64,000 nucleotides of DNA from Convolutriloba macropyga (Eukaryota): contig NC_134468.1 of NCBI RefSeq assembly GCF_964194025.1, positions 79,670,001-79,734,000 on the forward strand, written 5' to 3'. Of the stretch, positions 1 through 64,000 are shown one piece after another; position 1 is the stretch's first letter, and the number at the start of each line of letters is the position of its first letter. The notes below the pieces were generated by a model. The model saw nothing but the letters and a program-made list of their open reading frames with translations, was not told where the DNA came from and did not search any database. The position numbers and the translations under genes were made by a program.

Positions 1-683
1 TTCCGAAGCGTTTTCTGTATCCTGGTTGATTGTCCGTGTAACCGTATTCGTCGTTGCATTGCTTGTGTTACCATGGTTTTGGTTAAACTCTGGAATTCCA
101 ACGTTTTGTTCTAACTGATGCACATTATTTGCAGGCGGTTGCTCTTCATTGGCATGAAGAGTTAACTGGCTTTGCTGGCTTGACATGTTTGTCTCTCCGT
201 GGATATACGGTAACCACTCTGCGTTCAAATTTTGAAAGTATTTTTCTCTCTCAAGTTTGCGTTTTAAAGAAATATCTGGGTCTCGGAGAGTCTCAGCTTT
301 CTTATTCACGAGTTTTTGAATGCTGTCGTCCAATTGCAGTATCTGCTGATAAAGAGTCTTGAGCTTGCTTGGTCGATCTCGATTATCAATGAGCTCAAAA
401 CCTTCTTCCTGTTTCTCAATCCACTTGTTTCGCAAGTTGTTGATCTGGCGATCCAAAACGCTTTGACCCTGTGACGGAGTCACTTCTTGTGTACTTCGGG
501 ACTGCAGCTTGACCCTCTACAGCTCCTTTATTTGTTTGCTTTAATTTAGTTTTTGCTTTTCAACGTTCCTATTTGCTTTGCCTAATTGGCTTTGCGTTGT
601 TGAATTGCCTGTTGAGTTTTGTTCTCGTTCGTCGATGACTTCGTCACTTCGACTGTTGGGTTGGACAGCTGTTTATTCCACTG
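1..683 (-). mobile_element. Decayed 5' internal region (gag N-terminus) of a BEL/Pao-like LTR retrotransposon; continues off the left edge
   Basis: Directly follows a PBS and LTR on the minus strand. Minus-strand translation gives interrupted helical protein-like segments (e.g. SVLDRQINNLRNKWIEKQEEGFELIDNRDRPSKLKTLYQQILQLDDSIQKLV) with stops and frameshifts. Confidence 0.55.
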
Positions 684-700
684 TCCGGGTCGGCGGACCA
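684..700 (-). promoter_or_regulatory. Primer-binding site, tRNA-Tyr-like (TGGTCCGCCGACCCGGA)
   Basis: Plus strand TCCGGGTCGGCGGACCA resembles a tRNA-Tyr 3' end with CCA and lies 2 nt from the LTR end (...GTTACA-TT-TGGTCC). Tyr PBS is common in BEL/Pao elements. Confidence 0.65.
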
Positions 701-702
701 AA

Positions 703-1369
703 TGTAACGGCTGCTCTCCTTGTCTTTCACAAAGAAAGTTTTACACCGCCCAGTTCGTTCTGAGTGGTTACAAAATCTGTCCGGATACTTCGTTTATGCA
801 GTTCGCTTTTGTAACTGTATATCCGTTCTGCTGTACTTACCGTTGCATTACAAATTCAGTTCGTAACTATTGGCTAATCTTAGTTTTTTCAACTACCAAT
901 TTGAACTGGATTGCTACAGATCACACAATACGGGATCTCTTTATGTATACGAGCTCAATCCGATAGAAAAAACAAATCGAAGACAAAGATATATGTCTAA
1001 GACCTGTTTGTGCAAAAATATTTAAATTTAAACCTAAGTTGGCTTTTGCTGTTTGTACTCACAAGTTGAGAATACCAGAAGTTGGGGTTGTAACAGTTGA
1101 ATTTCAGCTCCAATAATTCGTTGATGCAAGACACAGTAACAGAATTTACTGCTCAAGAATAATATTTTTGAATACAAGACACAGTAACAATTTACTGCTC
1201 AGGGATATTTCTAGTTCAAGACACAGTAACACGTTATTTACTGCTCAAGACAATTTGTTTTGCAATATTTTGCTGAGTTATACTTTCAGCCGTTTTCTGC
1301 GGCTACTACGTTGAGTTCTGTGTGTTGCTTTTGTTATTTCCCCCTTTTCTCTTTTTTTCTCACGTGACA
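703..1369 (-). mobile_element. 5' LTR of the BEL/Pao-like element (~667 bp)
   Basis: Minus strand runs TGTCAC...GTTACA, adjacent to the PBS. The outer boundary is inferred; an alternative is ~1095. Confidence 0.5.
1127..1249. repeat. Three copies of CAAGACACAGTAACA..TTTACTGCTCA(A/G)G inside the LTR
   Basis: Direct repeats at ~1127, ~1175 and ~1217. Confidence 0.85.
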
Positions 1370-1479
1370 AACTGTAACTAGAACTAGAACTATAACTATA
1401 ACTATTAAATGACTAAGACAACAGAAAGTGTTTTGTTTATATTTTCCCGCCTATGCTTGCTTGTTATTCCTTAAGCTCA

Positions 1480-2104
1480 GCTCCAACAAATAGGCAAGTC
1501 ATAATAGGCTAAGAAACTTAGCTAAAAACAAAAAAAAAACGATAGTTCCAATTTTCGCCATTTTTTTTGTCATATTTCTAAAAAAAATGACTCTTAACCA
1601 CAAAACTGCAACCAATTGTTATCATAATTTTGCGCAAGTAGAAGGGGTGTCCTCAATGCCAATTTGAGCCAGTAAAACAACATAATCGTCAAAAAAAACG
1701 CAAAATTAGCCCAAAAATCAGCAAAATACATTAAAAACTTCCGAATTATCATAAAATACACATGAATTAAAAATCAAAACCAAAACTCTTAACCAAAATA
1801 AATGAAAAAAACTGCTTCAAAATGCCGCACGTGAACAAAAAAATTTCGCTCGCTTAGAGAAATTTTTTCACACATCAATTTCTCGCTCTCTCAAAAACAG
1901 CGGTATGAACAAAAACCACTCTCTTTTCGCTCTGCTCTTCGCTTCCGTTCAGCACCAAAACCACTCCAAATTTTTCCACGCGTTTCATTTCCCGCTTCAA
2001 AAATCACTCCAATAAAATTGATTAAAAAAAGGACTTCTCCAATACTCCTCTTCGAGTCGTAAAAAGACAGCGCTCCAGTACAATTCAAATTCTTTGAATT
2101 GTAA
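1480..2104 (-). mobile_element. Reverse-orientation, truncated copy of the Helentron-like repeat found at 44280-44960 and 51158-51705
   Basis: Reverse complement gives TACAATTCAAAGAATTTGAATTGTA..GCGCTGTCTTTTTACGACTCGAAGAGGAGTATTGGAGAAGTCC and continues colinearly to CCTATTATGACTTGCC. Confidence 0.85.
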
Positions 2105-5100
2105 TTAGAATCAGTTATTGTGCAATTTTCCTGCGCATTTTTTTGTGTCGTTTCAATATTTTGAATGAAAATGTTTGCTTTAATCTCTGAATTTTTTATT
2201 ATCGCTACTGGAATTCAATGCAAAGATCTCTCAGGGAAAGTTTTTTTTGCTGTTTGTTGTTCGTTTCTCATATTTGGCCATTCGTCCATTCTTCGGTTGA
2301 TTGCGTCGAAAGAAACAATTGATGAACCACTTTTTTTTGTAGACGCTAAAACAAATTTTTGCCAGATTTGAGTTTTTTGAGATAAAAACCGCTGTCCTTA
2401 TGTGCCAAACAGCAACCGAAGAGCAGCAACCGAAAAAACATGCGTTGAAATTGTTATCAGTCATTTTCCAGTTTTTTATCAATCAATTTCCATTGTTATC
2501 AAGTTTTTTATTCATACTCTTTTTATTCAATATTTAAATAACTCAAATTTTTCTCTGAGTTATTCAAAAAATACTCAAATTATTTTTCACTCCAACTGAC
2601 TACGTTATAAGTTCTGTTGATCATAAGAAGATGAGCATATAAGGTTTTCAAAGTGAAGAAACAGACTCGCGAAAAGATTTTCCCGTGACCAATGATTGGG
2701 TACTAGCCAAACGCAAAATTTTTAAGGCATCACCATGAACTGAAAAGCAGAATTTTAGAGATAAAGACGAAAGACACTTTTTGTGAGACGAAAGCCGAGC
2801 TTCTTCTTTTGGGTCATCCATAAGTGTATGGCGAATGATCATGGTCGAGCTAAAAGTACAGCGTGAAAACTTTCTCCCAAGCTAAAGTCTCAATGTGCAT
2901 TCAATTTGAGCTAAATTCTTTTTAACACTCATCACTAAAAAAATACCGTATTTGGAAACTTACTTACTAAACATACAACAAACATACAATTTTTGACTTT
3001 GGCCAATAAAGAGTACAAAGAGCCTTAATTCACAAAGGCGCTAGAGTAGATTGAATGAAAAATTGATTACCAAAGAAGAAACAGAAAAAAGGATCACCAG
3101 AAAAATGCTATTGTAGCAACAAACTGAGATGTGCACTGCAAAAAGTTGAATCTGGAAACCGAAGGAAGTGCCTATTTTATCTCAGAAAAATCATATTTTA
3201 AATCACAATAGTAAAAACTTTGTTGATTTGGTAGAGGTTTTCCCCACTGTCTGTGAAGTATTCCTGACCAATGAAGATCTCCTGATGAGATCAAAGTCAT
3301 TATGAGCACTTGCCGTAGTGCACAAATCCGGCGTGTAATTTCATTCAGATAAGTTAGTCTCTAAAGGTCTTTTGTATAGAAATTGTTCAATCTAGTCACG
3401 GACTTATTCAAAGATTTTGAGTAGTATATTTTTTGATCACCTCTATTTGACTGTTAGCCATATAATACCAGATAGAACACATAGAACAAGTTATAAAGGA
3501 ATTACTTTAAAACAGGAGAAACAAAATTTGTAATAATTGCTCATTTCAACAAAATCGAAAAAAAGCAGAAAAAACCCAAACAAATTGCTTCAATTTCTTT
3601 CTTTTCTGTTTATGAAACGTCTCACTTATGTTCTTTTTATTCTAAGATTCATCAAAGCACAGTAGCAATACATTCGCTTGATAGATTAAGTATTCTATAG
3701 CAACTCAAATTTAGCTGCCTAACTTGCGTCAGAATGAATACAATTATGATTGTTTGTACATACTTAATATTCAGTCAAAATCCATTCTCGTCAAATCATA
3801 TATGATCTTTTATAGAACTTCCTTATGGTCTTTTGTACATAAAGTGACCTCAAGTTTTATGTCAGCACTGTAAAAATTTTTATATACTACTCATTTTAAC
3901 GCATTATGGTTGCTCAATATGAATGTTAACAGCATCATTGCTATCATCTTCAGAAAAAGAGTGTCTTTTAATTTTGTTTTCAATTTATTGACATACGTCA
4001 TCAAGGCTCCAAAGCTATTTTTAGTTGAAAAAAGTCTATGTGGGAACGAAAATAATTTATTAGCTCTTTGTTTGTACATAGTTGAAAGCCTCATAAAAAT
4101 CAAACAAGCAAGTAGTAATTTAATTTAACCAATGGGTGCTTTTATGTTATCTGATGAAAAATACACACTGTTTTCAATCAAAATGTAGCGCATATACGAT
4201 TGGTTACTTTGCCTTCTTTTTGAAACTACCCCTCTGTTTGTCTGAAGAACTTTGCTTTCCTGAGAAAAAAAATAAACTTTCACATTTCATCCAGATTAAA
4301 CAATGTAAAACAAAATCTCAGTTCCACGAAAAGTATTACAAAGAAAATATCTTGGATGAAAATTTCCCTTTATTCAAAAGCCACTGTTGGTTATTAAAAA
4401 TGTAAGAATTGGATTTCTTATGTTTTGGCCCCCTAGCTCAGTGGGCTTATATTTTTTACGCCACCAGGCACACTTGCTATTTTTTTTAGCAATGTGCTAT
4501 ATAACAATATATAATTTGTAACTGAGGGGCATAAAAAACACTGGGATGTCAAAACAGAATAGATCCCAACTTTTATTGACCTTCTCACTGACTTACAACA
4601 CGCGATTTCTTGATGACTTATAATTTAGAGAATAATTTGCCTGGTAGCCCATTACTCAAAATTCCATGACAAGCTAATTTGAGTAGAAATTTTTATATCA
4701 GTCTTGGCCCTCTTTTTTCAGTGTTGGGTTTACAAGCCCAGCAGGATCCGATGGTCGTGGAAAGGAATAAAAAAGAAATTTGTTCTTGTTTGGGTGATTT
4801 GCCTGTTCCCTGCAATGATCAAATAGACTCGGAGTCAAAATTGAAGAAACTAGCATTTGCAAGTCAACAGCAGAACGGAGACAACACCAAAAAAATGAAA
4901 ATTTGATTACAGGTGGGTTAATGAGAATCGTTGAGTGAAATTTATTAAACGAACAAAAGTCATATCAACTTTATGGGTCTTGATAGGAGGACTCATTTTT
5001 CAACATTTTATTGAGTGTTACTTTTCCCATTCGAACTTATTGTTTCCATTGCAACTAGGCTTGTCAGAAATAGAAGAGTTGTCCATATAGAGCATTCACA

Positions 5101-7286
5101 AAACAAAAAAAATCGATTTTAGAAATTGTATGGTCTTTGTCGTAGATCAAACAGGATTAGTGATGTAATAGTTTACCCGTGTATACAGGTTTATGTACAC
5201 ATATGTTTCAGACTAAACAAAAAAGAGATTAGTTTTTCATTTGACATGCAATGTGTCAAACGAAATGAGAAAAGCAAACTTGGTACAATTTTTTTTACAA
5301 AGGAACGGTTTTGCTGGAAAATAACAGCGCAGCAATTCTGCAAAAACAGTTTTCAATTTCTACAAAACTGTTGCTGTTTGTTTTTACTTGATNNNNNNNN
5401 NNNNNNNNNNNNNNNNNNNNNNNNNNNNNNNNNNNNNNNNNNNNNNNNNNNNNNNNNNNNNNNNNNNNNNNNNNNNNNNNNNNNNNNNNNNNNNNNNNNN
5501 NNNNNNNNNNNNNNNNNNNNNNNNNNNNNNNNNNNNNNNNNNNNNNNNNNNNNNNNNNNNNNNNNNNNNNNNNNNNNNNNNNNNNNNNNNNNNNNNNNNN
5601 NNNNNNNNNNNNNNNNNNNNNNNNNNNNNNNNNNNNNNNNNNNNNNNNNNNNNNNNNNNNNNNNNNNNNNNNNNNNNNNNNNNNNNNNNNNNNNNNNNNN
5701 NNNNNNNNNNNNNNNNNNNNNNNNNNNNNNNNNNNNNNNNGTCATTTTTCGAAATTTTTACTGGACAAGATCAAAACTGTGAAGAAATTGTTTGCATCAA
5801 CTCTTTGCAATTACAACAGCTTCATAACTTAGCAAGGAAATAGCTTGCGCGCGCCTATTTACAGCAAAATTTGTATCATTTCCGTTTTTGCCCTACTCCC
5901 GCCCACCTAGCTTAATGGGTGCATATTATTTGCACCAAGAACGACCTGTTCAATAATTTCCAATAGTGATTTACTGTGAAAAAGCTCTTGCTAACTGGCT
6001 GTTGCAGGGCGTAAGGGAGGACACAAACAGAAATGATCCCAAACATCTGAAACAGTGGTGAAGCTCTGCTTTCGTTTAAATCTCTAGAAAGTTCTGGCAA
6101 AAGGTGGGAGGGAAAAATCTAATCAAATGCATCGTGGTGCAAGTATTGCATCGTTTCAATCGCAACGAGAGCTGTTTGGAATCATTTACTGAGAAAATAA
6201 TCTTAAAAAACGAATAAGAAAATTAAAAAAATTAAACAACTTACGGAGAAATATCCTAAATATCACAAATTAAATAAGAGTGTTCAAATACGTTGGTCTT
6301 CAAAAAGCAAATGTAGAGATTTTCTAAAACAATTTCAATTGTTTTGCAAAATAATTTCATTTTGTCTAGCAAAGGTATTCAAAAATTATGTGAATGACAA
6401 AATGCAAGTCTTTTTGTTTGACATCAGAATTATATGGTTAGAAGGTTATTTGTAGAAATTTTCAGCCACTGCTGATAGGAACAGACAAGCAACGCAAAAG
6501 TAAAGACGGACATGTCTTGATGTCTATTTGCTTTGCAGCTTTCTATTTCAGGTTTCCCACTACAGTCTTGTACACAACGGATTATGAACTTTGTGCCAGA
6601 ATCTCAAATAAATTTTAATGTAATAAATTAAAAATTTGAGGTCTGTTTCGTGTATAGAAAGTCAAATGTAGCTTATTTTATGTTCATAAGTTTTTAACGA
6701 TTTAAGGTTTTCTGATTTTTTTCTTTATTGAAGATTTATAGAGGCTCAAAATTTTTGTGAACATTTGACTTCTTCATATCTGTCATTTTTGGTTATTCTG
6801 AGATAATTTTTACGCAAAGTTGAAAAAATTTAGCAAAGTTGTGTTCTGAATAGCCGTGAAAATGTAGAGAGTCTATTATTGTTTGTCTCGGAGTTTCTCA
6901 AAATCCAATGGATGAGGATTGTATTGTTTTTAGGATCTGTTCAAACATTTCTTCATTCAAACTCGTTGGCCTACCTCCACCTATGCAACATCTTCAAACA
7001 AACCTAAGTCTAGTTTGAGTTTTGGCAAAACTTATGTTCCTTTTGTAACCTGTTCTAAAATAGCCTATGCGAACACATAGAAAGCTTTCATGAATTGGTT
7101 TTTTTGATTTTGCTTTATTTGACTTAAACATTGGTTATTTTTAGCTGCTTTTGGAAATTTGCATATTGTTCTTGGTTATTGGTTTTTATAATAGCCGAAG
7201 ACAGCTGTCATATAATACGGAAGTATTTGAAAATATGGTTTCTTAGTTTGTTGATGAAGATGATGGCTAAGACACGTTTTAATTAC

Positions 7287-7649
7287 CAACAGTTTTTGAT
7301 TTTTGGATCTTGACTCTAATCGTTATTATCTTGTTTCTCAATTTTCACATCTGTGTGATGAAATAAAAGAAGAAACGATTATAGAAGTTTTCTAGGTTTG
7401 AAATGAATGACAACTTTTTCAAGTTTAACCCCTCAAGGGGCATCTAACGGGATTTGCCCATAGTTTTTGTTTCAGAAGCCAACAGTTTTTGATTTTTGGA
7501 TCTTGGCTCTGCTTGTTATTCTCTTGTTTCACAATTTTCAGATTTGCTGGATGAAATAAAAGAAGAAACGATGATAGAAGCTTTCTAGTTTTGAAATACA
7601 AGAAAAATTTTTTAAGTTTAATCTCTCAGCGGGCAGCTAACGGGATTTG
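7287..7649. repeat. Local tandem duplication, period ~190 bp
   Basis: CCAACAGTTTTTGATTTTTGGATCTTG...CTAACGGGATTTG occurs at ~7287-7457 and ~7479-7649, with diverged copies. Confidence 0.85.
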
Positions 7650-8559
7650 TCAACTTAGCATTATTTTTCGCAAATATTTATTGCAACTATTTCATGGCGA
7701 CAATTTGAAGGAAATTGTTTTCATTTGTTTGGACAACTTTTTGTCATAATGTTACGCATGAAAAAGAATACACTTTATAAATTGATTAGGTGCAAATACT
7801 TGGCTGGTAAATGCTGTGTTGATGACTTCTTTTTCCTAAAGAAAAATGAAAACTGTTTCTATTAGCTCTTTTTTTGGTGTATTTCACATAACTTGTTTTG
7901 TGTCAAATGACTTTCTTGTAATCCTTCTGATGGACAGTTCTTCACTTTAATCAATTTTTTCGAGTAGTAATCACCACCTGCCCAGCTTAAACTTTTCATT
8001 TTAAAGTATGCCCCAAATTTTGTTAAGATGATCTGAATACAAGCCAAGAGGTAAAAATGTCCTTTTAAAAAAATTCCCCTCTGTGGATGTTCTGTGAATG
8101 AGATCGTGTACTATGTTTGAAAAATCGAGTTCAATTTTGATGGATCTCATGCGCGCTCATTTTTCAGGGTTAATATAAATGAAAAACATTTTTACTCGAA
8201 ATTTGATTGCATTTGTACTTGAACGTTGTCAGGATCAAATTAAGAAGCTAAATTAATGTTGCATTTTAAAATATGTGTTGCTAGACAAATTTTTGCTGCA
8301 GAATTTCAATAAATGTTGGTTCCAATGATATTTGGTTGGTTTGAAATCTGAAAGTTTTGCTTAGTTTTGTTTTTGTCCCTCAGTGAAACAAAAGATTTTA
8401 ACTTCATTTGTGTGGAGGTCTATCTTCAAAGATGTTTGATCACGTTCTAAGTTTTGATGCATTATGTACTATTTTTGTTTTCTTTTGCGTCTTCATTTGG
8501 TACAGAATTAAGACGAATATGAGGTCAAGCGGGACTTGACAATTATATGCGAAGGCTTA

Positions 8560-8890
8560 TCCTTGAGTGTCCTAGTTTAAATTGCAAGGTTAACTAGATA
8601 ACCAATTACAAAACCCCGAGCCGCTACTGTCAGAAAATTTTCGATTCTATTATCACAGAAATTTTATGACTAGACCCCACCCGATCAACTAAAAAAAGAC
8701 GGTAACGCTTATTAGCAGCAATCTCGTGTCCTTAAAACTGTGTCTTCCAAATTACAACGTATAAACACCAAAAACTAATTTCCCTGCCGGTACGCGAGGG
8801 TGGACTTAGTATACTGCTAACGTCTGATAGGAGTTCTGAACCTTTGAGATCCATACGAATAGCTTTCCGGATGAGCGTTATACTACAACA
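8560..8890 (+). mobile_element. CRE-clade non-LTR retrotransposon fragment (post-RT region)
   Basis: Encodes LISLPVREGGLSI (LPxRxGGLGI motif). The same sequence starts the CRE 3' fragments at 11990 and 33495. Confidence 0.7.
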
Positions 8891-11497
8891 TGATGATTGA
8901 CTCTGGAAGTGTAGTTAGTCTCATCACGAAGACGCTAGCAAACCGAATACATCGAACCATCTGCGAAATGGATCACTGCAAAAGAGATGAGGGAATTAAA
9001 ATCTTTCTCAAACGAGCCAATCAAAGTCCTTGGACATCTTGAGACAACGGTGACACAATAACTGGACATGCAAAGATGCCCGCCTAACAATTGTGGAGGA
9101 CGGTCACAAAATCATCATCGGGAGAGATCTATTCAAAAGTCTTGGTCTTGCCTTTGTCCAACAGCATTAACCAGACAATGGTAAATATGTTAATAATATT
9201 AATAAATTTACATGTAGGATTAAAGAGACAATTGTGGCACAATTTCCTCATTTAGTTTCAAGAATTGGCCTCTCAAAGACACATGCAGCGAAATTAAATT
9301 TCCATCAAATGTTTACAGCAAAGCACCAAAAAGGTCGACGCATTCCGCTTAATCTACGACCTACGGCGGAATTAGAACGTCTACAGATTCAGGGACATAA
9401 CGAAAAATTATCTAGTTGTTTAGACGAACATTTCTTATCTCCAATCGTGATTACAGTTAAGAAAGATCAATCAATCAAATTAGTATTAGACTCTGAAGTA
9501 TTAAATAAAGCTATACACAAAAACAAATACCAAATGCCTAACATTGACATGTTAATAGACACAATCTCACAACACCTCATAAACACTCAAAACGGTCAAC
9601 AAGCATATTTTTCCACATAAGATTTCAAATATGCCTATAGTCATTTACAATTGCACAAAGATACTGCGAAACACTGTAATTTTAATATTATTTGTGGAGA
9701 ATCTACTGGCACTTATAGATTTAAACCAGGATTCTACGGTTCTACGGTCTCTCTGACATGCCGGCAAAATTTCAAAAAGCAATGTACTATACACTTATAG
9801 GTGTACAAAACACCTATTGTTTCTTAGATGACATAATAATAGTTAGCACAAGTTCTGAAACCGAACATTTAGCATATGTCACAAAGTGTCTAAAAAAGTT
9901 AGATGACGACAACTTGAGAAATAATCTCCGAAAACGTCATTTTGCAAAAACGGAAATGAATGGCTTGGGTAAAAATATACCCAGCTGGCATATCACCACA
10001 GCAATTCTAGCAATACCACCACCATCAACATTAAAACGTTTACGATCGTTCCTCGGGTCAGTACATTACATTGGCAAATTCATACCACACTTAGCACAAC
10101 TATGTTATCCACTTAGACAACTTCTCAAAAACTCCACAAAATTTATTTGGACAGAAGAACATAACAAACATTTCAACTTAATAAAGGAGAAAATTGCTGC
10201 CAGAAAATTGCTGCCAAAACACACCTGAAGGTCGGAAACCAATAGCAATCGCGTCGCGATTTCTAAATCCAACAGAAGAACATACAATTCCTGGCAGCTC
10301 CTATCTGACAGAAGAGCAGTGGGCAGACACGGCCTTATGTTCTGATACTGAAATCGAAAAAGTAATTTGTGCAGTGAACAATCGAGCACAAAAGGAGCAA
10401 GAAAAAATGAAGGACGGCGAATCGCGGCTCATATAGTTGGAAGGGCAAGCACGACCAATTTTGTGTACTGAACGTAGTGTTCAGGTTAAAATTGCGCGCA
10501 AAATCCATGAGAGCCAACGCCAGAAAAAGAACTTAGATGGTTTGTATGAAGTTGGGAGTATAGCTCCTGGCAGTACAGTTGGGAAGATAAGTCCAACTAC
10601 AAGCGTTATCAAAGAACCAAATCAACAAGAAGTGCGCGTAAGAAACTCTGAAATTGCGGAATTTGGAACGAAAAACGAGCGAGATACGGAGTTGGGCCAT
10701 ATATTGAACTTAGACCCAAGAAAATTTCCGAGAAAACGCTCGAACAAAAAACTACAAACCATAGGAGAGATCTAATCCGAAAAGACTTAGGAAGTAAGAA
10801 AATTAAGCGAAATAAAGTCCAGTTGATGATGTCAGTGTTATCTCATTGGGTAGATATGCATTTCAACGACGAGTGATGTGGCACAAGCACTAAAAATGAA
10901 GATTCCAAAACGAAATCCAAAGCATGATGATGCCTTTAGAAACCGACCAGATTTAACACAAATCCTTCACTTTAGCCCGCCTGGGCCACTTGCAGCGCCG
11001 CCGAACAATCCTAGTACAGCTTGACCATCCCCGTCACAAATGGCTTCTCCTCAACAGCCAACACCGATTTTGCGTAAGGAACGTAAATGAAAAAGACCAA
11101 TGACGGTGAGCGATACATCGGACTCCGATACGTCATCAGTACGTAGAAGCAAAAGGGTTTTAAAGAAACAGAGAAAGTCCACAACATCAATTGTTGAGAA
11201 AATACAAAATACGGAGGGATATTCGGCTGATATTCCCGCATCGGACACAACATTCATTGGGCAAGTGTCACCAAGGAACCCCAATGAGAGGTGGATTACT
11301 GACCCTAACCCGAACCTACCGAGAGAGATGACGGTCTTAGAAACTGAAATTCAAGCACAATCTGACTTAGATTAAAACTCAAAACTATTTGAACTCTATG
11401 TTTTATTTATTATTTAATGTTCTATTTTGTATATAACCGATGAATAAGTATTAATTTTCTGATTTTATCTACTAATTTTTTCTCCAACAGGGGGAGA
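8891..11497 (+). mobile_element. Ty3/Gypsy (Mag-like) internal region, defective: protease, RT, RNase H start, ~2 kb deletion, 3' region
   Basis: Protease MMIDSGSVVSLI; RT SPIVITVKKDQSIKL, MPAKFQKAM, FLDDIII, LRSFLGSVHY; RNase H start KPIAIASRFL; many stops; RNase H/integrase deleted at ~10281. Confidence 0.9.
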
Positions 11498-11983
11498 TGT
11501 CATACGGGATAGATATTATACTCAGAATACCAATAACCGTATTTAGTTCATGTTTTCCAATTGAAGGGCAGGTGCTTTAATTTAGTTAGTTAATTTCAGT
11601 TCATCATGCTTTCAACCCAATTTAATGTCTGTTCATATTTTAGACAGGAAACTGTCTGTTCACAATGTAAACATTTTGTTAAGTCTTTCCTGTTTCGTGA
11701 TTAACTTGTGAAATAAAGTTATTTCCTTTTCAATTTCAATTATTAATTTCATTTGTCATTCTCCAATTTGCATCGCTATAATCCAGTTTCAATTTAACTT
11801 CAGCAAATCGCTTTTTAAATACGCCTGCTCTATTGATAGGCCTGCACCGCGAATATCTGATTCAAAGTTGAGGATTCAAATAGCCCAAAGATAATTGGCA
11901 ATCGCGACGCAATTGCCCTAGCTCAGTGGTCTAATAAGCATTCGCGACTCGATTGACTAATACAATAGTAATCGAGTAGGACA
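11498..11983 (+). mobile_element. Gypsy 3' LTR (486 bp), copy 1, preceded by a polypurine tract
   Basis: PPT AGGGGGAGA, then TGTCATAC...GTAGGACA; internal AATAAA; same length as and near-identical to 33002-33487. Confidence 0.9.
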
Positions 11984-13019
11984 CATGTCTAAAATCTGGG
12001 TCTTCCAAATTACAACGTATAAACACCGAAAAATAATCTCCCTGCCGGTACGCGAGGGTGGACTTAGTATACTGCTAGCGTCTGAGAGGAGTTCTGAACC
12101 TTTGAGATCCATACGAATAGCTTTCCGGATGAGCGTAATACTGCAACATAAATAGAAGAGAAGTTGAACAAGAAATGCTTCCTAATAGCATAAAACATGA
12201 AAAATTGGAATGCTAAGAGATAAAAAGGTGGAAGTCAAACGTAACTTATGTAGTTCAGTGACCTATGCAATTCTTTTAGCGGAAGAAAAAAGATCATCAA
12301 GCTGGTTAAATGCATTTGCGTTGAAGAGATACAATTTCGATGTCTCAAAATTTGAATTTCGAGATTGAATTGCCCTTAGATATGGATGCAAACCTTTAAA
12401 TGTAGCTTTTGCTTCATATTGTGCAATGGTTGAATATAACAATATGAGACAAGATGACAACGCAATTCTATCGCCAATTTACTTGATGACGTGGAAATCG
12501 AACCGTCTCGTAAGATTTTGCTCGGTGAAACCTTCGCGAATCAAAGCAAAACAACTTAAGATAATGTTCCGCTCAACATCAGGGCAAACACACTATGGGA
12601 ACACGGATTTTCAAAGATGTTTTTTGATCTGCAAACTTTAACCCGTATGCCAAAAAGTTACCCAAAACTACTACAGAGGGTCATGAAATTTACGAGCAAA
12701 TTTTAAAAAACTGAATTATTAACAATGCATCCGAGACCCAGTGGCTCAACCCACTCATATTATTCGATGAAGAAACTGGCATTTTTGTAACCAAACTCAT
12801 CAAAAGGACTGCGTGGTAGCATAGTGAGAAAAAAGAGAAATCGCGCGCCAACATCAAAACATACATTAAAATCAGGATTAGCTTTGCCGTGCTGCGAAGC
12901 CTCATGATCTGCATTCGTAGACTTCGTAGTCTCCGGCATCATGCAATCGTCAAGGCTTCAATAGGATTTTTTGTTGAAGACTTCTATAAGACATTTACAC
13001 TGAATTGGAGACTACAAGA
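11984..13019 (+). mobile_element. CRE-clade RLE non-LTR retrotransposon 3' end (decayed)
   Basis: Frameshifted translation gives SLPVREGGL, EKRSSSWLNA, EFRD*IALRYG, IANLLDDVEIEP, LNIRANTLW, FNPYAKS and YIKIRISFAVLRS..ICIR, matching the CRE C-terminal restriction-like endonuclease region. Confidence 0.8.
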
Positions 13020-13328
13020 GAAATCGAAAAAGTAATTTGTGCTGTGAACAATCGAGCACAAAAAGAGCAAGAAAAAATGAAGGATGGCGAATCGCGGCTC
13101 ATATGATTGGAAGGGCAAGCACGCCAATTTTGTGTAGTGAACGTAGTGTTCAGGTTTAAATTGCGCGCAAAATCCATGAGAGCCAACGCCAGAAAAGGAA
13201 CTTAGATGGTTTGTATGAAGTTAAGAGTATAGCACCTGGCAATACAGTTGGGAAGATAAGTCCAACTACAAGCGTTATCAAAGAACCAAATCGACAAGAA
13301 GTGCGCGTAAGAATCTCTGACCTTGCGG
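13020..13328 (+). mobile_element. Gypsy 3'-region fragment inserted between two CRE copies
   Basis: Near-identical to 10350-10660 and 31855-32165. Confidence 0.85.
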
Positions 13329-13952
13329 AATATAACAATTTGAGACAAGATGACAACGCAATTCTATCGCCAATTTACTTGATGACGTGGAAATCGAACC
13401 GTCTCGTAAGACTTTGCTCGGTGAAACCTTCGCAAATCAAAGCAAAACAACTTAAGATAATGTTGCGCTCAACATCAGGGCAAACACACTATGGGAACAC
13501 AGATTTTCAAAGATGTTTTTTGATCCGAAAACTTTGACCCGCATGCAAAAAGTTACCCAAAACTACTTCAGAGGGTCATGAAATTTACGAGCAAATTTTA
13601 AAAAACTGAATTATGAACAATGCATCCGAGACCCAATGGCTCAACCCACTGGTATTATTCGATGAAGAAACTGGCATTTTTGTAACCAAACTCATCAAAA
13701 GGACTGCGTGGTAGCATAGTGAGAAAAAAGAGAACTCACGCGCCAACTTCTAAACATACATAAAAATCAGGATTAGCTTTGCTGTGCTGCGAAGCTTCAT
13801 GATCTGCATACGTAGACTTCGTAGTCTCCGGCATCATGCAATCGTTGAGGCTTCAATAGGATTTATTGTTGAAGACTCCTATAAGACATTATACTGAATT
13901 GGAGACTACAAGAGACCTTGTTCTTCTTTGTCAAAATATTATTGTCCTTATT
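13329..13952 (+). mobile_element. CRE 3' end, second copy, running into an N-run at the site of the (TTA)n tail
   Basis: Colinear with 12433-13019 and 33937-34565. Confidence 0.85.
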
Positions 13953-16090
13953 NNNNNNNNNNNNNNNNNNNNNNNNNNNNNNNNNNNNNNNNNNNNNNNN
14001 NNNNNNNNNNNNNNNNNNNNNNNNNNNNNNNNNNNNNNNNNNNNNNNNNNNNNNNNNNNNNNNNNNNNNNNNNNNNNNNNNNNNNNNNNNNNNNNNNNNN
14101 NNNNNNNNNNNNNNNNNNNNNNNNNNNNNNNNNNNNNNNNNNNNNNNNNNNNNNNNNNNNNNNNNNNNNNNNNNNNNNNNNNNNNNNNNNNNNNNNNNNN
14201 NNNNNNNNNNNNNNNNNNNNNNNNNNNNNNNNNNNNNNNNNNNNNNNNNNNNNNNNNNNNNNNNNNNNNNNNNNNNNCAAAATTATCATTATTATTATTT
14301 TTTTATTATTACTACTTTTTTATGGTTTTGTCGATATCCCTCTAGGGTATAAGCCCCGCATCTCGATTATCGCAAAAACAACAAAAATTTTCAAATTATT
14401 GAACATAAACAGATTATTTGTTTTCAAGACAAAGGTAATGATGCGCAAAATTTAGGTAGTAGACTGACAAAATGACGTGATAAACAAACCATTTTCACAG
14501 TGAGAAAAACAAATTTGAGCTTGTCCAAATTGAAATGATTTTTGGTAAATTATTATTGTCCTTATTNNNNNNNNNNNNNNNNNNNNNNNNNNNNNNNNNN
14601 NNNNNNNNNNNNNNNNNNNNNNNNNNNNNNNNNNNNNNNNNNNNNNNNNNNNNNNNNNNNNNNNNNNNNNNNNNNNNNNNNNNNNNNNNNNNNNNNNNNN
14701 NNNNNNNNNNNNNNNNNNNNNNNNNNNNNNNNNNNNTGTTATTATGTTAATATTATATATTTCAATATTATCATTATTATTATTTTTTTATTATTACTAC
14801 TTTTTTATGGTTTTGTCGATATCCCTCTAGGGTATAAGCCCCGCATCTCGATTATCGCGCAAACAACAAAAATTTTTAAATTATTGAACATAAACAGATT
14901 ATTTGTTTTCAAGACAAAGGTAATGATGCGCAAAATTTAGGTAGTAGACTGACAAAATGACGTGATAAACAAACCATTTTCACAGTGAGAAAAACAAATT
15001 TGTGCTTGTCCAAATTGAAATAATCTTTTGGTAAATTATTATTGTCCTTATTNNNNNNNNNNNNNNNNNNNNNNNNNNNNNNNNNNNNNNNNNNNNNNNN
15101 NNNNNNNNNNNNNNNNNNNNNNNNNNNNNNNNNNNNNNNNNNNNNNNNNNNNNNNNNNNNNNNNNNNNNNNNNNNNNNNNNNNNNNNNNNNNNNNNNNNN
15201 NNNNNNNNNNNNNNNNNNNNNNNNNNNNNNNNNNNNNNNNNNNNNNNNNNNNNNNNNNNNNNNNNNNNNNNNNNNNNNNNNNNNNNNNNNTTCTTTTAAT
15301 ATTAAATATTTCAATATTATCATTATTATTATTTTTTTATTATTACTACTTTTTTATGGTTTTGTCGATATCCCTCTAGGGTATAAGCCCCGCATCTCGA
15401 TTATCGCAAAAACAACAAAAATTTTCAAATTATTGAACATAAACAGATTATTTGTTTTCAAACAAAGGTAATGATGCGCAAAATTTAGGTAGTAGACTGA
15501 CAAAATGACGTGATAAACAAACCATTTTCACAGTGAGAAAAACAAATTTGTGCTTGTCCAAATAGAAATAATCTTTTGGTAAATTATTATCGTCCTTATT
15601 NNNNNNNNNNNNNNNNNNNNNNNNNNNNNNNNNNNNNNNNNNNNNNNNNNNNNNNNNNNNNNNNNNNNNNNNNNNNNNNNNNNNNNNNNNNNNNNNNNNN
15701 NNNNNNNNNNNNNNNNNNNNNNNNNNNNNNNNNNNNNNNNNNNNNNNNNNNNNNNNNNNNNNNNNNNNNNNNNNNNNNNNNNNNNNNNNNNNNNNNNNNN
15801 NNNNNNNNNNNNNNNNNCATTATTATCATTATTATTTTTTTATTATTATTACTACTTTTTTATGGTTTTGTCGATATCCCTCTAGGGTATAAGCCCCGCA
15901 TCTCGATTATCGCAAAAACAACAAAAATTTTCAAATTATTGAACATAAACAGATTATTTGTTTTCAAGACAAAGGTAATGATGCGCAAAATTTAGGTAGT
16001 AGACTGAAAAAATGACGTGATAAACAAACCTTTTTCACAGTGAGAAAAACAAATTTGTGCTTGTCCAAATTGAAATAATCTTTTGGTAAA
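13940..16090. repeat. Four tandem units of [TTA-rich tract (N-run) + ~280 bp GATATCCCTCTAGGGTATAAGCCCCGC...TTTTGGTAAA]
   Basis: Near-identical units at ~14278, 14737, 15291 and 15818; the single unmasked version is at 34560-34960. Confidence 0.9.
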
Positions 16091-16350
16091 AATTTTAATT
16101 CTAGTGTAGTGTGTAAAGTATTATGTAATGCAAATCCATCTATGTTGGCCAAACCAGCTGATATATTAACTCTGTAAATTCAGAGCATCAAAAGAAAGAC
16201 TACAGTAGAATATAAAAATGTGGAATGTTGTGGTACATGAATGAATTTGAATGGGATAAATTGGACGCACTAAATCATACTAAAAACAATTTAGGCGATC
16301 TAGAACTTTACGTTGATCGTCAGATTAAAACTGTCTCTTAAAATTTTAAA
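15940..16350 (+). mobile_element. Penelope-like element family B, 3' end (GIY-YIG), decayed
   Basis: Translation: SFGKNFNSSVVCKVLCNA / SIYVGQTS / SEHQKKD. Homologous to the minus-strand family A (SFNRDPKSHVVYEIKC..SIYVGQ). Confidence 0.7.
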
Positions 16351-16676
16351 ATATGAAATGAATATTGATTTACATTTGTCTGAGACCACATTTTGAACAA
16401 TTTCTTGGGGTTATCTTATAAAAACAAATCCAAATGTTTTATTTATAAAATATTTAGCATATTTACAAGTCATATTCACAGCAGTTATCATTTTCCTTAA
16501 AAACATTCTTATTCCGGATTTTTTGATTTTGAACATGTTTTTGATATTCTATGGTTATTCCGAATTTGGACTAACCCTAAGTATCTCTCTCGTGTAGGTT
16601 TTGCAAATTTCGTTTTGTCACTCACAAAATGTTTTTGCCCCATTATTTCCTTCCCTGGTCAAAAATATGACTTGAA

Positions 16677-17490
16677 CTAAAATATTAGCGTGAGTTTTGG
16701 CCCCCTATATTCCTCACGTGTGTTTAGTCCTGGCTACAGCTTGCTACTGAATAAAGCTTCAATGGTCATGAGTTTCTCTAATCTGCTACAGGCCTTCAGA
16801 ACTTTCCATTCATTGTCATTCATGGAGCCACTACATTCAACAAGATTTTGACCCACCTGTGATTCCTTATTTTGTTATCCGAGTAGTAACATGCCGGCTT
16901 ATCTGCCCAACATAGATGGATCCGCATCTGTTACATTTTATTTCATATACCACGTGGGATTTAGGGTCCCTATTGAAAGATTATGTTAGAGTTGGGAGGT
17001 ATATTTTCTGGCAACGTTTTGAGTAAGGTTTCTTCTGTATTGTAGAAGAAAATGTTGCTTTATAATGAGATCTAGTCTTGCTTTTTTATGCTTTTTTTGG
17101 GGTTGTCTTCAATTGATCTTTACAGCCGAGTATTATCTTTTGTAGCTTGGCTCGCTATATTTGAAGACCAATTTTCTGGATACTGATTTTTGCTCCAGCA
17201 TGTCTGGTTTGTCTCAAGCGCCTGATCGAAGGTCAACCAATTAGATGTTGCGTTAAAAACCTTGTGAACCGTCCTTTGAATCAAAATTTTCTTATGCTGA
17301 AGCAGTGCACAGCTGCCAAAATTCAGTAATAATTGTATGTCAGTTTGTTTCTGATACCAATGACAGGTGATACTAATTTTGCTTCTTTATTTTTTTTTGG
17401 TTTTATTTACGTTGATATCAAGAAAAGCCAAATCTCCTTCCATGTTAACTTTTTCTAAGAAAAATTGCAGGTCTTTGTATAATACTTTAA
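16677..17490 (-). mobile_element. Penelope-like element family A: RT C-terminus plus GIY-YIG endonuclease, decayed
   Basis: Minus-strand translation: DLQFFLEKVNMEGDLAFLDINV, CHWYQKQTD, VHKVFNATSNW..NQYP, VVYEIKCNRCGSIYVGQISRHVTTR, EALF..PGLNTREEY. Confidence 0.88.
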
Positions 17491-19240
17491 ATTTTAAACT
17501 TTTGAGCACGTTGCTAAGTTTGCACGCCTTTACCACTCTTTCTGAAGAAAATAAAAACAGTCTCCAACAATCTCCACAAGAAAAAAATTCATTATCGAAG
17601 AAGAACTGTTACGAAATTGACACAAGATTTGAAAAAATCTACAACCCCGAGTGAAAATTTAAAAACTGATTGTGCTTCAAATTTTTCAGTTGACCCTTCT
17701 TCAGGTAATTTTAGAAAGATCTTCGTCAGAGATACATTTCAGACCAGGACTGAAACATCAAGCGGAGCAAATGCAACATCCAGCAAACATAAGCAGATCA
17801 ATTCAAGACTCATCAAATAAAGTTGAACCAACGCAAAACATTAGCACAATTGACGCCTATAGACGACATTTGTTTTTCCCAAAAGAGGGCACTACAGAAT
17901 CAATGGTAATCGGAGATTCAATAACCAACAGAATTGATGGGATGCAAATTGGACCAAATGTGTTAGCAATAGGCTTCGGGGTCATAGAATCTCAGAACTG
18001 CTTGGGAGAACTGCAGAGAACAGAGCAAAAAAAGTGAGACCGATAACAATTCCCATTCGAATCAATGATTGTTTATCGGTCAGTTTTGATATTAAAGAAT
18101 CAATAATGGCATACGAAAAGTTTATTTATACGTGCGCTCCCAAATTCGCACCAAAGACAATATAAATCTGCACCCCATTACTGTTTGATGCCTTTGGAAA
18201 AGAGAGTAATGCTAGTGTCAATAAATTCAAGAAGCAACTATGCATTTTAGTTTCAAAAGTGAAGGACAATCCCTCACAAAACTTAACCTGGTTTATTTGG
18301 AGTGTTCCAAACAATACTCATGCCTTATTCCGAAAAGACCTCTTTCAAAAAGATAAAAAGAAAGGTGGAGGTGTGGTCCTATTTGTTCCAAAGATACTAG
18401 CACCATAAGAAAGACCTGATTTAATGGAGTTTGACGAATATGTGTTTGAGTCAGTTTGGGTTGAATTTTAAAAAATTTTGTCAAAAAATTGCAATAATTG
18501 CTTATCGACCTAACGTACAATACCTCAAAACAACATCAAGAAAATTTTTTAAGCAAATTGTCATACAAATTAGACTACGCTTTTGGACAATACAGCACTT
18601 TACATGTGCTGGGTGACTCTAACCACAATTGTATAAACAAAAGTGAGAAAAACCATTTTGAAGCATCATAACACCTTATGGTCTACAAATTTTTGACATA
18701 CATGACCCCACAAGACAGGCAAAAATTTCAGAATCACATATTGACTACATTTTTACCGAAAGTATAGAAGAAAACAAGGAACATATTTTTGATACGCCAT
18801 TCAAATCAGATCATTTAGTATCTATTGTTGTAACTGATATCAATTTTATAAAATGCAAAGCAAAAACACTTACTGTTTTGACAAGAAACTGTACAATGCA
18901 AATGATTTCGCAAAAAAACCTGTCGTTTTTCCCCGTGGCATTTCTGTAATCAATCCAATGATGTTCTCGTAATGACTAATATATTAATATCAATTGTTAG
19001 CAACGCTCTCGAAACTCACGCTCCAATTGTGAAAAAATTTTATTTGAAATTGCAAACACAACAACATGCTGAACGCTGAATGAATTGACACGGAATGTAA
19101 AAAAGTATTACGAAGAAAAGAAAATACACCTAGAACATACCAGAAAAAAAATGTCTACCAATTCGGATTTTTGGATTTTTAAAAATCTCTATCAAAAGTA
19201 ATAATTGCTACAAAGACCTAAAACCACAGAACATTCAAGG
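17490..19240 (+). mobile_element. L2/CR1-type LINE fragment: ORF1 with SGNH/GDSL esterase and ORF2 APE endonuclease, decayed
   Basis: ORF1 VIGDSITNRIDG, IGFG and xIND blocks; APE motifs KGGGVVLFV, FESVWVEF, IAYRP, LGD and SHIDYIF. Confidence 0.8.
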
Positions 19241-22030
19241 TATTTTAATAATATTAATAATTTTACATGTAAGATCAAAGAGACATTTGTGGCACAATTT
19301 CCTCATTTAGTTTCAAGAATTGGCCTCTCAAAGACACATGTAGCGAAATTAAATTTTCATCAAAAGTTTACAGCAAAGCACCAAAAAGGTCGACGCGTTC
19401 GCCTTAATCTACGACCTACGGCGGAATTAGAACGTCTACAGATTGAGGGACATAACGAAAAATTATCTAGTTGTTTAGACGAACATTTCATATCTCCAAT
19501 CGTGATTACAGTTAACAAAGATCAATCAATCAAATTAGCATTAGACTCTGAAGTATTAAATAAAGCTATACACAAAAACAAATACCAAATGCCTAACATT
19601 GACATGTTAATAGACACAATCTCACAACACCAGCAATCTAGCAATTCCAGCAATACCACCACCATCAACATTAAAACGTTTACGATCCTTCCTCAGGTCA
19701 GTAAATTACATTGGCAAATTCATACCACAATTAGCACAACTATGTTATCCACTTAGACCACTTCTCAAAAACTCCACAAAATTTATTTGGACAGAAGAAC
19801 ATAATAAACATTTCAACTTAATAAAGGAGAAAATTGCTGCCAGTACGGAAAATAGTCACTATAATCCAAAGTCAGAGTTAAATATGATGCATCACGTTCT
19901 GGATCGGGAGCAGCACCTCAACAAAACACACCTAAAGGTCGGAAACCAATAGCATTCGCGTCGCATTTTCTGAATCCAACAGAAGACCGTTACAGTGTTA
20001 ACTAAATAGAATTATTGGGGTTAGTTTTGTCCATTGACTACTTTAAATATTATCTGTATGGAAAAAACTTCACTTTTATAACATATCATGGTGCACTACT
20101 ATCCATATTAAAAGAGCACAGATCAAATAAATCTTACAATAGTCGACTTTCTAGATGAATTGACCGATTACTTCCATACAACTTTACAATTGAAAACATG
20201 CCGGGAAGAAAAATGGACCTATTGGATTACATATCCAGAAACCCATTCGCAAAAGCTAAAACAGTTTTTGCTTATGACGAACATTCCGTAGTAGCAGCAA
20301 TATCTAAAATTCGTGATTCAATGAAACATCTAATTCGTAATAAACAAAACACTACACAAAAACTTAATAGAATATTAAAGTTACATTCACCCTCTTATCA
20401 TTCAAATCAGTTAATCGAACCGCAAATGCCTACATCATTAAATGATAATCCGCAATTTAATACTAAACCAGTTGCATCACAATCACTACATTGTAGAAAG
20501 TTATCACCATTCGCGTCGCAATTCACACTTTCAAATTCAACAGATAATCCGTATTTAAATACACCATTCGCGTCGCAAATGCCTTCTACAATTGAGAACC
20601 AACAATTTGTACCAAATATTCTTACAGCGAATAATTTTTATTCCATTAAAAAATTTACTGCAAAAGCACTGCAAAAGTCAGAAAAAAAATGTGAACAATT
20701 TGAACAAATAAACCCAATACAGCCCGATATTGGTATTAAATCAAGTAGTCAACACAAATATGTCAAATTAAGCGCGAATGTAAAAACTCCTGAGTATAAA
20801 TACAGCCCACAGAAAAATAACTCGCTTTTTGCCCAAAACTCACTCAGAATAAAGTTCAATCAGAACAACTCAGTCAACTCAATCCCTAAAATGCCACGGT
20901 CAAAGACAAATAAAGCTACCCCGACGAAGGCCCGAGTCAACTTCTCAGACCCCACACCCTCAACGCCGGCAACAAATACCTCTTCCAACACGGAAACAAC
21001 CCCTTCTGGAAGTCTAGTCGATGCAGCAGAGGACTTGCGTTTCACCGATACCCTCAAAAAAACCTTCAGTAAAAATTTATTAGCAATACTCACCAGGAAA
21101 GATGCAATTTTGAAAGAAGTCCGAGACTGTGTGCTCATAGATGACCCGGACAGATTGAAAAAAATTGGCCCATACATCTTTTCCTACTGGCGGGACCTTA
21201 GTGTAAAATATGGGTGCATATGTCATGAACGAATTGCAATACCGAGGGCAATCAAGGACGCAGAATTAGAGGATATCCACTCAACGCACCCTGGGAGATT
21301 CGCTATGCTGTTGCTAACACAAAATGTTTGGTTGCCTTATATCTATCGGGATATACTGGCAAAAGCCAGTGAATGCAAAGCCTGCGCGGAAATCGGTAAG
21401 AACTTAAAATCAGTGATTCCGCACTGCAAATGGACACCTTTAACAAAATGTATTGAACCAAATGACGAAATCCAAATTGATTTTGGTGGGCCAATAATTA
21501 ACGAAAAAGACATAGAGCTGTATTTCATTACAAGCGTAGATAGATATTCAAAATACCCTACAGCCAGAAAAGTAATTAATGCTGCTGGCACAAATGTAAT
21601 TAAATTCCTAAATAACTACATATATAATCAAGGAGTACCCAGAACTATAAGATTAGATCAAGCTAGATGTTTTACGGGAAAAAGTTTGACATATTTTGTA
21701 CAGAAAGTAATATTACACCTATATATGCACCCGCAAATGACTAAAGGGCAATATGACTTGTAGAACGTCCTATTCAAACAATTAAACGACAACTATCATG
21801 TATGAAAACAAAATTAAATAAAAAATTTAACTTAGAACAATCAGTACATGCAATTATACAGCGATTAAGAACATCAAAACAAAAAACAATAGATACTAAA
21901 CCATCCGAGGCACGTTTTGGTAGAAAATGCAATACACCAATTTCAAATATCACCACTAAATCGAATAATAAAAATTTAAATTAAAATAAAAAAATTCAAC
22001 ATTAATTAGACGAACATACAATTCCTGGCA
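19240..22030 (+). mobile_element. Gypsy pol fragment: RT (internally deleted), RNase H, long linker, HHCC and integrase core
   Basis: RNase H YSVTKIELLGLV and DYISRNP. ORF 20198-21763 has IHSTHPG..M..VW.P..I....C..C, QIDFGGP, VDRYSKYP and GVPRTIRLDQARCF. Confidence 0.92.
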
Positions 22031-22042
22031 CACGAACATACA

Positions 22043-22385
22043 ATTATGAACAATGCATCCGAGACCCAATGGCTCAACCCACTGATATTATTCGATGAAG
22101 AAACTGGCATTTTTGTAACCAAACTCAACAAATGGACTGCGTGGTAGCATAGTGAGAAAAAGAGAACTCGCGCGCCAACATCAAAACATACATAAAAATC
22201 AGGATTAGCTTTGCCGTGCTGCGAAGCTTCATGATCTGCATACGTAGACTTCGTAGTCTCCGGCATCATGCAATTGTCGAGGCTTCAATAGGATTTATTG
22301 TTGAAGACTCCTATAAGACATTTACACTGAATTGGAGTTTACAAGAGACCTTGTTCTGCTTTGTCAAATTATTATTGTCCTTATT
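22043..22385 (+). mobile_element. CRE 3' end fragment, third copy
   Basis: Colinear with 13609-13952. Confidence 0.85.
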
Positions 22386-22739
22386 NNNNNNNNNNNNNNN
22401 NNNNNNNNNNNNNNNNNNNNNNNNNNNNNNNNNNNNNNNNNNNNNNNNNNNNNNNNNNNNNNNNNNNNNNNNNNNNNNNNNNNNNNNNNNNNNNNNNNNN
22501 NNNNNNNNNNNNNNNNNNNNNNNNNNNNNNNNNNNNNNNNNNNNNNNNNNNNNNNNNNNNNNNNNNNNNNNNNNNNNNNNNNNNNNNNNNNNNNNNNNNN
22601 NNNNNNNNNNNNNNNNNNNNNNNNNNNNNNNNNNNNNNNNNNNNNNNNNNNNNNNNNNNNNNNNNNNNNNNNNNNNNNNGTTTTGTCAATATCCCTCTAG
22701 GGTATAAGACCCGCATCTCGATTTTCGCAAAGACATCAA

Positions 22740-23150
22740 ATTATTGAACATAAACAGATTATTTGTTTTCAAGACAAATGTAATGATGTGCAAAATGTGG
22801 GTAGTAGACTGACAAAATGGCGTGATAAACAAACCATTTTCACAGTGAGAAAAACAAATTTGTGCTTGTCCATCCTGAAATCATCTTTTGGTAAAAACTT
22901 TAATTCTAGTGTAGTGTGTAAAGTATTATGTAATGCAAATCCATCTATGTTGGCCAAACCAGCTGATATATTAACCCTGTAAATTCAGAGCATCAAAAGA
23001 AAGACTACAGTAGAATAAAAAAATGTGGAATGTGGTGGTACATGCATAAATTTGAATGGGATAAATTGGACGCACTAACTCATACTAAAAACAATCTAAG
23101 CGATCTAGAACTTTACGTTGATCGTCAGATTAAAACTGTCTCTTAAAAGT
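22740..23150 (+). mobile_element. Penelope family B GIY-YIG fragment, copy 2
   Basis: ORF 22788-22982 (SFGKNFNSSVVCKVLCN); matches 15940-16350. Confidence 0.7.
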
Positions 23151-23481
23151 TTAAAATATGAATTGAATATTGATTTACATTAATCTGAGACCACAATTTG
23201 AACAATTTCTTGGGATTATCTTAAAAAAACAAATCGAAATGTTTTATTTATGAAATATTTAGCATATTTACAAGTCATATTCACAGCAGTTATCAATTTC
23301 CTTAAAAATATTCTTATTCCGGACTTTTCGATTTTGAACATGTTTTTGTTATTCTATGGTTATTCCGAATTTGCACTAAACCTAAGTATCTCTCTCGTGT
23401 AGGTTTTGCAAATTTCGTTTTGTCATTCACAAAATGTTTTTGCCCCATTATTTCCTTCCCTAGTCAAAAATATGACTTGAA

Positions 23482-24300
23482 CTAAAATATTTGCGTGAGT
23501 TCTGGCCCCCTATATTCCTCACGTGTGTTTAGTCCTGGCTTCAGCTTAATACTGAACAAAGCTTCAATGAAAATGCGTTTCTCTAATCTGCTACAGGCAA
23601 TCAGAACTTTCCATTCAATGTCATTCATGGAGCCACTACATTCAACAAGATTTTGACCCACCTGTGATTCCTTCTTTTGATATCCGAGTAGTAACATGCC
23701 GGCTTTTCTGCCCAACAAAGATGGATCCGCATCTGTTACATTTTATTTCATATACCACGTGGGATTTAGGGTCCCTATTGAAAGATTATGTTAGAGTTGG
23801 GAGGTATATTTTCTGGCAACGTTTTGAGTAAGATTTATTCTGTATTGTAGAAAAAAATGTTTATAAAAAAAAGGTTTATAATGAGATCTAGTCTTGCTTT
23901 TTTATGCCTTTTTGGGGTTGTCTTCAATTGATCTTTACAGCCAAGTGTTATCTTTTGTAGCTTGGCTCGCTATATTTGAAGACCAATCTTCTGGATACTA
24001 ATTTTTGCTCCAGCATGTCTGGTTCGTTTCAAGCGCCTGATCGAAGGTCAACCAATTAGATGTTGCGTTAAAAACCTTGTGAACCGTCCTTTGAATCAAA
24101 GTTTTCTTATGCTGAAGCAGTCCACAGCTGCCAAAATTCAGTATTAATTGTGTGTCAGTTTGTTTTTGATACCAATGACAGGTGATACTAATTGCGCTTC
24201 TTTATTATGTTTTGGCTTTATTTGCGTTGATATCAAGGAAAGCCAAATCTCCTTCCATGTTAACTTTTTCTAAAGTAAACTGCAGGTCTTTGTATAATAC
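23482..24300 (-). mobile_element. Penelope family A fragment, copy 2
   Basis: ORF 23482-23718 (IEALF..KPGLNTREEY); colinear with 16677-17490. Confidence 0.88.
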
Positions 24301-24532
24301 TTTAAATTTTAAACTTTTGAGTATGTTGCTAAGTTTGCACGCCTTTACCACTCTTTCTGAAGAAAATAAATACAGTCTCCTACAATCTCCACAAGAAAAA
24401 ATTCATTATCGACGAAAAACTGTTACGAAATTGACACAAGGTTTGAAAAAATCTACAACCCCGAGTGAAATTTCAAAAACTGATTGTGCTTCAAATTTTT
24501 CAGTTGACACTTTTTCAGCTAATTTTAGAAAA

Positions 24533-25189
24533 GCCTGCTGTTATATGCTGTATAATAAATGAGCGCTTAAACCTGATTGGCCAATACGCAAATTGAATTA
24601 TTAAATTTTCGATCTATTGTCCCAATTTTGCTTTCGATCTGTTGTCTTTCGATCTATTGTCCTAGCACCGTGTCGGGGGGGGGTACGATCAATATGCCCT
24701 CACTTAGCCGGGGGGGGACACAAACGGAAAAAATCCGCAATTTTTTGTTTCTGTACTACGTTGACCGTAGCATTGGCACCGTTTGTATGCCAGTCTTTTA
24801 CATTGCTGGTTGCGCTTTAACTTACGTTTTACGACAATTATTAGCCTCGGAGATTACTGTTAAAATCCTTAGAGCAAAAACGAAGATTATCACCCCGTAT
24901 TGCATCCTTCTGAATTATTATCGAAAAAAATGTTATGTAGCTGTCTTACTCGGCCATTTCATTATTCGTGTGCCCGAACCATGTGATGACGGCCACTTGC
25001 TGACTGGAGTCTAATGCCAATTGACAACCTAACTTCAATGTCTGATTCCCCAACTTTATGTTTCCAAAGTTGAGATCAACTTTTTTGATTTCTCAGTTTC
25101 GATGTTTTGATTTTAGTCGTTGATTCTTTAGATGTCAAATTTAGACATTTTTTGTTATTTTTTCAGAACAGCTCAGCTAAAATGCTAAT
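24533..25189 (+). promoter_or_regulatory. Duplicated USP22 upstream/promoter region
   Basis: Near-identical to 36588-37247. Confidence 0.75.
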
Positions 25190-25561
25190 ATGTGTGATCA
25201 CTTCACAGTCTTCAAGGAAGAATGCGGTTTGAAGTCAGTAGAGATCATTTTAGCTACTTTTGTGTATCCTACGAAAAGTAAAGAATGCAAGAGAAAAGCG
25301 GTGGATACAAAATGCTTCGCCCAAAATTGCCAAGAGTTCTCTTCTGCTTCAGTATTGATGTCTTGCATTCATTGCGTGTATTTTGGATGCTTGGCTCACC
25401 AGCATATGAAAAACCATTTGAAGGCTAAAAAACACTGTTTTGCGATCGATTTACAATACTGTAATGTCTTTTGTTTATATTGCGATGATTTCATATACGA
25501 CCGAAATGTAGAAAATATCAACTTTCGCTTGTATGTCGAATTCTGTCAAACAAGATTTTGA
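25190..25561 (+). CDS. USP22: Truncated duplicate of USP22 first coding exon: ZnF-UBP-only 123-aa ORF (pseudogene or microprotein)
   Basis: Protein identical to the 37248 ORF up to ...VEFCQT, then fused to Penelope sequence that supplies a stop codon. Confidence 0.6.
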   Translation: MCDHFTVFKEECGLKSVEIILATFVYPTKSKECKRKAVDTKCFAQNCQEFSSASVLMSCIHCVYFGCLAHQHMKNHLKAKKHCFAIDLQYCNVFCLYCDDFIYDRNVENINFRLYVEFCQTRF

Positions 25562-38434: not shown

Positions 38435-38792
38435 GGTGTCCCGCTCTTTTCACCCCTATTCATTTAACCCCCATCATTTATTCCCGATTTATTCATCCCT
38501 GTAGCATTCAACCCCTCTATCATTTCACCCCGATTTTAATCTTTCTATAAAATAAGGATTATTAAATTAGCAATATAATCATTTGGCCATGCCTCGAGGG
38601 CCATGCCTCAGCGGCCCGTGGGACTTGATTTGAAACTATCACAACCGAACGTGGGACTAATTTATCCACTTAATTATGACAAAACATGCCTTTAATGTCG
38701 ACTGCTAATTGGCGGGATAAAATGATAGAGGGGTGAAATAGAGGGGTGAATAAATCGGGGTTAAATGAACAGAGGTGAAAAGAAGTAGAACC
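38435..38792. mobile_element. Foldback/MULE-like MITE with long modular TIRs and an 8-bp TSD (GATTTCAA)
   Basis: TSD at 38427-38434 and 38793-38800. Left arm CTTTTCACCCCTATTCATTTAACCCC.. mirrors right arm ..GGGGTTAAATGAACAGAGGTGAAAAG. Confidence 0.85.
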
Positions 38793-39235
38793 GATTTCAA
38801 AATTTGTTCGTGTTAAATAGCTCTCATTCAGAATTTAGCAGCTAAACTTATTTCGCGGCTGCAGTGAGGATTTTAACGTTGTAAGCCCTTGTTAGAGGCA
38901 CTGAGATTTTGTTGCGTGCAGCCTGCTTTTTTTGTGTAAATATAATCCTTCAAATAGTCTTCCCTCGACGTTAAATAGAAGTTCAGGGATGAAACTTAAT
39001 GAATTCAGAATGGATCACTGAATGTTTATTCTCAGTAAAAATTATTATGGTTTTAACCTATGCGATTTTTTTCAAACCCTGGAAATGGCAAAAAGCATTT
39101 TGAGCTCTGAGCATACGATTTCTATAGTTACGCAGACAAGACAAGAAAATGCTTATTTAGCTGTAAATTACAATGAAAAATGTAGTACAAAAACACGTAT
39201 TTTGTTTGTTATAGAAAATAATCGATGAAACCTAT

Positions 39236-39746
39236 TAATAGCCGCACAGCGACAGCTGGGGCTATTATTGGCCTTTTCTTGGTTTTTTTTTATTTGGTCG
39301 TCGCTATTTTTTTTACGACCATATGACGTCACAACCACTTCAAATCCGCTTTTTGTTCATTCATTCATGCAATTTCCACTGAAGTGCATGAGTGACGTCA
39401 TTTTTCGCTCTTAGTGGAGCGAGTTTTTTTGTTCATTTGCGTGATTAAATTTTTGGTCACACTTGACTTACCTCGCTCACAAAAATGACTTCCTCACTTT
39501 GAAATTGACTTTTACTTACTTTAATTCAAAGACAAGGTAAAATGGGTGTGTGTCACTCTAATTGAAGGTTATTAGAGAGCAGCTAATAGAGGCAGCAAAA
39601 ACTTATACAGATTTTAAATCGAAATATAACATATCAGTCTTCAATGAAAAGACGAACTTCTTGGTCTGTCTTTATTACTGTTTTTTATGAGACTGCAGAT
39701 CTACGAAGCTATTGCGGGTATTTTCTGGCAATCTGCCAGCTATGTT
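39236..39746 (+). mobile_element. Non-autonomous Helentron-like element (HINE/DINE-1 type), 'empty' outer element
   Basis: 5' subTIR AATAGCCGCA with partial IR GGCTATT; 3' subTIR TGCGGGTATT, hairpin CTGGCA-ATC-TGCCAG, then CTATGTTTT. Confidence 0.75.
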
Positions 39747-40218
39747 TTCATAGCCTGAATGTTTTTGGAAAAAGTACGACAGTAAATCAATGTAAAAAAT
39801 ACAATGTTGGAAACTGTTAAATTGCTTTCACAAGCTGCAATAGCCTTCAGTAATGATGTGTTGTAAAATTGGCACCTCGAACTCACAAATTTGCCAAAGG
39901 ATGATAAAATGCCTTTTACTCCTTTTTACCTCCTAAAACAATAGCATTTTTTTTTCTTTTCAGAATTCGTTCTCCTGTGGAGTGTATTTTTGAGAAAAAA
40001 GAAAATTTTGGTTGCTGAAAAGTTAGTTTTTGAAATCAGCCAAGAAAGTTGGCCTGTTAACTTAATGTGCGACAATTTGCTGACTTTTTCTACTGGTCTA
40101 TGGCTTGAACAACAATGCTACTTTTTTGAAGTTCTTTTGAAAGATCTGGGAAAAATAATTTTCAAGTAGATTAACTCGAAAACTTTGAATAGTTTGAATT
40201 TTCAAAAATAGTGTTTTT

Positions 40219-40499
40219 AGCTAATTCTTTGGGGCCTAAAGATGCTAGTTTTGTTGTTTTTTCTGCTAGATGACTATCTTTAACCTCTAACTTTTAATAC
40301 AAATTTTTTTTTGAGGACAAAAAGGAGGTTCCAGGATCTGTTTTTTTGACAGCTTATATTTGACAGCTAATTCTTTGGGGCCTAAAGATGCTAGTTTTGT
40401 TGTTTTTTCTGCTAGTGACTATCTTTAACCTCTAACTTTTAATACAATTTTTTTTGAGGGCAAAAAGGAGGTTCCAGGATCTGTTTTTTGACAGCTTAT
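40219..40499. repeat. Local tandem duplication, ~140-bp unit
   Basis: AGCTAATTCTTTGGGGCCTAAAGATGC...TTGACAGCTTAT occurs twice, nearly identical. Confidence 0.9.
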
Positions 40500-41781
40500 G
40501 AAAAACCGACGCGTGAGTTGACGGAAAACGGAGATTGTGAAGAAAAACTATGGTGCTCTTGAGAGTGAGAAAATTTGGGTAAGATTTCGATTAATTTTCT
40601 CAGTTTGGGTTTGCTGCTTTAGAACGACAATTTAGCACTTAGGGATACTGATATGAGTGCTGAGAAAAGTTCTAAGAATTATTGAGAACTTTAATTTCTT
40701 TCGTTATTTCTTATTTGTTATCCCCCAAGTTTGTTCAATTCTGAAACTCGGATGAGCAAATATGTTTTGCTAAGCTGTATAGTAGAGGAGAACATTGAAG
40801 CAATGCGTAAAAAATAGCGCAGTTCCCGTAATTTTGTTTCTATGCTTACGCAAAAATTTGTCTTTTTTAAGTCGTTTTGTTTGGAAATTTGTTGACTGAG
40901 TTTGAAAACGTCCAAAAATTTTAGTTAAAATTGAGGTTCTTAACCTTTTTTGTTTCTATCTACAATGTTTACAATCTACTATTCTGCTTTAGAAGTTTTA
41001 ATTCAAAAAACAATTGGTTGATCAAAAAGTTCAGCAAAGAGTTTGACTGTTGAGTTAAGGCAAGTTTTGATGTCTTAGCTTATTTTTATATTCATTTTTC
41101 TTATTAATTAAGATTTTAAAAAATGAAAATTTTCTGTTAAATGTTTGTTTTTTTAATATTCTCAGCGTTGCAGAATTTACAAATAATTTCTATTTCAGAC
41201 AAGTTTTCTTCCCAATTATATCATAGGGCATTTAATAAACCTCGATGTGTAGTGTAATAAGTATGATAGGACAGTGGTATTGTTTATTTGTCAAATATCC
41301 TATAAGTTGTTAGCAACTAAATGCAATAAAAAAATAAACCTGGATTTTTCAAGTCATGCTGGCCGATCGAAGTCTTTTGTGGAGAGTTGCAAAATATCAT
41401 GGAAAACTTTGAAGAATTCAATGAGAGATTTTCAAATCCTCATTTTGTCGACTTTGTGATGTTCGATGATGTAAGTAATACATTGGTCAGACGGCATCAT
41501 ATTCCATTTCCAATTACTAAGATAAGAGGGTTATTAAATTCGTGCTTAAAGAGGGATCAAGCATTCAATGCTTCATGTCAAGATGAGGAAATTACTCTAA
41601 GTTCTTTTTCAATTATTTGGTATATATATTTCCTCGATTTTTGTGCATTTTTGACGAATTCTATTTTAACCACGAACCTTTCAATATGAATCCAGTTATT
41701 GCATTTTATCTTTTATACGTTTTTGATGAGAATTTTCTGAAAACCGTTAAGTGGTTATAGAACCAGTTATCTCTGTTTCAG

Positions 41782-42130
41782 GCGTTAACTCACACTCCTA
41801 TGCTGCGAGATTTCTTTCTATCAGATATGCATGACTGCAGTTTAATTCCATCCTTCATGGACCATCACTCAGTGCGACAGAATTCAAGTCAGTTGATGCT
41901 TAGCTCTGCCCAATCTCTTGATCCGAGGAGACACAATGCATCGCGACCATCGGGAATGTCGACGCAGAACTGTTTGATGTGTGAATTGAGCCATATTTTT
42001 CAAGAAGTCTACTCAGGTGCCAAAGATCCCTTTGTTCCCTTACGGCTGCTGCACCTCATTTGGAACAATTCGAGCCATCTGGCAGGATATGAGCAACAAG
42101 ATGCCCATGAGTTTCTCATTTCTGCTCTCG
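41782..42130 (+). CDS. USP22: USP22 coding exon 2
   Basis: Acceptor TTTCAG|GCG; [19 protein letters not shown]...CLMCELS.IFQE.YSG...[17 protein letters not shown]; donor G|GTTAGA, phase 1. Confidence 0.92.
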
Positions 42131-42266
42131 GTTAGAGGTACTTTTTTATGACCGTCTCCGCTGTTCTGGCCGGCTATTTGTTTGTTGAGCAGTTTGAGTA
42201 TATAACGTCGGTCTTCTTAGGCATTTTTCTGTGTGATTGCAATAGTCTCTAATCGTTTTCCTTCAT

Positions 42267-43536
42267 TAATAGCCGCGAAGCGATAGCGGTTATTATTGGG
42301 GACATCGTGGTTTTTTTTACAATTCAAAGAATTGGAATTGTATTGGGGCGCTGTCTCTTTTTTTAAAGATCTGTCACACATTTTCATGATATTTGAAGTC
42401 AAATTGGATTAGTGATTTTGGTCACGCCGAAACAGGAAGTGGAACGAAAAAGCGAGTGGTTTTGTGGCGTAAGATTTTTTGACTCTAATTTTAAAGTAGA
42501 GTGAGAAACAGGCGTTTGAACAAAAATTAGCTTTCTCGCTAGTGGTTTTTTGTTCACATGCGGCAATTTCACTTTGATTTTTACAGTTTTTTCGATTTAT
42601 TGGATCGGATTTTTTTTCTAAATGGTTTTCCCAATCCATTCATAGTTCATTCTAGGCCTAATTTTGAACCAAATTCCTCTTTCTCGCTACTGGTTTTTTG
42701 TTCACATGTTTTGTTTTGTTTCCTGGATCTGATTTTCTTTAGAAATGGTTTTCCCAATTCACGCATAGTCCGTTCTGGGTCTAGTTTTTCGTTTAGTCAA
42801 TGAAAAATTTTTGAATTGTACGTCAGTACTCGTCCTGCTATATTTTTTTAATTCGCTTTTCCTTTTGATAACGTTTTTCGTTTCAAATAAGTCACGATTT
42901 TGACATTTGACTTCTGACTTACTTAGCTCATTGTTTCAACTGAATGGATTTTAATTTCTTTCATGCATTGAATTACGCAATATAGTGAATACGGTCAAAG
43001 TCAAAAGAACAAGTCAAGAAGTAAGTTCTTTAAATTGTTCGCCAGGACTTGTGCTGCTATGTCTTTTTAATTCGTCGTCTCCATCGATGATTCTTGCTAA
43101 CTGACTTCTTGGAATTGACTTTTTTTATTCCAGTGATTTCTACTGCTGTGCGTGTTGTCATTTGTTCTGCTTTTAGGTCCATTGCGTGACTTACCTCACT
43201 AAAAATGACTTCTAAACGCGCTTACTGTTCTTTGAATTTTATGAACATTTACTAGTTAAAGGTCAATTGTATGCATCTAAGTGTGTACCCGAATTCATGA
43301 GTATTAGAGTCTCGAGTTTTTGATTTCGGATATTAATTTTGAAAAAGTTCCACTAGGGCTTTTTCATTATAGAGCGTATGTGTCTCATAAAAATGACGGT
43401 CCGTATCTAACCAAAAAGTCTATTGGTCTATTAAAGGACTGGTGGTCAATCTGCCTATCTTATTTCTTTAGTTGTTTCAATTCACGGAAGGCCACAAGCA
43501 TCTATCGCGGTTTTTTCCGGCAATCTGTCGACTGTT
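42267..43536 (+). mobile_element. HINE-like element with nested inner HINE (42318-42845)
   Basis: subTIRs AATAGCCGCGA / TCGCGGTTTT plus degenerate hairpin; inner element bounded by TACAATTCAAAGAATT / AATTTTTGAATTGTA plus hairpin. Confidence 0.72.
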
Positions 43537-43772
43537 TTTTTTTTTTGTAAGAACATCGTTGCTTGCCATCAAAATTTTGAAGTTTGAAGCCAAAAATTTA
43601 ATAAATGGTCACGTGCTGTATTCTTCAAGAGCCCACTCTCAACCACCGTAAATATATAACAAGGGAATATAATTCGGTGGGGGTTTGGGCTGTAGCTAGA
43701 GTAGGTATTAGAAAAACACAAGGTTTCAACTTTCATAAAATATCTCAAGAGGTGTCTGATGTCCGTGTTTAG

Positions 43773-44165
43773 ATATCTTACATGGACATTGTAAAGAGGA
43801 CAGTGACCATGGCTTTCTGCACAATTCCTCGTGGCCTGCCAACTGTAACTGCATAATCGACCAAGTGTTCACAGGTGGTCTACAAAGTGACGTCATTTGC
43901 ACTGAGTGCAACGGTGTCTCAACTACTGTCGATCCATTCTGGGACATTTCGCTGCACATTGGAACTACGAATACCGCGGTTGGGTCGCCGTCTTGTGCAA
44001 GTGGGGGACCAGGGGGTTTGTTTGCAGACGATGGTGGTGGATGTGCCAGTGAGATTGGAGGGGTTATGGACAGTAATGCAGCTGCTGCAGCCTTGCTAAT
44101 AAATCCATCTGCAGAATCAGCTCCGACTGTTTACGATCTGTCATCAATTCGCCAAAAAATCCAAG
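43773..44165 (+). CDS. USP22: USP22 coding exon 3
   Basis: Acceptor TTTAG|AT matches phase 1; DILHGHC...[37 protein letters not shown]; probable donor CAAG|GTGACT, or read-through to the stop at 44176. Confidence 0.88.
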
Positions 44166-44227
44166 GTGACTTCTAAAGTGTGATGGAAAAAGTATCACAA
44201 AATGAGTATTAAAGTGATTTTCCATAT

Positions 44228-46013
44228 TAATAGCCGCACAGTGATAGCTGGGGCTATTATCGGCCTTCTCTTGGTTTTTTACAATTCAAAGAATTTGAAT
44301 TGTATTGGGGCGCTGTCTTTTTACGACTCGAAGAGGAGTATTGGAGAAGTCCTTTTTTTTAATCAATTTTATTGGAGTGATTTTTGAAGCGGGAAATGAA
44401 ACGCGTGAAAAAATTTGGAGTGATTTTGGTGGTGAACAAAAGTGAAGAGCGGAGCAAAAAGAGAGTGGTTTTTGTTGATAAGGCTGTTTTTGAGAGAGCG
44501 AAAAATTGATGCGTGAAAAAATTTCTAAGCGAGCGAATTTTTTTGGTCACGTGAGGCTTTTAAAAGCAGTTTTTTGCAACTTTTGATGGTTATGAGGTTT
44601 GATTATGTTATTGTATTAGTTTTAGGCTTGTTCTGCTAGGAATTGAAGGTTTCAAGTAGTAAATTTGAGTTTAATGCTAATTTGGAGATTTTTGATCAGT
44701 TTTGCTGATTTTGACGAAATTTAATGATTTTTTGCCTGTTTTTTTTTTGTTTTAATGCTTTAAGTGGGGATTTGGATAGAAGCCTGTTACTTAAGAAATA
44801 TTCAGATACCAATTGGTTAAAGTTTTTTTTGGTAAAAATCATTTTCTTACGAAAAATGACAGAAAAATTGAGAAATTTTAAAACCATTTTTCTTATTTTT
44901 TTTGAAGTTTTTCTTTTTTCATCTTAGACAAGTTTCTTAACCTATTATGACTTGCCCATTGTTTTGCGAGCTTTTCATTGCTCTAATTGCAGAGGAACTT
45001 TATTCGGCTTTATGTTTCCTTGTGCTATAAAGAAAAACTCAAGTTAAAAAAAACTTCAGTTTTTATACTTTTTTTGTTCAATTTGTTTTTGAATGCCGTT
45101 TCTATTCTTCCTTAATTTTTTATGGCATTTGTGGAAGTTAAAGGTTCGCAATAGTTGTTCAGTTGTTTAGTCATAAGGATGGGCAATTTTCTCCGAGTCG
45201 TTTCCGGAATTCTTCCGGCTATGTTTTTTTTAAGATTGTTCACACATTTTCATGATTTTTGAAGTCAAATTGGAGTGGTGATTTTGGTCACGCCGAAACA
45301 GGAAATGGGGCGAAAAAGCGAGTGGTTTTGCGGCGTGAAATTTTTTTGCTCTAATTTTAAAGTAGAGTGAGAAAACGGTGTTTGAACAAAAACTCGCTTT
45401 CTCGCTAGTGGTTTTTTTGTTCACATGCGGCAATTTTACTTTGGTTTTTACTGTTTTTGCAATTTTTGGGATCGGTTTTTTTTTCTAAATGGTTTTTCCA
45501 ATCCATTCAAAGTTCATTCCAGGTCTAGTTTTTTGTTTAGTCAATGAAAATTCTTTGAATTTACGTCAGGACTTGTCCTGCTATGTATTTTTATGTCATG
45601 ATTTTTGTTACAAACTTATGACGTCACAGCCACTTTTTGTTCATTCGTTCATGCAATTTCAATTGAATTGCATGTGTGACGTCATTTTTCGCTCTTAGTG
45701 GAGCAAGTTTTTCTGTTCATGCGCGTGATTAAATTTTTGTTCACACTTGACTTTCCTCACTCTCAAAAATGACTTCCTCAGTTTGAAATTGACATTTTTT
45801 TACTTTAATTCAAAGAGATAGGATCAAATGGGCGTGTGTCACTCTAAATGAAGGTTATTTGAGATCAGCTAATAGAGGCAGCAGTTTTTTAACCAAAATA
45901 TAACAGATCAGCGTTCAATGAAAAGACGAATTTTTTTGGTCTGTCTGTACTGTTTTTTAGACTGCCGATCTACGAATCTATTGCGGCTGTTTTCTGGCAA
46001 TCTGCCAGCTGTT
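44228..46013 (+). mobile_element. Composite HINE-like element with nested modules
   Basis: 5' AATAGCCGCA; internal 3' ends at ~45225 (CCGGAA-TTC-TTCCGG-CTATGT) and ~45586 (CAGGAC-TT-GTCCTG-CTATGT); outer end TGCGGCTGTT-CTGGCAATCTGCCAG. Confidence 0.75.
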
Positions 46014-47042
46014 TGTTAATTTTTTAGCTGCGAATCTGTGAGCTGAACGAAGCTATAAAGCCGTGCTCTTCGTTTTTGTTTCATGCTCTTACGCTTCTGT
46101 TTTTGCATTTTTCACCCTGCAAACCACAAAGCAATTTTCTCGACCTTAAGCTGCATTTTTGCTGCTTGCTTTTGCATGACGTCATATCTTAAGCTAGTTG
46201 GCGCTGAGCTTTTAGCTGAAGTACGTGACAATTTTATGATCATATTGACTTACCTCATTAACTCTGAAATAACTTTTTAACCTCTAGGTCAATTATTAAC
46301 TATAAATTTTCTCTTAACCAATTGGGGTTATTGGAATTAATCGCGTCCAGTTTTCGGAAATAAGAGGGGTGTTTATTTTTACAAGTTGATATACTTGTTT
46401 TGGTGTTTGTATCACCGTTATTTTAATGGATTTGAGTAGTTACGAATCTGAATTTAATGAGTTTAATTGATGTTGAGAATCTAACTTTGTCTTTTTCTTT
46501 CCTATAAACTAGCTTCAGCTATGCTGCGAATGATTCTCAACACAAATTTTGTCCAGTTCGTGCCGCCATACCTCAATTGAACCTGCTTAAGGGACGTATT
46601 TTCTCCACACGTAGTTTTTGAGGCTTTTATGTTAAATAGCGGCCCTCATCTTCTCAGCAGGCTATTATTGCGCTTCTATTACAATTCAACGAATTTGAAT
46701 TGTATTGAAGCGCTGTCTTTTTACGACTCGAGGAAGTGTAATGGTGATGTGCTTCGTTTAATCGGTTACTTCTATTTTCACAGGATGCAAAGTCAAATGC
46801 TGCACGTGAAAACAGGTGTTCAGGTCAAACTACTGAAGAAAAAAGTTTTTGTTTTAACTCTATTTTTTTCAGGCACAGGTGTTTGTCGCATCTAGTTCTT
46901 GTCTTACTATGTTTTGAAGTGTTTTATGATGCAAATCATGTATTTTTAGATGTTATTTCGAGCTAATTTTACCGTCAAGGAGGCTTTACCACATGAATTT
47001 TTTATAGCAATAGATTTGTTTTTATGGTTCACCTTAGTTTTC

Positions 47043-47963
47043 ATAGCTGCGAAGCTCCAAGCTGAGCGTAGCTATATTGCGGTGCTCTTGGTTTTTTTAC
47101 AATTCAAAGAATTTGAATTGTTTTGGGGCGCTTTCTTTTTTTTTAAGATCTGTTCACACATTTCATAATTTTTGAAGTCAAATTAGAGTAGTGATTTTGG
47201 TCACGCCGAAAAAGGAAATGGAGTGAAAAAACGAATGATTTTGCGGTGTGAAATTTTTTCGCTCTAAATGTAAAGTAGAGTGAGAAAAAGGTGTTGAACA
47301 AAAATTCACTTTCTCGCTAGTGGTTTTGTTCACATGCGGCAATTTCACTTTGATTTTTTATAGTTTTTTCGATTTATTGGATCGGATTTTTTTCTAAATG
47401 GTTTTCCCAATCCATTCATAGTCCGTTCTTGGTCTAGTTTTTTGTTTAGTCAATGAAATTTCTTTGAATTGTACGTCAGGACTTGTCCTGCTATGTTTTT
47501 TGTTTCGTTGTCTGACGCTCTTTTTTCGTTTTACATTTGTTCACACAGCAAAGCTGAAAGTCAAATTTTCTGAATTACTTCCTCCTCTCACTGACGGCTT
47601 TTTCGCGCGTGACGTCATTTCTCACTCGCTTTAGCGAAAGTTTTTAGGTTATTTGCGTGATTAGATTTTGATCATAAGTGATTTACCTCACTCAATAAAA
47701 TGACTTCTGCACTTTGAAACTTAAGTTTAATTTGAATTTGTTTGAGGTCAAAGGAACTCCTATGTGCAGTAAAGGTCCCTAATAAGAGGCTTCTGTGGAA
47801 TGAATTTTAATAAGCTTCATTAATTTATCGCTGCATGTTTTTTAGCCTAGTTTTTTGAGCGGCGTCAATTTTTCAATTTAGATCTGTATCGGTTTCTATC
47901 TCTATTATATGGCACGCAGGTGTATTCTTTCGCAGCTATTCCGGCAATCTGCAGGCTATGTTT
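47043..47963 (+). mobile_element. HINE-like element with nested inner HINE (47098-47497)
   Basis: Perfect 11-bp subTIRs ATAGCTGCGAA / TTCGCAGCTAT, then hairpin and CTATGTTT. Confidence 0.8.
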
Positions 47964-48226
47964 ATGTGTTTGGTCATCTTTTGATTTTTTTGATATTGAT
48001 TGTGAGGTGTGTTCGATAAAGCAAATGAAGTAATCTTCATCAAATTTTATCTTATTTTCGTCTCTTTTTTAAAGAATTTTAGCATATTTTTTATTTGCGC
48101 TTTTTGCTTGAGGTTTTTTGTTTTCAAGTTAATTGATAATTTTTAAGTTATGTTACTAAGAGATGACAATTAAATGTTAATTAGTTTTTTTATATAATGT
48201 AATAATTCATACGAATTTACCGTTTT

Positions 48227-49315
48227 TAATAGCCGCGTCAGCAATTCCCAGCGGCTATTATTGCGCTCCTTTTTTTTACAATTCAAAGAATTTGAATTGT
48301 ATTGGGGCGCTGTCTTTTTTTAAAGATCTGTTCCAACATTTTCATGATTTTTGAAGTCAAATTGGAGTAGTGATTTTAGTCACGCCGAAACAGGAAGTGG
48401 AGCGAAAAGCGAGTGGTTTTGCGGCGTGAATTTTTTTTGCTCTAATTTTGAAGTAGAGTGAGAATACGGTCTTTTGAAAAAAAATCGCTTTCTCTTTAGT
48501 GGTTTTTTGTTTACATGCGTCAATTTCACTTTGATTTTTACTGTTTTTTTGATTTTTTGGATTGGATTTTTTTCTTAATGGTTTTCCCAATCCATTCATA
48601 GGTTATTCTAGGCCAAGTTTTCGCTAGTGGTGTTTTGTTCACATGCTGCACTTTTAACTTTGATTTTCAATTTTTTAAAAAAATTTTAATGATTTTCTTA
48701 TAAATGGTTTTCCCAGCTCACTCATAGTCCCTGCTAGGTCTAGTCTTTTGTTTAATCAATGAAAATTTTTTGAATTGTACGTCAGGACTTGTCCTGCTAT
48801 GTTTTTTCACTTCGTCTTACAGACTTTTGTTTTGTCTGACCCTGACTTCTTGGACTTGACTTTTTCAATGACTTCAGTGACTTCTACTGCTTTGCAGTTA
48901 AAATTTGTGTTTGTACGTCATTTCTGCTTTTAGTTCAATTGCGTGACTTGCCTCACTAAAAAAAAATGACTTCTGAACTCACTTATGGAACTTTAAATTT
49001 TATGAAAATTTACGAATTAAAGGTCAATAGTGCGCATTTAAGTAGTACCAAAGTTATATGCCCTAATTACTGAGTAATAGTCTTGAGTTTTAATATCGAA
49101 TATTAATTTTGAAAAAGCTCCATTAGGGCTTTTTCCTTGTAGAACAAATGTGTCTCATAAAAATGACAATCCGAATCTAACCCAAAATGTCTAGTGGTCT
49201 ATTAAAAAGCTGGTGGTCGATTTGTCATTTTGTCATTATTATTTCTTTAGTTGTTTCAATTCATGGTAGGCCACAAGCGTCATTCGCGGCTATTTTTCAG
49301 CTATCTGCCGTTTTG
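48227..49315 (+). mobile_element. HINE-like element with nested inner HINE (48278-48803)
   Basis: subTIRs AATAGCCGCG / CGCGGCTATT; the 3' half is homologous to 43060-43536. Confidence 0.75.
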
Positions 49316-51104
49316 TTGTTTGTTTTTTTTTTAAGTTGTTGATTAGAATTGTTTGATTTTCTTTAATTCAGGGCTTGTTCAAAGTTTTGCATGAAATGTT
49401 TTTGACTTCTCTAGGCGCGTTTAATTTCTTACTCATTCTGCTCAAAATTCTTGTAAACAGCAGTTGCTCAACAAAGTAATCTAAAGTGAACAGGAAATAT
49501 TGAAAACGAAATCAGAATAGAAACGGTGTAAACCCATACAGCCCAAATTTAGATGCCCGCTACTGAACTTTGTTCTTATTTCTTAGTTAACCTATTTTCA
49601 GGCAATCTGCCGGGTATGTTGTTTATTTTGTGTCTGTGTTTCAAAATAACCATAATTGAGCAGAGGCACATTTTGTTAGGTCAATAGTTTGCTGGGGTCC
49701 AAGTGAATAATTTCGAAGAGGTCAGATTTTGTTTCTCTTAGGCTTGTTTTGATAGCGGTCTGAAAGTGTCTGGTTACTAATATGAGTCTTCTTTAAATAG
49801 GAGCTTTTTTAGCTATTTCGCTGATTTTAGGCAAAATTTTGCGATTTTCCGCCAATTGTTTTGTTTTACTGTCGTAAGTGGATTTTGAAAGTTGCTTCTC
49901 TGAATATATCAGTGGTTCTGCCCGTATTTTTTTTGTTGTCGGCTGACTTAGTCTCGTTAATGAAACGTCTCCTTGGCTCTCTACTGAGGCATAGTGAATT
50001 CTTGTTAAAATTTTAATTCATATGTAACAATTTAACTTACTTCGACGCAATTTTTTGTTTTAGTTGCATATTTGTTGTATTTTTTGTCTCGCTTCTTATT
50101 GTCAGTAATGACAGGTGTCATAGACTTTGCGACTAACACAAAACCAAGTTCATGATTAAACTAGTTGCTAATTTTTGACATAATCTTGGGAACATGTTTT
50201 AAGAAACTAGCATTTATTCTTTGTTTTGACGTGTTCGTTAAACTATATGTTTTGTAGTCTCTTTGTCTCACTATTGACAGATATCATAAGTTTTTCATCT
50301 AAATGACAAAAGATTGAATCTGTTTATTAGTTTCAGTTTTTAGTAAATGATAGGACTTCGAAATTATTGGTTTTGAATGGAATCGGATCGACTGCCTCTG
50401 AGTTTGTTACTTGTTGACCTTCTACTTTGTTTCTTCTTTGTTTCCTACAAATGTGGTGTTTACCATCGAAGTTCTTGTTGTGTAATTCTTTATATAACAT
50501 CTTCCTGACGGTTTCAAAGACTTAGTCAACAAATTGTTTAAAAGGAACTGTTTAAAAAAATTATTGAGTTATATGTAATATTTTATGTTACCTATTTATT
50601 TTTTTTAATTAATCTACGTTGTGTTGGCTGTTCATTTTTTCTTCGAAGTTTTTCTTGATGCGGTGGCTGACAGTCAGGTTTTAAGTTTGTTAAATTCTTT
50701 GGAGTGTACTTCAAGGCTTGTCCTGCTTTTTTGTATTTCATCTTTAAGCCTTTTGTTACTACCATATGATATGTCACTCAGTCCAAATCTCTTTTTGTTC
50801 ATCCATGAATGCAGTTATGACTGAATTGCGTGAGTGGCGACATTTTTCAGTCTTTGTGGAGCCAGTTTTTGTTTATTCGTCTTATTAATTTTTTGGTTAC
50901 AGGTGGCTTGCCCCGAAAATGCCCCTTCCTCGCTCTTTCTTTAATTGAAAGAGAAGTTCAACTGAGTAAACGTCCCTTTTAATTGAAGGTTATTTGAGGA
51001 CAGCTAATAGAAACGAAAACGAAGCTTCGGGTATTCAATTTCTCCTAAATCAGAATGTGATATCTCAGCATTTATTATCAAGAGCTGAAATTTTTCTTCG
51101 TTTT

Positions 51105-52763
51105 TAATAGCCGCACAGCGATAGCTGGGGCTATTATTGGCCTTCTCTTGGTTTTTTACAATTCAAAGAATTTGAATTGTATTGGGGCGCTGTCTTTTTA
51201 CGACTCGAAGAGGAGTATTGGAGAAGTCCTTTTTTTAATCAATTTTATTGGAGTGATTTTTGAAGCGGGAAATGAAACGCGTGAAAAAATTTGGAGTGAT
51301 TTTGGTGGTGAACAAAAGTGAAGAGCGGAGCAAAAAGAGAGTGGTTTTTGTTGATAAGGCTGTTTTTGAGAGAGCGAAAAATTGATGCGTGAAAAAATTT
51401 CTAAGCGAGCGAATTTTTTTGGTCACGTGAGGCTTTTAAAAGCAGTTTTTTGCAACTTTTGATGGTTATGAGGTTTGATTATGTTATTGTATTAGTTTTA
51501 GGCTTGTTCTGCTAGGAATTGAAGGTTTCAAGTAGTAAATTTGAGTTTAATGCTAATTTGGAGATTTTTGATCAGTTTTGCTGATTTTGACGAAATTTAA
51601 TGATTTTTTGCCTGTTTTTTTTTTGTTTTAATGCTTTAAGTGGGGATTTGGATAGAAGCCTGTTACTTAAGAAATATTCAGATACCAATTGGTTAAAGTT
51701 TTTTTGTTTATAGCTGCGAAGCTGTAAGCTGAGCATAGCTATATTGCAGTGCTCTCGGTTTTTTCCAATTCAAAGAATTTGAATTGTATTGGGGCGCTGT
51801 CTTTTTTTTAAGATCTGTTCACACATTTTCGTGATTTTTGAAGTCAAATTGGAGTGGTGATTTTGGTCACGCCGAAACAGGAAATGGAGCGAAAAAGCGA
51901 GTGGTTTTGCGGCGTGAATTTTTTTCGCTCTAATTTTAAAGTAGAGTGAAAAAACGGTGTCTGAACAAAAATTCGGTTTCTCGGTAGTGGTTTTTTGTTC
52001 ACATGCGGCAATTTCACTCTGATTTTTACTGTTTTTTCGATTTTTTGGATCGGATTTTTTTCTAAATAGTTTTCCCAATCCATTCACAGCTCATTCTGGA
52101 CCTAGTTTTTTTCTTAGAATCAAAATTACATATCTCACTAGTGGTTTTTTTGTTCTCTCTAGCAGCATTTTGACATTGATTTTCTGTTTTTTTTTCATCT
52201 GATTTTTTTAGAAATGGTTTTTCCAATGCACTCATTGACCGTTCTAAGTCTAGTTATTTGTTAAGTTAATGAAAATTCTTTGAATTGTACGCCAGGACTT
52301 GTCCTGCTATGTTTTTTTATTTCGTCGTCATGATTTTTGTTACGACCATATGACGTCACAGCCACTTTTTGTTCATTCGTTCATGCAATTTCAACTGAAT
52401 TTCATGTGTGACGTCATTTTTCGCTCTTAGTGGAGCTAGTTTTTTTGTTCATGCGCGTGATTAAGTTTTTGGTCACACTTGACTTACCTCACTCTCAAAA
52501 ATGACTTCCTCACTTTGAAATTGACTTTTATTTACTTTAATTCAATGAGATAAGGTCAAATGGGTGTGTGTCACTCTAAATGAAGGTTATTTGAGATCAG
52601 CTAATAGAGGCAGCATTAACCTATACAGATTTTTAATAAAAATTTAACAGATCAGCCTTCAATGAAAAGGCAAATTTTTTGGTCTGTCTTTTTTACTGTT
52701 TTTTTAGACGGCCGATCTACGAATCTATTGCGGCTATTTTCTGGCAATCTGCCAGCTATGTTT
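51105..52763 (+). mobile_element. Composite HINE-like element (second 5' end at 51709; inner HINE 51766-52313)
   Basis: AATAGCCGCA ... TGCGGCTATT-TTCTGGCAATCTGCCAG-CTATGTTTTT; the first 600 bp are almost identical to 44228-44830. Confidence 0.8.
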
Positions 52764-55198
52764 TTAAAATTGCTCTCAAACGATTTTTCGTCTGAGTCAT
52801 TTGACTTTTCGTCCTCAAAAGCAGGAAAAACAGGTAGCGCCCAGCGGGCATTAAGTTCTCAAAGAGCATTTCATTTCACTAGTCTCCAAATATGCGATTC
52901 ACAGATACTTTTGGAGACTTATGATGTGACGGGCTGTTCTTAGAAAATGAGAGGTGAACGTTTTCTATCAAAGCGAGGAATTTTTTTTAGTTTATTTGGA
53001 TTTTTTTTTTAAATTTGGCCTCAAAAATATTTTAGACTAGGATTAATATTGGTGCGTTTTGATGGCATTGTGACGTTATTTAAATGCAGCTTACAGAAAT
53101 TTGAAGGCTAGTCTACTATTTTGAGATATTAAGGCTATTCGATTCATTGGATTTATTGAGAATTGAATAGGAAACTATCTCTGAGCCATCTTCTGCTAGT
53201 AACTGATTACATTTGTGTAGGTTCAATAGAGCTTTTGTTTGAAATTTTGACCAAAGTTTTATTAAAAAATTACAATTTCTTAATTCTTGCGGAGAAGCTT
53301 ATGATCCTATTATGGCTAGCATCTTGTTTTGAGGTCTTGAGTTTGAGAAAGTTATTGGTATTTGGGAGCGTGTTTTTCGGTCTGATGCTGCAATTTGATA
53401 AATAGTTTTTTGGTCAATTTTGTTCGGAAAATGGATTTTAAGGGGGCATTTGGCAGTTTAAGGATATTGAGTTGCTAAGTGGTTATTTTTTTAGTAAAGC
53501 CGATTAAGTAAAGGAAGCAAAGATAAGAGCATTTTTAGGACGTTTATTGTAATGTTAATTGACAAAATTGTAGTTGCAAATTTGCTTTTGCTTTTGAATT
53601 TTCACACTATAATTTGATTCCTTGCCAATAATTTTCTTAAGCTTTTATTTACCTGATTTTTCCATTCGTCCCGCTCATTTCGAGGTAGTTTTTTTCAACG
53701 AAATTTCTTTGAATTGTAGGTGATGACCTGCTATGTTTTATTCCGTCGTCAAATTCGTTTAATACCTTGACACTTCATATTAGCTCATTGTTCAATTATG
53801 GCAATATTACCGCGCTCTCTGCGTGACGTCATTTTGCACTCATATTTGAGTGGATTTTTTGGGTTAAGCGAACAGATTTTCGGTCCTCACTCTCAAAATT
53901 ACTTCATTAAATTTGAAAGTGATTTTTGATCGCCTTGGTTGGAGATTGAAAGACAATTTAAGATATCTTTTTGCGGTTATTTGATGAAGCTGCGGAAGAA
54001 TATGCCTAAATCTGTATCAAGTTAAAATGTCCCTGCAAATAGTGGAAAATTGTACTTTTTTCTTTCAAGTCTTGTTTTCCTCGATGTTTGAGATAATGGT
54101 TTGGATAATAATACTGTCCTTCATTAAACTGCTGTCTACTGGCGCCAAGATTAACTGATCCAAACGAAAAATTGGCACATGCATTTAAATTATTTTAGAC
54201 TACTCTTTTTTGGTACCCGTTATTAACGTTTCACTGACATACGGGGCTTGTTTCAAGCCGCTAATGGCAATGTGCAGAAAAGGCACTGAGAGCTCGAAGC
54301 AAAGAAGCTATCACCTGATGTTGAGCTGGCCATATTACCAGAACTATTTTTCAACTTACCCAAGGCCGCATTTTTCTGTTTCAAGCCAATTTTGTTGAAA
54401 GATTCAATTATCTTGCTACTCCTAAGCACACTTTTTTATTCTCTTGTAAATCATAATCTCAAACCTGTACTAGGGCAACAAACTCTCAGCTCAATTCTAA
54501 TCGCGGTTTTTTCTTGAGTGGTTTTAATTAAATGAGCAGCTTTAAGGGTGCGGATCTTTCAGGACACGTCTTTTTATGACAAAATTTTACAGCAGAATCT
54601 GTTTTGGATTATAGCAACGTCATCTTCCGAGCCAGCTATTATTGCTCTCTTGTTTTCTCCAGGCTACTGTTAGTTAATGCTCAGCTGCATTTAAAAAAAC
54701 AGGTGCTCAGCAAAGCAAACTGATAAGAGTCACTGAAAAAACTAAAATAGAAACGGAACGTTCATAAAGCCAAGTGTTAAATACCCTTTAATAGTCTTAG
54801 TTAACATGTAAAGTGTTAATCCGTTTTGTATTAGTCCCTTTATTCTGTCATTGAGAAGGAGAAGGAATCCTAAATGACAAATCCAAAAATTTATACTCGA
54901 ACACGTACTTTTGGGATTCTTTTGTAACAAAACTGTCATTTTTCTTCCATTTTCTTTGCTTTTTTCGATCCCAATTTGGGTCATGAGAACCAATGAAGTT
55001 TTTTTTCCGTTGTCCCGACAGCTGCGGGGATTTTTTTTGTTATCTCATTTGAATTTAAACAGCTGATGATTAAAGTAAATTGTTGAAAATTGTTGAAGTT
55101 TGTTCACTGGCTCACTTTGTTAACTTACTGGCACAGCTTAGCAGTTTGAGATAAGATATTAAAGTGAAAACGATTAAATCATGGTTTAATTATTTGAT

Positions 55199-55476
55199 TT
55201 TTACGACTCGAAGAGGAGTATTGAGATTCTACAGATTTTTACGACTCCAAGAGGAGTATTGATATTCTACAGGTTTNNNNNNNNNNNNNNNNNNNNNNNN
55301 NNNNNNNNNNNNNNNNNNNNNNNNNNNNNNNNNNNNNNNNNNNNNNNNNNNNNNNNNNNNNNNNNNNNNNNNNNNNNNNNNNNNNNNNNNNNNNNNNNNN
55401 NNNNNNNNNNNNNNNNNNNNNNNNNNNNNNNNNNNNNNNNNNNNNNNNNNNNNNNNNNNNNNNNNNNNNNNNNNNN
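55199..55476. repeat. 38-bp tandem repeat running into an N-run
   Basis: TTTACGACTC(G/C)AAGAGGAGTATTGA(G/T)ATTCTACAG; two visible copies 38 bp apart, then 200 N. Confidence 0.75.
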
Positions 55477-58400
55477 GGAAAATAGCTACTTTTGATCCTT
55501 TGAGGCATATCAAGATTGAAACAGAAACAGAAAAATTGCCAAAAAATTTTGATTTGGAAAGCAGTTCTGTTCTAATTTATACTTATTCCAGCTTCGAATA
55601 TGAATTTTCATGTGCACATTTATTGGCTAGCAATCGCTTTATTAAATAATGGTTATTCAAAGCGCTATAAAATAATTAACGGGTTTCATCTGTTTATCCG
55701 GTTTTCTTTGATTTTGCTCATTTGACCATTACCATAATTGCTACCTTGCGTAGTTCAATGAGTAGATAGATTTAGGTTTAATAGAGCAGAAGCAGTTAGT
55801 GAGGTAAGTCAGATACGTGAAATTAGAAATTGTGCAGACCAAAAAACGTGATCGAAATGTGAGACTAGTTAAATTTTCACAACCTGAAGAATACGGGAAC
55901 GGACTCAAAAAGAGTTATCTCTGTGAAGAAAACTTCCATGTCATTTTTCTGTCATCTACTAAAAAGATGGATCTCATAAAACTTCAAAAATTGAATCAAA
56001 AATGAAAAGAAATTAGCAAAAATCCAGCTGATCCAAAAATTTAGAAAAGACGGTTTATACGTTAGATAATACAAGTGACATACATAACAAAACTCCTCTT
56101 CTGTAGAATTGAGGCCATCAAACTACTCAGACAAAAATAGATATGACATGTCAGGTTCAAAAATTTTTCTATTGTTCGAAATATTGAAAAATTGGAAGAA
56201 GTTTCCCGAAAAAAGTTTCATCAACGAGGTTTATCAATTTTCTCATCATTTTGTCCTCAGCACTGTTTTAGACCAATGGAAATGTAATTATCACCGGATG
56301 ATTAGTTTTCTTATGATATAAAAACAGTGTTTTGTGCTAAGAATACCACCAAAATTATTTTCAACAATGGACGCGCCTTTATCAACTCGCACTGAATGCG
56401 GTAAAAAACTGCAAAAAATTGCAAAGCTAGCTTAACACTTAACAAAATAGCTGAGAAACCTCAAAAGTACTATGAAGCTTGGATAATTCAAGAAAAGTTT
56501 TGAAAACACTATTTTAACATGTTTAAAATTGTTTTTACAGCCTTTTCAATCCACTAAATCTCCAGAAATATTTTAATATACCTCAACCCCCCCCCCCCCT
56601 GAAAAGTTGGAAGGAAAATTTGAAAGGATTAAAAGGGTGGGAAGAGTTCACCTACACTAAAATTAGTAGCTGTTGTTTTTCTTTTTTCGCTACGCTACGT
56701 AAGCAAAAAGTGAAAATTTGACTGAAGAANNNNNNNNNNNNNNNNNNNNNNNNNNNNNNNNNNNNNNNNNNNNNNNNNNNNNNNNNNNNNNNNNNNNNNN
56801 NNNNNNNNNNNNNNNNNNNNNNNNNNNNNNNNNNNNNNNNNNNNNNNNNNNNNNNNNNNNNNNNNNNNNNNNNNNNNNNNNNNNNNNAAATGTCATTTCT
56901 TGTGTACCTGAATGTGGGCGTTGCTCAGGACACTGCTCAACAACTGGTTTTCGCCGTTTCCGAGGTAATCGGTAAAAGTTTCCAAAGTTTTAGGTTTTCT
57001 AAAACTTCCTCAAAAAAATTGTTAGCGGTCTCATCTAATATAGTTAACAGAGATGCTGGTAGCTTGATAATTTTATGTGCTTTTTGGGTCCAAAGTGTCG
57101 CTAAAGACAAATTTTTGCCGAAAACTACAAATGTTTTGGTTGTTCAAAATTTATTACCCAAAAACACAAAATACTAGTTGTTTGTCTTTTCTAGATGTTT
57201 AAATTGTCATGACGAATGAACACTTCTTGTACTTGGACCTGCATGTCTGTTTTTTTTCTTTTTCACCAATCTTTATAAATAATTTTTATAACCTTTGCAA
57301 AATATCAAGCTAAAAGCACGAGATACTGAAAAATGTTGCGCAGAGACAGAGCTTTGGATTGGGTTGGTTCTTGTCCAGAGAAAACAGAATCCAACATTCC
57401 TGGACAGTTGACAAATGTGTAGTTTTCCTTATCAAATTTTGAATGCTTAATTTTTTATACCATAAACGGATTTGCAGATTTGCACGAGTCGTCTTGCCTT
57501 TTTATTGAATAAAATTGTCCATTTAATCTCAAACGTGAAACAGAAATCGTAGTAAGTTTCTGAACAATTTTTATTTGCTTCGTTTTGAACTTTAAGTAAA
57601 CAAGAACTTTATTTTTTCAATCTCTTTTGCTTTAAGTTGTCCCAATTTTTAACCCCAATTCTTGATTCTGTCTGTCTGAGGTTCCTTTTAAGGAATATTG
57701 GAGCATTCTCAGTGTTTGTGTCATTCTTCATTGCAATGATGTTAGCAGAAAATTGAAAAATATCTTCAGTATATTATAGTTGAACAAATCTAAATTTATC
57801 TGTCTAGTTAAACAAAACATAAAATATTTATCCAATTTAGAAAAATTGATGGAATGTCCACAGAGCTGGGAAAAGAAAAATTTTTAACGTGAAATTTTCA
57901 GCTGGCAGAAATTTATTAATCTCTTTAGAAAAATCCCCCTTTATTTGAATTTTTCCCTTTTCAGTTTCTGAGGAAAGAGAAAAGATGGAAGGAATAAAAC
58001 AAAGGACAGGTTGAGTTTCCCTTCAATTGTTCCTTTGTTGATTAGGGAAGAAGTATTGCACAATTTTCACCTGTTTCGTTTTAATAAATTCCCTTCTAAA
58101 GTCATAAAAATTTAACTTATTTTCCAGGACAACTGTTCTCCCAGTGAAAGGTTTTTGTTTACTATTATTTTAATATTATTCAACAAAATCAAACACTTGT
58201 TCAGCTTTATCGGGATTTTAGCTGGAAAACTAAATTCCGTAAAAACCGGCTTTCTTTCGAAAAACCAGATGCTGCAAATGAGTAATAGGTTCGAATGAAC
58301 CGCTATGGAATTAAATTTTAAATTAAGCATTTTTAAATCGTTTTAAATTTGCTGTTTTATATTTTAAATACTGGCCAATCAGATTCGAGTATTCGCGTAT

Positions 58401-58705
58401 GCTCCGTCTATTTCAGTTCACATTGCTCCAGTTATTTTTCCTGCATCAATTATAACATCAGATCAATTTCTAATTTATTTGTTTTTATACTTTTATTTTT
58501 CCTCTATCCTTTTTGTTTTTCCTTGGCTTTTCCGATCAAGTTCAACCTTATCAGTTAATTTGGCTAAATTATCTATGAGTTAAATTCCTTTACATTTATT
58601 TTCCTTTATATTATTATGCTCATAACTTTTTGTTTTATCAAGTTAACGGCTTATTGTTAATTAACCTCTTTTCGCGTTCTCATACTTAAGCTTGTATGCC
58701 CTTAA

Positions 58706-59759
58706 ATGGCGGCTTTAAATGCTTCTTCGCCGTTGCCTCCAAAAATGAACTATAAACGAGAAATGCGGTCCTTACATCAAGATCAAATTCAGCCAGTTCA
58801 ATCTCAAATATCTGCGCAACCTTTGTCAAATTTTGCTGAATCGTCTTTAAGCGCTCATTCTGAAACATCAGTTTCGTTATCACCGTTCCTATTCAGTAAC
58901 TCACCCCCAAAAGGTGGTGAAAAAATTGTCTTAGAAAATTTTCACAAAAATCAAACTAACTATGGACCTCTGACCTCTAGAGAAACGGCGCAGGAATCGA
59001 TGACATCGCGAGATTCGACACGATTAGCAAGCAGCAGCTCGCTTACTATTTCAAGTGCCTTTGCAGCTTCTCGAAATGGGTCTGAGAGCGAAAGCAGACA
59101 CCAAATGACCACCGAATCGCCCGATTCCGGAGTTGACACTTCGGTTATGGACACAGATCCCGAAATTGAAGGCCACGAAAACCTCACTGATAACCAGGGC
59201 CGTAGCCATAACCATAACATGGACCATAACGCGGAGTTCCAGAGCCATAGAAGTCTTCAAGGTCAGATGTCGCTCGGGACCGTGCCAGATTCGTCAACCA
59301 TAACGTCTGGTTCCAAACATATCGGTTCAAGTTTGACGGGGCTGATGAAGTCGAGGTCAAACTTTGACCTCTACAGTGACGCATCCCTTGTTATGAGTTT
59401 GAAACGGAAGTTGACAGAATCGCAGGAACATATTCATCCGTCTGGCCAGGCAATCGATTTCCATAACAGGTGTCCGGATCCCACTTGGACAATCAGATCC
59501 AGAAAAGGATCTCTGGCGCTCTCAACTTGCAGTGTGGGCACGAGCGACAGGGAAAATAGGCAGAGCTCGGATGGTCCTGACAGGTCTGAGCGGGATTCGA
59601 ACCCGCGCGTGGATGGTGAAGATGATGGGAGTGACGCAGACGTCGAGATGGGTTGCGCCGCTCTGGAGATCGAAGAAGGGGAAAGTGAAGACGATGGTGA
59701 CTATTGTGTCGAGGATAGACCTCCAACAGATGTGTCATCGTCACCCGATCTTCAGAATG
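58706..59759 (+). CDS. IKZF1: Ikaros-family zinc-finger gene, coding exon 1 (Ser/acidic disordered N-terminus)
   Basis: Long GC-richer ORF with an in-frame TAA just before the ATG; donor AATG|GTGAGA (phase 1) matches the acceptor at 60792. Confidence 0.75.
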
Positions 59760-59816
59760 GTGAGAGCACGCGCCCTATTTTCCACTCAGTAACGCACCGA
59801 GTGACACAAAGTTTGT

Positions 59817-59963
59817 GGGTCTTTCCCATTATAGCCCCCCCCCCCCCCCCAGCTTAGTGGTCAGATAAACTATACCCCCCCCCCCCAAATTCATGGTAAA
59901 CCTACCATAATAGGGGCTGGGGGCTATATTTTCGTGGGGAGAGGGCTATAATTGGAAAGACCC
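59817..59963. mobile_element. 147-bp MITE with 21-bp TIRs and an 8-bp TSD
   Basis: GGGTCTTTCCCATTATAGCCC / GGGCTATAATTGGAAAGACCC (1 mismatch); flanks AAGTTTGT / AAATTTGT. Confidence 0.85.
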
Positions 59964-60611
59964 AAATTTGTATCCACGAGACCATTAACACTCACTACAC
60001 GCTCTCTTTTATTACATTTTTTACTTGTTGTAAAAGATGTAACCCTTCCCCAGTCTTGGGGGGGGGGGGGGGTGTGACAGAATAGATCCGATCCCTTCTA
60101 GCACACGTGATTCATAATTGAGGGTCACAGAATAATTCGGGAATGATACACATTAGATAGCTGTGACACGAAAATGAAATTTGAGATCACTTCTGTTTCG
60201 GGGGATGCAATTCAAGGTTTTCCGAGGCTTATATTAATTCCACAATCAAGATAAGGATCTTTTTCGTTTGTGCCCCCCCCCCCCCCCCCCAGCTTAGTGG
60301 GTGCATATTATTTGCAACTCCCAGATGCACGTGCAATATTTTTACATATTCATAAGTTTGAAGTTCATAAGTTAGCATCACGGTAATGTGTTTTAATTGT
60401 AGTAAATTTGAAAGGGGTATTGTTTCTATTCGCTTGCTAGCTATGTACCAATTTTATTAAATTGTATCACTGTGATTTACGTACTATCATTTCTATTATC
60501 GGCATTTGTCCTGTTTGCGGCGTTAGTAATCTTCAATGATTGTGCTAATGTCTAATTAGGGTGCGTTCGCATTGAAAGTATTTGTTCATTTTGCTTAGTG
60601 AGCATGTTAGA

Positions 60612-60684
60612 GCCCTGCTAGCTCAGTCGGTAGAGCGTTGGACTTTTAATCCAACGGTCAAGGGTTCGAGTCCCTTGTGGGGCG
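60612..60684 (+). tRNA. tRNA-Lys (anticodon UUU)
   Basis: 73-nt cloverleaf: GCCCTGC/GTGGGGC acceptor stem, GCTC/GAGC D arm, TTGGA-CTTTTAA-TCCAA anticodon arm, AAGGG-TTCGAGT-CCCTT T arm; T-run Pol III terminator 5 nt downstream. Confidence 0.95.
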
Positions 60685-60792
60685 GGTATTTTTCGTCTCA
60701 AAAAACAATTCTAATTGAAAACAAGCAATGACCTTTTATAATCTTTTCGAATCCTTCCTTCGCAAAAGAAAACAAAAGTTGCCTGTTATCAG

Positions 60793-61367
60793 ACCGAACT
60801 CACACACCAATCAGCGTGTGCGATGACGTCACAAGCGACAGAGAGGAAGACGAGTTTGCGGGGGAGGGGGACCTTAACAAAGATACCAACGAAGAAGAAA
60901 TCGACAATCTATGCATTGACCAACTTCAAGCAGCCAATCAAATCGACTCTGCATCACCAATAATCAGAACCCATCAATCTCAAATCAGCCCGCACAACAC
61001 CCACGCAGACAGCAGACCAAACTCAGCTGAAATTGGGCAGAATTCGGGGTCGGCTTCCGGGTTAAACTCGCTCCCGAAATTACCGATTCCGATCAAATGT
61101 GGTGAATGTAACCATTCGTTTCACTCGAACGCCTCGTTTGCGATTCATCAGCGAAAACACACGGGCGAACGTCCCTTCGTGTGCGACGAATGTGGGCTAG
61201 GGTTCACCCAAAAGGGCAATTTGTCCAGGCACAAACAGACACACCTGGACAGGAAACCTTTCAAGTGTGACCAGTGCAGCTATGCTACTAAGAGGAAGGA
61301 CGCTCTCTTGACCCACAAGTCTACCCACTACCTCAACAAGAGATACAAGTGCACCTACTGTTCACAG
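60793..61367 (+). CDS. IKZF1: Ikaros-family gene, coding exon 2 (C2H2 fingers F1-F3 and first half of F4)
   Basis: HTGERPF.C..CG..FTQKGNL.RH...H...KPFKC..C.YA..R.DAL..H..TH matches Ikaros F2/F3; donor CAG|GTACCC, phase 0. Confidence 0.9.
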
Positions 61368-61721
61368 GTACCCTATTTAAAATTTGGCTTTAAGCTCTTC
61401 ATAGCTTCTCCGCCTCTTTTGTTTATATAGAGCTAAAACCTAACCCCCCCACTCCGAAGAAAAATCGTTAATTTAGTTTTTGTTTTTAAAAATTTTATTT
61501 AGGGTGGACGATAGTTAATTTCTTGGGGGAGGGGGGGGGGGGGGGATTATAGCTTATCCTTGCTATAAAAAATGTCATTTCATGAGCTTTCAAAAAATGT
61601 AATTAATTTTCGATGTATAACTTTAAACTTTAAAATTAAGTACAGTTTCTTAAGAGCTTATTTAGTTATAAAAAGAAATTCCTAACTGGGAGAAACAAAT
61701 CTACCATGTTTCAATGGAGCT

Positions 61722-63283
61722 AGCTCATTTTGACGCAAGTTTTAAAAGCCCAGTTTCAAAATCTGACACTGCAGAGATCTGACATTTTAGAAATGCTGTC
61801 TTAACAACTCGAACCGCTACCCTGTTCTCCTTAAAAGCTAGTTCTCAGTGACTTCACGTTAAGTCACGAAACCTATACTAATAAGCTAACCACCCTTTTC
61901 ATTTTTGTTCGATATATTGGACTTAAAAGTGCTCAAAAGTGAATTATTACCCCGCCATTAAGTATAGCGGGAGTTAAATGTTTTTTCGTTAAACTGTGTG
62001 AAAAATGAGGTTAATTTCAAACTTTAATTGTTCACACGTGGTGTGGAATTACGAAGCCGCCGTTATTTTCTCATCTGATGTTTTTATTAGGATATTAGTC
62101 AAGTCTAATTACTATTGTTGTGAGTAGGAGCTCAAAACACTTGTAGCAAACTTTATTTGTTACATTTCCAAAGTGTCATCTTGCGAAAATTTGGGAAATT
62201 GAGCTAACATGTCTAATTAAAAACAACAGCGCATCCATTTCCTAATATTAAAGCGGTGGAATAAATTGGCAAATATCGTACAATGATAATAAAAAGCAAA
62301 CAAAAGCGAAGTAACAGTTGCTGTTTATTTGTTTACGAGCACCCCGTTGTTTGTAAACAAGCCGGCAGCGACACAACATGTTGGAAAATGAACGACTCCA
62401 CTCGACAATTAAATTTAATGAAATGACTTTTGGAAAAGTAAATTAATTGGGCTAAAATGGTGTCCGCCGATGTGAAAATTAGCCGAAAAAGTCAAAACTA
62501 GGCCTATTAGCAGAATTAATTGCTGAGAGTAAACGAAACTAGGACGCGCAATTCTCTAACAAGAACTCCACCTTCTCGCTCAAATTTTTTGGGTTTTCTA
62601 GACCAGAATATAATGAAAAATGAGCTTCAGCTTCACAAAAGCGAAGAGCAGAGGCGGACAAAATTTAATTGTTGAAAACTTTTTGTTTAAGAAAAACAAA
62701 ACTACCCCGAATTCTGTGTACTTTAAATGCGTAGTCACCACTTGCTCATCAAAGCTTTCTATGAATGCGAATCTAACTGCGATACAGAACCGGCCTACCC
62801 CACATAATCATGATTCCCATGAAGAAAAAATCGAGCAGGAAAAATTTCGGAGAAAAGTTTTGGAATCAGTTTTCCGGAGTCCGGGAACACGACTTCGCCA
62901 ATCTTACAACGAAAACTTGCACGAAATGCATCAAAATTTTTTACCACCCCAGTACGACAAGATTCGACGTGGATTAAATTACAAACGATCAGAGTCCAGG
63001 CAAAACAATCTGAAAATGGTTCAATTTCATTTTTCATTCCTTATGTTCCCCTAATTCGTTTCACCAACGAAACGATAACAAGAATAACTTCTGAATTTTG
63101 ACACACTAAATGACCTCTTGTTTCGTAACCGTGCTAATAGCCGACCGGATCTTTTTTTGTTATGCCCCCTCCCCCTCCTCTGCCACGTTTATCAGTTGAT
63201 TTGCACCAGTTAAAAACTAAATTTTGCTTTTTCTAAAATCTGATCTTTATGATAACTTTTGACCTGCGTCACCAAAGTGAGGC
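61722..63283 (+). mobile_element. Putative internally deleted Mutator-like (MULE) DNA transposon with degenerate TIRs
   Basis: Left GCTCATTTTGACGCAAG..AGATCTGACATTTTAGAAA vs right TTTCTAAAATCTGATCT..CTGCGTCACCAAAGTGAGGC (imperfect inverted match); contains a FLYWCH ORF. Confidence 0.5.
62620..63054 (+). CDS. FLYWCH-type zinc-finger protein (N-terminal part of a MULE transposase), 144 aa
   Basis: SRGGQNLIVENFLFKKNK...VYFKC....CSSKL....PTPHNH followed by a helical region; no DDE domain. Confidence 0.7.
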   Translation: MSFSFTKAKSRGGQNLIVENFLFKKNKTTPNSVYFKCVVTTCSSKLSMNANLTAIQNRPTPHNHDSHEEKIEQEKFRRKVLESVFRSPGTRLRQSYNENLHEMHQNFLPPQYDKIRRGLNYKRSESRQNNLKMVQFHFSFLMFP

Positions 63284-63507
63284 TTTTTAAGGGATTTACA
63301 AAATTAATATAACTGAACATATTTTGGGTAGTATCAAGCCGACCCACTAAAATAATAAATGATACTTCTCGCCTATATATGCAAAAACTGATAATTGGGT
63401 CTTTGAAATGTTCAAGTCCAAATTAAGCATCGTTTATCAGTTTCAACCTTAGTTTTTTGTTCAAACTCTTTGAATTTGGTTCAGGAGATTTTTTTATCGT
63501 GTTTCAG

Positions 63508-63931
63508 GCGTATAAACAAAGACAGTCCCTGCGCGATCACTTGCGAGCATGTCATCGAGTGCCAAACGAGGAGCTTCGCGACATCCTCTCCGAAAGTGTC
63601 GCCCAAGTTCACCTCAGATCAGTCGGGCCCTCCCCCACAAACACACCATCGCCCTGCCCGCCTAGTGTGAACACCCCTCTCTACCCCGGTGCCAGACCCA
63701 CACCTCAGAATCACCCCTCGGGAACCCTGGCCCGAATGGGACTGGATCCCAAACAGGAACATCCCCAGATCCGGATGAGGTCTGGTCTGGATTGTGGGGC
63801 TGTTGGTAGTTTGGGTCCTATTGTGAGTGGAACGACCATCAGCCGAAGTGAGATTGAAGAGCGATTGAGGCTGAGACAACAACAGATCATGGACATTAAG
63901 CAGAAGTACGCAACTCTGCCGCCTATTGACG
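63508..63931 (+). CDS. IKZF1: Ikaros-family gene, coding exon 3 (completes F4; Pro-rich linker); gene probably continues beyond the window
   Basis: Acceptor TTTCAG|GCG, phase 0; AYKQRQSLRDHLRACH corresponds to Ikaros F4 (SYKQRSSLEEHKERCH); donor G|GTAAGA. Confidence 0.88.
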
Positions 63932-64000
63932 GTAAGAATAATTCCAGATCAATTTTTTAAGTTATTTTTATTGTCCTGACTTCAATTAAGACTCTAGTAG

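Follow-up and report, generated by a model that had tools for sequence, protein, structure and literature searches.

Gene structure

The window, the whole stretch of DNA analyzed here, comprises 64,000 nucleotides of the genome of the acoel Convolutriloba macropyga (contig NC_134468.1, positions 79,670,001 to 79,734,000, forward strand), and very probably contains the first three of the four coding exons of LOC142343076, a gene for an Ikaros-type (IKZF1-4) transcription factor of 1070 residues. These three exons (1054, 575 and 424 nt) are compatible in phase and join into a single open frame with 684 codons in the window. The introns have GT donors at 59760, 61368 and 63932, with AG acceptors ending at 60792 and 63507. 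The features are as follows, numbered from the first nucleotide of the window:

58706-59759, forward strand: coding exon 1, 351 codons plus 1 base, start ATG; serine-rich, acidic N-terminal region
59760-60792, forward strand: intron 1, GT...AG, with poly-C/poly-G runs and a nested tRNA gene
60612-60684, forward strand: tRNA-Lys(UUU) gene (ARAGORN) inside intron 1, followed by a T-run
60793-61367, forward strand: coding exon 2, an acidic stretch, then zinc fingers F1, F2, F3 and the first half of F4
61368-63507, forward strand: intron 2, phase 0, splitting F4 between Gln543 and Ala544
62620-63054, forward strand: stand-alone 144-residue open reading frame with a FLYWCH zinc-finger domain (Pfam PF04500, E = 4.9e-07), inside intron 2
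63508-63931, forward strand: coding exon 3, the rest of F4 (63508-63555) followed by a conserved region with ...QKYATLPPID at its end
63932-64000, forward strand: first part of intron 3, GT donor at 63932, running past the window end
70677-71836 in window-equivalent numbering (C1:79740677-79741836), forward strand: coding exon 4 (last), 386 residues, TAA stop

An in-frame TAA lies immediately upstream of the ATG at 58706. Exon 4 begins 6.7 kb beyond the window end and is directly preceded by an AG acceptor in compatible phase. The four-exon model of 1070 residues matches RefSeq XP_075250880.1 at 1070 of 1070 residues, with the translations of exons 1 and 4 corresponding to its N-terminal and C-terminal parts without differences. 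RefSeq has thus already predicted the gene without giving it a name (“uncharacterized protein LOC142343076”, Convolutriloba macropyga, Acoela), and Ikaros-type genes were known before from many invertebrates. Judged from its sequence, LOC142343076 is an intact gene for a predicted transcription factor of the Ikaros type (IKZF1-4-like). The features that the first-pass annotation described here, Ikaros-type fingers among them, are all present: ∼451 residues precede F1 in the spliced model (∼450 had been claimed), intron 2 falls inside F4, after CTYCSQ, and the supposedly non-vertebrate host is indeed an acoel.

Both complete introns contain a nested element. An identical 73-nt tRNA is found within intron 1 of the ortholog from Symsagittifera roscoffensis. 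The FLYWCH reading frame of intron 2 does not belong to the Ikaros-type gene. It is one copy of a repeat family dispersed over the genome, where at least 51 matches occur, many of them interrupted by stops.

Zinc fingers and base-contact residues

The protein has a 4 + 2 architecture, with four N-terminal C2H2 fingers (residues 454-559) and two C-terminal fingers. Among the three exons in the window, Pfam matches to C2H2 fingers (zf-C2H2, zf-H2C2_2) are confined to exon 2, and a Pfam search with exon 1 gave no domain match. The N-terminal fingers are:

61098-61160, forward strand: F1, residues 454-474, C2H2, exon 2
61182-61244, forward strand: F2, residues 482-502, FTQKGNLSRH, exon 2
61266-61328, forward strand: F3, residues 510-530, YATKRKDALLTH, exon 2
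61350-61367 and 63508-63555, forward strand: F4, residues 538-559, halves CTYCSQ and AYKQRQSLRDHLRACH, exons 2 and 3

Every zinc ligand of F1-F4 is kept, and a TGERPF linker follows F1. The base-contact positions -1, 2, 3 and 6 of F2 are Q, G, N and R, all four as in vertebrate Ikaros. Those of F3 are R, D, A and T, compared to R, D, A and G in vertebrates, so that three of four are common and position 6 differs. The contact positions of F1 and F4 are all unlike the vertebrate ones. Because of the differences at F3 position 6 and in F1 and F4, the exact DNA site may differ from that of vertebrates.

The downstream region, where the first-pass annotation had proposed to look for C-terminal dimerization fingers, does encode such a pair, in exon 4, so that the lack of a pair, named there as a ground for refutation, does not apply. 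This pair of the dimerization (DZF) type spans residues 1004-1054 of 1070, at the extreme C-terminus, and bears the family motifs VMYTIH.G.H and RYDFASHIARGDH. For the last 88 residues, a modeled homodimer scored 0.38, compared to 0.02 for the best control, although this score may reflect memory of solved relatives. Of 30 proteins solved as one-chain pairs, 21 attain the mark set for it; of 23 solved as single chains, none does. The separate model runs share at least 71% of their contacts, with pLDDT of at least 62, and place the interface in the two fingers. The CtBP-binding motif PEDLS is common within the Ikaros family and not defining. A regular-expression scan for it found none in the LOC142343076 protein or its S. 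roscoffensis ortholog.

In the PDB sequence search, the totals are dominated by multi-finger proteins, whose scores are sums over fingers, and single-stretch scores alone are informative; the top single-stretch matches are Helios and Ikaros. Likewise, the length-limited homolog search with F2-F4 was swamped by poly-finger proteins with summed scores; ranked by identity, the sole entries to stand apart were acoel proteins and Eos. The search with the last exon, limited in length too, returned four unnamed ORF-style fragments and nothing more. The high summed scores of proteins such as ZNF568 and Aart could be read as the mark of a generic C2H2 protein with many fingers, resembling Ikaros by convergence or by chance. 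However, the order of the fingers and the TGERPF linker fit the Ikaros family, as does the phylogeny (see below), and the dimerization pair, which is rare, occupies the very end of the protein. Together with the tree, this pair effectively refutes a generic identity, to which we give almost no weight.

Acoel ortholog and paralogs

The S. roscoffensis ortholog (XP_063721715.1) has four exons arranged alike, with the F4 intron at the same position and the tRNA-Lys gene in intron 1. Between the species, identity reaches 95% and 90% in the two finger domains, compared to 36% for exon 1, a sign of purifying selection on the fingers. Exon 1 retains blocks such as TTESPDSGVD and IRSRKGS.ALSTCS in the ortholog, and exon 3 is 56% identical, with its ends kept.

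The C. macropyga genome also contains a second Ikaros-type paralog that lacks F1 (contig C5) and a third, very divergent member (C15). The paralog lineage includes C. macropyga LOC142339553 (XP_075245799), the S. roscoffensis “hunchback-like” protein XP_063720623 and the Hofstenia miamia “ikaros/helios zinc finger” protein WGZ76179.1. Its members resemble the LOC142343076 protein in F2-F4 (64-68% identity) and in the C-terminal pair (59-65%), and fall in the same acoel clade. They differ in lacking F1 entirely and in being shorter (436-734 residues, compared to 1070). The C5 paralog encodes F2-F4 in a single exon and open frame without the F4 intron, and the Hofstenia and C. macropyga paralogs contain PEDLS/PADLS (the S. 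roscoffensis member was outside the scan). By these comparisons, acoels have two Ikaros-type paralogs specific to them, and LOC142343076 is the sole copy seen here with all four DNA-binding fingers. Its lineage would have gained the long N-terminal extension and the intron in F4.

Partial copies of the finger exon of the paralog exist on three further contigs (C2109, C16 and C8), and none of the sequencing runs that contain the locus is recorded as RNA. A silent or decaying copy, correctly predicted and without function, is nevertheless a most improbable description of LOC142343076. Those runs, only four and all from one study, include the introns and are therefore DNA-like. The lack of RNA runs is a matter of the data served and not of silence. 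Moreover, none of the four exons is interrupted, the splice signals and zinc ligands are intact, and so is the ortholog in another genus, with fingers 90-95% identical while the linker regions fall to 36-57%.

Phylogenetic placement

The N-terminal fingers are 49-52% identical to those of most vertebrate IKZF1-4 representatives (46-56% overall), compared to 30-34% for Hunchback and 28-33% for Pegasus (IKZF5). In the full tree, the acoel proteins form a clade with support of 100/97, which lies within the Ikaros-type group at 80/88, a moderate value. In a second tree with two long branches removed (the third family member was left out, its branch being too long to place), a 98/97 branch separates Hunchback and Pegasus from the acoel genes. 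AU tests gave p = 0.004 for acoel genes with Pegasus and p = 0.037, a borderline rejection, for acoel genes with Hunchback.

The borderline value is one of several observations that would suit an acoel ortholog of protostome Hunchback. In the sister paralog lineage, the S. roscoffensis protein goes under the NCBI name “hunchback-like”, and the 4 + 2 finger layout with C-terminal dimerization fingers is common to Hunchback (PMC5393059). In addition, Hunchback fingers as a query against the C. macropyga genome revealed no separate Hunchback-type gene, the best matches being LOC142343076 and the C5 paralog. We nonetheless regard a Hunchback identity as very unlikely. The Hunchback-type middle fingers (EYKHHLEYH, NKSMLNSH and KYCHSLKLHLRKY.H) and the Hunchback-specific helix KYCHSLKLH are absent from the LOC142343076 protein in the alignment, whereas the Ikaros-specific QKGNL.RH, R.DAL and YKQ..SL..H are found. 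Identity is also well apart (30-34% to Hunchback, ∼50% to IKZF1-4), and Hunchback joins Pegasus, on the far side of the 98/97 branch. The Pegasus helices ASAYERHLEAH and SDRSNLSHH are absent from the protein too, and four N-terminal fingers are present here, not three.

The gene is, on its sequence features, a member of the Ikaros family of the IKZF1-4 type, and not a Hunchback, Pegasus or generic C2H2 gene. This bears out the first-pass assignment to the Ikaros type, with the acoel clade on the IKZF1-4 side, as well as its remarks on the differing Hunchback helices and the three-fingered Pegasus. The term ortholog needs qualification, since the gene has no single vertebrate counterpart; it stands as a pro-ortholog to the whole IKZF1-4 set, and acoels have a second paralog beside it. 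The label “hunchback-like” on the acoel relative is probably a misnomer.

Proposed mechanism

In the Ikaros family, F2 and F3 bind a/gGGAA and the C-terminal fingers dimerize, a feature common to Hunchback (PMC5393059). By analogy with the family, and given the contact residues, F2 and F3 of the LOC142343076 protein would read an a/gGGAA-like core, while site choice may be tuned by F1 and F4. Homodimers are predicted to form through the two C-terminal fingers, and probably also heterodimers with the F1-less C5 paralog. Such a dimer would bring in chromatin regulators and so switch developmental gene programs.

Evolutionary implications

The analysis names a RefSeq “uncharacterized protein” and supplies a likely mechanism. 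It also places the full 4 + 2 Ikaros layout, with vertebrate-like F2 and F3 contact residues, in Xenacoelomorpha, so that the DNA-binding module is far older than lymphocytes and should not be taken to mark an immune kit. Annotated Ikaros-type genes already exist in hemichordates, echinoderms, amphioxus, the tunicate Ciona, a nemertean (Tubulanus) and the acoel Hofstenia. Their presence in several invertebrate groups means that the present gene adds little on the origin of the lymphoid/immune kit, a bearing that the first-pass annotation had overstated; any immune role of LOC142343076 would be conjectural. Literature searches on Ikaros in acoels, Hofstenia or protostomes found nothing.

Hunchback is commonly assumed to be the ortholog of IKZF1-4, and acoels are a candidate sister group to all other bilaterians. 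Given Ikaros-type genes but no recognizable Hunchback-type gene in acoels, an Ikaros-type gene in a protostome (Tubulanus) and the grouping of Hunchback with Pegasus, we tentatively raise a different order of events, which we consider rather doubtful at present: the Ikaros type would be the ancestral bilaterian form, and Hunchback a Pegasus-lineage paralog or a derived form. If so, the ancestral protein would be best represented by that of LOC142343076, the sole acoel copy seen here with four fingers, which would form with its paralog a natural full-length/F1-less dimer pair. Two acoel paralogs, with and without F1, offer an opening to study the contributions of finger number and dimerization to target choice in regenerating worms.

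Comparison with known systems

The LOC142343076 protein shares with vertebrate IKZF1-4 (Ikaros, Helios, Aiolos and Eos) the four N-terminal C2H2 fingers with the TGERPF linker, the helices QKGNL.RH in F2, R.DAL in F3 and YKQR.SL..H in F4, and the two dimerization fingers that close the protein (C-terminal pair 51-61% identical). In contrast to the vertebrate proteins, it is twice as long (1070 residues, ∼451 of them ahead of F1), its gene has an intron within F4, F3 position 6 is Thr instead of Gly, and the C-terminal fingers have HLGLHSK in place of HMGCHGF. PEDLS, found in a vertebrate representative, is missing.

An amphioxus Ikaros-like gene was described in 2007 (PMC1784065). The Ikaros-like genes of invertebrate deuterostomes (amphioxus, Ciona, Ptychodera, Asterias and crinoids) have the same 4 + 2 layout and belong to the same Ikaros-type group in the tree. 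Their proteins, however, are 392-641 residues long and have no long extension at the N-terminus, and in the C-terminal fingers they come nearer to the vertebrate form. Arthropod Hunchback and Pegasus/IKZF5 differ in their recognition helices throughout, and Pegasus has three N-terminal fingers, although both share with the acoel protein the two-domain layout and homologous C-terminal dimerization fingers (PMC5393059).

Gene structure

LOC142343076 of Convolutriloba macropyga lies on contig C1 (window C1:79670001-79734000) and has four exons, the last of which was found in a search for the missing C-terminus in the 30 kb downstream of the window (L002).

Exons of LOC142343076
58706-59759, + strand, exon 1; ATG directly after an in-frame TAA, GT donor at 59760
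60793-61367, + strand, exon 2; AG acceptor ending at 60792, GT donor at 61368
63508-63931, + strand, exon 3; AG acceptor ending at 63507, GT donor at 63932
L002:6777-7936 (window-equivalent 70677-71836), + strand, exon 4; AG acceptor at L002:6776, TAA end

The introns between the three window exons have canonical boundaries, and these exons (1054, 575 and 424 nt) form a single frame of 684 codons; the phase of exon 4 fills the codon that exon 3 leaves open. The four-exon translation is identical, over 1070/1070 residues, to RefSeq XP_075250880.1 ("uncharacterized protein LOC142343076", 1070 aa), and the two junctions proposed in the first-pass annotation (59759/60793 and 61367/63508) are therefore those of RefSeq. 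Among the window exons, Pfam detects C2H2 fingers in exon 2 only.

N-terminal fingers of LOC142343076
Residues 454-474, F1
Residues 482-502, F2
Residues 510-530, F3
Residues 538-559, F4; phase 0 intron between CTYCSQ and AYKQRQSLRDHLRACH

The finger sequences read by the first-pass annotation match the spliced exons exactly. Its N-terminus of ~450 residues is borne out by a count of about 451 before F1, and its intron inside F4 is present, in phase 0 after CTYCSQ. It had also held that lack of a C-terminal finger pair would count against an Ikaros-type gene. One pair of C2H2 fingers is present on the + strand downstream, ~7.7 kb past the window end and inside the long open frame of exon 4, which answers that point. 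This pair bears the family signatures VMYTIH.G.H, then CN.CG...RYDFASHIARGDH, and the TAA follows 16 codons beyond its second finger. As a query against the whole library, the C-terminal 88 residues retrieve a family in which nearly all members match at the extreme C-terminus. By cluster look-up, the closest of these members are acoel proteins: S. roscoffensis "hunchback-like", Hofstenia miamia "ikaros/helios zinc finger" and a C. macropyga "uncharacterized protein".

Family placement

An alignment of 40 family members over the N-terminal finger domain and the C-terminal pair was used for a maximum-likelihood tree under LG+C20+F+G4; the ~160 finger columns limit its power, and the sample includes no cnidarians or lophotrochozoan Hunchbacks. 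LOC142343076 and its S. roscoffensis ortholog are sisters (100/100) within an acoel clade (100/97) that also contains a C. macropyga paralog on contig C5, the Symsagittifera "hunchback-like" protein and the Hofstenia protein. This clade groups at 80/88 with vertebrate IKZF1-4, amphioxus, Ciona and ambulacrarian Ikaros-like proteins and one nemertean protein, with Hunchback and vertebrate Pegasus outside. The zinc-finger phylogeny thus agrees with the Ikaros-type assignment of the first-pass annotation. NCBI labels S. roscoffensis XP_063720623 "hunchback-like", a name at odds with its tree position. The nemertean (Tubulanus) protein has Ikaros-type fingers.

A grouping with Hunchback or with Pegasus was considered. 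Arthropod Hunchback and vertebrate Pegasus fall together at 84/86 in the full tree, and a second tree, computed without two very long branches, splits them from all others at 98/97. In AU tests, forcing the acoel clade with Hunchback is disfavoured at a borderline p = 0.037, and forcing it with Pegasus at p = 0.004. The N-terminal domain is ~50% identical to vertebrate IKZF1-4, compared to 30–34% for Hunchback and 28–33% for Pegasus. Helios and Ikaros are the best single-stretch matches in the PDB; ZNF568, Aart and CTCF score higher in total, but their totals add up many fingers.

DNA contacts and dimerisation

In the Ikaros family, F2 and F3 contact the a/gGGAA core, F1 and F4 modulate binding, and dimerisation occurs through the C-terminal fingers, as in Hunchback (review, PMC5393059). 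The F2 contact residues (-1, 2, 3 and 6) of LOC142343076 are Q, G, N and R, the vertebrate set, and those of F3 are R, D, A and T, versus R, D, A and G in vertebrates; F1 and F4 differ more from vertebrates than F2 and F3. For the last 88 residues, a modelled homodimer scored 0.38 against 0.02 for the best control and cleared the score mark; this pass possibly reflects memory of solved relatives and shows likeness rather than binding. Of 30 proteins solved as one-chain pairs 21 reach the mark, and of 23 single-chain proteins none does. Contacts agree between runs to at least 71%, pLDDT is at least 62, and the interface lies within the two C-terminal fingers. The DNA specificity of this gene's protein, its dimerisation, its partners and its biological role are thus inferences.

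The S. roscoffensis ortholog and intron contents

XP_063721715.1 (961 aa) is the S. roscoffensis ortholog, and shares the four exons, the F4 intron and the joint of exons 3 and 4 (...PPID|GALSRR...). Identity is 95% over F1–F4 and 90% over the C-terminal pair, versus only 36% in exon 1 and 49–57% elsewhere, a pattern expected where selection acts on the fingers of a gene. Intron 1 contains a tRNA gene in both species.

Intronic tRNA-Lys(UUU)
60612-60684, + strand, window; T-run downstream
4413-4485, S. roscoffensis ortholog locus (L005); T-run downstream

The two copies are identical (73/73), so the tRNA has stayed in this intron in both genera while the flanks diverged. Intron 1 also holds the same short motif twice (59838-59862 and 60274-60302; at least 12 C, then AGCTTAGTGG) and several further poly-C and poly-G runs; these are probably ends of a repeat element. 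In intron 2, an ORF of 144 aa (62620-63054, + strand) encodes a FLYWCH zinc-finger domain. Its family is dispersed, with at least 51 genome matches, of which the best is 84% identical and many contain stop codons; the ORF is probably transposon-derived.

Other family members in C. macropyga

Further members and partial copies
C5:65580018-65582122, second Ikaros-type paralog LOC142339553, 734 aa
C2109:850-1029, C16:5280947-5281069 and C8:2152121-2152293, fragments copied from the finger exon of the C5 paralog, 82–93% identity
C15:12827507-12832669, third member of the dimerisation-finger family, highly divergent

The C5 locus is identical (284/284) to the C. macropyga "uncharacterized protein" among the matches of the C-terminal 88 residues, and its F2–F4 lie in one exon, in an open frame. 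F1 is absent from this whole other acoel lineage (C5 paralog, Symsagittifera and Hofstenia), whereas LOC142343076 has all four fingers, the F4 intron and a long N-terminal extension. A motif scan found no CtBP-type PEDLS/PADLS motif in the LOC142343076 protein; from the other acoel lineage the scan covered the Hofstenia and C5 proteins, and both carry it (as PADLS in C5). In the C15 member the four N-terminal fingers are atypical and a long insert follows the first of them, while the C-terminal pair is degenerate, with HFHCS at the end of its last finger; this member's long branch prevents tree placement. When arthropod Hunchback fingers serve as genome query, LOC142343076 and the C5 paralog are the best hits, and by this query C. 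macropyga thus has no apparent Hunchback-type gene.

Evolutionary implications

The Ikaros-type gene that the first-pass annotation saw in an invertebrate is confirmed. The bearing it claimed on lymphoid origins is weak, as such genes are already on record. Invertebrate Ikaros-like genes are not new: LOC142343076 itself was already predicted by RefSeq, unnamed, and Ikaros- or Helios-like database names exist for hemichordate, crinoid, starfish, sea-urchin and Hofstenia proteins. A 2007 paper described one from amphioxus, along with tunicate, hagfish and lamprey genes (PMC1784065). Of more interest is the relation of Hunchback to IKZF1-4. Sampling is too thin for a claim, but Ikaros-type genes in acoels and a nemertean, the lack of an apparent acoel Hunchback type and the grouping of Hunchback with Pegasus together raise the possibility that Hunchback is not orthologous to IKZF1-4.
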